Origin: Eledone cirrhosa
Taxonomy: Eukaryota
DNA length: 64,000 bases
Direction of reading: 5' to 3'
NCBI GenBank assembly: GCA_964016885.1
Contig: OZ024745.1
Span: forward strand, 57,164,001 to 57,228,000
The notes under the pieces were generated by a model that was not told the origin of the DNA, did no database searches, and saw only the letters and a list, made by a program, of their open reading frames with translations. A program made the position numbers and the translations under genes. Positions 1-64,000 of this stretch are shown here, one piece after another. The first letter of the stretch is position 1, and every line of letters begins with the position of its first letter.

Positions 1-48
1 ATTTAAACACTCTTATGGATGATTGGTGAATGTATGGTTACATAACCA

Positions 49-92
49 CCGGTGATTTCATCAGCTCCGGTGATTTCATCACTCCCGGTGAT
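49..92. repeat. Short tandem repeat, 3 x CCGGTGATTT(CATCA), period about 18 bp
   Basis: Three consecutive copies read directly in the sequence. Confidence 0.7.
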
Positions 93-857
93 TTTTGTGT
101 GGCACTATCACGCTGTAGACGAACATAAATAAACAAACAAACAAATAGGTTAAAAAAAGAATAAGCATAAGTTTCATTGTAATGTAATGTTTGAATGTCT
201 GACTTAGTTTTTCCCTTCCCTTCTCTGTCTGTCTGTTTTTCTTTTCATTTTTCTTTTCTTTACGTTTTTCGTTGTTGCTATGCTGCTTTGATTTTGATTG
301 TTTGACCGGGTAATCAAATCAGTCTATTTATATCTTATGATGCCTTCCTCTTTTAGTGGGGACACTACGATGCATGTCTTAGCAAGAGGTTGTGGGAGAG
401 AATAGCGGCGGTAGCGATAATGAGGCAGTGGTGGTGGTGATGTGATCGTAGTAGTGTAGTGATGGTGTTTAAGTTGAAGTAGAAATAGAAGTTGAGGTAA
501 CTTGACTAGAGTTTTTAGCGTGGCAGTGGTGGCGGTGTTGATGGTGAAATTATGTTTCTGTCTGTCCACTTAGCCATTTAGCTATTTAGCTATTTAGCCA
601 TTTTGCCATTTTCCTCTTTTTCGACTATAACATTTCTGATCCAAAATTAAATATTAAATATTGGGGCCCTATGCCGTAAAGTGATGCGTTATGGCTTGAT
701 GAGCGTGAAAACTGTAATCTTATTGTTCATTTGTAATAAGAATTATTCTATCACAGTTGTTTTAAAGAAGTAAAAATCAAAAACTTACGGTAGCGATTCC
801 ATAACGATATATATCCACCATGTGCGTTTTCTTCCCTATATATATTATTATTATTAA

Positions 858-897
<40 letters not shown>

Positions 898-1194
898 GTT
901 CTTTGAGTCCCAGTCATTGATGTTATTTAACTGGAAAGTTTCTTGAAATGAATATCAAGCCGCTACCTGCACCCTCAGATATTCAGGACGTATCGGAGAG
1001 TACTTGCTGTTCCCAGCAAGCATGCCTTTTGAGTGTTCCAAAAAGCGGGACTGGACTAATCTTCTTTAACCATCCTTGGAAACTGCGCCTATGACAATCG
1101 GGACGACCTTGATTTCATGGCAGTTCCAAATCCTTTTTAACTCCCACTAAAACGTTTTAACTCCTGGTATTGGTTAATTTTCTCCCTCTCCTGT
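898..1194 (-). mobile_element. 3' fragment of an R4/Dong-like (RLE) non-LTR retrotransposon inserted in (TAA)n
   Basis: Minus strand translates to WELKRIWNCHEIKVVPIVIGA...QKACLLGTASTLRYVLNI*, typical of the RLE C-terminus. Flanked on both sides by (TTA)n, the known Dong target. Confidence 0.75.
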
Positions 1195-1375
1195 ATTATT
1201 ATTATTATTATTATTGCATTTATCTTGCTTTATCTTCATACTAGTTATCTCCAAGTCACAACCAGTGACCTCAAGAGACAACAAGGTCCGCCATGTTCAA
1301 GAAAGAACATACATGCACACATATGCATCTTTAGGTGTTTAGACTTGTGATGTACTTATATTGACAGAATAACTC

Positions 1376-3503
1376 ATAACTCTGCTAAACGCAGAGTTTA
1401 AGATTTGGGCGAAGGTGTTAGCAAAGAGAATAGCGCTTGTCGTGGGTGATCTGGTGGGAGAGGCGCAGACATGTGCCATTCGGGACAGATCCATCCACGA
1501 CAACCTCCATCTATTGCGATACATCATAGAGAGTGTGGGTCAGGAACATCGCACGGGTGGGGTCTTGATCAACTTGGATCAATTTAAAGCATTTGATAGG
1601 TTAGACCATCGATAGCTGGCTGCGGTCCTCGAGGCGGCCGGCACGGGTCCATTTTTAGGGGCTGGATCGCTGCGATGCACAGTGACATCTGCTCGATTGT
1701 GAGGATGAATGGTCACCTGTCTCAGCCGTTCAGCATCATGCGCTCGGTCCGCCAGAGTTGTCCCCTCTCGTCCCTCTTTTACGTATTGGCCCTCAAGCCG
1801 TTACTTCACGAATTGGATACGATGAGGGGGGTCCTACGCTAACTGGGATGCGGGAGATCCGTGTCAGCTTACGCCGACGAGGTCACCGCGGTAGTGTCGA
1901 GCACCAAACATGTCCAGATGCTCGGCACCGCTCTCAAGGAATACGAAACGGTGAGAAGAGCAGAGATAAACAAGATAGGTCGGTGGGCTTGCGACTCGAC
2001 ACCTGGAGAGCAAGTCCATGTCGTCCAACAGCGTCGTGGGGCGCTGGACGGAAGGAACGGTTTAATTGCTCGGGCTCTGGTTCGGTCCGGACCTCCAGAA
2101 GGAGAAAAGCAGGAGCTAGGTGACGGGCAGGGTCGCCTCTCTCACCCAGAAATGGGCCAAGAGAAGGCTGTCTCAGAAATATCGGCTGGAGGTGGCGAAT
2201 GCGTACATCGCATCTGTCATCTGCTACCTCCTGACCGTCGTGTCTCGCCCCCGCACAACTCTTACCAAGATGGAGCGCCTTCTCTTCCACTTTTTTGTGG
2301 AAGGGATGTGCTCCCATGGTCAGATGATCCATTTGCTGTCAATACCCGTTTCATGGAGGACTAGGAATGCCGGGGCTGATGATGCGGAAACATGCGCTGA
2401 AGCTGCGACATCTCTGGTGCTTCCCTGACGGTGACAGGTGTGGTCGCCGTTTTCCAGACGTACTTTAACCCCAGCTCGTCTCCTTGAGGGAGCTGCAGTC
2501 CTGGATCAGGAAAAGACCGAGGGATAGAGCTTGGAAGCTGGGATGTCTCCAAGCGCTCACCGCTCTCTACCAGCTGGGCACTAGTATCGGTGGAACATCC
2601 ACCTTGGCGTTCTATAGAGGGCTAGTGGAGGGGTAGAGCAACGACGTACTCGGGGAGGCCCTGGGCATCGAAGACGACCAGCTGTTCGCTCTCTTCTAGA
2701 GAACTTTCAGCTTGGGGCCTATGGACAACGTCCAGAAATCCCTGGCCGGGCAGTGCTACCGGGGAGTGTTGCTGGTTCGGAATAAGCTCTACAGTCACGG
2801 AGGTGCTGTCAGCCGAGCCTGTTCGAGATGCGTGCAGGGCGTGAAACCGTCCTGCACGCACTCGTTCAATGCCCGAGGATTGCTGACTTGTGGAGCTATG
2901 CCGAACAGCTGCTGTCACGTAGGGCGGATCCGGTTATCGACTGAGTCTTGTACAGATAGCCCCGCCATCCTCCTTTAAAGAGCAGGAAGGGCAGGCAGTT
3001 TTCATCTGCCTGGCGGCAATGGCAAAATATACTGTCTGGTGGACAAGGTTGACAGGGTTGGAGACGGCCACCTTCATCTCCGGCCAATCCCTGATTAACT
3101 TTTTCAAGTTTCACTTGAATAAGAAAATCAGGGTGGAGAGGCAAGTGCTGTCTTTTCGTAAGTTTGTTGAAAGGCGGGTGAAAGTGGTGAGTCTGGTCCG
3201 AGTGAACGGGCCCGCTCTGAGTATGCGCCTGAAGACTGAGGAGTGGGAAAACTGAAAGAGGGCACTTGCCCTGGTGGTCATGGTGGCCGTGGTCTTTTGT
3301 GTGGTTTTCGCCACGAGTGACCCTCGGAGGTTTACCCCTCTTGGGGGAATTTTGTTGTTTGAATTTTTTTTTTTGATTTTTTCGATTTCTATCTTGTTAT
3401 AACCTGTTTACACGGGCAAAACGCACGTTGTATCGTCCTGTGCCGTTCTGTCCCGTCTGTAATGTTTTTCTTCATGTTAGCCCTTGTGGCCAATAAAGAA
3501 ACT
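1376..3503 (+). mobile_element. 5'-truncated, decayed Tx1/L1-clade LINE (RT domain, C-terminal Cys motif, 3' UTR)
   Basis: ITLLNAEFKIWAKVLAKR, QTCAI..RSIHDNLHLLR, LDQFKAFDRLDH, VRQSCPLS and AYADEVT motifs with stops and frameshifts. GC-rich relative to flanks. Ends CCCTTGTGGCCAATAAAGAAA followed by (ATT)n. Confidence 0.9.
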
Positions 3504-3517
3504 ATTACTATTATTAC

Positions 3518-3551
<34 letters not shown>

Positions 3552-4142
3552 TATGAGTATATGATAGCTGCCACTGTGTTATAAGGCCTTGATATGTATG
3601 GTTTATTTCTATATTATTTTGTTTCATTTGAATTTATAAATTGTCATTTACTATTCGATATGCTCCATATATATTTACTGTTGTAAAAGAAATATTGATT
3701 AAAGGAAAATATCATTTCACATAGTGTTAATTCCATATAAGTTATATTGGATCACTGCTAATAAAAATAAATTATAAATTAGATTGTATTTTCTTTATTC
3801 TCAATGGATTGCAAAAATACATAAATCATATAATATAATTCTTTGTAACTCAGCGGTTTGTGATCGTAGAGATATTTGGTTACTATTTTTAATTGTCCAC
3901 GATTTCTTTGTATATAAATAATTGTGGTTCAAGTGAATATGTATATATATGTTCATATACATTCATATACATTCATATACATTGGTTATCTCTTTCCCTA
4001 AACCTTTCTTACACCGAAAATACCTTTTGACCAGCCATGACTGAATACGCCGTTTTTTTTTCCTACCCAATTTTGTTTCTATTTTACCCGTTCCTTCCCA
4101 TTACCACTCTTTACTTTTTATTCATCTTCTATTTCTTACTCT

Positions 4143-4182
4143 ATCTTCTGATGAAGGACTAGTGTCCGAAATATTATGTCTC
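4143..4182 (+). ncRNA. Degenerate minimal hammerhead ribozyme in an old PLE pLTR remnant
   Basis: CTGATGA-aGGACtagtGTCC-GAAA core. Helices I and III are eroded. Confidence 0.45.
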
Positions 4183-4329
4183 TTTTCCTGGTATTTCAAA
4201 CGTTAAAGTAATATATTTGTTACATGTACTGCGCCGTTTGTTTCGTTAGTTTTGTTACTTATGTATACCTTTTACATATATACATACACATTCACACACA
4301 CACACATACACACAAACATACACACCCAT

Positions 4330-5003
<674 letters not shown>

Positions 5004-5079
5004 GCTAACCTAATATATTCCTTCCATATACTGTACCGATTGTATTGTTATTTCTGTTTACCTTTTACACATATATATA

Positions 5080-5099
5080 TAGAGATAGATAGATAGATC

Positions 5100-5164
<65 letters not shown>

Positions 5165-5180
5165 GGAGAGAGAGAGAGAT
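5080..5180. repeat. (GA)n microsatellite
   Basis: Direct reading. Confidence 0.95.
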
Positions 5181-6483
5181 AATTGTGGTTTAAGTGATTG
5201 TAAAAACATAAAATTTGTAGAGGATACAGGGAGCGAAGATCCTGTGAAATAAGTACGGTGTAGTCTATTTGTACAATATTCTGTATATGAAATATATATG
5301 ACGTATGTCTATAGACATGTATATATGAAATATATATGAAATATATATTTCTGTATATGAAATATATATGAAGTATGTCTATATACATACTTCTCTCCAG
5401 CAGGTTCTAAAGTGAGCAGTATTAGTGGTGGCTCGATCAAATCTAACATGACCAATTCTTTGGTAGAAATGCTTAGTCCCCAGAATCAACAACATCTATG
5501 ACATCAATGTTCACTATGAGAACAATAATAATAACAACATCAACAATAAATACATTACCAAAATATTATACAATCTATTATTAAATATACGGAAGTAAGT
5601 AATTGGACGTCTGAATCCTGGGATTACATAGGTTATTTTTGTGTCTAAAAAGACTTGAAAGCAATTTTCGGATGCTAAGTGGGTTCCTTTCTTCTTAATA
5701 ATAAACGTTACCGTATGAGGAAAATGGCACAATTTTTACTTTTTGAAACAGAATAAACGAAAATAATATTTAAACGAAACAAAAAAAGAAAAGAGAAAAT
5801 CGAAACAAAAGAAAAACTACTTCCCTCAGTTTCCGATTAAAATATTTACTAGGAATCAAAGTATTTATTTTTCTCTACAATTTTTTAGTTTGCAAAAATT
5901 TCATTCATTCATTCATTCACTCACTCATTTATTTTCCATTCAATCATTCCAAAGATCTATTTTATGTCTATAACATTATTCGTTTATACTTTTTTTTATA
6001 TTTTCCTCTTATCTTGGCATATTTTCGTAGAGATTGCAGTGATTAAGTAGAATCAGAAATAAACATGTTTTCCTGAGAAATATAAGAAATAAGTACATAC
6101 ATTATTTGAAAGCAAAGGTTTTATCTACAAGATATATTGGAAATACATTCCCCTTTTAGATACATAATCGTTATTAAGATGCTGTAGCATAATTGCTTAA
6201 ATGTAAATATATATTATTCAGTTCAAAGCAATATTGAGGAATTTTCTAAATCAATTAATTGTATGTGTATTTTTCAAAATATTCATCAATAAAATGTTAT
6301 TCTTGTCTGAAGATTTCTGGCATATAAATATAGGTACATAAATAAATAAATGCCACTTTGAATAGCCAATGTGCATTAAATAATAAGAAAAAGAATAAAT
6401 GATGAAGAACATAATAGTGATGATTTTATTAGTAGTAATATTGTAATAATGCTACTACTACTACTTCTACTAATAATAATAAT

Positions 6484-6612
6484 TGTTTCAACCCCGTAAG
6501 GATGAAAGGCAAAATTGACCTCGGCAGGAATTGAACTCAGAGTGTAAAGGGCCGTAACTCTATTCTGCAATTATGGCGTCCGACCTTCTACCGATAGTGC
6601 CAATCCAACGCC
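6484..6612 (-). mobile_element. tRNA-derived Nin/Deu-domain SINE, partial
   Basis: Minus strand has an A-box head, GAGTTCAATTCC B-box and the GCCTTTCATCCTTACGGGGT core. Homologous to the other copies in the window. Confidence 0.85.
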
Positions 6613-6661
6613 ATATAATAATAATAATAATAATAATAATTGTTTGTGTATTACTGGTGCT

Positions 6662-6713
<52 letters not shown>

Positions 6714-7041
6714 TGTTATTTTTTCATTGTTGATAGTGTCTTTGCTTTCTGCCATGCTGGACATTATTTCGTGTACTTTTTTCTTCTGCGCTATATATTC
6801 TTTTAAAGAAATATTGAGTTATGTGTTTGTATTTTAAACATAGAGTTTCCCTTTAAGGCTTTAAAATGGAAGAAAACCGTCCACGTCTCATGAATCCCGG
6901 TCAGGCGAGCCACAAAATAGATTAAAATATCTCAACAAAATACGTTTTAGAAATAATTAAATAAAGAAAAAACATAGATCAGATATACACGAGCCAACAC
7001 ATTCACCCTCAAAGTATAATAATAATTTTATTATTAATAAT

Positions 7042-7226
7042 TGTTTCTACTTTAGGCACAAGGCCAGCAATTACCCAGTGCATTACTGGTACTTTATTTT
7101 ATCGACCCCGTAAGGATGAAAGGCAAAGTCAATCTCAGCGGGATTTGAACTCAGATCGTAAAGGGACGTAACTATGCTGGAAAGCATGGCGTCCGACTCT
7201 CTACCGATACTGCCAATCCACCGCCC
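7042..7226 (-). mobile_element. tRNA-derived Nin/Deu-domain SINE, full length
   Basis: GGGCGGTGGATTGGCAGTATCGG head, GAGTTCAAATCCC B-box, GCCTTTCATCCTTACGGGGTCGATAAAATAAAGTACC core and (ATT)n tail. Confidence 0.92.
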
Positions 7227-7280
7227 TATTTTATTATTAACAATAATAATCCACCGCCCTATTAATTTTATTATTAATAA

Positions 7281-7435
7281 TGGTTCCTGATTTAGGCACA
7301 AGAACAGACATTTTGGGGGAAGTGAAATTTGATTAAATCTACCCCAGTGAGATAATTGTACTATGTTAATCGACCCCGTAATTATGAAGGCAAGTCTAAT
7401 CTTGGCAAAATGTGAACACAAAACGTAAAGTAACG
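7281..7435 (-). mobile_element. Older diverged SINE copy of a related subfamily
   Basis: Diverged match to the TTTAGGCACAAG and ATCGACCCCG...GAAGGCAAG SINE blocks. Confidence 0.6.
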
Positions 7436-8269
7436 TAAATGAATTCTGTCTCACAATTTTTTTTATTTACTACCAGTATTAGAAAAACAATTAACGTCAT
7501 AGAGAATTTAAAACTCAAGTCTGTACAGTCGAAATGATATCATAGCTGCTTACTGATACATGTGTTCCCTCATTCCATCGATATATTGAAGGAATCTTTA
7601 ACTGGAATAGCCAAGGATTTCTGTATAATAATGGGAAAGCCCTAACGTTTCTGACAATGCAAAATAAGTTGCACAAAATAGGCGACATTCATAGAGCATA
7701 TATTTATTATTTACTAAGAATATTTACAATGGAAGGCGAAAAGTATAGAAACGTAGAAACAGTAAATGCCAGAAATGAGAAAGAATTTAAACTGGTAAGA
7801 AGGAAAAACGTATTTCGCAGCGTTAACGGTTTAGTTGTAATACAAGTTTAATATTAAATTAAGCTAGAACAAAATTTTAATTTTCACTTTGAGAAGTAGG
7901 AAATGTATGATAAATAAGAATTTAATGATGCAGTAAATATAGAATTTGCTGTTAGATCATCATCTAGAATATTGCAATGTAGATTGTTGTCAAACAAGGG
8001 CATTATCCAGGCAATTTCTGAATAATTTTTGCCTCTTACACGAATTTCTCGTTCTCATATGTTTTACTCACTAGATCTTCTGTTCACTGCGCTGTACAAG
8101 TGAATGTAAGAAAAATAAATATATATATACATATATATATGTTTATACACATCATATTTTTAATTATAGAAGTAAATATATATATATATATATATATAAT
8201 CAATAAATGTTGAAGAATGCTCAGTTCAATTTCGGCTTCTGACATTCTGTTGTGAATTTACACATGAGA

Positions 8270-8520
8270 ATACGAAATTTGGCGGACACCGTTGTAACAC
8301 TGACGGAGAGGAATTGAAGGCTTTGATGAAAGAGAATTATCGAACAATTGACCAAGTGCTCACAGTAGATAAAGATGTAAGCAATGGAACAATTGGAGGC
8401 AAAGTATCTAGAAGAACGAAGACATATAAATTGAAAAATCACCCATTTGAAATCTGTTTTCGATTCTTTGTGCAAACACGATACATTCCTTTATCAGATT
8501 ACGACATATACCATGTCTGA
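8270..8520 (+). mobile_element. Possible highly decayed mariner transposase remnant
   Basis: GGHRCNTDGEELKALMKEN...VSNGTI...GKV resembles the mariner N-terminal HTH region. Weak match. Confidence 0.35.
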
Positions 8521-10330
8521 AAAAATTTCCTAGTGTAAAGATTTGTAATATAATGGATGTCATCTTATATGTATCACCTGCTCTTTTCTTCTCTTGTTCT
8601 CTTCGGAAAAAACACAATTACCTGTTTCATTTTTGACATTGTTTACCGAAATGTTTGTCACCAGTTCATTTGAAAAGTTCGTCTGAATTGCGTGTCTGTG
8701 AGTATGTATGTTTTGTTCAACCTACTCACTGTGGAAGCTACTGTGTTGCTACTGTGGTGAATTGTATCGAATTATTTATTATAGTCAAAGTTGTGAACTT
8801 TCTGCATCCGACGGGGAGATCTCCCGCCGACGTTTGGGTGGACGAGAGATGTCTTCTTTTGTGAACATAGGTATAGCTTTCATTATGTAAATCTCCCCAT
8901 TTTGCCTCATTCCACCCCGTTTTGGGGCATTTTTTCATGGTACTCTTTTTTTTTTAAGAGGTTGGCAGGTCTGCATAGATACCCTGGTAATCAACCTCAC
9001 AGTCGCTATATGAACTGACACAAAATGGATAAGTATCAGGAAAATATAAATAGCTACCATTAGAAATTACAATGGACTTCAAAAACCCATTTAAAAAATC
9101 GTAGGAATGTTAACCATCGCACATCTATAATTCGAAACATAGTATTTATAACAACTAGCAAAATCATATAATAGCCAATAATTGAACCGAGTTATAACCC
9201 ACTACTACGCAGGCCTAGTGACATGTAGCTGTAGTGGAAGTTAGTAAATTTCGAAATATTCTATATCAATATCTTCAAAATATCAAAATAGTTAGGAAGT
9301 GTAATGTTATTTTTCGATAGTATATTCAAAGTGTATGCCTAATAACTATAACTAGAAACTACATGTATTTAATTAGATAGCACATGTTTTGTATACACAG
9401 TGATTTCTGTCATTATGATTAGCTATTCATACGTAGATAACAAATTTCCAACATCGCACGCTCGGATATAAACAATACACGCACATGGCAGTGATATTTC
9501 CTCTTAATCACTTTGGTTCCAATGTATATTGTAATTTAGAGCTGTTTGCTTAATTCTACGAAGCCACTCTTAATGTCACATTGATAATACTTACCCAAGC
9601 ACGATCACAGAGACTACACATATTAATAGAAATATACGCATGTTTCAATTCTATATACTGTTAACAGCTTTACAGAAATGCTTCTCCTCCAACTCTGTTC
9701 AGGAACTAAAGAAAACAATTATTCGTGATTTGAAATACATGGTGTGTATTGATATTTATATATTTTGTAGGTGCGTATCTCTGTTCATAGGCATATAAAA
9801 ATATATTTATATCAATGAATGTACAGGTATGCGTAGCAGTAAACTCACCCCAGTTTTATAGATAACATCGGACACTTTGTTAGTTATACGTACACAACCG
9901 ATATATGTGATACGAAACCAGAAACAGTATATATGGCATATGATTTAAATCAATTGTATAAATGATATACTGATCACGATTTCTCTGTTCAAGAAACACG
10001 CGCCATCAATTCTTTTCTAGAAAATATTTATTCATGGTGTTGTACTAGATATGAGACGAACAGATACAGAATTAGAAAAGGTATAAAAAGAATAATGAAA
10101 ATAAAATTCTAATCACTGAAAGAGTTTGTATTATATTTTGAATAAAGCAGAAACAGACCCCGTAAATTTCTAAATGGAATTGGACAAATTCCTCCAAGAA
10201 ATCGGTTACACAACTCCCACACCGGATATGTCTCCATAAACAATAACTCCCTACTTGATCTGGCCATTTGAAAATATATATATATATATATATATATTAT
10301 TATTATGTAATAAACAACATAAGGCAATTA

Positions 10331-10390
10331 TTCCATTTACCAGTGGTTTCTTAAAAGCAAAAGGTTTTGCTTTCAATCCTCAGAATGAAA
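10331..10390 (-). ncRNA. Type I hammerhead ribozyme in PLE-A 3' pLTR
   Basis: Minus strand: tttcatt-CUGAGGA-helix II (ttgaaagcaaaa/ttttgcttttaa)-GAAA-CC act GG-UA-aatggaa. GUA cleavage triplet. Confidence 0.85.
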
Positions 10391-10591
10391 AATCCTGGTT
10401 TGTTTATTGAATATGGATTCTAAAAACAAAAATGCAATCTATATGAAAGTGAGGCTGGAAAATGGAGAAGGAAAGGAAAAATAAAATAAAATAAAACTAC
10501 ACATGCAAACACACACAAAAAAACACAAAAGCATACTTACACACACACACATATATACACATATAATTTGCACGCATACACATATACACAT

Positions 10592-10654
<63 letters not shown>

Positions 10655-10716
10655 GAGCGTACACCTACACACACACATACACATATATACACACATATAC
10701 ACATACATATATCCAT

Positions 10717-10763
<47 letters not shown>

Positions 10764-11274
10764 TATATATACACATGTACATATCCATACATATATATAT
10801 ATATATATACATATACATACATATACACATATATACACATATACATACACACACACACACACACACACATCTGTGTGTACAAGCCTACACATACACACAC
10901 ACATATATATACACACACATATACATACATTCACACAAACATACAACGTACATACATACACATACATGAATGCACTCCACTACATATTAACACACGCAAA
11001 TAAATATAAGAAAAAAAAATATAAATAATATTAACAAATATTTGACAGCGATACATGCCCCAGCTAACAGGACAGACACGCGTGGTAAGTAATACACACA
11101 TAAGCACATATACATACGTTCGAAATAGTAAACACATACACACACTCTCACACATAAATATACATATACAAATACATAAACACGTACATACACATACATA
11201 CGCAAACACGTACACGTATACAATATAAACACACACATGTATATGTAATTATATACACACACACACACACACAC

Positions 11275-11317
<43 letters not shown>

Positions 11318-11590
11318 CAAAAATATAAAAATATAAACGCACACACACATATAAATACGTAAACACACATATACATACATAGCTAAACAATTATACACAT
11401 GCAAATACGTATATATCAAAAGAACGCACAACCAAATACAAACACACACGCATATATACACACACACACACACCCACACACAAACCCACACATACATAAA
11501 AATAAATAAAAACACACGCAACATATACATACATACACATACATATATACATATATACATATATACATATACATATATATATATATACAC

Positions 11591-11625
<35 letters not shown>

Positions 11626-11776
11626 CACACATACACGTACACATACACACATGCATACACATACACACACACATATACATGTGTGTATGTGTAAAGCTCA
11701 GTATTAGATAAGACAAATGAACCTTACATAAACGTATATATAGTAGTAAAGTAATAAAGCCATACAAGGCAATTAA

Positions 11777-11834
11777 TCCATTCACCAGAGGTTTCTTAAA
11801 AGCAAAAAAAGTTTCCTTCAATCTTCAGAATGAA
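11777..11834 (-). ncRNA. Second, variant hammerhead in PLE-A 3' UTR (GUG triplet)
   Basis: CUGAAGA...GAAA-CC tct GG-UG-aatgga. Paralogue of the 10331 motif. Confidence 0.7.
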
Positions 11835-11941
11835 AGAAAGCCCTGGTTTATCCACATATACATACATATACACACACAAATATACAAATATATACACACA
11901 TACAGACACGCACACACATATATATATATATATATATACAC

Positions 11942-11982
<41 letters not shown>

Positions 11983-12273
11983 CATATATACATACACATA
12001 TATACACATACATACACATACATACATACATACACATATATATACATACACAAACATATACGTACACATATACATATATACATACAAAAATACATACACA
12101 TATACATAGGTATGTGAAGGGCAAAACAAAAAGAATATATGGGGGGGGGGGCTAAGAGGAGGTAAAAATATAAGGGGAGGTAAGGGAGAACATTTTTTTT
12201 TTTAAATCAAGAGTACAGAAGGTAGAATCAGCAAAATAAAAGCCGTAGCGAAAGTAAAGAGCAGAGAAGGAGT

Positions 12274-12976
12274 TCAAGGCGGTTGATTTATCGTAGGAGT
12301 GTCAATCCAGTTACAGATCAGATGCGATTTCAGATGAGGACAGCATCTGAAGATCTCAGTCTTAGAGTTAAGGCAAGCGGAAGTGTCTCTCAAGTTTAGC
12401 AAAATCCTATACTTTTCTGTGGTACACAAAGAACAATTCTTTGTGCCCCTTTGGTACTCCCTCGAATGGTCTAATATAGACCAATCAATAGCGTACGGGA
12501 TATTACTATCCTTGAGATCCCATACCTTACTTGCGAGGGCCGTTGATGTTCGTTTATCTGAGTGTTTAAAAGAAGCGACATGTGAGTAAAATCTGGTTTT
12601 AAACCTGTCCTGGGTCATACCGACATATCGCTCGCTTCTGGCTGGCTGGTTGTTGATAACTGGCGTTATTTTAGCCTCATAAACGACAGATTTTGTGTTA
12701 CATTTACCCTGCAATGGGCATTCATCCGGCTTCCTGCAACTGCATCCTGGATTTATCCTCGTACGGTTTGAACTGGTGATTTTGGATTTCATGGATGGAC
12801 AACAAGAGTAGCTGATCTTAACTACATTCCTATTAAAAATCTTATAATATCTATGAATAGGAGGAAAATGTTTGTCTAATAGTTCAAGGAATTTCCTTCC
12901 TACATTAGTTTTGACATTTAGGGAGAAGGGGGGTGTGAACCAAATAATCTTCCTTTTCCTGTTATTATGGTTAGTT
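12274..12976 (-). CDS. PLE-A thumb, Zn-linker and GIY-YIG endonuclease (3' part of the ORF, +1 frame)
   Basis: Open frame KTNHNNRKRKIIWFTPPFS...ISYSC runs into the 172 aa ORF with CSCR..CPLQGKC, VVY..YVG, FKTRFYSH and CSLC..EK. Confidence 0.92.
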
Positions 12977-14407
12977 TTAGGGGGGGGGAGTAGGTAAATA
13001 AGAAATATTTTCTGTAAAACCGCTGTTCTTAAGGGCTTTATTATAATAAGGGGCGGCTTTATTAAAAATGTCTATAGACGAAGATAAAGTAGAAATCCTA
13101 CGGCTAATGTTAGGAATAAGATTATTAAAAACTATAGGGGGATGGCAAGACTCTTTGTGTATATACCTAAGATTTTCATTAGGTTTATGATAGGGTTTAA
13201 AAGAGGCAGTAAGTAGATCAAGATTAATATCAAGAAAGTTAGCATTAGTAAGGTTCGTATCTATAGTAATTTTAAGGTTAAGATTAGCAAAGGTACTAAT
13301 TAAATCTTTACGGAATTTATCAAGATTATGGCCATTGGTGGTATGAGAAACTGCTAATCCGTCATCACGGTATAAACCGATATTATGGGACGGAAATTTC
13401 TCTTTGAGTGTGTGGAGAAGGAATAATCCTACTAAGTCGCACACATCCGCACTGTCATAAGAACCCATTGCAACATCGAAAGAGTTTTCAGGGTTTGACT
13501 TTTTAACCCAAATATTATCATTAGTAAAAAGTAAAGTTTTTCTGGCATGAAAGATAATGTCCTCTTCTAATTTGGAGATATTAATGAAGGGTCTTGCAAA
13601 ATCTAAGGCTTTAGTTAATAAGGAAACGGTAATAGAAGGGTAAAAATCGACAATATCAAATTGCGTAAATCTACACTTATTTTTACCTTGTATATTATTG
13701 AACCAAGAAATAACAGAGGAAGTATTTAGCCACTGTGAAAGGACAGTGTTAGTTCTAATTTGGAGAATTATTTTTCTTAAGATTTTCTTACTAGCAAGGC
13801 CAACCTCGGATTTAGCCGGGTTAATCAGTCTACAACTAGGTCGATTAGTAAAGTCCAATTTATGGTCTTTAAGGGTAATATATGCTTTACGCTTAGCTAA
13901 GCTTTCAATCCGGTTATCTATTTGTAAAGAACTAGCTAGTTCTTTAGCTTCTTTATTGATAGTATTGTAGTTATTATTATTAGTTAATTGATAATTATTG
14001 GTAATACTATTAGTTAAAAGTTGGTTATACAAATTACTATTAACTTCAAAGAGGTTTTTGGTTTTATCAGAAAGAACGAAAGTGTTTGTAGAATTTCTAA
14101 AATTAGAGATATCGTGAGAAAGTTTAGTTTGAAAATTATTATTGTACTTACGAAATTTGATATCACTAATTAAATTAACGAGGTCTAATTCGAAGTTGGC
14201 CATGTCTTTAATTCTAGGTGGATATTTACGGGATTTAATGTCAAAATTATCTTTAGTATCAGCACTGAATAGTCCATCGTAAACCATTGCCTTCCATCTC
14301 ATTCTTTTAACGACTTGCTCGATTTTATCAATGAGGATTTTGGTGTATGTTGTGTTGGAAGGAGTGGGTATGTTTTTGATAGAATAATCCAAATCATAAA
14401 GGTCCAT
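12977..14407 (-). CDS. PLE-A reverse transcriptase (5' part of a single ORF, stopped after a C9 run)
   Basis: 476 aa ORF with YSIKNIP, FDIVDFYPSI, MGSYDSA, GLYRDDGL and FLDINLDL motifs. Confidence 0.93.
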   Translation of the reverse strand: MDLYDLDYSIKNIPTPSNTTYTKILIDKIEQVVKRMRWKAMVYDGLFSADTKDNFDIKSRKYPPRIKDMANFELDLVNLISDIKFRKYNNNFQTKLSHDISNFRNSTNTFVLSDKTKNLFEVNSNLYNQLLTNSITNNYQLTNNNNYNTINKEAKELASSLQIDNRIESLAKRKAYITLKDHKLDFTNRPSCRLINPAKSEVGLASKKILRKIILQIRTNTVLSQWLNTSSVISWFNNIQGKNKCRFTQFDIVDFYPSITVSLLTKALDFARPFINISKLEEDIIFHARKTLLFTNDNIWVKKSNPENSFDVAMGSYDSADVCDLVGLFLLHTLKEKFPSHNIGLYRDDGLAVSHTTNGHNLDKFRKDLISTFANLNLKITIDTNLTNANFLDINLDLLTASFKPYHKPNENLRYIHKESCHPPIVFNNLIPNISRRISTLSSSIDIFNKAAPYYNKALKNSGFTENISYLPTPPP

Positions 14408-14626
14408 GGTGTATGTTGGTTAAATTCCTGAAAACTGTAGAGTGCTCAACTAATCGGGCTGGAAAGTGCCAATCGTATATGTAATATCGAATATGCTGCG
14501 ATCAATCCCGGTTGGAGCTGTATAAATGAAGTAATTCCATCGGAAAAGTCCAGGAAAAAAGAGTGCTCTATGTAAGCAACAGAGCTTAATTATTATTATT
14601 ATGTAATAAACAACATAAGGCAATTA

Positions 14627-14686
14627 TTCCATTTACCAGTGGTTTCTTAAAAGCAAAAGGTTTTGCTTTCAATCCTCAGAATGAAA
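14627..14686 (-). ncRNA. Type I hammerhead ribozyme in PLE-A 5' pLTR
   Basis: Identical to the 10331-10390 motif, about 220 nt upstream of the ORF start. Confidence 0.85.
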
Positions 14687-14927
14687 AATCCTGGTTTGTT
14701 TATTGAATATGGATTCTAAAAACAAAAATGCAATCTATATGAAAGTGAGGCTGGAAAAGGGAGAAGGAAAGGAAAAATAAAATAAAATAAAACTACACAT
14801 GCAAACACACACAAAAAAACACAAAAGCATACTTACACACACACACATATATACACATATAATTTGCACGCATACACATATACACATACACACATAATCC
14901 CGTAAATATCCACCTAGAATTAAAGAC

Positions 14928-16154
14928 ATGGCCAACTTCGAATTAGACCTCGTTAATTTAATTAGTGATATCAAATTTCGTAAGTACAATAATAATTTTC
15001 AAACTAAACTTTCTCACGATATCTCTAATTTTAGAAATTCTACAAACACTTTCGTTCTTTCTGATAAAACCAAAAACCTCTTTGAAGTTAATAGTAATTT
15101 GTATAACCAACTTTTAACTAATAGTATTACCAATAATTATCAATTAACTAATAATAATAACTACAATACTATCAATAAAGAAGCTAAAGAACTAGCTAGT
15201 TCTTTACAAATAGATAACCGGATTGAAAGCTTAGCTAAGCGTAAAGCATATATTACCCTTAAAGACCATAAATTGGACTTTACTAATCGACCTAGTTGTA
15301 GACTGATTAACCCGGCTAAATCCGAGGTTGGCCTTGCTAGTAAGAAAATCTTAAGAAAAATAATTCTCCAAATTAGAACTAACACTGTCCTTTCACAGTG
15401 GCTAAATACTTCCTCTGTTATTTCTTGGTTCAATAATATACAAGGTAAAAATAAGTGTAGATTTACGCAATTTGATATTGTCGATTTTTACCCTTCTATT
15501 ACCGTTTCCTTATTAACTAAAGCCTTAGATTTTGCAAGACCCTTCATTAATATCTCCAAATTAGAAGAGGACATTATCTTTCATGCCAGAAAAACTTTAC
15601 TTTTTACTAATGATAATATTTGGGTTAAAAAGTCAAACCCTGAAAACTCTTTCGATGTTGCAATGGGTTCTTATGACAGTGCGGATGTGTGCGACTTAGT
15701 AGGATTATTCCTTCTCCACACACTCAAAGAGAAATTTCCGTCCCATAATATCGGTTTATACCGTGATGACGGATTAGCAGTTTCTCATACCACCAATGGC
15801 CATAATCTTGATAAATTCCGTAAAGATTTAATTAGTACCTTTGCTAATCTTAACCTTAAAATTACTATAGATACGAACCTTACTAATGCTAACTTTCTTG
15901 ATATTAATCTTGATCTACTTACTGCCTCTTTTAAACCCTATCATAAACCTAATGAAAATCTTAGGTATATACACAAAGAGTCTTGCCATCCCCCTATAGT
16001 TTTTAATAATCTTATTCCTAACATTAGCCGTAGGATTTCTACTTTATCTTCGTCTATAGACATTTTTAATAAAGCCGCCCCTTATTATAATAAAGCCCTT
16101 AAGAACAGCGGTTTTACAGAAAATATTTCTTATTTACCTACTCCCCCCCCCTAA
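14928..16154 (+). CDS. PLE-A reverse transcriptase, N-terminally truncated copy
   Basis: 408 aa, identical to the C-terminal part of the 476 aa ORF. Confidence 0.9.
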   Translation: MANFELDLVNLISDIKFRKYNNNFQTKLSHDISNFRNSTNTFVLSDKTKNLFEVNSNLYNQLLTNSITNNYQLTNNNNYNTINKEAKELASSLQIDNRIESLAKRKAYITLKDHKLDFTNRPSCRLINPAKSEVGLASKKILRKIILQIRTNTVLSQWLNTSSVISWFNNIQGKNKCRFTQFDIVDFYPSITVSLLTKALDFARPFINISKLEEDIIFHARKTLLFTNDNIWVKKSNPENSFDVAMGSYDSADVCDLVGLFLLHTLKEKFPSHNIGLYRDDGLAVSHTTNGHNLDKFRKDLISTFANLNLKITIDTNLTNANFLDINLDLLTASFKPYHKPNENLRYIHKESCHPPIVFNNLIPNISRRISTLSSSIDIFNKAAPYYNKALKNSGFTENISYLPTPPP

Positions 16155-16857
16155 AACTAACCATAATAACAGGAAAAGGAAGATTATTTGGTTCACACCC
16201 CCCTTCTCCCTAAATGTCAAAACTAATGTAGGAAGGAAATTCCTTGAACTATTAGACAAACATTTTCCTCCTATTCATAGATATTATAAGATTTTTGATA
16301 GGAATGTAGTTAAGATCAGCTACTCTTGTTGTCCATCCATGAAATCCAAAATCACCAGTTCAAACCGTACGAGGATAAATCCAGGATGCAGTTGCAGGAA
16401 GCCGGATGAATGCCCATTGCAGGGTAAATGTAACACAAAATCTGTCGTTTATGAGGCTAAAATAACGCCAGTTATCAACAACCAGCCAGCCAGAAGCGAG
16501 CGATATGTCGGTATGACCCAGGACAGGTTTAAAACCAGATTTTACTCACATGTCGCTTCTTTTAAACACTCAGATAAACGAACATCAACGGCCCTCGCAA
16601 GTAAGGTATGGGATCTCAAGGATAGTAATATCCCGTACTCTATTGATTGGTCTATATTAGACCATTCGAGGGAGTACCAAAGGGGCACAAAGAATTGTTC
16701 TTTGTGTACCACAGAAAAGTATAGGATTTTGCTAAACTTGAGAGACACTTCCGCTTGCCTTAACTCTAAGACTGAGATCTTCAGATGCTGTCCTCATCTG
16801 AAATCGCTTCTGATCTGTAACTGGATTGACACTCCTACGATAAATCAACCGCCTTGA
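16155..16857 (+). CDS. PLE-A thumb and GIY-YIG endonuclease, second copy
   Basis: Same frame relation and motifs as the first copy. Differences are N>D, A>S and H>L. Confidence 0.9.
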
Positions 16858-17148
16858 ACTCCTTCTCTGCTCTTTACTTTCGCTACGGCTTTTATTTTGC
16901 TGATTCTACCTTCTGTACTCTTGATTTAAAAAAAAAAATGTTCTCCCTTACCTCCCCTTATATTTTTACCTCCTCTTAGCCCCCCCCCCCATATATTCTT
17001 TTTGTTTTGCCCTTCACATACCTATGTATATGTGTATGTATTTTTGTATGTATATGTGTATATGTGTACGTATATGTTTGTGTATGTATATATATGTGTA
17101 TGTATGTATGTATGTGTATGTATGTGTATATGTGTGTATGTATATATG

Positions 17149-17191
<43 letters not shown>

Positions 17192-17296
17192 GTGTATATA
17201 TATATATATATATGTGTGTGCGTGTCTGTATGTGTGTATATATTTGTATATTTGTGTGTGTATATGTATGTATATGTGGATAAACCAGGGCTTTCT

Positions 17297-17354
17297 TTCA
17301 TTCTGAAGATTGAAGGAAACTTTTTTTGCTTTTAAGAAACCTCTGGTGAATGGA
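17297..17354 (+). ncRNA. Variant hammerhead (GUG) in the PLE-A inverted copy
   Basis: ttcatt-CTGAAGA...GAAACCTCTGGTG-aatgga. Confidence 0.7.
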
Positions 17355-17505
17355 TTAATTGCCTTGTATGGCTTTATTACTTTACTACTATATATACGTT
17401 TATGTAAGGTTCATTTGTCTTATCTAATACTGAGCTTTACACATACACACATGTATATGTGTGTGTGTATGTGTATGCATGTGTGTATGTGTACGTGTAT
17501 GTGTG

Positions 17506-17540
<35 letters not shown>

Positions 17541-18031
17541 GTGTATATATATATATATGTATATGTATATATGTATATATGTATATATGTATGTGTATGT
17601 ATGTATATGTTGCGTGTGTTTTTATTTATTTTTATGTATGTGTGGGTTTGTGTGTGGGTGTGTGTGTGTGTATATATGTGTGTGTGTTTGTATTTGGTTG
17701 TGCGTTCTTTTGATATATACGTATTTGCATGTGTATAATTGTTTAGCTATGTATGTATATGTGTGTTTACGTATTTATATGTGTGTGTGCGTTTATATTT
17801 TTATATTTTTGTATGTATATATATATATATATATATATATGTAGATAAATCTACCAAGAGTTTACGGTAGTGTCCAATCCGTATGAAGAACTCAATGTAT
17901 TCCGGATATCATGGAAAGAAGAGATGTAATAAAAATCCAATTTCGGTGAAAGATAAACGGTATACAGAGTCAAGATAAAATATTAAACAAATAATGAACA
18001 AACAATTCCTTATATTAAACAAAAAAAGTTC

Positions 18032-18180
18032 ACTATTTAACGATCGTTTCTAGGGTATATATGTGTTATAATTGGTATGCATATTTAACAGATCTATGTA
18101 CAAAATTATACAAAATTATACAAATTATCAAGATTAAATATACATACCTAACTCATATATACGCCGTCTTCAGAAATAAT
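18032..18180 (-). ncRNA. Hammerhead ribozyme with about 116-nt helix II (PLE-B)
   Basis: attattt-CUGAAGA-long stem (gtatatatg/catatatac; ggtatgtatatttaa/ttaaatatgcatacc)-GAAA-CGAUCG-UU-aaatagt. Confidence 0.75.
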
Positions 18181-18958
18181 GAAGTATATTTATTGATAAT
18201 AACAACAATTCAAAATATCAGTTCAAAATTGACCAATGAAAACACAAGGGGTTAAAAACAGTTTGGTGTGTGTATATACATGTAAAAACCTTACACATAT
18301 TTTACAATAATGTGTGTATAATTTGTATGTGCATACTAAAAAGATGGATGCGAACACAAAATTTCAAGGTTAATATCTCTGTAAGCTTAATGCGCTGATA
18401 AGATACGCAATGATACTTATGGAGTCAAGCATATAAATATATTTTTTTCATACTCACACATATCAGTATAATCACACATACATGTGCGTATATGTATAAA
18501 TATACACATAACCACGAACATACAAACACACACACTCCCCCACTCACATTTATATATGTGGATATAAAATCATAAGCAAATAGAAATTAAGTCACTCACA
18601 TAAAAACACTGGTACACACATTTCAAGATCAAGATACAGAAATTAGGTGGGAGGGGGGGGGGAGGGGTCAGTATTAGATTGTCAGACCAGACAGCCTAAT
18701 ATAAATGTATCTATAAATTAAGAAAAATAAAAATAAAAAAATAAAAACAATAAAATATAATACATATAATATAATGTACATACACATACAGATACACATA
18801 CACATACATACATGTACGCGCACATAGAGATATCTACACATACATACATACACACATACCTATACTGTCATACACACACATACATTTACACGAACATACA
18901 CATACCCATATAAAAAGATATAAATACACACGCACTCACGCGCAACATATACACACAT

Positions 18959-19001
<43 letters not shown>

Positions 19002-19109
19002 TACACACACACATAGACTCATATATATATATATATACATATACATACACATATACAAACATATATATCCCCACACTCATACCACCATAAAAACACATAC
19101 AAACACCCA

Positions 19110-19140
<31 letters not shown>

Positions 19141-19531
19141 CCACATACACACACGTACACATATATATATACATATACATACACATATACACACATACAC
19201 ATATATATATACACACACACATAAAATACAGACATGCACATATATATATATATATATATATATATTTCATTACTCTTATATATAGACATAGTATATATAC
19301 ATACACAACCTCACTTATACACATATACACATAAGTTATATTACAATAATAATAAAGAATAATATACATATATATACATATATATATATATATATAACAC
19401 ACACATACACATATACATATATATACATATATACACATACATACATACACATACATACATACACCTAAATATATACATATATAAATACACACATACGAAA
19501 AAGACATATATTCACACATAGACACCTATAT

Positions 19532-19582
<51 letters not shown>

Positions 19583-21389
19583 TACACATATATACACACA
19601 CATATATACACATACACACACACACACACACACAGACACACATACACACTCACGTATATATATATATATATATATATGTGTATGTGAGTGTGCGCAAATA
19701 CATATATATATATACACACACACATACAAACACACACAAACACATACATATGCATACGTGCACACGCACACACATATATCACATAGATACGAAGATAAAC
19801 ATATAAATAGAGAGACATACAAATATATACAGAATCCATATACACATACATACAAACACGCATATACATATATATACATATATACATATATATATTCCTA
19901 TATACAAGCATACACATACATACACATATATACATATACATACACATATACATACCACACATTCACATACACACACATATATAATACATATATATACATA
20001 TATATACATACATATGTATGTACAATCATATATACACACTCAATCTTACATTCATATTTACATGCTCATATATGTATTTTTATATTTAGAAATAAATATG
20101 AAAACCTATATAGACACCCATCTACACATATATTCATACATATACGCTTACAAAAACAGATGATAATAGTATGGGGGAAAGGGGGGGTTTGGAGAAGGGG
20201 ATCAAAGTAAATATATGTTTCAAGAAACATATAATATTTTCCGTATCATAATTCAATGTATGTTCTTACATATTTTCAGTGCTAGGAAATACGAAATCTA
20301 TGCATCCCAAAATAAAAAAGTATACTATTAATCATATGTTAACTAAACCAAAGATAGTCAACATATTGATTTCCAAGGTGTAAATTAGTTAGGTTTATAA
20401 TATTTGAAGCAGAATTATGAAGTCAAACAGTAGTAGATTATTAATTACATTATAACTAAATTAAAGTTAATAACGTTATGGTATCAATATTAGGAGATGA
20501 ATTTAGTAATAGGGAAAAGAAACCCAAATAAAAATAAAATAAAGTATTACATCGGTAGTAGCATATAAATTATATGTTAACTAAATTAAAAATTATATAT
20601 TTATTTCAAAAGTATACGTTAATTAGTATATGTTAATTAGGTATACAATACATAAAGCAGATATTGTATTTCATCAATAGTATAATATAATTATATGCAA
20701 ATAAAAATCAAAATTAATACGCATACATATACATATACATACACATACACATATATATACGTATACACACATATATATATATATATATACATATATATAC
20801 ACATACATACATATATAGTCACATAAATATACATACAGATACACATACAACACACACATATACATATACATATAGATATACATATCTTTTTCAAAAAATT
20901 GCACAGAATATATTAACTAGGTATATATCCAAAACACCTCCCATTCTATGATTACATGACATTCTGCAATTCGTCTGTACAAGGATACTAATTTTAAGCA
21001 AATTAAAATTAAAGTTTTAGGTTGATTAAAACTAAAACCAAATAATAAATATATTTCCAAAATGTATATTAATTAGGTCTATAATACTAAAAAATCTTTC
21101 TCCGTCATAGGATACATGATATTATTTTGTTATATTTTATCTGTAAAAGAATTATAATAAAAAAAAAATTATAATAAAAGGTTAAACTAAATTAAAAAAT
21201 TATAATAAAAGGTTAAAATAAATTAAAATTAATCTATAAATTAAATTACTGAGTATATATTAGTAATATTTAAAGGTTTTTCAAAATTTATGATTACATA
21301 ATATTTTCTCATTTGTAATAAAATATTAATTAAATTAAATTTATAGGTTAACTAACATTTAAATTAAATTAAATTCTAGAATAATGTTA

Positions 21390-22892
21390 TTAATTAGGTT
21401 TATAATATTTAAATGTTTTTTTTAGTTTATGATTACACGATATAATTAATTCCTGTCTTTTATTTAATAAGATATCCCTAGACTTCATTATTTCAAATAG
21501 TTCTTGGGAACATAATCTACATTCCTTTCTATTATTTTGATAAGGGGTGGCTCTTTTGAGCACACTCCAGGTCAAATCATATTTTATATTTTTATTTTTA
21601 TAACTATTGATTTTTTCTGCTAGAGATGTTGTATTAGCCAGTGCGGCATTTTTAAAGCTATGTTTGTGGGTATTATACCTTGTCTTAAAATTGTTAGAGG
21701 TAGCTCCTATATATGAGCAAATAGAATCTTTAGTTTTAACATTACATTTATAGACTATGTTGTTAACAAGACAATTCCCTTTTAATGGGCAGTTTGTTTT
21801 GTTTCTACAGTTACATCCTTTCGTTAATTCTGTATTTGAGGAGATATTATTGTTAATTTGATGTACTGGTGGTATACTTATGGTTTTCTTACATTTATAT
21901 GCATTATATGCACTTATATTTTGTTTTATGTTATTTGTTGTAGAGTATGAGAATTTAACTGTAGACCTATTTAAGATTTGATGGTATTTGTGGTTTGGCG
22001 GGAAGTTTTTCTCAAGGATATAAAAAAATTTTTTAGCAATATTATCCTTAACTTGTAAATTAAAAGGAGCATTATACCAAGTAACTCGTCTATTACGGTT
22101 TCTATGTTGTTTATTATTTTTATTATTTTTATATGTTGTATCATGATTTTTACTAGGAGGATTAATGTTAATGATCTCACCACAACTATTTTTAGTTATA
22201 TTTGTAGATTTAGGTGTTTTATCTTTTTTATTAGGAGTTTTATTATTAATATTTATTATAGTCGTATGATGAGTAGTTTTTTGAGGGTTACTATACTTTA
22301 TATTAGAAGATTTAGTATTTTGGGGTATACTATGGGTGGCATTTAGGTGTGTACTTTTCATTTGGTGTTTGTTGGTAATATTATGCTGTATGCTTTCAGT
22401 ATTTTTAGTAGAAGGTATATACTCTAATCTATTTTTGTGGCCACTTCTATCTAGAGCTTCATTATAAAAGGTCGCATTTTTATCAAATACATCTTGGTTA
22501 GAAGAAAGGTTAGAAATTCTAAGTGATATATTATATGCAAGGTTTTTAAGGATAGATTTAGGGTGATTAGATTGTGAGTGTATGTAATGTAAGTTTTGGT
22601 TAGGTTTATGGTAAGGTTGGTATATACCCGTAGCTAAATCTAAAGTTATATCTAGGAAATTTACTACTTTACTTGTTTTTTCAAAAGTAATATTAAGATT
22701 ATAATAGTCTTTAAGGAAAGTTCTAATATGCTTTTTGTTTTTTTCGATTTCTGAAAGGCTAAGGTTGTTAGAGAGAAGAAGACAGTCATCACGATATAAA
22801 CCACCTTTGAGGTGGGGAAAAGAGGCATTTATGTTGAAAAGGAGAAAGAGGCCCACAAGATCAGTAATTTGGGCGGAATCGCTTGAACCCAT
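21390..22892 (-). CDS. PLE-B RT (from motif B) and GIY-YIG endonuclease, 5'-truncated
   Basis: MGSSDSA, GLYRDDCL, FLDITLDL, WYNAPF, CNCRNKTNCPLKGNC, IVY..YIG and CRLC motifs. The frame is open upstream to the truncation near 22930. Confidence 0.93.
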   Translation of the reverse strand: MGSSDSAQITDLVGLFLLFNINASFPHLKGGLYRDDCLLLSNNLSLSEIEKNKKHIRTFLKDYYNLNITFEKTSKVVNFLDITLDLATGIYQPYHKPNQNLHYIHSQSNHPKSILKNLAYNISLRISNLSSNQDVFDKNATFYNEALDRSGHKNRLEYIPSTKNTESIQHNITNKHQMKSTHLNATHSIPQNTKSSNIKYSNPQKTTHHTTIININNKTPNKKDKTPKSTNITKNSCGEIININPPSKNHDTTYKNNKNNKQHRNRNRRVTWYNAPFNLQVKDNIAKKFFYILEKNFPPNHKYHQILNRSTVKFSYSTTNNIKQNISAYNAYKCKKTISIPPVHQINNNISSNTELTKGCNCRNKTNCPLKGNCLVNNIVYKCNVKTKDSICSYIGATSNNFKTRYNTHKHSFKNAALANTTSLAEKINSYKNKNIKYDLTWSVLKRATPYQNNRKECRLCSQELFEIMKSRDILLNKRQELIISCNHKLKKTFKYYKPN

Positions 22893-22930
22893 AGTAATAT
22901 CAAAAAGATTACTGTAGGTGTTTCTGGTCT

Positions 22931-25113
<2,183 letters not shown>

Positions 25114-25926
25114 TATTATGGTACTATGTGGGATCTACAGCCACCTCCTTCAAATCACGCCTTTATAGACATCGTTATTCGATAAAACATGAAAACCAGC
25201 GTTATGTAACAACACTCGCAGACAAGGGTTGGCAGCTGCGTGAAAATAACCAACAATTTCACCTAAAATGGGATATAATAGCGGCTGCCCCCCCATAAAC
25301 CCATGGGCAGGAATTTTGTAAATTATGTAATGTACAATTATTTTGTATTATGAAATCCAAAAACATTTTATTAAATAACAGAATAGAGCGATCGTTATAC
25401 TGTAACCATCGCTTAAAATCTACATTTTCATATTATAAATACTACCAGGAATGAACGCCTGTCTCTATCCCCGTTTGATTGTCAAATAGATATGAACATT
25501 CTTTATTAGTCTTAATTCTATCAACTCTTCTATTATTTACCTTTTAATACAAACTGCTATAGATAAAATGAGATTTCTGATTTCTTGATTCAATTCCCTA
25601 ATGCATATACCAGCTGGCTACTAGCATTGATGTTATTTAGTAGCAATCGAAATCTCCCCCTTCCCCAATTGACACTTTATAATTAATACTACTGCACCAA
25701 ATGACCAGCCCTGTCCACTGTCCAGTTGGTCAAGTAGAGATTAAAATTGACACTCCCAAAATTCTTATTTAGATTTACTCATGGTATTCTCATTAAAAAC
25801 CCATTATATACTTGTTTAGCAGTAAATTATTTTACCATCTGTCATATACTATCCCCTCTGTTCCTTCCTCTTTTACTAATATAAATACTTCAATTTTTCT
25901 GATTTTATCCAGTTTATCCAAAATCT

Positions 25927-26035
25927 CTGAAGAAGTGACAACTGATTATACATTTGCTATCGAATACTTGCTAACATTATATGATTACGCAAGCAGCGAT
26001 ACATAGGTATTCGGTCTGTTACAGAAACATATGTC
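25927..26035 (+). ncRNA. Hammerhead-like motif with about 90-nt helix II (PLE-C; second copy 29037-29145)
   Basis: CTGAAGA-gtgaca...tgttac-GAAA-CATATG-TC. Helix I pairs poorly. Confidence 0.6.
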
Positions 26036-26249
26036 AATACCTAATAAATTCCTTTTTTAACAAAAGCACTTTCATTTTATATTCATCCTTTCTACATTTC
26101 TCCGGAATATAATTTATACTCGTTTAGCAAACCTGCACGTACGCTGTTCATCTCTAACGTAACGATATATTATCACTACATTATTGATAACCTGAAATTT
26201 TATTAATCTCCTATACAGTTGAGCAACTAATTCAGCATACGCCTCTAAA

Positions 26250-28563
26250 ATGGAAAGGCACCAATTGGATATGTCGTTAAAAAACATACCTATTCAGGCA
26301 AAAAGGGAATATATTCTAGGTATGATACAAAGGACCAATGATTTTATTCGACGAATCAGATGGAAAACATTCCATTTTGACAAAAGCCGTATAAACCAAA
26401 CATCGGATCTTAACAAGGATAAATTTGGATTTAAATCTTACAAGAACCCACCCTCAAACCCACTTTTAGATGCATTTGAACAAGACCTAATGGATATGAT
26501 CATGGATATCAAATTTACAAAACGTAAGAACAATAAACTACAGAATGACATCACGGCACTGCTCAATAATCTAAAAAACGCCAATGGAATTATTGTTAGA
26601 GCAGACAAAACATCAAACGTATATACCATGGATGTGGACACTTACAATAACTTCATCCGTAAGGAATTGCATAAAAAATACAGGAAAACTAATGAAGCCA
26701 CACTTAAAAACATCAACAACTCGGCATGTGATATTGTTAAAAAAACTTTGTATTGACGATAGAACGCAACCCTTAACACCAGCTATACCATCCTTCAACC
26801 TGAAGGACCACAAGGTAAACTTCGATACTAACCCTAATATTAGACTTATATGCCCCTCTAAATCTGATATAGGTAAAATTAGCAAATATATACTAGACAG
26901 AATTATCCCCCAAGTTAAGGTTAAAGTAGAGATTAAACTCATGAAGCAATAAGAAGGTTTAATAACATTACTGATAAAAAAAAATCAAAATTTATTCAGT
27001 TTGATATTGATGAATATTATTCCTCAATTTCACCTGATACTCTACATGAAGCTCTTTCGTTCGCTAAGGATAATTCCGACCTTACGGATGCTGAAATTAA
27101 AATTATTATGGAAGCGAGAAAAACTATAGTTAAATTCGATGATAGCTACTGGGTTCGCAAAGATAGACCTTCTAATTTTGATATCACTATGGGTTCTTAT
27201 TATTCGGCGGAAGTAACAGATCTTGTGGGAATTTATATCACCCACAGATTACAAGGAAAATTCAAGGATCTCCACGGTGGAATTTACCGTGACGATGCGC
27301 TCCTATTAGTTAAGCATATGAATAACCAGAATTTAGAAAGGATGCGTAAAAATATCAGAAAGCTTTTTAAGGAACTAGGATTAAATATTACATTTGAATA
27401 TAACCTCAAAGAGGTCAATTTCCTTGATGTTACTTTCAATCTCAATACAGATACGATTAAACCGTTCCATAAACTAAATGAGAACCTTAAATATGTAAAT
27501 ACGAGTTCTAACCATCCACTCTCTATAATTAAATCCATCCCTAGAAATGTTTCTCTTAGGATCTCTCGCCTATCGTCCAACCAACAAACCTTCAAAGAAC
27601 ATGCCGAGTATTATGATGATGCACTTAGGAAAGCCGGCCACCTAGAAAATATAGAGTATATAGTCAAAGATCACCAAAACACCCAAAATAAATCACATAG
27701 GAGTAGAAATAGCACAGAATCACCACCATACATACACTACCGCAATAGACACAATAATAGTCGCACACCACCAAACAGAAGGGGATGTAAGGAGTATATC
27801 TGGTACAACCCGGTCTATAACAACTCTATTAAAACCAATCTACCCTCAAAATTCTTTCGATTAGTTAGAAAACACTTTCCAACATCACATAAATATAATA
27901 AAATCTTAAACCCTAACACTATTCGACTTTCATATTCAACCGCCCCTAATATTGAACAACATATAAAAAAGCTTAACGCAAAAAGGTTGTATAAACGCCT
28001 TCCAACACATAACAATACACGTAAAACATTAGCTATAACATCACAAAACAACAAACAACATCCTGTCCTACATAAGCAACCTCATCAACCCATCCATGGC
28101 AATACAACAACGCAAAATTATAATTGCAACTGTGTCCACCCAGGAATGTGTCCGTTGAACAATCAGTATCTTGAACGCAACATCGTATACAAATGTACTA
28201 TCGAATCGGATAGACAGAAGTGGTACTATGTGGGATCTACAGCCACCTCCTTCAAATCACGCCTTTATAGACATCGTTATTCGATAAAACATGAAAACCA
28301 GCGTTATGTAACAACACTCGCAGACAAGGCTTGGCAGCTGCGTGAAAATAACCAACAATTTCACCTAAAATGGGATATAATAGCGGCTGCCCCCCCCCCC
28401 CCCCCTATCCCATGGACAGGAATTTTGTAAATTATTTAATGTACAATTATTTTGTATTATGGAATCCAAAAACATTTTATTAAATAACAGAATAGAGCGA
28501 TCGTTATACTGTAACCATCGCTTAAAATCTACATTTTCATATTATAAATACTACCAGGAATGA
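26250..28563 (+). pseudogene. PLE-C RT-GIY-YIG ORF with frameshifts (about 26745, 26940, 28400)
   Basis: MSLKNIPI, FIQFDIDEYY, MGSYYSA, GIYRDDAL, WYNPVY, CNCVHPGMCPL and IVY..YVG motifs spread over successive frames. Confidence 0.92.
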
Positions 28564-29199
28564 ACGCCTGTCTCTATCCCCGTTTGATTGTCAAAATAGA
28601 TATGAACATTCTTTATTAGTCTTAATTCTATCAACTCTTCTATTATTTACCTTTTAATACAAACTGCTATAGATAAAATGAGATTTCTGATTTCTTGATT
28701 CAATTCCCTAATGCATATACCAGCTGGCTACTAGCATTGATGTTATTTAGTAGCAATCGAAATCTCCCCCTTCCCCAATTGACACTTTATAATTAATACT
28801 ACTGCACCAAATGACCAGCCCTGTCCACTGTCCAGTTGGTCAAGTAGAGATTAAAATTGGCACTCCCAAAATTCTTATTTAGATTTACTCATGGTATTCT
28901 CATTAAAAACCCATTATATACTTCTTTAGCAGTAAATTATTTTACCATCTGTCATATACTATCCCCTCTGTTCCTTCCTCTTTTACTAATATAAATACTT
29001 CAATTTTTCTGATTTTATCCAGTTTATCCAAAATCTCTGAAGAAGTGACAACTGATTATACATTTGCTATCGAATACTTGCTAACATTATATGATTACGC
29101 AAGCAGCGATACATAGGTATTCGGTCTGTTACAGAAACATATGTCAATACCTAATAAATTCCTTTTTTAACAAAAGCACTTTTATTTTATATTCACCCT

Positions 29200-29246
<47 letters not shown>

Positions 29247-29440
29247 ATTGGTTATGCACGAGTGCATTAAGGTTTTCCAGGACACAGTGTTATGTACCGT
29301 GTAGGGGAAGGTCAGCTTACAACAGAGTGGTGCTCAACGAAATGCAGAAAATAGGTGTATATTCCAGTTTAGCTATACTCCGGGGCGTGTATAAAGAATC
29401 AAAAAGAACAGAAAGATGCAGTAAAAGAGATTTATTCGGT

Positions 29441-29555
29441 TCTAACGTACGTTTCAATAGACATCAATTTGCCTAGATCTCGCTGCATCTATAATATTAT
29501 ATAGTTAGTAGAGCATTCGACATCCAATGCATAATCGATTCCATATCATCAGAGA
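29441..29555 (-). ncRNA. Hammerhead with about 90-nt helix II in a solo PLE pLTR remnant (about 29250-29560)
   Basis: tct-CUGAUGA-long stem-GAAA-CGUACG-UU-aga. Confidence 0.7.
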
Positions 29556-29717
29556 TTATATATATAATTATATATATATATACGTATTCATGAATTTATT
29601 CTGCAAGATTATTGTTGTGTATTCTTGTGCTAAAACAGATATTGCTATATTTGGGGCTGGTCCTTTTATCAATCTTACCACTGGCACAATTTGAGTTAGG
29701 TCATTCAGCATTATTAA

Positions 29718-29904
29718 GGGCGGTGGATTGGCAGTATCAGTAGAGGGTTGGACGCCATGCTTTGACGCAAAGAGTTACGTCCTTTTACGATCTGAGTTCA
29801 AATCCCGCCGAGGTTAACTTTGCCTTTCATCCTTACGCGGTCGATAAAATAAAGTACCCGTAATGTACTGGGTAATTGCTGGCCTTGTGCCAAAAGTAGA
29901 AACA
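29718..29904 (+). mobile_element. tRNA-derived Nin/Deu-domain SINE, full length
   Basis: A/B boxes, conserved core and ATT tail. Confidence 0.92.
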
Positions 29905-30093
29905 ATTATTATTATAAATTATTGGTTATTTTGTCAGAGTAAGAGAAAGAGATCAGAAAGAAGAGGAGACACAATTAATAGACATGGAGGAGGTTATATA
30001 ATGTGTGACGAAAGAGGCTTTACAGAATGATAAACCTTTTAGCAAATCTGGCAATGGGGCCAGATGGCTGGATCAGGTAACAGAGTAAAAGAG

Positions 30094-30162
<69 letters not shown>

Positions 30163-30195
30163 TACATATAAATATATATATGTATATATATATAA

Positions 30196-30280
<85 letters not shown>

Positions 30281-30289
30281 CATATTTTA

Positions 30290-30440
30290 AATTGAAATAA
30301 CAGATTACAGTTTAAGCAAAGAATCGCTGCTTTCACCCTTAACGGGATCCTCTGAAACTCTACGGTTCTTATATATTTGATATATATTTATCCTTATCGA
30401 GCCCTCTTTGGATTTTAGTCTTCAAATTTATTATTATTAC
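30290..30440. repeat. Dispersed repeat (probable PLE terminal remnant); copies at 46563-46780 and 63815-63950
   Basis: Shared blocks AATAACAGATT..TTTAAGCAAAGAATCGCTGCTTTCACCCTTAAC and TATCCTTATCGAGCCCTCTTTGGATT.TAGTCTTCAAATT. Confidence 0.8.
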
Positions 30441-30446
30441 TATATA

Positions 30447-30484
<38 letters not shown>

Positions 30485-30486
<2 letters not shown>

Positions 30487-30718
30487 CGAAGGAAATGTGG
30501 TAAGGAACCAGGTGGACCATAACGCACCAAAGTACTCAATACTTAGGGTAGTAGAGTGGGTAATAGGAACCAGTAATAGGAATCAATAATACCCTTTGGT
30601 CTTTCACACTCACTCAATATATATATATATATATATATAGGAACCAGTAAGACCCCGACGGCTGAGCTCAAGCCGTTTCGAAACGGCTTGAGCTCAGCCG
30701 TCGGGGTCTTACTGGTTG

Positions 30719-30754
<36 letters not shown>

Positions 30755-30790
30755 AGTGAGTGTGAAAGACCAAAGGGTATTATTGATTGT
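30485..30790. mobile_element. Family H fold-back element, copy 2, within a second inverted repeat
   Basis: Near-perfect hairpin 30638-30721 centred on TTCGAA. Outer IR 30580-30618 / 30751-30788. Confidence 0.85.
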
Positions 30791-31045
30791 CTCTGGAATA
30801 TAAATACTTCATATTGTTTTTATTGGAGAAGGTAAGCTACTTTCCCACAAAAATTTGATTGCACTGTTTTGTTTCCAAAATATTATTTATTTATTATAAA
30901 AAATAAATGATAGCATCGTATATGTAGAATCGGTGGAGATCCTGATCTTGGGTTAATTATTTTGATTATCTTAACAAACAAACGAATAATATATATATAT
31001 TATTATATATATATATTATTCGCCGAATAATATATATATATTTAT

Positions 31046-31070
31046 TAGCCCTTGTGGCTAATAAAGAAAT
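31046..31070 (+). mobile_element. Extreme 3' end of the Tx1-like LINE family
   Basis: TAGCCCTTGTGGCTAATAAAGAAA matches 3478-3501. Confidence 0.65.
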
Positions 31071-31126
31071 CAATATATATATATATATATATAAATGTAT
31101 TCTGGGTTTTTCCAATATTAATAATT

Positions 31127-31307
31127 TTTTCTACTTTAGGCACACGGCCAGCAAATACCCAGTGCATTACTGGTACTTTATTTTATCGACCCCGTAAGGA
31201 TGAAAGGAAAAGTCAACCTCTCCGGGATTTGAACTCAGATCGTAAAGGGACGTAACTATGCTGGAAAGCATGGCGTCCGACCCTCTACCGATACTGCCAA
31301 TCCACCG
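31127..31307 (-). mobile_element. tRNA-derived Nin/Deu-domain SINE
   Basis: Close match to 7042-7226. Confidence 0.9.
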
Positions 31308-32344
31308 TCTCATTTCTATATTTATAGCCATGTCAGTAGAATGAACTTTTCATTATTGCTCGTGTGTTTGCATGCAAACAGAATTGTAGACACTAATGTT
31401 TCTGGGCATCACTCTTCATCAGTACAGCTCACTGTTCACATGCCAACTCTCAGAGCTAGTGAAAATATGTGCTATTTTCTAAAATATACAGTGACAAATC
31501 GGCCGGATTTGCATATTAGCAGACTGGCTGATCAGTCAGATATGCGTATTAGCAGACCCACTGATCAGTCAGATTTGCATATCAGCAGATTGGCCAGTCA
31601 GTTACCTGTATACGACCGATAAATGGCCGGCTTTGCCAAATTCAAATAAAAAAGAAAATGTTCGCTCTACATGGCTGAATACAATAAATGTAATCTGAGT
31701 TTTTCGAATGTTAATTATATCATTTGATTCCTTTACAAACAAGCCTCATTTTCATTGCCATGTCAGTAGAATTAACTCTTCATTCTTGCTTTTGTGTTGG
31801 CATGTAACCAGAGCTGCAGACACTATTGTTTCTGGGTATCACCGTTCATCAGTACAGCTCACTGCTCACCTGCCAACTGTCAGAGTTAGTGAAAATATAT
31901 GTTATTTCCTAAAATAAACAGTGACTAATCGGCCTGATTTGCATATTAGCAGACTTTTTATTTGAATTTGTGTATTAGCAGACTTATTGTATTTGGAGTT
32001 GGCAAAGCCGGCCATTTATCGCTCGTATACAGGAAACTGACTGGCCAGTGTGCTGATGTCCAAATCTTGCTGATCAGTGGATCTGCCAATACGCAGATCT
32101 GACTGATCAGCCAGTCTGCTAATATACAAATCAGGCGGATCAGTCACTGCATGTTTTAGAAAATAACCTATATTTTCACTAGCCTGACAGTTGGCAGTTA
32201 AACAGTAACCTGTACGGATGAAAGGTGAAATCCAGAAACAGTTCTGTTTACTTGGCAACACAAGAGCAAGAATGAAGAGTTCCTTCTACTGACATGGCTA
32301 TGTAAAGGTGGCTTGTTTGCATAATTCCAAACTAATCGACTTTA

Positions 32345-32445
32345 TGTTCTGAGTTCAAATCCCGCTGAGGTTAACTTTGCCTTTCATCCTCACGGGGTCG
32401 ATAAAATAAAAACCAGTAATGCACTGGCCTTGTGCCAAACGTTAA
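32345..32445 (+). mobile_element. Partial SINE (B-box to tail)
   Basis: GAGTTCAAATCCCGCTGAGGTTAACTTTGCCTTTCATCC... Confidence 0.85.
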
Positions 32446-32536
32446 AATAATTATTAATATTCGAAAAACTCGGGTTACATTTATTGTATTCAGTCATGTA
32501 GAGCGAAAATGTTCTTATATATATATATATATATAT

Positions 32537-33668
32537 TAGAAAGTGAGGTTTTTTTTACAAAATGAAAAATAACCGAGGTGTCCTACACGAGTGAAAGTAT
32601 AAAGAAAAAGAGATGAAATCGAAAATGCAACTGGAGTCATATTTTTAAAAAAAATATATATATATTTATTTGGTTCCTTTACCGGTTTCGCAGTTCTTCT
32701 GCTTTTCAAAGGGTGAGTTGAGATAAAGGGTCTGTAGTTTTTCTCACATCTGGTTGGTCTCTGAATGTTACTTGTTTTATATGGAAAAAGTGGCTCGAAA
32801 TGCCAGGTTTTTTTAGAAGTAATTTGATTGGTTTGTCAATAATTATAATAAATTTCGCGCCAGTTCGCCTTACAATAGTTCTTCAAATAAGAGGGGGGGT
32901 TGTCACAGGTTGTTTTTTCATATATGAGTGTTTGAATTTCTTTTTACTTGAAAAAAGGGGCTCACGAAGGCTTTTTGGGGTTGGTTATAAATGAAATTAT
33001 GGCTGTCATGTGAACAAGTTTTCAGAAATTTTCGTGCCCTTATTTGGAAATCCATTCTGTAGCCTTTTTAGAGAATGTTGTCATAAGTGAAAGATAATGG
33101 TCAAGAGAAAGGGATGGGAGAATTGTTCTGGTTCAGTGAATATGGTTAGTTCGCTGGGGTGTCAGAATTCAGATTTTCTATTGAATAAAGAAAGTAACGA
33201 TATGTATGTTTATTTGTGTGCTTGTGTGTGTGTGCGTGTGTGTGTGTTGTGTGTGTGTGTGTTTGAATTTTTTACTTTAATAAAAGGGTGGCTCACGAAG
33301 GCTTTTTTTTTTTTTTTCAAGTAAAAAGAAATTCAAACACTCATATATGAAAAAACAACCTGTGACAACCCCCCCTCTTATTTGAAGAACTATTGTAACG
33401 CGAACTGGCGCGAAATTTATTATAATTATTGACAAACCAATCAAATTACTTCTCTAAAAACCTCGCATTTCGAGCCACTTTTTCCATATAAAACAATAAC
33501 ATTCAGAGACCAACCAGATGTGAGAAAAACTACAGACCCTCTATCTCAACTCACCTTTTGAAAAGCAGAAGAACTGCGAAACCGGTAAAGGAACCAAATA
33601 AAGATATATATATTTTTTTTAAAAATAAGACTCCAGTTGCATTTTCGATTTCATCTCTTTTTCTTTAT
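32537..33668. mobile_element. Fold-back PLE 3'-end remnant with about 360-bp inverted arms and HHR variant
   Basis: 32598-32956 is the reverse complement of 33310-33668. Motif cctt-TTGAAAA-gcag aagaa ctgc-GAAA-CCGG-TA-aagg at 33554-33591. Confidence 0.8.
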
Positions 33669-33676
33669 ATATATAT

Positions 33677-33712
<36 letters not shown>

Positions 33713-34022
33713 ATGTCAATCATTGCAATTTTGAATCTAATTGACATGTAAAGTCATATATATATGAATAAGGTAAGCACAAATCATAGTAGATTCAAAT
33801 ATTACCGAGAGATAGAGAGAGCGTGTGTTTGTGTGTGAGTGAGTTAGTAAGAGAGGGGGGATGAGGTGCAACAGAAATGAAAGATGGATTACAGGTTAAG
33901 ATATAATCTAGATAGACGAGAAACAAAACGATTTAGAAGTTGACCTTAGGTAGGAGCAATAACATTAAGAAAGACATGATCGATATCAATGGAACATTTT
34001 TAGAAGTAGGTTTATAAGTATT

Positions 34023-34278
34023 AATTTTCCTTACACTTTCGTAGCTGTCTCAGTGGACTAGCATTAGGTACTAGAGACGGTGGAGATCTTGGCCTTGGGT
34101 TCAATCCTGGTCGAGAGGTGCATGTAGAATTTTTCAGTTTTTATTTTACCTCCCATAGAAAAAAACTGAAAAGTTTTACTCTAGTCCCGAGCAGGATGGA
34201 ACTTCAGACCAGGATCACCACCGTCTATTATTCCTCCAACTAGGCCGTCGAGACATCTACAAAAGGGCAATGAAAATT
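34023..34278. mobile_element. Palindromic element made of two inverted tRNA-like arms
   Basis: Left arm has an A-box-like start and GGGTTCAATCC. The right arm is a diverged reverse complement. Confidence 0.6.
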
Positions 34279-34412
34279 TATAATTATAAACCAAGTTTCA
34301 AAATCAAACTTAAAAAGATGTGATGTGGTTCATGGCTTTTCTAGAGCTATTAGTCAGATTTAGCGTCGACTTGTCAATAGTCTGGGTCTTTGGTAATAAC
34401 ATTTATTACTCC

Positions 34413-34480
<68 letters not shown>

Positions 34481-34484
<4 letters not shown>

Positions 34485-35569
34485 GGAGGTGAGTTTTATT
34501 GTAGTACAATAAAGCAATGCAGATATCAGATAAGTAGCACTCTACAGTTTGTAGGACTGGAGTATACATAATATAAGATCAAAAGATGGTTAAAGGAGTT
34601 CCATGTATTTTATCATGCGCATTTCAAAAACAAATATCATCATGCGATGACATTTGCGTTTTCGTCAGATAAAATAGGGAGACATGATATGAAGGTTAAA
34701 AAACACTTGTGAATAGTGCAATTTTAAATCAACATATGAAAAGTAGTTTTAGATTGATGTGTGATATTGGGAAAAAAAATTAGGGGGCGGGGGGTGGAAA
34801 GGATGAAAAAGAGGAGGAGATGAGAGTAAAGAATGGAGGGGGAGGAGTATAATAAGGAAGGATGAGATAGGAGGAGAGATGAGTGATACAGAGAGAGAGA
34901 TAGCTTTTATAACTGAGAACAATATATTGTTATACATAGAGGTTAAAAAACCGTTGGAAGATAATATATAAATGAAAAGAATTTGAAAATTAACGAAGAG
35001 AAGAATTTAAGAATAAGGTTAAATTAAGGTTTGTATATTGAAGGGTTTAATAATATATGCGATGAAAAGAAATTGTTAATATGTATTAAGAATAATATTT
35101 AATGGTTTAATAATATGTGCGATTGAAAGAAATTGTTGATATGTATTATTAAAAATATAAAAATATAACAATAGTAATGTAATTAAGGATATATTGTGAA
35201 AAGAAGTAGAAGAGTGGATGAATGGATGAATATGTGTAATGTGTATAAGTTAGATGAGCATGAAAGGGAGAAAAAAAATAATGAATTGAGGATGAATGTC
35301 AAAAAATGTTCATGTTTACGAAGGATTTTTCAAGGTGATATTATAAAGTATTTAAAAGGGTAAGGATATATTGTGGTGAGTAATAATGAGAATTGAGAAG
35401 TATCTAGGAAGAAAAGATAGAGATTAGAGGTTAGAAATTAAAAGAAAAAAGGAAAAAAAAGAAAGAAAGGGAAGTGATAAATAGGAGTGATATAGAATGA
35501 GTAACTAGTATTATATAATGTATAATAAATAACATTAAATAAGGTAGAGAGATGGGTATATTTTTAAAG

Positions 35570-35645
<76 letters not shown>

Positions 35646-36257
35646 CGATTATGTTAGTTAACTCCTCCTCGAATTGCACTAGATTTTTGTTGGAAGGAGG
35701 ATTTCTTCTAGAAATAAATAAATGATCGAGAAAGTTATGTTCCTTGGTATAGAAGTTCCCTTTTAGGCGCTGGTCTTAGAAATAAGCTATCCATCTAAGC
35801 CTTCTTATAAAGGAGTCAGATTTTTCAATTAGAAGTTTGGTGAATTCAGATTTACCAGGTATAGGAATGTCTTTAGTTGAAGTGGTTATATTGTAATAAT
35901 CCATGTTGTAGAAGAAAAAGTAAAGGACCATCAAAAGGTATCCAATATGAGAGCTAGCGCTCAACCGTTAAGGAGCAAGTTAATGTAGGAGATGAGTTTT
36001 ATTGTAGTACAATAAAGCAATGCAGATATCGGATAAGTAGCACACTATATTTTGTAGGACTGGATTATAAATAATATATAAGATCAAAAGAGGGTTAAAA
36101 GAGTTCCATGTATTTTATTATGCGCATTTCAAAAACAAATATCATCATGCGATGACATTTGCGTTTTCGTCAGATAAAATATGGAGACATGATATGAAGG
36201 TTAAAAAACACTTGTGAATAGTGCAGTTTTAAATCAACATATGAAAAGTAGTTTTAG
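34481..36257 (-). mobile_element. Internally deleted PLE (family D): pLTR, ORF N-terminus, (TA)n, 3' UTR, pLTR
   Basis: About 270-bp direct repeats 34481-34752 and 35984-36257, each with an HHR. MDYYNITTSTKDIPIPGKSEFTKLLIEKSDSFIRRLRW from 35904 is homologous to the PLE-A and PLE-C N-termini. Confidence 0.88.
36111..36181 (-). ncRNA. Hammerhead ribozyme, PLE-D 5' pLTR (copy at 34606-34676 has an AUG triplet)
   Basis: tattttat-CUGACGA-stem (caaatgtcatc/gatgatatttg)-GAAA-UGCGCA-UA-ataaaata. Perfect 8-bp helix I. Confidence 0.88.
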
Positions 36258-36507
36258 TTTACTGCGTTGCTTTTAGTTTTTATTATATTTTCATGAGCTT
36301 TAAGCAAAAGATATAGTTTAGAATGAAAAACATATGTCTGGACTAAATTGAGTACTATTATGTATTAATAATTATGTTACTGTTATTCTTTAAAATTAAT
36401 TTTTGTCAAGGACAGTTAAACGTTATACATAGTCATTCATACACACATATACATACGCATATATATATATACATATTCATATATATATATACATATTTAT
36501 ATATACA

Positions 36508-36577
<70 letters not shown>

Positions 36578-37223
36578 ATGGAAAGAGAGAGGCAGTTCAA
36601 GAGTAAACCAATTTTAAATAGAGAGATAGTGGTAGGATAGGAGAGATGGGTGAAGGTTTATAAGCAAAAGCTTAGAAGCGGTTGCTCGAGGTGCAGTATG
36701 CAGGGGAAAGCAGTTGGGAAACTGGATTCATGCGGAGGTTAGTTGTACAGAGCTGGAAATATTCAGTAGTTAAGCAAATCAAGACCACAAGCTCACATAG
36801 AAGACATTAATCGAAACGTATCAACATTAAGAGCAGTTTAATATAAAACAACGGGTAATAATGTCAGTTTACAATTGTTTTACTATTCCATCTAATGTTT
36901 CTGGATCAATCGATGGTAATATCGTTATTGATTTGGTGCAGAGAGAGTTAATTAACATAGAATACTATTATGGAGCAGCTCCTCAGAACATAAAGTTAGA
37001 TAATGAAAATATTAATATGTATAAAGTAGAAATAAAATAAAATAAAATAATAGGGCTACGTGTCTGTAAATAATCGTCGGATTAGCAGAAATATTATATG
37101 GTGTAGTGAAACAAGTGTAAACTGACATTATTACCCCCTATTGTATATTAAACTGCACTTAATGTTGATACGTTTCGACCAATGTCTTCTATGTGAGCTT
37201 TTGGTCTTGATTTGCTTAACTAC

Positions 37224-37275
<52 letters not shown>

Positions 37276-37283
37276 ATTATTAT

Positions 37284-37323
<40 letters not shown>

Positions 37324-37645
37324 CCAACATGGCTGGAACAGTGGCTGGAACTCTTCGCCTTCTTAGTACAGATCGTAGTAATCTTTATTCTGCTCTCTTC
37401 TCTTCTTCACATTCAACAACATCCAATGTCCCACATTGCTTAGTTTACTGCGTTGCTTTTAGTTTTTATTATATTTTCATGAGCTTTAAGCAAAAGATAT
37501 AGTTTAGAATGAAAAACATATGTCTGGACTAAATTGAGTACTATTATGTATTAATAATTATGTTACTGTTATTCTTTAAAATTAATTTTTGTCAAGGACA
37601 GTTAAACGTTGTACATCGTCATTCATACACACATATACATGCGCA
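36255..37645. repeat. About 190-bp direct repeat (36255-36450 / 37441-37640) enclosing an about 85-bp inverted repeat (36760-36846 / 37145-37229)
   Basis: Direct sequence comparison. Confidence 0.8.
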
Positions 37646-37732
37646 TATAATATGGGTGCACATATATACACTTATATTTACATACACGTACATATATATA
37701 TATACATATGTGTGTATGTGTGTATGTGTATG

Positions 37733-37764
<32 letters not shown>

Positions 37765-37797
37765 CATTTATATATTTATTTATATATTTATTTATAT

Positions 37798-37867
<70 letters not shown>

Positions 37868-38021
37868 GGGCTGTGCTTATTTATATTCAAATATATGTCC
37901 ACGGTAATGTGATGTCTGCTCGTGTTAGTTTCCCGTTACTTCCTCTCCTCCAATTCCTTCACGTCATGTTTTCTACGTATCCCTAATTTTATTCTTACAC
38001 CACCTCGTCCTCCCCTTCCAC

Positions 38022-38206
38022 CTACTACTACTACTACCACCACCGCCACCATCACCTCCACCACCACCACTACTACTACTACTACTATTACAACTACTAC
38101 TACTATTATTGCTGCTGCTACTGCTGCTAGGCTGCTGCTGCGGTTACTGTTACTGCTGCTACTACTACAACTACTACTACTGCTACTGCTACTACTACTG
38201 CTGCTG

Positions 38207-38253
<47 letters not shown>

Positions 38254-38314
38254 GCTGCTGCTGCTGATTGTGCTGCTGCTACTACTACTGATGCTGATGC
38301 TGATGCTGCTGCTA

Positions 38315-38392
<78 letters not shown>

Positions 38393-38425
38393 TTGCTGCT
38401 GCTACTGCTGCTTCTGCTGCTGTTG
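38022..38425. repeat. (CTA)n/(CTG)n/(CAC)n trinucleotide microsatellite
   Basis: Direct reading. Source of the poly-T/poly-L ORFs. Confidence 0.97.
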
Positions 38426-38752
38426 ATAACTTATCGCTCGTGATCATTGCTACATATATGGTGCTAATAACTTGTTTATTACATCGACAAGAAGTCTGTA
38501 AAATTACAGATGTTATCGAAACTCCAAGCAAGAGTTGTAGTAGACTAAATTATGATTGTAAATATTATCAAGTCCCAGAAACGTAATGAAGTAACACATG
38601 AGATGTCATCCGGGACTTACAGTATCCTAGCAATAGCGAAGTTGACTAAATCGGAAAGAAATTGGAGGAGGAGGAATACACTGAAAGCCGAATAGTTATA
38701 AATAGTTGAACGGAGTTGTAGTGCAGATAATGAATGGACTATATGTATTTAC

Positions 38753-38796
<44 letters not shown>

Positions 38797-39249
38797 CGTT
38801 TCTGAATTTGTTTAGCAAGATTCTTTATCTGAAAACGTGTGTTGAAACCGATATTGTTATTCTTTGGGAGGGGTCATGTTGCCAATAAGAAACACACGCA
38901 CCAGTTGCTATCACTCCAATTTATTATAAATTAAATTTATAAATTTAAGAATTTATAAATTTCCGGTTGGTTGGTTGGTTCCACAATCGGACGGTTGTTC
39001 ATATATTGTCAAAGTTCTTTCGTCACACATTATGTGACCTCTTCAGTGACTGGGCATTCTTTTCTTTGGTGTTGTGCCTCTCCTTTGTTCTGTCCTACGC
39101 CATCTTGTTTTTGTGTGTGTTGTTTGCTTAGTTTACGCATGTGTTACATCCGGGTGTCTGTGTGTGTTTATATTTGTTTATTTATTTGTTTATTTATATG
39201 TTACTGGTTGGTTGTTTGTTCTATGTGCGTGTGTGTTTTCATTTTGTTC

Positions 39250-39630
39250 TTAATTGTAAGTTGTGATGTTGCTGTTCCACTCATGTTTTCTATTTAATTT
39301 TGGTTGGAGTTCATTTATGTTTATTGCCTCTGTGATTTGTCTAAACATTGCGTCTTTTCTGTGTGTAGATTCTATTTTTATTTCTATGTTCTTTAACTTA
39401 CCCTTATGTTCTATTTTAGCATGTTGGTGGAGTACAGATGATTCTTTTCTAACTTGAAGCTCTCGCCAGTGTTCATTTATCTGTTCTCCTATACTACGAT
39501 CTGTCTCACCTATGTACACTATATTATTATCTCTACACTGTCCTTCAGTACATCTTATGCTATATACTACATTTCTAGTTTTACAATTAATATGGGGGCT
39601 TAGTTTACAGATTATACATTTCTTATCTAT
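39250..39630 (-). pseudogene. GIY-YIG endonuclease 3' fragment of a different PLE clade
   Basis: CIICKLSPHINCKTRNVVYSIRC...YIGETDRSIGEQINEH...RQITEAININELQPKLNRKHEW. Confidence 0.88.
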
Positions 39631-42203
39631 ACAAAATTACATTGGAGCCTCAAAAACAAAACAAAAACAAAATTAACAACATACGCACACACACATTCTA
39701 TGCGTCTCACCACCACCACAGTCTTAACAAACACACAGACACAGAAAACAGGTAATGACAGTAACACAGAAGTAAGGGAAGGTAATGGGATTGAAAGGAG
39801 AAGGGAGACTATCGATACTGACAGAGAAAATAACCAGGACGAACACACAGACACACAAAATAGAGTAGATAATAACAATGAGCCAGAAGAAAGAGACAGG
39901 AGTAATAATGAGAGACATAGAAACAACCATGAGGGTGTTGGTGGAAATATAAATAGAAACAACACAACTAACAATAACAATAGAAATAGTACACATAAAG
40001 CAGCATCCTGGAACTCTACGTTTTATAATCCCTCTGATATGTCCTTCGACCGACGACGAGTCCACGAAACGACTTTAGCTTCTAACAAACGCACGCAATT
40101 GCCGTCGCAGGTCGATGAACAAACAGAAGCACAATTTAGTATAGCTAGATCTCGTAACATACAACGGTAGTCGGAATATAAACACAGGCTTTTCACTATA
40201 CCTAGCCCAGCTTGACCCTATATAGGCACATACCTACACTAACCATGTTAGTATGGTTTATAAACATACCCATTGGCCGCTAACTGACAGCGCAGCAAAA
40301 TAGTCTGTCGAAAGCCCAGAAAATCCCGCCGCAACCATAAAGCGGGACAATTTGGCACCCGGGTTCTAGTTAACCGTAACCCTAAAGTGTGTAGTAGATC
40401 TAACCTAGTATAGTGAACTATGGGTGCAAGTCGTGTGGGCTGGGCGCCGCTGAATCGACCTAGCCATAGGGGGAAGGGGAGGTTGATCGCCGAGGGCTTC
40501 GAATCAAACAAAAGACTCGCCCCTAGCATCCCGTTGGATATCTAATTAATCCGCCCTTTATGACGCGAATTGCCTCCCATACCTTTCATACGTACACTAC
40601 GACGTCCTGTGTTTATATTCAGACTACCGTTGTGTGTTACGAGCGAGAGACTAATCTCTGAAAGTTGGAGTTAGTTGAATATGAATTGTGATCCAGCTTT
40701 GATGAATTATAGAACCACACTCAAGGCATAGTGCAGCACTGGATATTGAACTCCCGCCGACCCAGGAGGGGTCACACCCGACTGTGAATGGATTGCAGCC
40801 TCTGGAGTCAATAATCTAAACGAAAACCACGTGGCGGAAATATAAATAACATAGCTGTCATTGACAGATTTGGTTATATATTCTACAGAAATTTGCACTC
40901 ACTATAATAAACCCGCCTATTATTATAACAATATATGATCATTGTGCCATATGTGATTCTGGATGCGGAGTTTCCTATATACACTTTTTCTCTATATGTA
41001 ACGGGATAGCCATCACGATTTGTATTTACTGTGGTACAGTTGTATGCGATGAGGTACATTGGTTAAACGCCAACTTGGACATACAGTGAATTTCACCTGA
41101 CACGTTGGATTGAGCGACCGAACGTGAGGATTTTGAGGAATGCCAGTTTCTGCAGACCCGGTGTGTTTTCAATTTCCTCACATCTGTGCCGGCTGTATAT
41201 GTGCCATACATTTCTTTAACTCGTCGTACTTTCTTTTATTTTCATTTTAGATTTTAGGTGTATATCCCAGACCGCTTATGGTGATAAATCCCCTGGGTAT
41301 AGGTTTTAGAAAAATAATGTTATCGCACTTAACGTTCGGAACTGGAACATATCAATGTGGTTCGTAGGGTGCGGATATGATTAGGAGAATCGACCTGTTA
41401 CAAGGCGATATAATTGGAATACACCATCCCTCATATGGACTATCATACATGTAAGGCTGCACCACTGCTAACCAACTATTCTTTTCACAGACTCATGCTT
41501 GCAAACTCTCTTGATCTGCCTGTACACCCTACTTTTGCACTGCTTGTGCTTTGATGCATCTATGCTTTGCTTTGTCTTATATTTCTTTGGGGTTTCCGGG
41601 CTTTTTGTTCTTTTATTGTTTTGTATTTTTATATTTATCTCTTTTCTTATCCCAGGATTTTTGTACCTTCTTATTATTTTTTTTATTGTTTCTGATCATG
41701 CTGAGTAATACCTCCACTCATCCTTTGCTACCCTCTCCCAACATCTTTAACATCTATTGCACCATTTAAGTGATACATATTTGGAGTAACGTTTAATTTT
41801 TAAATTTTTAAGACATTTTATGACATTATGTGCTTCATGTATTCTGCCTTTTTCCATATAGCGCTGGCCTCGGGAACCCACTGCTGGTCCTTTAACCCTG
41901 TTCTGGTGACGCAGCTCGATGGAGCATGCAACTAATGATATACTCATGCTTATAGGGTCTGGTTATTCCTGCCATGGTGTATTGATGAAACACTGTTAGT
42001 TAATAAAACAATGTATTTCTAAGCACTCTTTGTTATTCCTATAACTATAACGGCTCTGTAGTATACTAGCTATCCTACATTGAGCTAAAACCACACTGTC
42101 ATACCAAGGGCAATATATCTGCATGTCTGGGCATATTGATATATTTGTTAACGAAATATATATATATATATATTTATTTATATATTATTTAAAATATTTA
42201 TTG

Positions 42204-42322
<119 letters not shown>

Positions 42323-42405
42323 TTATATATATATATATATATATATATATACTTATATATATATATATATATATATATATACTTATATATATATATATAT
42401 ATACT

Positions 42406-42463
<58 letters not shown>

Positions 42464-45351
42464 TGTGTACGCCCGTCCGCAAACACACATACACGCACTT
42501 ATATATATATATAAATATATATACATATACAGTTTTTCATTTGTAAAAAAACTAAACAGTATTTGGAGCTTAGGAAGTAAAATTAAAACCTTTAAACCAT
42601 GAAGTGAAGTGTGCACTCAATTACACACGAATAAAAATAGTCGTAAGTGGTTATAAGATGTTTCACTTCCGTGAAATCATATTTAAAAGATGTGGTGAAA
42701 TAACCAATTACGTAATATTTGGACATAGTATTGTTAGATTATTTAAACTTTACTACATGATTACTGTAACCTAGAGAAACAGTTATTTTGTTAAATAAAG
42801 TTAGTCTGATGTACTGTTTCAAAGGTTTTCATCGTGAGCGAAAAGAAAATTGAGCACTTATATTATCCTGATAGTAAAAATACCAGAAAAGATAATATTT
42901 CGATACATATTGCTATAGCATTGCAGGCTGATTGGAAAGTAAGTTTTTAAAATTAATCGATCTACATCGATTGCTAGTACATTTTTATCGATACCCACAT
43001 TCATGAAAGCCGATTTGGATTTCGGTGGTATTTAAATTTAAAAGTCAATAATGTTACTGCTCATGTATAGAATTGAAAAATGTCATACTTTTATTTAAGA
43101 CATCTAATTGAAATATTAAAAAAAAAAAAATTTATTGGAAAAAATGGAGATTGGTGATAAATTGACTATCAAAGTGCCCTGAACTCAATAAAATCTAGAA
43201 GCACACTAGCTCGTTGTCTCTTCCGACATAAATCTGCATAAATAAGGGTAAATACTATAAATAAGGGTAAATACAATGTAGTGTGATATTATAACAGATG
43301 AAATAATACCGTATATGAATATTACATACTGCAGCCATCATAAATGCCAAAATGGTTATGACTGGAATTGAGCGAATGAATTATATAGAAAAAAAAATCA
43401 CGAAGTGATATTGAATATATTGATCTAGCCCCCATCAAGAAAAATCAGCGTGTCAACGGAAAATTTTAAATTGGACATATACATTTCAGAACAACAACAT
43501 GCACGGCAACAGTGATAACAACAGCACTAATAATCATTGTGTAAAGTAAAACCGATTTTATAATCCACTGTAAACTGAACGTGATTTCAATTCGGGAGAT
43601 TTAATATGAAACACTGGAAATCTGAAAACACTACACCAGCATAGCCATCTGTGTTATATTATCAGAAAATAACTATTTGAAGTGAAGCTTGATTTGCTGG
43701 ATCTTTTAGGCTACTGGTTACAATTTAGGAAGTCTGGATATCAAATAGCAGCGATAATGACGCGAACGTTATTTCATTGAAAACATGATTCAATGTACAT
43801 ACCATTAATACTTATGACGGTGTTCCGTATCGAGATACGGTTGGCTACTGTATGATGGGTGGATTTATATTAGAGAAAACACTCTTCTCAAGTAGATTGC
43901 CCTGAAACTGGTGCTGACATTGCCCTTGTCTCTGATAATTAACTGAAAATCCTTTATTGAGTGAGTGTTTCCATGCCACTAGTCTTTGTGAGTGTATCAC
44001 AAAATGAGAATATCCGGCCACGAGATGTGAGTGTATGGACAACATCCTTATATCAGGTGAGGATTGTTCAAATGTGGAATGTAAACTACCTGTTCTGAGC
44101 ACGAAGTCAGGTAATTAATATTATGTTCTTTGTGTTTTTTCCATTTACTGTGATTTGATAAAATGATATTAGGTAGTCGTTTTCTGTTTCAGGTGGCACA
44201 GCTGCTTTTAAATGTAAGACGGTGTCACAGAGGCCTTAGATCTCAGTTGACACGTTTCTTCTCTGCATCGCTGTTAATTTACTGTCATTATTATAGAGCT
44301 CAGTGTTATTGAGATATGCACCCAATGTGTTAGGTGGTTTGCATGCGGTTATACAATACTTTACATTTGTCGTACGAAGGGGTATTAAGGAACATTACGT
44401 AATGTAATGTCTTGTTTCCATAGAAGTTTCAAGATGAGCAATGTTGATGTCAAGTTTGTTGATGAAACTATTAGACAGTGGGGTTACAATGTAGTAACCT
44501 GGATACATTTAGGGTGAATGGTATTGATATCAATCGTAATTTACTTGATAAACTATTGGGGAATATAAGTAACAATCTGTTTCACTTCCTAGATGTTTCA
44601 AGTCATGCTGTTCTCTTTCGAGCAACAACTTCCATTGTTTACCCACAAGACAATAAAACTACTACAACTGCTAGGATTACTGAGAAGCGAAAAGGAGAAG
44701 ACAGAGAGAACATAATTCGAGAAGAGAGATGACGACAATTAATGTTGATTTTCGATTTTTGCAAATCTTAGTGCTCAGGAAAGCTAAAAGCCAGCAGAGA
44801 ATCCCATTGGCAAGACAGAAAAGATTGTCTAAAGAGAATTTGCGATTGCATTTCAAATGTAAATGAATGAGACCTAACTTACGATCTGGTGGTCAACCTA
44901 AAATTGTAAGGACGGGGCATCCACAAGTAGAGCTCCTAAGAAAAATGGCTATAAAAATATCTATAGAAAACGAACTAAGAAGAAACATGTGGATAGTGTG
45001 ATATAGACTGAAGTCAACATGAAACATCAGGATTGAAAATTCATCTTTGGATCTTAAACACACTGTGAAGTGTCACAGTGGAGGCAACAGAGCAGATGTG
45101 GCAATACAACTCGAATTGGAGGACGGAGTTGGATGTGCTGTCATATTAGTACACTATGTTATGTTTTCCCACTCTCTGCCCAGCATCAAACCATGTGTTT
45201 AGAGATGTCTGCTGAAGATCAAAATTGTCCTCCTATTCAGCATGTCTGCCACGTTCCTATCACTTTTTGTTCATATTTAACGCAAATCGTTTCTTTGCAT
45301 TTGTTTTATCATATATCAACGCTATATGATATGCGCTAATTTCTCTCAATC

Positions 45352-45514
<163 letters not shown>

Positions 45515-45659
45515 CATACGGAGTTGCTCAGTTCTTTGAAAAATGTTAATAAAAGATGCATACTTCATGCAAGAATAGCTTTATTTGAGAAAGGTTTGCA
45601 AATTTAAACTTGAGACTATTCTTGATCTTTCTATTTCAGGAATCCGAGATTAATATCAA

Positions 45660-46400
45660 GGTCTAAGAATTTGACATGCTTGAAGCGGATGATCGACTAT
45701 AGGATGAGATGGCAGAGAGTCTGGTAATATGCGTACGATTTTTCTTTTGCATATCAAAGCCTCTATCAAAGGCCTCACAACCATCTTTAAACCTTCTCAT
45801 ATTCAGGAACATTGAACCTAATCTCCGAGGAAATGAATGGGGAGGCATGACATCTCCCTCATTGCTCACGACTCCTAGAAGCCTCAAAGTTGCAGGAAAC
45901 TATGTGTGTATGCTCGAAGGGAGTTCTCTGTATAAGCATCAGGTATTCCTTCAGTTTAGAATCTGGCGTCGATCGAAGTCTTTCTCCTCAGAGGAAAAAC
46001 AAAAGACACCAGGCTCTTGATATTTCAAATAGATTTACGTGGATTAGACGATTATATTTTGTATCTGCAAGTATGAAGTGTCCTATCCACCTCATACATT
46101 ATTTGTATCGAAGAAACTAATGTACAATTCTTCCGATTATGTGCCTTGACATCTTCTTTGCAATTATGGTAATTGATTTTCTTCGGTCGTTTTCAAACAA
46201 TTGGGTGGTTTGTTTTTTATCAGGACTTTTGGCAGTCGTTTTACTTTTGGTTCCGGCTGTGGAATCACCGTCAGATTTGTGCGAATATTGACAACAAATG
46301 ACCATGTAATTTTCAGAAAGAAGGCAAATACCGTGCTCTCTACATTTAAGGTAACTATTACAGCGCCCCTTTCCATTTGCTAAGTTAGCTTGAAGCTTAT
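45660..46400 (-). mobile_element. Decayed Tc1/mariner-superfamily transposase (maT/DD37D-like)
   Basis: Fragments QLFENDRRKSITIIAKKMS..IGRIVH, FSSEEKDFD (FSDEKxF-like) and FPATLRLLGVVSNEGDVMPPH. Confidence 0.8.
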
Positions 46401-46565
46401 CATCTTTTTCCTGTGAACAAAAAAATATTTATAAAAATAGAGCTATTAAAAAACGTGTCTTTAAAGCACTAGACAAATAGCCACCCCCTCTCTCACTCTC
46501 TCTCTTTCTCTTTCTCACCCCCACCTCTCTCTCTCTATATATATATATATATTTATTTTTTTTAA

Positions 46566-46688
46566 ATTAAAATAACAGATTAAAGTTTAAGCAAAGAATC
46601 GCTGCTTTCACCCTTAACGGGATTTTCAGAAGGTCCCGTTAAGTGTGAAAGCAACGATTCTTTGCTTAAACTTTAATCTGTTATTTTA
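46566..46688. repeat. Near-perfect about 55-bp-arm hairpin
   Basis: AAAATAACAGATTAAAG...CCCTTAACGGGA and its reverse complement, with a short loop. Confidence 0.9.
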
Positions 46689-46797
46689 ATAAATATTTTC
46701 TCTACTGTTCCTATGTATTTGATATATATTTATCCTTATCGAGCCCTCTTTGGATTTTAGTCTTCAAATTTATTATTATTGCTATATATATATATAT

Positions 46798-46989
46798 AAC
46801 GAAGGAAATGTGGTAAGGAACCAGGTGGACAAAAAGGCACCAAAGTACTCAATACTTAGGGTAGTAGACTGGGTAATAGGAACGAGTAGGACCCTGACGG
46901 CTGAGCTCAAGCCGTTTCGACGACTAATTCTGGACTAGAATTAGCCGTCGAAACGGCTTGAGCTCAGCCGTCGGGGTCCTACTCGTTCC

Positions 46990-46990
<1 letters not shown>
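46798..46990. mobile_element. Family H fold-back element, copy 3
   Basis: Same body. Hairpin 46877-46991 with loop GGACT. (TA)n flanks. Confidence 0.88.
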
Positions 46991-47024
<34 letters not shown>

Positions 47025-47462
47025 ATATATACATATTTCTCTCTCTCTCTACATATATATATTAGTGTAGGGGAAGGGGTTGGGCGTTGATGTGTGTGCA
47101 TATTAGAGATGGGATTTGCGGTCAATTTAATTAATTCTAATACTTGACTTGTTTGTGTATATCCTGTTATATAAAAGAGAAATTATGTGGTAAGTACAGT
47201 GTGATTTGATTCCAAAGAGCCAATGCATGGTACAAACATATCCTAGGCGCCTTCTTTATTTCTACACAAATATAGCTTCCCAACACATTTATATTTTAAA
47301 CATAATTTTCCCTATTGGTTTTCTTTGTGGGAAAATGGACACAGTTACACAATATACACTGGTATGTATTTTGTACGTAGCTTTATTTTCTTTTGGTTAC
47401 ATTGCTCTCCCTCTCTCTCTCACTCTCTCTCTCTATATATATATATATATACATACATACAT

Positions 47463-47543
<81 letters not shown>

Positions 47544-48567
47544 CATATATATGCATATATGTATATATACATAATTTATTGATTCCTCATTTACCCATTT
47601 GTTTAAACTTTATAATATTCCATTTGGCAAATATGAAATCTCGTTTATATACATACAATGCCTGGGAGAATTTGGTCGTTATTAACCACTGTCAATAACA
47701 GCAAGAAGACCACCAACATTACCACCACCAGCAGCAAACCTATTGGCAGTTAAATGTACACTTCATATAAAGTGCCTGTGCAACACGTTCCCATACAGTA
47801 TATGAAAATATAGATAGGTTTGCATTAACCAATAACTGTAATTCTATAGAGAATTTAATACAAAATAAGGTAAACCACTAAAGATGCTCTACCAATAGCA
47901 TATAAAAGAATACTGCCATGCTTCAGCCGGTGAGGAATTTTAAATTACGCGTCCATGATTTCCTATCACTCCCATGATACTTTTTGAAAGCTGCTATGAA
48001 CCTGACGAATATACAAATAAGTCCCTTCCGACCCTAAAGAGAAAACAGTGAAACTTTCAGCGTGTTAAAACGCATATGGAATTAGGAAATGTTCCAAACC
48101 AACATAAAGTACTTAAGAGAAAATCCTTAACAAAATTCTCAAACTGGGACATAGGCATGTTTTCAATGACATGTTTGAAGGAAACGTTGCCACGTACAGA
48201 AAACACACACAGAGACATACACTCATATATATATACATATCTTCTTTTCTATCTTTGAGAGATTATTGGTGGCAGAGTCCTGAAACACACATTCAGCGTG
48301 CCCTGTTAGATGCAACTATTTTAAAATGATCCGGCTAGATCCCTATGTGAGACAAGCCAAGCACATGTATGTTATCCAATCATTTTGCCCGTAAAATATG
48401 TATTTGAGATTCTTTCCTGAGACAATGAACCACATTCTTATAATATCGGAACTGAGATCTCTCAATTAACGTCTCCAACTGGAGCAAATCTTCATCGAGT
48501 AGCATTACTACAAAGACCCTTCAGAGCAAGTCCCTTTCGGCCGCTTGTATATATATGTATATATGCA

Positions 48568-48634
<67 letters not shown>

Positions 48635-48640
<6 letters not shown>

Positions 48641-48927
48641 GAATGTATGTATAGTATATTTGGCAATATACCGTATGTTTATTTAAAAACACTTAGAAGA
48701 CCATACGCTATCAGTTTTAAAGTAGTGACTATGTCACTTACCTCTTTTCGGCGAACGAACGGAGAGAAGCTGACAGTCTGTTTCATGCTGGTTGGCGTTC
48801 ATCAGTGCCACGTACTCAGCCTGCTTCCGCCGAAAATTATAGAAGCTGGATCCTTATAGAATTCCAGTAATAATCAAGAGCAGATTACGGTATATTGCCA
48901 AATACACCATACATACATTCATGTATA
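48635..48927. mobile_element. Small fold-back remnant with a degenerate minus-strand HHR (about 48770-48815)
   Basis: About 40-bp terminal IRs. CUGAUGA-acgc caacca gcat-GAAA-CAG a CUG-UC on the minus strand. Confidence 0.6.
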
Positions 48928-48949
48928 CATCGCTATTTCAGAGCACCAC

Positions 48950-48989
<40 letters not shown>

Positions 48990-48992
<3 letters not shown>

Positions 48993-49740
48993 GATCAAGG
49001 TCTAGCAAATAGAGAAAAAGTTTTAAAATAAATTTTAAAAAATTCGCTGTACTTACTATATGTGCTTTACCGCGGTTTCATGCTCCAGAATAAACGGAAA
49101 ATCCAAGCAAATTTCTATTGAGAAGGGAGCAATCTTCAGAAGGTTCTTCTCCCTCGGAGAATATAAAATTCCCGAGTTCAAATCAGAAACTGACGCCATC
49201 CCAAATGATAGCGGATGATGAAAGAAATAATTCTGCCTGGTGCCGTGTGCAAAGACAAAAGGCAGGTTGGACAGGTCAATGTCCTGCCACTAGAAATAGC
49301 AGCAGTTCAAACGGCGAAAATGTTATCTCTATCTTAAGGGGAGATCAATAATTATAAAGTAGGAATTCCTACGTGTAAAAGATACATATAGGGACACAAG
49401 TATTATCCAACGGTATGCCAATGTAGTTCTATGGCCGGTTAATAAATTAACAAGCCAGAACATATAAAATCAAGATCTAGCAAATGGAGCCTTCTGACGA
49501 TTGCTCCCTTTTCAATGAAAATCCGCTTGGATTTTTCGTTTATTCTGGAGCATGAAACCGCGGTAAAGGCACATATAGTAAGTACAGCGAATTTTTTAAA
49601 ATTTATTTTAAAACTTTTTCTCTATTTGCTAGACCTTGATTTTATATGTTCTGGCTTGTTAATTTATTAACCCGCATGCGAGTGGATAATACTTGTTTCC
49701 CTATATGTATTTTTTACACGTAGGAATTCATACTTTATTA
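48990..49740. mobile_element. Fold-back cluster of PLE pLTR fragments
   Basis: 48990-49143 inverted versus 49490-49640, and 49352-49480 inverted versus 49620-49740. Confidence 0.8.
49489..49570 (+). ncRNA. Intact hammerhead ribozyme with 53-nt helix II (inverted copy 49063-49143)
   Basis: gcctt-CTGACGA-tTGCTCC...GGAGCAt-GAAA-CCGCGG-TA-aaggc. Confidence 0.88.
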
Positions 49741-50612
49741 TTATTATATATATATAAATATATATATATCACCCTTTGGTCACGATTGACCACTGAATTT
49801 GCATATATATATTGATAAAGTATCATGTTCAGTAGATAATATATAAATAATATTTGTTTCTTCAATTAAAAATACGATAATAAGGCTTTTCTAATGAGCC
49901 GAGTCTATGACTTTCGTCCTTTATCTGACTTATTACCATGTGAAAACATTTTTTGCAGAAGGGTCAATCAAACTGGAATAAACGGATGTTATACATTTCA
50001 TTAAACAGATATGGTTTGTTTTCAGATAGGAGGAATTTAATAAAAGGCATTTCAAATTTGAAGAATTATTTCTATAGTTCTTTCAGTAATCAATGCTTAA
50101 ACATTAATTGAATGAGCAGAGTTAAAACGTGTGGGTTAATACTAACAACGGTTTGATATTGGCGTATGATGCAGATATTTAATATGAAGTAAGATATCAA
50201 ACTTTTAGTTTCATTCCCATGGGTTTAGGGAGCATTTCTGAAGTCAGTGAGGGTACGGGTTCAACTTTGGTCAATTTAGTTGTAGTGAAAAGTTTACTTC
50301 TTCGCATTCTAAAATGGTTAGAAAACTTCGATATGCGATAAACATTGTTGAGCATATTTAAATAGACATGTTTTTCGGTAATTTGGGGTAGTTTGGGGAC
50401 AACAATAAAATTATGGTTGCTGCCCCCAGTTTCACTACCCCTATATATATATGCATAAATTAAAAAAAAATATGTTCTGTATCCTTTCCTCGGGTGTTAA
50501 TATATCGAGCTACTTCGCATTTGGTAAGAAACTGGAATTATACCCAATTTATTCCTATCTCGTATATATATTTACAATTTACATTAGAGTATATATATAT
50601 ATATATATATAT

Positions 50613-50803
50613 GAACCAGTAAGACCCCGACAGCTGAGCTCAAGCCGTTTCGACGGCTAATTCTGAATTATAGAATTAGCCGTCGAAACGGCTTGAGCTC
50701 AGCTGTCGGGGTCTTACTGGTTCCTATTACCCACTCTACTACCCCAAGTATTGAGTACTTTGGTGCGTTATGGTCCACCTGGTTCCTTACCACATTTCCT
50801 TCG

Positions 50804-50805
<2 letters not shown>
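50613..50805. mobile_element. Family H fold-back element, copy 4 (opposite orientation)
   Basis: Hairpin 50613-50723 followed by the body ending CCTTCGTT(AT)n. Confidence 0.88.
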
Positions 50806-50838
<33 letters not shown>

Positions 50839-51950
50839 TAAATTAGCGAGAATCGTTTTCAGCTCAGGAATTAACGAAAATCAACGTCTGATATGTGTGG
50901 CAAGCTCAATGAATCATATGAATCAGAGCTACAACATACGTTAAGGGCCAAACACACTGAGATGATGGTTAAACATATCATCCGCACAGCCAAAACAAAA
51001 CGACCAAGTAATTCGGGTCAAACAATAAAAATATATGTGTTGATACTTTCCCGGACTCTGGACTGATGGTAAAATCCAGTATTGGTTTCTGCGTTTCCAA
51101 ATCAGGTACTGTCCGCCTACATAAAGAATGTTGGGCTTCTGGTGAGATGATGAACAAGGAAGTCGTGTTATCAACGGGTTTTGCTCCAAGATGCTATAGA
51201 TAGTGTGGCTATTACTGACCCGTCGTGGGATTCAGCAAGGGAGGTAACACCTCTATTAAGCGAATGATTCAGTTGTGTATTATTGCGAGAATGCAAAATA
51301 TCACAAATCGAATAAAGCTCTCGACAGAATAGTTAAATATAACAGAGCTATTCAACAGTCAATATAAGTAACTGAAAAAATCAATAAAATTAACTGCTCA
51401 ATAGCTAGACTCTGGAGATTAATACAAATATAAATTAGCGAGAATCGTTTTCAGCTCAGGAATTAAGGAAAATATATATATATATATATATAAGTTATAA
51501 GAATATATATATATATATATATATATAAGTTATAAGAATCAAAGTTCTGTTCAAATCATTTATATGCTTACAATTGTTTCCTCCAAACCGAGGTTTGGAT
51601 TCTTCGGAGCAATTTATTAATGAATGATCACATATATGACCTCCTTTTCAACCCAAGAGACATACAGATACATATGCAAATATTGTTGCTTGGTGTGTCG
51701 ACATCCATTATAACGTGGCAGTATACATTTAAAGATTACATTCATATCAAAAGAGGATAAAATTAAAAATTAAAGTTAAAATACAACATGAAATTAATGC
51801 GATAGGATAGTCAGAATCAGTTAGTGTGTGCAATAGTTACACGTGTGGCAAGCACGTGTGTCCTATTTATATAATATTATAGTGCGGCAGGGTATTACAT
51901 GTAATACAAGCACTTTAAGCGGGTAATCAAGAGTATTAAGGGGGTTGTAC

Positions 51951-52008
51951 TGGTAATGTATCTTTTATATGAATCTTCTATAACATTCATATAAAAGATA
52001 CATTACCA
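51951..52008. other. Perfect 24-bp-arm hairpin, candidate parvoviral terminal or origin structure
   Basis: TGGTAATGTATCTTTTATATGAAT-cttctataac-ATTCATATAAAAGATACATTACCA, just upstream of the viral genes. Confidence 0.65.
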
Positions 52009-52180
52009 TTACTTCCACCTCCCTCCCGACTGGCTTGTCTCCCTTCCCAAAAGGGCAGTGCAGAGGGCAGGCAGCTTATCCAATCACATTGAAGATATCA
52101 ATTACAGCGGGAATATTAATGCTAAGTCAGCAATAATTTAAATACGAACACGTAGGCAGAATTAAAAGCATAAAAAACTG

Positions 52181-52188
52181 TATAAATA
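52181..52188 (+). promoter_or_regulatory. Candidate TATA box of the single viral promoter
   Basis: TATAAATA about 95 nt upstream of the first downstream ATG (52278). Confidence 0.5.
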
Positions 52189-52277
52189 TCTAGGCGCGCA
52201 TTTTAAATTACCACAACAGAAATCCACGCCAAAAGAAGAACGTCGATACTTCGCTACTACTCAAGAAGAAAATCATA

Positions 52278-52331
52278 ATGAGTTACGAAGATTTAAAGCT
52301 CCGAGATGCAACAATGTTGGCAGAACTCGCG
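52278..52331 (+). CDS. NS1: Putative NS1 exon 1 (MSYEDLKLRDATMLAELA)
   Basis: ATG plus 18 codons ending at a phase-0 GCG|GTAAGT donor. Joins in frame to the acceptor at 53933. Confidence 0.6.
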
Positions 52332-52341
52332 GTAAGTAATC

Positions 52342-53883
52342 ATGCCTTTACATCTACCATATTATAATTACTGTGGACCATACACAAACAATTACAACAA
52401 CAAACCTATTAATGAATTAGACAACTGCTGCAGAGAACACGACTTAGACTATGACAGAACAGATATAACTATAGAAGAGGCTGACAACAAACTAATCGAG
52501 TGTAGTAAAAAAAGTATCGGCGTTCTTAGTAAGGAATATTATAAGAGGGAAACAAATTGTAATGCCACCGACTGAAAAAAAAGAAAAATAGAACAAGAAC
52601 AATCACACAAAAACCAAGACAGTTGCGAAATATCAGGTCAAGATCTAGTAAACGCGGCAACATCACAAGATAGTGGGATAGTAGAAACACCAGCAATGGG
52701 GGATCCACACATAGGACCATCACCAGGAGGGTCAGCAGCATTAGCACAAGGGGATCAACCACCAGTAATAGGGGATATAAATCGGATAGTCTCAAACAAA
52801 TTCTCCAGAACATTCATACATTACATAAATTGTTCAGATAATCCAATAGACAAAGCATATTACAAAAAACACGATGCAGAATATATACAATTAAACATTA
52901 AAAACATAGAGCAGCTTTAATTCCTTACAGAGTTAAAAGCGAGTATGACAATAGCAGAATTAGAAACATACTTAACACCAGCAAGCAACTTCAGAGTAAA
53001 ATCATGCGGTTACAAAATATCAAACATAATACCACTAACAGACGAATTAGGCACATTACAAAACACTACTACAACAAACACTACATTTAACACTAGACCA
53101 TGGATGATACATTACGTAGATAATAAATACGCATTATTTCCTAACCAAACATGGAATATAGCTCATTTAAATAATAACTGGATACATAACATACCATTAA
53201 CAAGAGAGGAATGTAAACTGGCACCAATCGAAAGCAATAGACTAATTAGAAAAGATTGGTGGCTCTGGCAAGATACCTAAGCTGCAACAGCTACAGATCA
53301 AGAAATGCCAGCAGAAGAAATACTATCATATGTAAACACAGGCGACTTCTAATTCTTATACGCTGGTGATACAGCACAATACACATGGATAAATAGAACA
53401 CCTAGTTGGTTTTCGCTTATGGAGTATTACGCATTCAACACAACTTTCGAACCACCAACAATAAAATTAATTAACCGGTTACCTTCGGAAATAAATACAT
53501 ATTCGGGGGCAAAAAAATCACAATGGGCACCAACAAAAGACGGGACGTGGAGTAGAGATTTAGCAGTTGATAAAACTCAAAAAGAAGAAAATACGGGTAG
53601 ATCACACCTAACTCAATTTACTGTAAATCCTTCAAATCCACCACCAATAGCAACATTAGACTCAGTACCAATATTAGATTCGCAAAATAATCCATCAAAA
53701 ATATCATTTATGATTACGATTACATATTACTCAGAAGTAGATTTCGAATACATGTCGGGTAGTCCTCAAACAATGGGTCGGATGGCTTGGGGTACAGCTA
53801 ACGCAACAATAATGAATTCAGCAAAAACTAACCTATGTAAATGGCCACAAGGTTTACGAAATAACGAGAGTCGGTCGAACTAG
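52342..53883 (+). pseudogene. VP1: Parvoviral capsid gene (VP1 with PLA2; major VP probably from M52696)
   Basis: YNYCGP...NELDNCCREHDLDY PLA2 motif, KRK basic patch, Gly-rich VP start, and IPY..SMT..E..L..FRVKSCGYKI jelly-roll block. Frameshifts near 52560 and 52915, stop at 53278. Confidence 0.9.
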
Positions 53884-53933
53884 ACAAGCACATCGTTAAA
53901 GTAGTATTACAATGTAACCATTTTCCATTTCAG

Positions 53934-55264
53934 AACACGGGTCAAAAATTGTACATGTGCATCTATCCGTGGATAGAAAGCAACGACTTCTATTGGCAAG
54001 AAGGAGCAGGTCCGATAAAACATTTCGAATTAAATATTAATGAACATAACGATGATGAAAGCAGAAAAAACACGTACCAGATAAGCAGCAACTATAAAAT
54101 CAAAGACTTCATTCACTGTATATATCACAGTAATATATCACCACAAAAACAACACATTATGCGCCAAAAAAGAGTGGAACGCCTTTAACCACTTTCATAT
54201 CATATGGCACAGTATGCAGAGACCAGGCGAGAATCAACGTTTGAAATATATTCGAAGCTTATATAAAAAGGCCACAAAATTAATACGATACATCCCAGAA
54301 TGTCAGCGAATCAAGTTTCCTAGCAGTATGGCAAACTACTTCTGCCAACCTCCTCGTTATCTCTTAATCCAAGGAATAGACGATACAAACGAAACCTTTT
54401 CAGATTGGTGCATGCAGGAGTATATAACAAAGCCAGACGCACAACCGAAACCATCTACCAGCAGACAACAAACTACACCAAATGAAGAATCAACATTCAA
54501 GTCAAAATCTGGAACGACTTTAACATTATTTAACTACCTAACATATATATTTACATCAAAGAAGTTGCGAAGTGAACAAGACATGAAATCTCACTGGCTA
54601 CATCGAACAAACAACAACCTCATCGGCGCCATATCACATCCTATGTACGACAGCGTAATGAAAAAGGTATTAGAATGCGAGAAGTTGAAAACATTAAATA
54701 TGTTGTTCCAGGACAAATTCGAGAATATGAACTGGGAATTCTTTGATAACAATAAAAACTAGATGGACAGAGATGTATCTCTAAAAATTTTTAAATCCAT
54801 TATCATGACACAAAATTTACCAGAAGCAACATTTGTCACTACAATATGGCAGCTGCTACCCCCCCCCCCCCCCCGCAAAAAAAATAAAAAGAAATTTACT
54901 CGTACTAAGAGGAATACCAAATACCGGTAAATCTATGGTTGCCAGAAGTATTGATATGTTTACGCACGTATCAACAATACAGGGTACAAGCAGCTTTCTT
55001 TTTCAGAATCTCATCAACGTAGAAATTGGTTTAATAGAAGAACCTAATTTTACTTTAGAAACTCTGCAAACATTAAAAAAACTGGCGAAAGGAGTTGATA
55101 CCGAGGTAGCAATTAAGTTTAAACAAGACCAAATTGTTCATAGGACACCGCTAATAATTACAAGCAACAACAACTTCGACCAGAACGCACGACTATCAGA
55201 AAAAATAGCATTTATAGCATTTATCACACGATACACAGAATATATGGCTAATGGTGAACTCTAA
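53934..55264 (+). pseudogene. NS1: Parvoviral NS1 body (HUH endonuclease and SF3 helicase)
   Basis: HFHIIWH at about 54190, NYF motif, Walker A GIPNTGKS, Walker B IEEP and motif C IITSN. Frameshift near 54160, stop at 54760, frameshift in poly-C near 54865. Confidence 0.92.
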
Positions 55265-55419
55265 AGTTCCACTTGCGCAATCACAGGATCACCTTGATGA
55301 TCCGCCGCTAATGAATTTTTCAGATTGTTTTACATCCCCCACACAGTTTTATTTGGATCACCCACACTTATTAAATTCTTCTAATCTATTGACTCTTCTC
55401 AATGCCTATCACACTTCTC

Positions 55420-56130
55420 AATTCTAATCCCACTCTCTATATCTAATACCCAAAATCTCCCTCTCTCTATTACTACTAAGAACTATCTTCAAATACCCCC
55501 CCCCCTCTATATCAATTTACCCCCCCCCCCCCCCCTCTCTATATTTACCACACGGCACACTCATAATCATTCTCTCGATATCCATTAACATCAATCCCTC
55601 CCCTCCACTATATTTATCACAAAAAAATGTTCTCATAATCCCCCTCTTCTATATCTACTACCCGATACTTTCCACCTCTCTCCATCTGTTTATACCTATC
55701 TTTCCCAATAACTCTCAATATATATCACCAGTGAACTCTCCCGCTCTTTATATCTATCTTTACTTATCTCTCTCATATCCCCTCTCTGTAGCAATCACCA
55801 CCAAACTCTCCTTCTCTCTTTATCTACTACAGGCCACTCACATATTAGCCCCCTCCCTATATTAATAGCCATAAAACTATTCCCCTCTGTATCTAATACA
55901 CAATACTCTATATATCAATCAATACTACAAATTTCCCTCCTCTCTATATCAACCATACAAAACACTCTCTGAATACCCCTCTCTATATACGTTACCAACA
56001 AACTCTCCCCCTCTCTATATCTACCATACAACACTCTCTTTCAATACCCCTCTCTATTTCAATTACGATATAATCTCCCCCTCTCTATATTTACCGCATG
56101 GTACTCTCTTCCAAAAACCCTCTCTATATT
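55420..56130. repeat. Degenerate pyrimidine-rich minisatellite (recurring CCCTCTCTATATCTAC-like core)
   Basis: Core recurs every 30-40 bp or so. Confidence 0.75.
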
Positions 56131-58189
56131 AATTAACAGACAGTAATTGTCTTTACACGAATTTATAAATTATTTTATATTACCTGATTGTAATTACAGA
56201 TATGTTCTGCCCTTGTGCATCCATCATCTATAAATTTATTTCCTCAGGTATTTGTAAGTTAGAAAGTTCAATATTCACTCACGATATTTGTGCACACTCA
56301 CGCGCTAGCCCGCATACGCGACACACACACGCACGCACGCATGCGCGCGTGTTGTACATCCCTACGTATATGCAGATGTATGTAATCTTTACATCGCAAA
56401 TTGAACTAATATTTTATAAGGGGTATGATATTTATTAACAACATTGAATATTTTGTATTTCATTATGCCTCTATGTAAGTATTTCGTGTAATATAGAATG
56501 ATTATGAAAATCTTTTTTCTTAGTCAAATATATGTTATGCTGTACATCGTAATTTTGTTGGAAATCCCCTTCCATATACATAAAGTTTCTATATTAATAA
56601 TCCATAATTCAGAAGACACACAATCGCAATACTAGAATTTTTATCGATTATAATTGCAATTTCTTTCTATTCAGTTGTAATATAAATTTCAAAATGGATT
56701 CTAGGATTAAAAAAATGAACCTTATTTCCATTCTATACACCAGTTTGTGGAACAATGTTTTTAATTCTGATTCGACGAAATATAATGGAGAAATTGCAAT
56801 GAACACTGTTTTAGAAAATGTATTCAGAAAAACGTTTGCCTCAGCTAACATTGACCATTTATTAGTTATATTTTCATTTCATATCGCCAGAACTCCCGAT
56901 AACGTCTTGCATATATACATCCCAATTGATAACTTGCACCTCTGAAACTTCGTCTTTTCCTATAACTCGGATTCTATTTTGATGGTTCTCCTTCAAGGAG
57001 TATTTACATCTAATCACAAACAGATTAACAATAACTCTGTACCGACATACTCTGCATCCTATGCTCTTATATTCATTCCTAGTCTCAGTAAATGCCCCGG
57101 TTTCTCCTTACATCATGTTTCTCTAACCCCATTGTCATTATAACACTTCGCTGATCTCACATTTTGGATCCACCCAATAACATGATTTCCCTTTACTCAA
57201 ACTCCATTGCTTTTGATATGATCCTTTGAAAGGAGTGACTGTGTCCTGAGATCCTCTGTACACACATACCTACCCACAACGATCAGAGTATTACTACCAT
57301 CAATTTTCAGAATTTATGTACATAAATTTATTTCTCTCTTGCATGTATTTATAATCTTATCCACGAATCAAATACACTAAATAATTTGTTGTAATTATAT
57401 AAAGTGCTATTCTTTTCCGAATAGACAATTTTAGGATTGGCATCATCTTTTTTTTAATTTATTCTTATATATATTGAATAGATTATTGGCATATTTTGTT
57501 AATGAATTCACATTAAATTCATAAATATTAATTCTAAGATTCGTAGGTGGATGAAACACAAAAATACGTTATTTAGTTTTCCTACATTTAAGTTGTGGTA
57601 TAATTTTCGACTTTTGGTAGAAAGCGTAGCCAAATAATTTTTAAACAGAATCTACTCTTCGATAAACTGATTTTGCTTCCTGGGTAATAAATAATTAAAT
57701 AATTGCTTAAAAGTATTTTTGTTAATATAACCAGCGGTATTTCTTCGTAAAATTCTTATTTCAAAGAGCTTGACAACAAAAACACCGCTATTCTCTTTGA
57801 AGTAGCTCCATCACTATAAGAGAGACGAGCTTAATCAAATTCGTTTCGGATACCTTTGTTTGCACACTATGAAAATTGTCAAATGAATTCGAGAATGCCG
57901 TAAAAAAGAAATATCTCTTTCAGATGAAAGAGTATATCACCATTTCAGATCACCAGTGTTTAATACAAGTTTCCAGTTCATCGAACAGGAAAGATGTTAT
58001 TCAAACCAATAAAATCTCTTCCATTCCTGCAAACATAAAGTCCGTGTTAACGGGTTTAGAGCATAGCATACATTATATTGAATCGAGAATACGTGTTGCG
58101 TAAACGTAGAACATATAACTGCAAATGTCATGCTCTCAATTAACACCAATTGAGAATCCCAATTCTTATGAGTTGGTATTACATAATAA

Positions 58190-58705
58190 TGGAAATGTTC
58201 AAACCTTACGACATCCACCTGCAAACAAAAGGACAGGGGGGGGGGGGACAAAGTCCCCATGTCAAAATAAATTCGAGACCTGGATATTGACATGCGGTAC
58301 GATGCATCGTTCCATTCATGCATCCTAGCAATGGCAATAATGGGCAGACGACTCGCTGGCTGGGTCTTGAGGATTTTCAAGACAAGACCCCCGAGAAACC
58401 AAGTTGTTACTATGGATGACATGTGTCCTAATCCGACTGGATTATTGATTCCAGATCTGGACACCACATAATGTCAAAAACTAACCACGGAGATTGAAGC
58501 AATCCAACGAAGCTACACCGAGAGTATTGCCGCAATGTAGGAGATGAGCTACTGGGTGAGGCTAAAAGAACTAAAACGCTACTCCTTGGGACGAAGGTTG
58601 GAGGGATCCGCATTGATTATACATATAGAAAATCATGGAAGGACTAGCACCAAACGTTGGCATTGAGAGCTGGAACAACCCTCGAACAGGACGTCACTAT
58701 ATAGT
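58190..58705 (+). mobile_element. CR1-clade LINE fragment (RT C-terminal region)
   Basis: IRDLDIDM, GWVLRIFKTR, RLDY..QIWTP, IEAIQRSYT, YWVRLKELKRYSLGRR and KIMEGLAPN. Confidence 0.85.
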
Positions 58706-58902
58706 GTCAAATATCCCCTCTTTTACATCTACAGTAAGGAGCAGATATTGCAAAAGACGTCAAAGGTTCTCAACTCAGCTTTAGCCATTAATGAAGAGTA
58801 CAAATATAGAGATAGGATCACAAAGGATAGACACAGAAAATAAAAGGTAATCCATAGCATTAGAGAGAGAGAGAGAGAGAGAGCACTTCAAATGATCTAG
58901 TA

Positions 58903-60200
58903 CAGTGGTACCGAACCGTTTTTGCTTAATCATCTCTTGGAAACATTTGTCTAACGCCTCCCTGTACTGTAAATATTCAAAAGCATACCAATATTTGGTA
59001 AAGTTTGTATTTTGTTTGTAAACTGACAATTTGATGTAAAAGAATACCAAACGCGATGTAACAAATAACGCTCAATTATGCGGCTTCATTTGCTGCTACT
59101 ACCAGTATTAAAGAACAAATTAAAGCAAATTAGACCGTTTAAAGCAGTGTTATTAAAGTTAATTGTTAATAATATAATTTAAATTCATGCTCAAGTTAGG
59201 TTTTATTGTTGGGGATAGAGAGTATGTCATTAAGAAAGACATCACATTTTGAAAAATTCAGATAAGTGGGTAGTTGAGTGTTTTGAAACAATAACATTAT
59301 TGTATCAACCATTCCGACAACATGGACAACGCAGTTGTCTTTTGATAACCATTTTATTTCAGTATAATAGAAAATATTCATCGTTATCAAAGCAGAGTTG
59401 AGAGAGAATTCAATTTTAGCTTGGTCACAGTTTTAATTACTAACTGTCGTACATCACAGAGCCTGCCGTCCATATCTTTTGCCATTTATTCCTCCTGTTG
59501 TCACACAGTATACTATTAAAACAGCTGAACCTCTACCAGATGCATAGGAAACAATATTATTTACTCCGATATAATACTCATGAATGAGAAAATAGCTTAA
59601 ATAAATCTAAAAAAATTGCATATTTTGAGTCCAGTAATAATTGATCAGTCAACAGCATCTCGGAAGAATGAATATTTTCATAAAAACAACGAACATACAC
59701 TACCACGAAGCCTTGAATTCCCCGTTGATTCGTCAACTTGTATGGAAAACCCCGACGATTATAGATGAGTTGATGTTTGATGCCGTTGGCCATTTTATTT
59801 ATACGTCGAGAAACTGTTATTAGTAAGTGGAATTGTCTTGATAATTGTGTCAGGCTTGTTATGCATTGCAATGGAGAGAACGTCTTCAATAACGAGTCAA
59901 AGTAATATTTCTCCTACCGTGTGGGACGTAACGGCCTTTGCCACCAGTAACGCAATGGTATATTTCGCAATTGTCATGTTATCCTGTTGCGTAGTTGGTT
60001 TCTGAAATTCCAAGATTAACGTTTTTCGCTTTTCGAATGAGGTCTTAAGTTGGAAGACATATGGCAATAGATTTTCCTTGTGGTCAGCAAGTTTAGAATA
60101 TAAAGGGTTCTTGGTTTCATTGCCTAAAGCTTGATTGCACATCAGACATATAGGTACATGATTGCCCTCAGCAGAAACGATAAAACATAATATAAATAAT
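58903..60200 (-). mobile_element. Decayed hAT (Buster-type) DNA transposon
   Basis: CLMCNQALGNE, YTIALLVAKA..HTVGEILL, TVSRRINKMA and QVDEST fragments. CAGTGGTACCGAACC terminus resembles Buster TIRs. Confidence 0.75.
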
Positions 60201-60782
60201 CAATGTTACATTGATGACAATGTTTCTCTAATGGTAACATTGGGGTGCTTAAAAATTGTTCATTACAAAGACAAAATAGATGAAACATTAGATAACAAAA
60301 TGTTGGTTCAACAAGTTACATTATTACTCAAAGTCCATTTTCAATAATCCCAAAATACGAGAACACAATGTGTTGCAATCAGTTGGCGATTAATACAACC
60401 CAACAACTTCTGGTTCTCTGTTTATATTGGCATACCCATTGAGCTCTGAGCACATCCCATCTTAGGATTCTCATATTCTGCCTGGCATAGCATTTCGCGC
60501 ATCTTCGTCTACGGTATTTCGTTAAGGTTCTTAAAGGTCATCGCTTGTGTCAAATGTATGCGTGATATTTCGGTGCTGCTGGCATTGGCCACTTTATCCT
60601 GAGCTAGCAAAGTTGTCCTTGATCTTTCCTTATCAAATCGTTTTATTATATCTGGTAATTTCATTTATCCCCTTCAAGTTTTCTGTTGTCTAAAATGTTT
60701 TTGTTATTCTTCTCAAGAAGTGTTTGATGATTTTCGCATAAAAATGACATCATTTTCGAGTCAATAGATACATACATAATAA

Positions 60783-61071
60783 TTGTTTCTACTTTTGGCA
60801 GAAGGCCAGCAATTATTTCAGGGTATTACTGGTACTTTATTTTATCGAGCCCATAAGGATGAAAGGCAAAGTTAACCTCGGCGGACATAATGATTGTTTC
60901 TACTTTTTGGCACAAGGCCAGCAATTAACCAGTGTATTACTGGTACTTTATTTTATCAACCCCGTAAGCATGAAAGGCAAAGTTAACCTCGGCGGGATTT
61001 GAACTTAGAATGGCAAGGGCTGTAACTCTATACGTCAAAGCATGGCGTCCGACCCTCTACCGATACTGCCA
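60783..61071 (-). mobile_element. Tandem SINE pair (partial 60783-60886, near-complete 60894-61071)
   Basis: Match to the SINE consensus. Confidence 0.9.
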
Positions 61072-61216
61072 TAATAATGAAATTCGTTATTATCTCTTAA
61101 ATATCGACATTAACCTAATGTGATAAAAGCCAACAAACTGCACCACTATTTATATTTGATGTACCAGTAGGCACTTCATTTGTTGTTAATAAAATTAACT
61201 TCTGTAGATATCATTG

Positions 61217-61388
61217 AATCGGTAGAGGGTCGGACGCCATGCTTTGAAGCATAGAGTTACCTCCCTTTATTATCTGAGTTCAAATCCCACCGAGGTTAAC
61301 TTTGCCTTTCATCCTTACGGGGTCGATAAAATAAAGTACCAGTAATGCACTGGAAAAATTGCTGGCCTTGTGCCAAAAGTAGAAACAA
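61217..61388 (+). mobile_element. tRNA-derived Nin/Deu-domain SINE
   Basis: Match to the SINE consensus. Lies head-to-head with the preceding copy. Confidence 0.9.
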
Positions 61389-62569
61389 TTATATATTTGA
61401 CATGTGAACATTTCAGACTTGAAACATGACAAATATGAAACCTGGAATGGAACTATGCAAATTGCTTCATTTTAGCATCATAAATGACCATTTTCATCAA
61501 AATATTCAGAATATTTAAATCACGTGAATGAGTGTAATTCATGAATGTAATGACTTTATCATTTATTTTTACATTAGCACCTAATGAGTGGAATTCAGCT
61601 ATTCTTGTAGCAATGAAAGTGTCAAACGTAAGACGAAAGAGAGCTACAACAATAGTTACCACACATTTATCATAGTCATATCGTCGTTCTAAGATAAAAT
61701 AAAAGATAACAACACTAAATGATGATGAAGTTTTGAGCGCATAAAAGCATTCTTATATTTAAAGATCAAGATGATCGAGGTTTACTCTTAAAAATTGTTT
61801 TCCTTTTTCGTTTAGATTTATTTACAAGACTCACGTTTTAGAGACGTATGACACGTGCGACAACAGCTGCTGTGGTTTTTTGAACTAGGCAAATCTTTCA
61901 TGAAATCACATTTATCAAATGGTTAGGTAATGTCTATTTACGCAAAATATTTTCTATTCGCAGGGAAATTGGATTTTTCTTGCACGTTTACATGACTACG
62001 TATTAAATATGTATGCATTCATTCACACCTCTATGCTGGTCATTATGTCTTAATGTGCTATACTTTGTGTCACCTCACACGTGCTGTAATATTTAGTCAC
62101 TCGTCGCTTGGTTAGTATAGCTGCTCTTTGTTGATTGTGGCGTTATTTCTGTGTGTGCTCTTCTGTATATCTATTTCTACTTGCTATAATTCTTAATCAT
62201 CAATAACTAGGTTGTATGGTTGTTGCTATTTCATTCCTATTTTATTCCCCTGAAGCCCGAGTACTGATTTATAATGTCACTGGTGCAGTAATGAGATTGT
62301 CTTGTTTCTGAATGGCACCAGTGCTACTTCCTCTCTTCTTTACCTATACCCAACGTTTCCTCTATACTGGTGGTGTTCCTTCAAAACCGCTTTCAGCAAC
62401 GTATGAAATATACAAAATTTCATGTTTAACTCTTTATAAGTGTGTGCTTATCTTTCAAACAAATGGATTGGCAATACGACATTTAAAAAAAGAATAGTTG
62501 CCATTAAACGTATAATATTTGCAATAAAACATATTAGGATATTTGCAGTACACATATATATATATGTCA

Positions 62570-62741
62570 TACATCACATCAGCTAATCTCAATGCACTTA
62601 CATTTTTAACAGCATTTACATTCTATAGGGATACAGGCATAAATCGCGCCCCACACACAAGCGCACAAACACACATCAAATATACTAATAGGCAAACACA
62701 CCCACACACATGTGCGCGCATATATACATATATATATACAT

Positions 62742-62782
<41 letters not shown>

Positions 62783-63780
62783 ATATATATATATTATACA
62801 ATAAAGTATGTCCATAGAATCATTTGATAAAATATATACATCACCTCCTCTCACAATCAGCATAATTAACCATACAAAAAAAATCAATTAAACAAAGCTA
62901 TAAGATTAAAAGGCACCGATAAAGAAACAATAGATAAATAAACGACAGCTATCTATCCGCGATCAACAGCTAGAGAATATTTACCCACCATTTCTAATAG
63001 CACGTGGAAATCGATTAAATATATCGTCAACCATATATAATTAGGTAAAAAATCAAAGTTAGAAGAAAAAATGTATATAAACATACCAAAATTATGTTTC
63101 TACCCCATGAGGTTTCATTCGCTTTTTGGAAATATCCGATCAAGGATAAATTCACGAGTTTTGAAAATGTCAGTTTTGAAAACGTCAGTTTTGAAAACGT
63201 CAGGAAACAAACTCGCTTGGACGAAGATTTTCCTTAAATGATCCCCGCCAGAAACGAATTCAAAATGGCTAAGAACTGTAACCTGGCAGTGGTCAAGTCA
63301 GAAAGAATGTGATTCGTGTCTTACGGCGAGTGGGCTGGTTGCTAGTAAGCGCTGCCTAAATTGCATGTCAACCATATGGGAGATTATGAAATATAATGAT
63401 TTCCATATACATAAACTAGACAAAGTAATATATATATATGTGTGTGTTTTTGGCAACCAATCACGATGTGGTTCAATGACGATTTATTAATTATATAATC
63501 AACAATCAGAGAAATATACAATAAAGTATGTCCATAGAATCATTTGATAAAATATATACATCACTTCCTTTCCCAATCAGCATAATCAACCATACAAAAA
63601 ACCAATTAAACAAGGGTATAAGATTAAAAGGCACCTATGAAGAAACAATAGATAAATAAGACAGCTATATATCCGCGATCAAGAGCTATAGAATATTTAC
63701 CCATCATATCTAATAGAACGTGGAAATCTGTAAATACTGTTAAAAATGAAAGTGCATTGAGATCAGCTGATGTGATGCCT
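62570..63780. repeat. About 215-bp direct repeat (62797-63012 / 63517-63730) with outer about 50-bp inverted repeat (62570-62620 / 63730-63778)
   Basis: Direct sequence comparison. The architecture resembles the other PLE remnants. Confidence 0.75.
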
Positions 63781-64000
63781 GACACACACACACACACACA
63801 CACACAGGAAAAATAATAAATTTGAAGACTAGAATCCAAAGAGGGCTCGATAAGGATAAATATATATCAGATATATAAGAACCGTAGAGCAAATATTTAT
63901 TAAAATAACAGATTAAAGTGTAAGCAATGAATCGCTGCTTTCACCCTTAACACCTTAATCTTCTGAAACGAAAGTCAATTTGTGAACGCAGAAGTAAATA

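Follow-up and report, generated by a model that had tools for sequence, protein, structure and literature searches.

The locus analysed here raises the question of whether a parvovirus can carry its capsid gene inside an intron of its replicase gene. Within the window, the 64,000 nt stretch of Eledone cirrhosa DNA that was analysed, positions 52011–55243 (approximately) are, from their similarity to related copies, a decayed, 3′-truncated endogenous copy of a parvovirus. Its parts follow one another in the order TATA box, 18-codon exon, GTAAGT, capsid gene (VP), acceptor and body of the replicase gene (NS1), and in this capsid-first lineage the VP gene appears to lie within the NS1 intron. We put at about 85 per cent the probability of the explanation as a whole, namely that a linear parvovirus of approximately 3.9 kb, with hairpins at its ends, left this element in the germ line as a fossil, that VP was nested in the NS1 intron and that a single promoter gave both spliced and intron-retaining RNA. 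The features of the element are the following.

52011..52066, + strand: what is left of the terminal palindrome on that side (just the inner arm of the stem, loop lost), at the left edge of the insert
52181..52186, + strand: predicted TATA box (TATAAA), the inferred single promoter
52278..52331, + strand: NS1 exon 1, 18 codons, from codon constraint across copies
52332..52337, + strand: predicted splice donor GTAAGT, phase 0, from its conservation
52332..53933, + strand: predicted NS1 intron of 1,602 nt enclosing the whole VP gene, from donor and acceptor conservation and phase
52342..53899, + strand: VP capsid gene with N-terminal PLA2 domain, broken, from PF08398, relatives and a structure model
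53900..53933, + strand: 34-nt spacer with branch-like TAAC, pyrimidine tract and CAG acceptor, from acceptor conservation
53934..55243, + strand: NS1 exon 2 (putative HUH endonuclease, SF3 helicase), interrupted by frameshifts and a stop and 3′-truncated, from PF01057
54190..54198, + strand: H-F-H sequence taken as the HUH motif of the putative NS1 nuclease, read from the translation
54878..55174, + strand: SF3 helicase core (Walker A, Walker B and motif C), from PF01057

All the signals named in the original prediction were found where it had placed them: TATAAA at 52181, an ATG at 52278 whose 18 codons run to 52331, GTAAGT at 52332, the VP ATG at 52342, and an acceptor composed of TGTAAC, a pyrimidine tract and a CAG whose last base is 53933. 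From 53934 onward the reading frame is open, and its phase 0 matches exon 1, as required for the in-frame junction 52331/53934 that had been claimed. The claim that no AATAAA separates VP from NS also holds (none within 53490–54751; an ATTAAA at 54029 lies inside NS), and there is no hairpin between the two genes, the terminal hairpins being on the outer side of VP and the outer side of NS. The end of VP had to be revised: the TAG at 53881–83, given as the VP stop, is not the natural end, the stop of the relatives matching TAA 53897–99 in another frame, and the spacer to the acceptor is 34 nt rather than 50 nt. The NS1 body had been described as lying past one frameshift; it is frameshifted, but at least twice, near 54118–54126 and near 54858, and it contains a stop at 54760–62. 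The VP frame is broken near 53857 and has four internal stops (52573, 52918, 53278 and 53350) that had not been mentioned before. Similarity to all relatives ceases near 55243, the truncation point of this copy, and the host DNA leading up to 52010 belongs to a high-copy repeat (depth of some 10^4 versus 10^1–10^2, in three runs consisting of contigs of one sample from one study).

Pfam profiles recognized two of the seven coding pieces of the window, PLA2 at the start of VP and Parvo_NS1 in the last NS piece; the five others had no match. The PLA2 domain (PF08398, E 1e-13, VP residues 2–57) was also detected in the VP of copy L038 and is present in lineage A, the lineage to which the window copy belongs. 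The VP pieces of relatives are 58–92% identical. Among solved structures, the best sequence match of a relative's VP is the capsid of Penaeus monodon metallodensovirus (PmMDV; 6wh3, E 5e-8 over 57 residues). A structure model of that VP (mean pLDDT 59) is closest to 9nek (Z 16.5, rmsd 3.7, 243 aligned), although the first four rows of the comparison lie within 1 Z unit and are tied; its top 20 structural matches are all parvovirus capsids (Z 9.7–16.5, the next row 6.4), and Foldseek matched it to parvovirus capsids with E 1e-10. Judged by this model, VP is a jelly-roll capsid protein of the parvovirus type. An Octopus vulgaris protein annotated as ‘capsid’ (CAI9722213.1, P0007) is 37% identical over 99% of VP, and is probably part of a related endogenous element because it is encoded on a chromosome-size record.

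The NS sequence has 43 matches in its own genome. In the last NS piece of the window, PF01057 (Parvo_NS1) matches residues 24–122 with E 1e-10, and it scores above the curated cut-off in the window, in L038 and in the metagenome contig L066. The family profile of NS matches AAV Rep40/68 (E 8e-19) as well as parvovirus NS1 structures. No Pfam or structure-profile match covered the nuclease domain. The H-F-H at 54190..54198, which we take to be the HUH motif, is kept in all seven rows of alignment A1 that cover the site, with a conserved Tyr downstream.

The gene order was compared among the copies in the same genome. In 20 of the 22 loci that contain both lineage-A genes, the window included, the two share a strand and VP is the 5′ gene; 15 of these 20 also carry exon 1. 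Two loci are mixtures of fragments: L050 has NS followed by a C-terminal fragment of VP, and in L055 the start of exon 1 and VP is preceded, at a distance of 1.6 kb, by an NS tail. Locus L058 gave no coding match. Copies that are only about 60% identical in protein and have unrelated flanks nevertheless have a common order, and copies 99.8–99.9% identical sit on different contigs. Copies occur in clusters on C12, C25 and C841. Many copies are rearranged by deletions, inverted duplications or the nesting of lineage A in lineage B.

The termini are found at the outer ends of the same unit. A left palindrome stands about 300–350 nt before exon 1, its loop in the flip orientation in seven copies and in flop in five; in four separate insertions (L031, L047, L051 and L032), similarity to the window begins at 52011–52015, a sequence that forms the inner hairpin arm in L043, L054, L041 and L039. 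The right hairpin follows an AATAAA, about 200 nt past the NS stop. Inverted duplications, head-to-head and tail-to-tail, are centred on the two ends (L039, axis 3623; L038, axis 2491). The left and right ends share only a core of 19–23 nt (19 nt in L038), found in two of the 11 right ends compared. The unit measures about 3.9 kb (3,911 nt in L038). A genome in the range of approximately 4–6 kb with terminal hairpins, as is characteristic of Parvoviridae, is what the relatives contain by the folding of their ends; of these hairpins the window copy has retained just the inner arm at the left. On the evidence of these copies, the VP-first layout is the virus's own.

Exon 1 comprises 18 codons in 21 of 21 copies (16 of them distinct), with the ATG lost in one. 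Its frame contains no stops and has a pN/pS of 0.33, against 0.60–1.56 and 7–27 stops in the five other frames, these values being uncorrected pairwise proportions among related sequences; by this comparison exon 1 is demonstrably under selection. The donor GT[AG]AGT is intact in 19 of the 21 copies, the other two having a single-base change of G, and it occurs once in the whole 3.9-kb unit of L038, directly after codon 18. At the other side of the predicted intron, YAG stands in phase exactly seven codons (21 nt) before a Met of the NS body in 17 of 18 copies; an AG at this distance precedes four of the 47 ATGs of the window element, a background against which the copies, being related, do not count as independent trials. 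The spacer drifts in length (33, 34, 38 or 39 nt) while the distance from acceptor to Met is fixed, and pyrimidines make up 70% of the 15 nt before YAG, compared with 43% in the element.

The seven codons between the acceptor and this first Met show codon periodicity (entropy 0.9/0.6/1.62; the control ‘before AG’ consists of unaligned columns and is weak), and in 13 of 14 copies the frame has no Met before them. Coding constraint on codons that no upstream Met can reach argues that an upstream exon is needed. In most copies shown, a TATA-like box precedes exon 1 by about 90–100 nt; no other TATA[AT]A[AG] occurs within the first 3.7 kb of the unit in L038. Relatives keep the VP-then-NS order, the short exon and both splice sites, in place of the ordinary order or the unconserved exon and splice sites that would have spoken against the original prediction at the level of DNA.

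A related design was found outside the host genome. L066 is a metagenome contig of 4,693 nt with a hairpin or palindrome at both ends and no host flank, and its NS is 28% identical to that of lineage A. It has an exon at 418–473 (18 codons plus 2 nt, phase 2), the donor GTAAGC at the matching place, a VP ATG at 483, a VP stop at 2484–86 and an acceptor TTTCAG at 2492, also in phase 2. No TATA box was found before its exon 1. The NS frame shifts near 3726–3837, and its first Met is residue 177, beyond the HUH motif. The left open reading frame matches the VP profile (350 columns, probability 95.8, E 8e-9); it gave no Pfam match and no PDB sequence match, its single-sequence model has a pLDDT of 32.5, and the ESM Atlas clusters of parvovirus-type capsids to which it was assigned (0.94–0.95) were accompanied by smacovirus and anellovirus clusters, which makes this a lead only. 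From the arrangement of its frames and splice sites, L066 is a divergent, free-standing repetition of the nested design in a different splice phase. The order, the termini, the conservation of exon 1 and of the splice sites, and L066 together support the one-promoter, spliced-NS1 reading first proposed for the window.

Of the five metagenome loci returned, L066 to L070, three were read: L066 is the one with the nested layout, and L067 and L070 have NS-then-VP and ambisense layouts and are densovirus-like. Searches of viral contigs with lineage-A NS, alignment A1, P0030, L066 NS or P0193 gave no relative, nor did a search of genome contigs. A further search of viral contigs returned five loci at 23–32% identity (L071–L075), of which L072 was read; its open reading frames read as those of a papillomavirus and it was rejected. 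The first residues of P0174 and P0193 are acceptor-like, and P0026 begins downstream of the nuclease domain found in its cluster mate P0177; these observations are suggestive only. The SF3 tree (FastTree; 137 of 172 sequences, 35 lacking a full Walker A region having been dropped; 192 columns) does not group lineage A with L066 and has a weak, unresolved backbone, so the design common to the two may be ancient or have arisen by convergence. The clade of the densovirus-like L067 and L070, a label taken from their layout, does not include lineage A in this tree, which has unnamed tips and the weak backbone just mentioned. Among 30 proteins looked up by cluster, names were obtained only for P0033 and the cluster of P0007, which gives no placement in a subfamily.

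The same genome contains a second VP-first lineage, lineage B, without nesting. Its NS begins at a separate ATG, a TATA box lies near the VP stop, and NS appears to be driven by its own promoter and start. By eye, no exon 1 or donor was seen before lineage-B VP in the printed 5′ regions, and right termini were not found in the four loci folded.

For lineage A, the genome order would be left hairpin, one promoter, NS1 exon 1, VP, acceptor, NS1 exon 2, poly(A) signal and right hairpin. Removal of the 1.6-kb intron from a single pre-mRNA would join exon 1 to the HUH–SF3 body and give NS1, a step well supported by the conserved sites and their phase. In intron-retaining RNA, exon 1 would become an upstream frame of 28–29 codons, and VP would be made by leaky scanning past two to three AUGs. 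In L066 a gap of 5 nt separates the end of the exon-1 frame from the VP ATG, a spacing that suits re-initiation, here after a 19-codon upstream frame, better than leaky scanning. This account of VP synthesis is moderately supported by the positions of the frames. We hypothesize that the choice between splicing and retention would set the ratio of replicase to capsid, with RNA probably spliced early and retained late. Several observations count against the model: translation from the conserved Met seven codons past the acceptor could yield nearly all of NS1 with no need of exon 1, VP is reached only past an AUG with A at −3, the loci L050 and L055 do not show VP followed by NS, and L066 has a shifted NS frame and no TATA box that was found before exon 1.

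That Met, together with the apparent behaviour of lineage B, is also what favours an NS1 expressed from its own promoter in the 3′ end of VP, exon 1 then being a small regulatory upstream frame or accessory peptide of a virus that is truly VP-first. We regard this as very unlikely, given the constraint on the seven codons before the Met, a donor/acceptor phase that stays fixed while the spacer drifts by non-multiples of three, the lack of any Met before the HUH motif in L066, and the absence of a second TATA[AT]A[AG] from the coding region of L038. It is still harder to credit that the order arose on or after integration, from a permuted head-to-tail concatemer or circle of an ordinary NS–VP parvovirus that was then copied round the host genome. 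The frequent rearrangements and the NS-then-VP fragments of L050 are of the kind this would produce, but the 33–39 nt between VP and NS contain no terminal sequence, hairpins occupy both outer ends of the unit, diverged copies with unrelated flanks keep the order, and L066 has it without host DNA. By these sequence comparisons, such a permutation is already contradicted.

The nesting may be right and VP nevertheless come from a separate RNA, one that either begins at another start site past the exon-1 ATG or receives its poly(A) tail directly behind the VP stop. Leaky scanning past two to three AUGs is demanding, and seven of 10 copies have A[AT]TAAA no more than 200 nt past the acceptor. These hexamers have no conserved position, and the strand is rich in A (the L038 unit alone has 10 AATAAA). 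A search for a poly(A) signal conserved at the VP end found none, and the aligned copies have no conserved TATA inside exon 1; we consider a separate VP RNA possible, with the odds against it. It would alter only the production of VP and is compatible with the nested layout. A different doubt is whether a layout that is itself real has been reported before, in a paper or an ICTV proposal, as the many unclassified Parvoviridae sp. records in GenBank, one of them a distant match, might suggest. In the open literature, beyond which lie subscription journals and ICTV proposals, we found no paper describing a VP-first layout with VP nested in NS1, in agreement with the original prediction. A 2024 review puts NS on the left in all parvoviruses (PMC11357303), and the genome types given in a 2026 paper are limited to monosense, ambisense and bipartite (PMC13426907). 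An earlier description seems rather unlikely.

Parvoviruses generally have genomes of approximately 4 kb with terminal hairpins, an NS1 with HUH and SF3 domains and a jelly-roll VP with an N-terminal PLA2 that is common but not universal, and reach their frames by splicing or leaky scanning (PMC6537627); the genomes described have NS first or are ambisense, according to the review (PMC11357303). The nested design shares the size class, the hairpins, the SF3 and putative HUH domains of NS1, the VP domains and the predicted use of splicing or leaky scanning, but VP would be transcribed before the NS1 body, between two NS1 exons. The NS-left/VP-right or ambisense plan, which is a description in reviews and not a formal criterion of the family, is absent here, VP adjoining the left hairpin. 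PmMDV (Metallovirinae), which has an aquatic invertebrate host, gives the best VP sequence match, but is not the closest in fold (Z 11.2). It is not known to carry PLA2, and its NS lies to the left of its VP. A review describes for PmMDV an unusual organization and transcription strategy and a homotelomeric genome with 416-nt ITRs. Such long identical ITRs are absent here, the ends differing apart from the short core.

The best match of the VP model, 9nek, tied with the other three leading rows, belongs to Hamavirinae (chapparvoviruses; Syngnathus scovelli chapparvovirus). Mouse kidney parvovirus has one promoter and large introns (PMC6631224), and hamaviruses are without PLA2 (PMC9896142). 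In chapparvoviruses the order is NS–NP–VP and a large intron removes NS to reach VP, whereas here the intron would remove VP to reach NS. The order is thus reversed relative to Hamavirinae, and PLA2 is present in lineage A. Simple retroviruses express gag-pol from unspliced and env from spliced RNA, and anelloviruses have ORF1 largely inside an intron of ORF2/2 and ORF2/3. In these unrelated groups, too, retention gives the capsid and splicing another protein, a working analogy only. The lineage of Swazi bat-associated megaparvovirus is described as atypical, with open reading frames and a splice donor upstream of NS1 and endogenous copies in invertebrates (PMC13426907). There, the upstream frames encode a PLA2 protein and an unknown protein, and the capsid gene still follows NS1.

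Taken jointly, it is on balance probable that these elements represent an undescribed, probably subfamily-level, capsid-first group of aquatic-invertebrate parvoviruses, in which at least two deep branches (lineage A and L066) splice out the entire capsid gene to make the replicase and use retention as a replicase-to-capsid switch; lineage B would be an un-nested sister or intermediate, and the copies 99.8–99.9% identical would record recent germ-line invasions. Such a group would overturn the NS-first rule that reviews repeat for parvoviruses, and would add a genome plan in which one splice decision picks replicase or capsid. Gene callers blind to splicing would be predicted to clip NS1 in genomes of this kind. 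The copies point to a parvovirus family, associated with molluscs as inferred hosts, that entered the germ line many times, and with two VP-first lineages in one genome a phylogeny could test how the nesting arose.

The window element is a decayed parvovirus. Its parts, as read from the sequence, are as follows.

52011 to ~55243, + strand: endogenous parvovirus insert
52181, + strand: TATA box
52278-52331, + strand: exon 1 of the replication gene (NS1), 18 codons
directly 3' of exon 1, + strand: donor GTAAGT, with the start of the capsid gene (VP) 10 nt on
53933, + strand: CAG, preceded by a branch-like TAAC and a pyrimidine tract and followed by the NS1 body

The TATA box, exon 1, donor, VP ATG, branch-like and acceptor signals and NS body were all recovered at the positions originally predicted. 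Pfam matched two of seven pieces: a PLA2 domain where VP begins and Parvo_NS1 in the final piece of NS. Four internal stops interrupt VP, whose frame also breaks near 53857; judging from relatives, VP would naturally end at the counterpart of 53897-99, which leaves 34 nt of spacer before the acceptor, in place of the stop at 53883 and 50-nt spacer first proposed. The NS body, expected to be readable past one frameshift, is present, but its frame breaks near 54118-54126 and again near 54858, with a stop at 54760-62, and it terminates near 55243 without C-terminus or right end. A high-copy host repeat lies to the left of the insert and a ~70-bp tandem repeat to the right; a host hairpin (51950-52010) abuts the left junction. 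Other host inverted repeats occur at 50609-50727 (a 56-bp near-perfect hairpin) and 48988-49745 (nested, 56-82 bp). Four long open frames, at 12277-14419 (-) and 14898-16854 (+), which are mutual inverted copies, 21393-22928 (-) and 26223-28427 (+), resemble those of Penelope-type retroelements; none of the four gave a meaningful Pfam match.

The 3.0-Gb genome of Eledone cirrhosa contains 43 matches to the helicase piece and 23 to exon 1 and the VP start, figures that count matches and not copies. In 45 stretches of 9.9 kb, taken from the best matches only, VP lies 5' of NS on one strand in 20 of the 22 loci with both genes of this lineage (lineage A, window included), and 15 of these 20 also keep exon 1. 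The exceptions, both among mixed fragments, are L050 (NS, then a C-terminal VP fragment) and L055 (exon 1 and the VP start, with an NS tail 1.6 kb upstream of them). Identity ranges from ~60% (protein) up to 99.8-99.9% (DNA), the latter among L038, L041 and L054, located on different contigs, which suggests that insertions span old and recent events. An Octopus vulgaris 'capsid' protein is 37% identical to VP. Viral fragments are clustered on contigs C12, C25 and C841, possibly piRNA-cluster-like regions. On C12, lineage-A copies lie inside or beside elements of a second, divergent lineage (lineage B) and are flanked by direct duplications of 130-370 nt (L035:2112-2481 and 6297-6659; L036:2973-3127 and 6906-7149). 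Within one endogenous copy, an ~80-bp VP piece is tandemly amplified ~12 times (L042:5837-7411).

Relatives also keep exon 1 and both splice sites. Because the copies are related, the following counts measure conservation and are not independent trials: exon 1 keeps its length of 18 codons in all 21 copies (16 of them distinct; ATG lost in one), the donor reads GT[AG]AGT in 19 of 21, and 17 of 18 copies have a YAG exactly seven codons upstream of the NS-body Met (background 4 of 47), the exception, L062, being too decayed. The exon-1 frame has a pN/pS of 0.33 and no stops; the remaining five frames score 0.60-1.56 and contain 7-27 stops. Unspliced, the exon-1 frame invariably terminates after 28-29 codons. 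The VP ATG lies at +7 or +10 in 19 of 21 copies. The distance from VP stop to YAG varies (33, 34, 38 or 39 nt). Variation in the seven post-acceptor codons falls mainly on third positions (0.9, 0.6 and 1.62 bits), and in 13 of 14 copies no in-frame Met lies upstream of them.

Similarity to the window begins at 52011-52015 in four separate insertions, and in relatives this left edge forms one arm, the inner one, of a palindrome ~300-350 nt 5' of exon 1. Among 18 left ends compared, the loop is in flip in L038, both L041 copies, L043, L047, L051 and L054 and in flop in L033, L035, L039, L053 and L056; rolling-hairpin replication yields such flip and flop forms. L039 is a head-to-head inverted duplication centred on one genome end, and L038 a tail-to-tail one centred on the other. 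In relatives the NS stop is followed by AATAAA and a right hairpin, and a short core is common to both ends. As originally noted, no hairpin separates VP from NS; hairpins were found only outside the genes, and a permuted concatemer is therefore rejected as the source of the gene order. The motif T[AT]AGC[GC]GA[TA], which NS1 may nick or bind, recurs in the left and right hairpin loops of lineage A and at the lineage-B left end in L035. It is present at the termini of L033, L035, L038, L039, L040, L041, L043, L047, L053, L054, L056 and L065 and was not found in L051, L060, L066 or L036. In L033, L035, L040, L051 and L065 a small perfect GC-rich hairpin, with a T run after it, lies ~90-150 nt past the NS stop, between the poly(A) signal and the right terminus.

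By its termini, helicase and capsid, lineage A is a parvovirus, with no subfamily assigned. The NS profile matches AAV Rep and NS1 structures, and nearly all of the closest NS relatives in protein collections are unnamed. A relative's VP matched the capsid of Penaeus monodon metallodensovirus in a sequence search, and its model (pLDDT 59) matches parvovirus capsids, best that of the Syngnathus scovelli chapparvovirus. The metallodensovirus has NS on the left and VP on the right, and is not known to carry PLA2. In an SF3 tree of 137 sequences and 192 columns, whose backbone is weak, lineage A and its closer relatives form a 20-member clade (support 0.99), the metagenome contig L066 falls within a 10-member clade (0.94), and lineage B stands apart from both.

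A scan of metagenome contigs gave five loci (L066 to L070), of which L066, L067 and L070 were compared for layout. L066 (JAAUYG010294627.1, 4,693 nt; NS 28% identical) ends in a palindrome on either side and carries no flanking host DNA; we infer an exogenous virus. Its order is an ATG at 418, 18 codons plus 2 nt, GTAAGC, a VP ATG at 483, a 667-codon VP ORF to 2486, a TTTCAG acceptor at 2492 and the NS body. The left ORF aligns to the VP profile across 350 columns, and the first Met of the NS frame is residue 177, beyond the HUH motif. Donor and acceptor are both in phase 2; since the phase differs from that of lineage A and the two sites still fit, the layout is unlike a chance arrangement. 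No TATA box was found before the L066 exon, and the NS frame shifts near 3726-3837, just past the helicase domain, through assembly error or in reality. The more distant L067 and L070 have a conventional layout. Database proteins of the L066 clade (P0174, P0193, P0026/P0176) either open with residues resembling an acceptor or have their start beyond the nuclease domain, the pattern expected if an upstream exon were needed there too.

Lineage B (NS ~25% identical to lineage A; 24 VP matches in the Eledone cirrhosa genome) has VP then NS on one strand in at least nine loci: L035/L036 (L035:97-2140 with L036:8361-9899), L053, L055, L059, L060 (3227-6789), L076, L077, L081 and L084. Its VP carries PLA2, and in L060 a left hairpin lies 5' of VP. 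Most junctions compared give NS an ATG of its own, L055, L059 and L084 have a TATA box after the VP stop, and no exon 1 was seen in the loci compared; VP-first order is thus wider than nesting. Because lineage B shows that such a design is workable, expression of lineage-A NS1 from a promoter of its own, instead of by splicing, keeps some weight. The lineage-A unit is ~3,911 nt (L038), and its first 3.7 kb hold one GT[AG]AGT and one TATA[AT]A[AG]. Comparative DNA (gene order, conservation of exon 1 and splice sites, L066) supports the predicted splicing, and we put the probability that VP is nested within a predicted NS1 intron at about 0.85.

Searches of the open literature turned up no account of such a genome plan in PMC6537627 or in passages of PMC11357303, PMC13426907, PMC9896142, PMC10267136, PMC6631224 and PMC5013282, although supplements and genome maps may show such an order uncommented. 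PMC11357303 places NS on the left in all parvoviruses, and PMC5013282 reports that sequences from molluscs related to parvoviruses fall outside the known genera. We somewhat favour the view that the nested design also marks a wider, undescribed clade.

Most likely, one promoter would give one pre-mRNA; removal of 1.6 kb from it would yield NS1, and an RNA that keeps this stretch would yield VP, with a small reading frame ahead of it. In lineage A this frame overlaps the VP start and two to three AUGs precede VP, so leaky scanning would be required; the L066 frame ends 5 nt short of the VP ATG, an arrangement suited to re-initiation. No conserved poly(A) signal was found at the VP end in lineage-A copies. 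Retroviruses and anelloviruses have single-promoter designs with a structural gene in an intron, whose retention gives the capsid. In the nested parvoviruses, splicing early and retention late might act as a switch.
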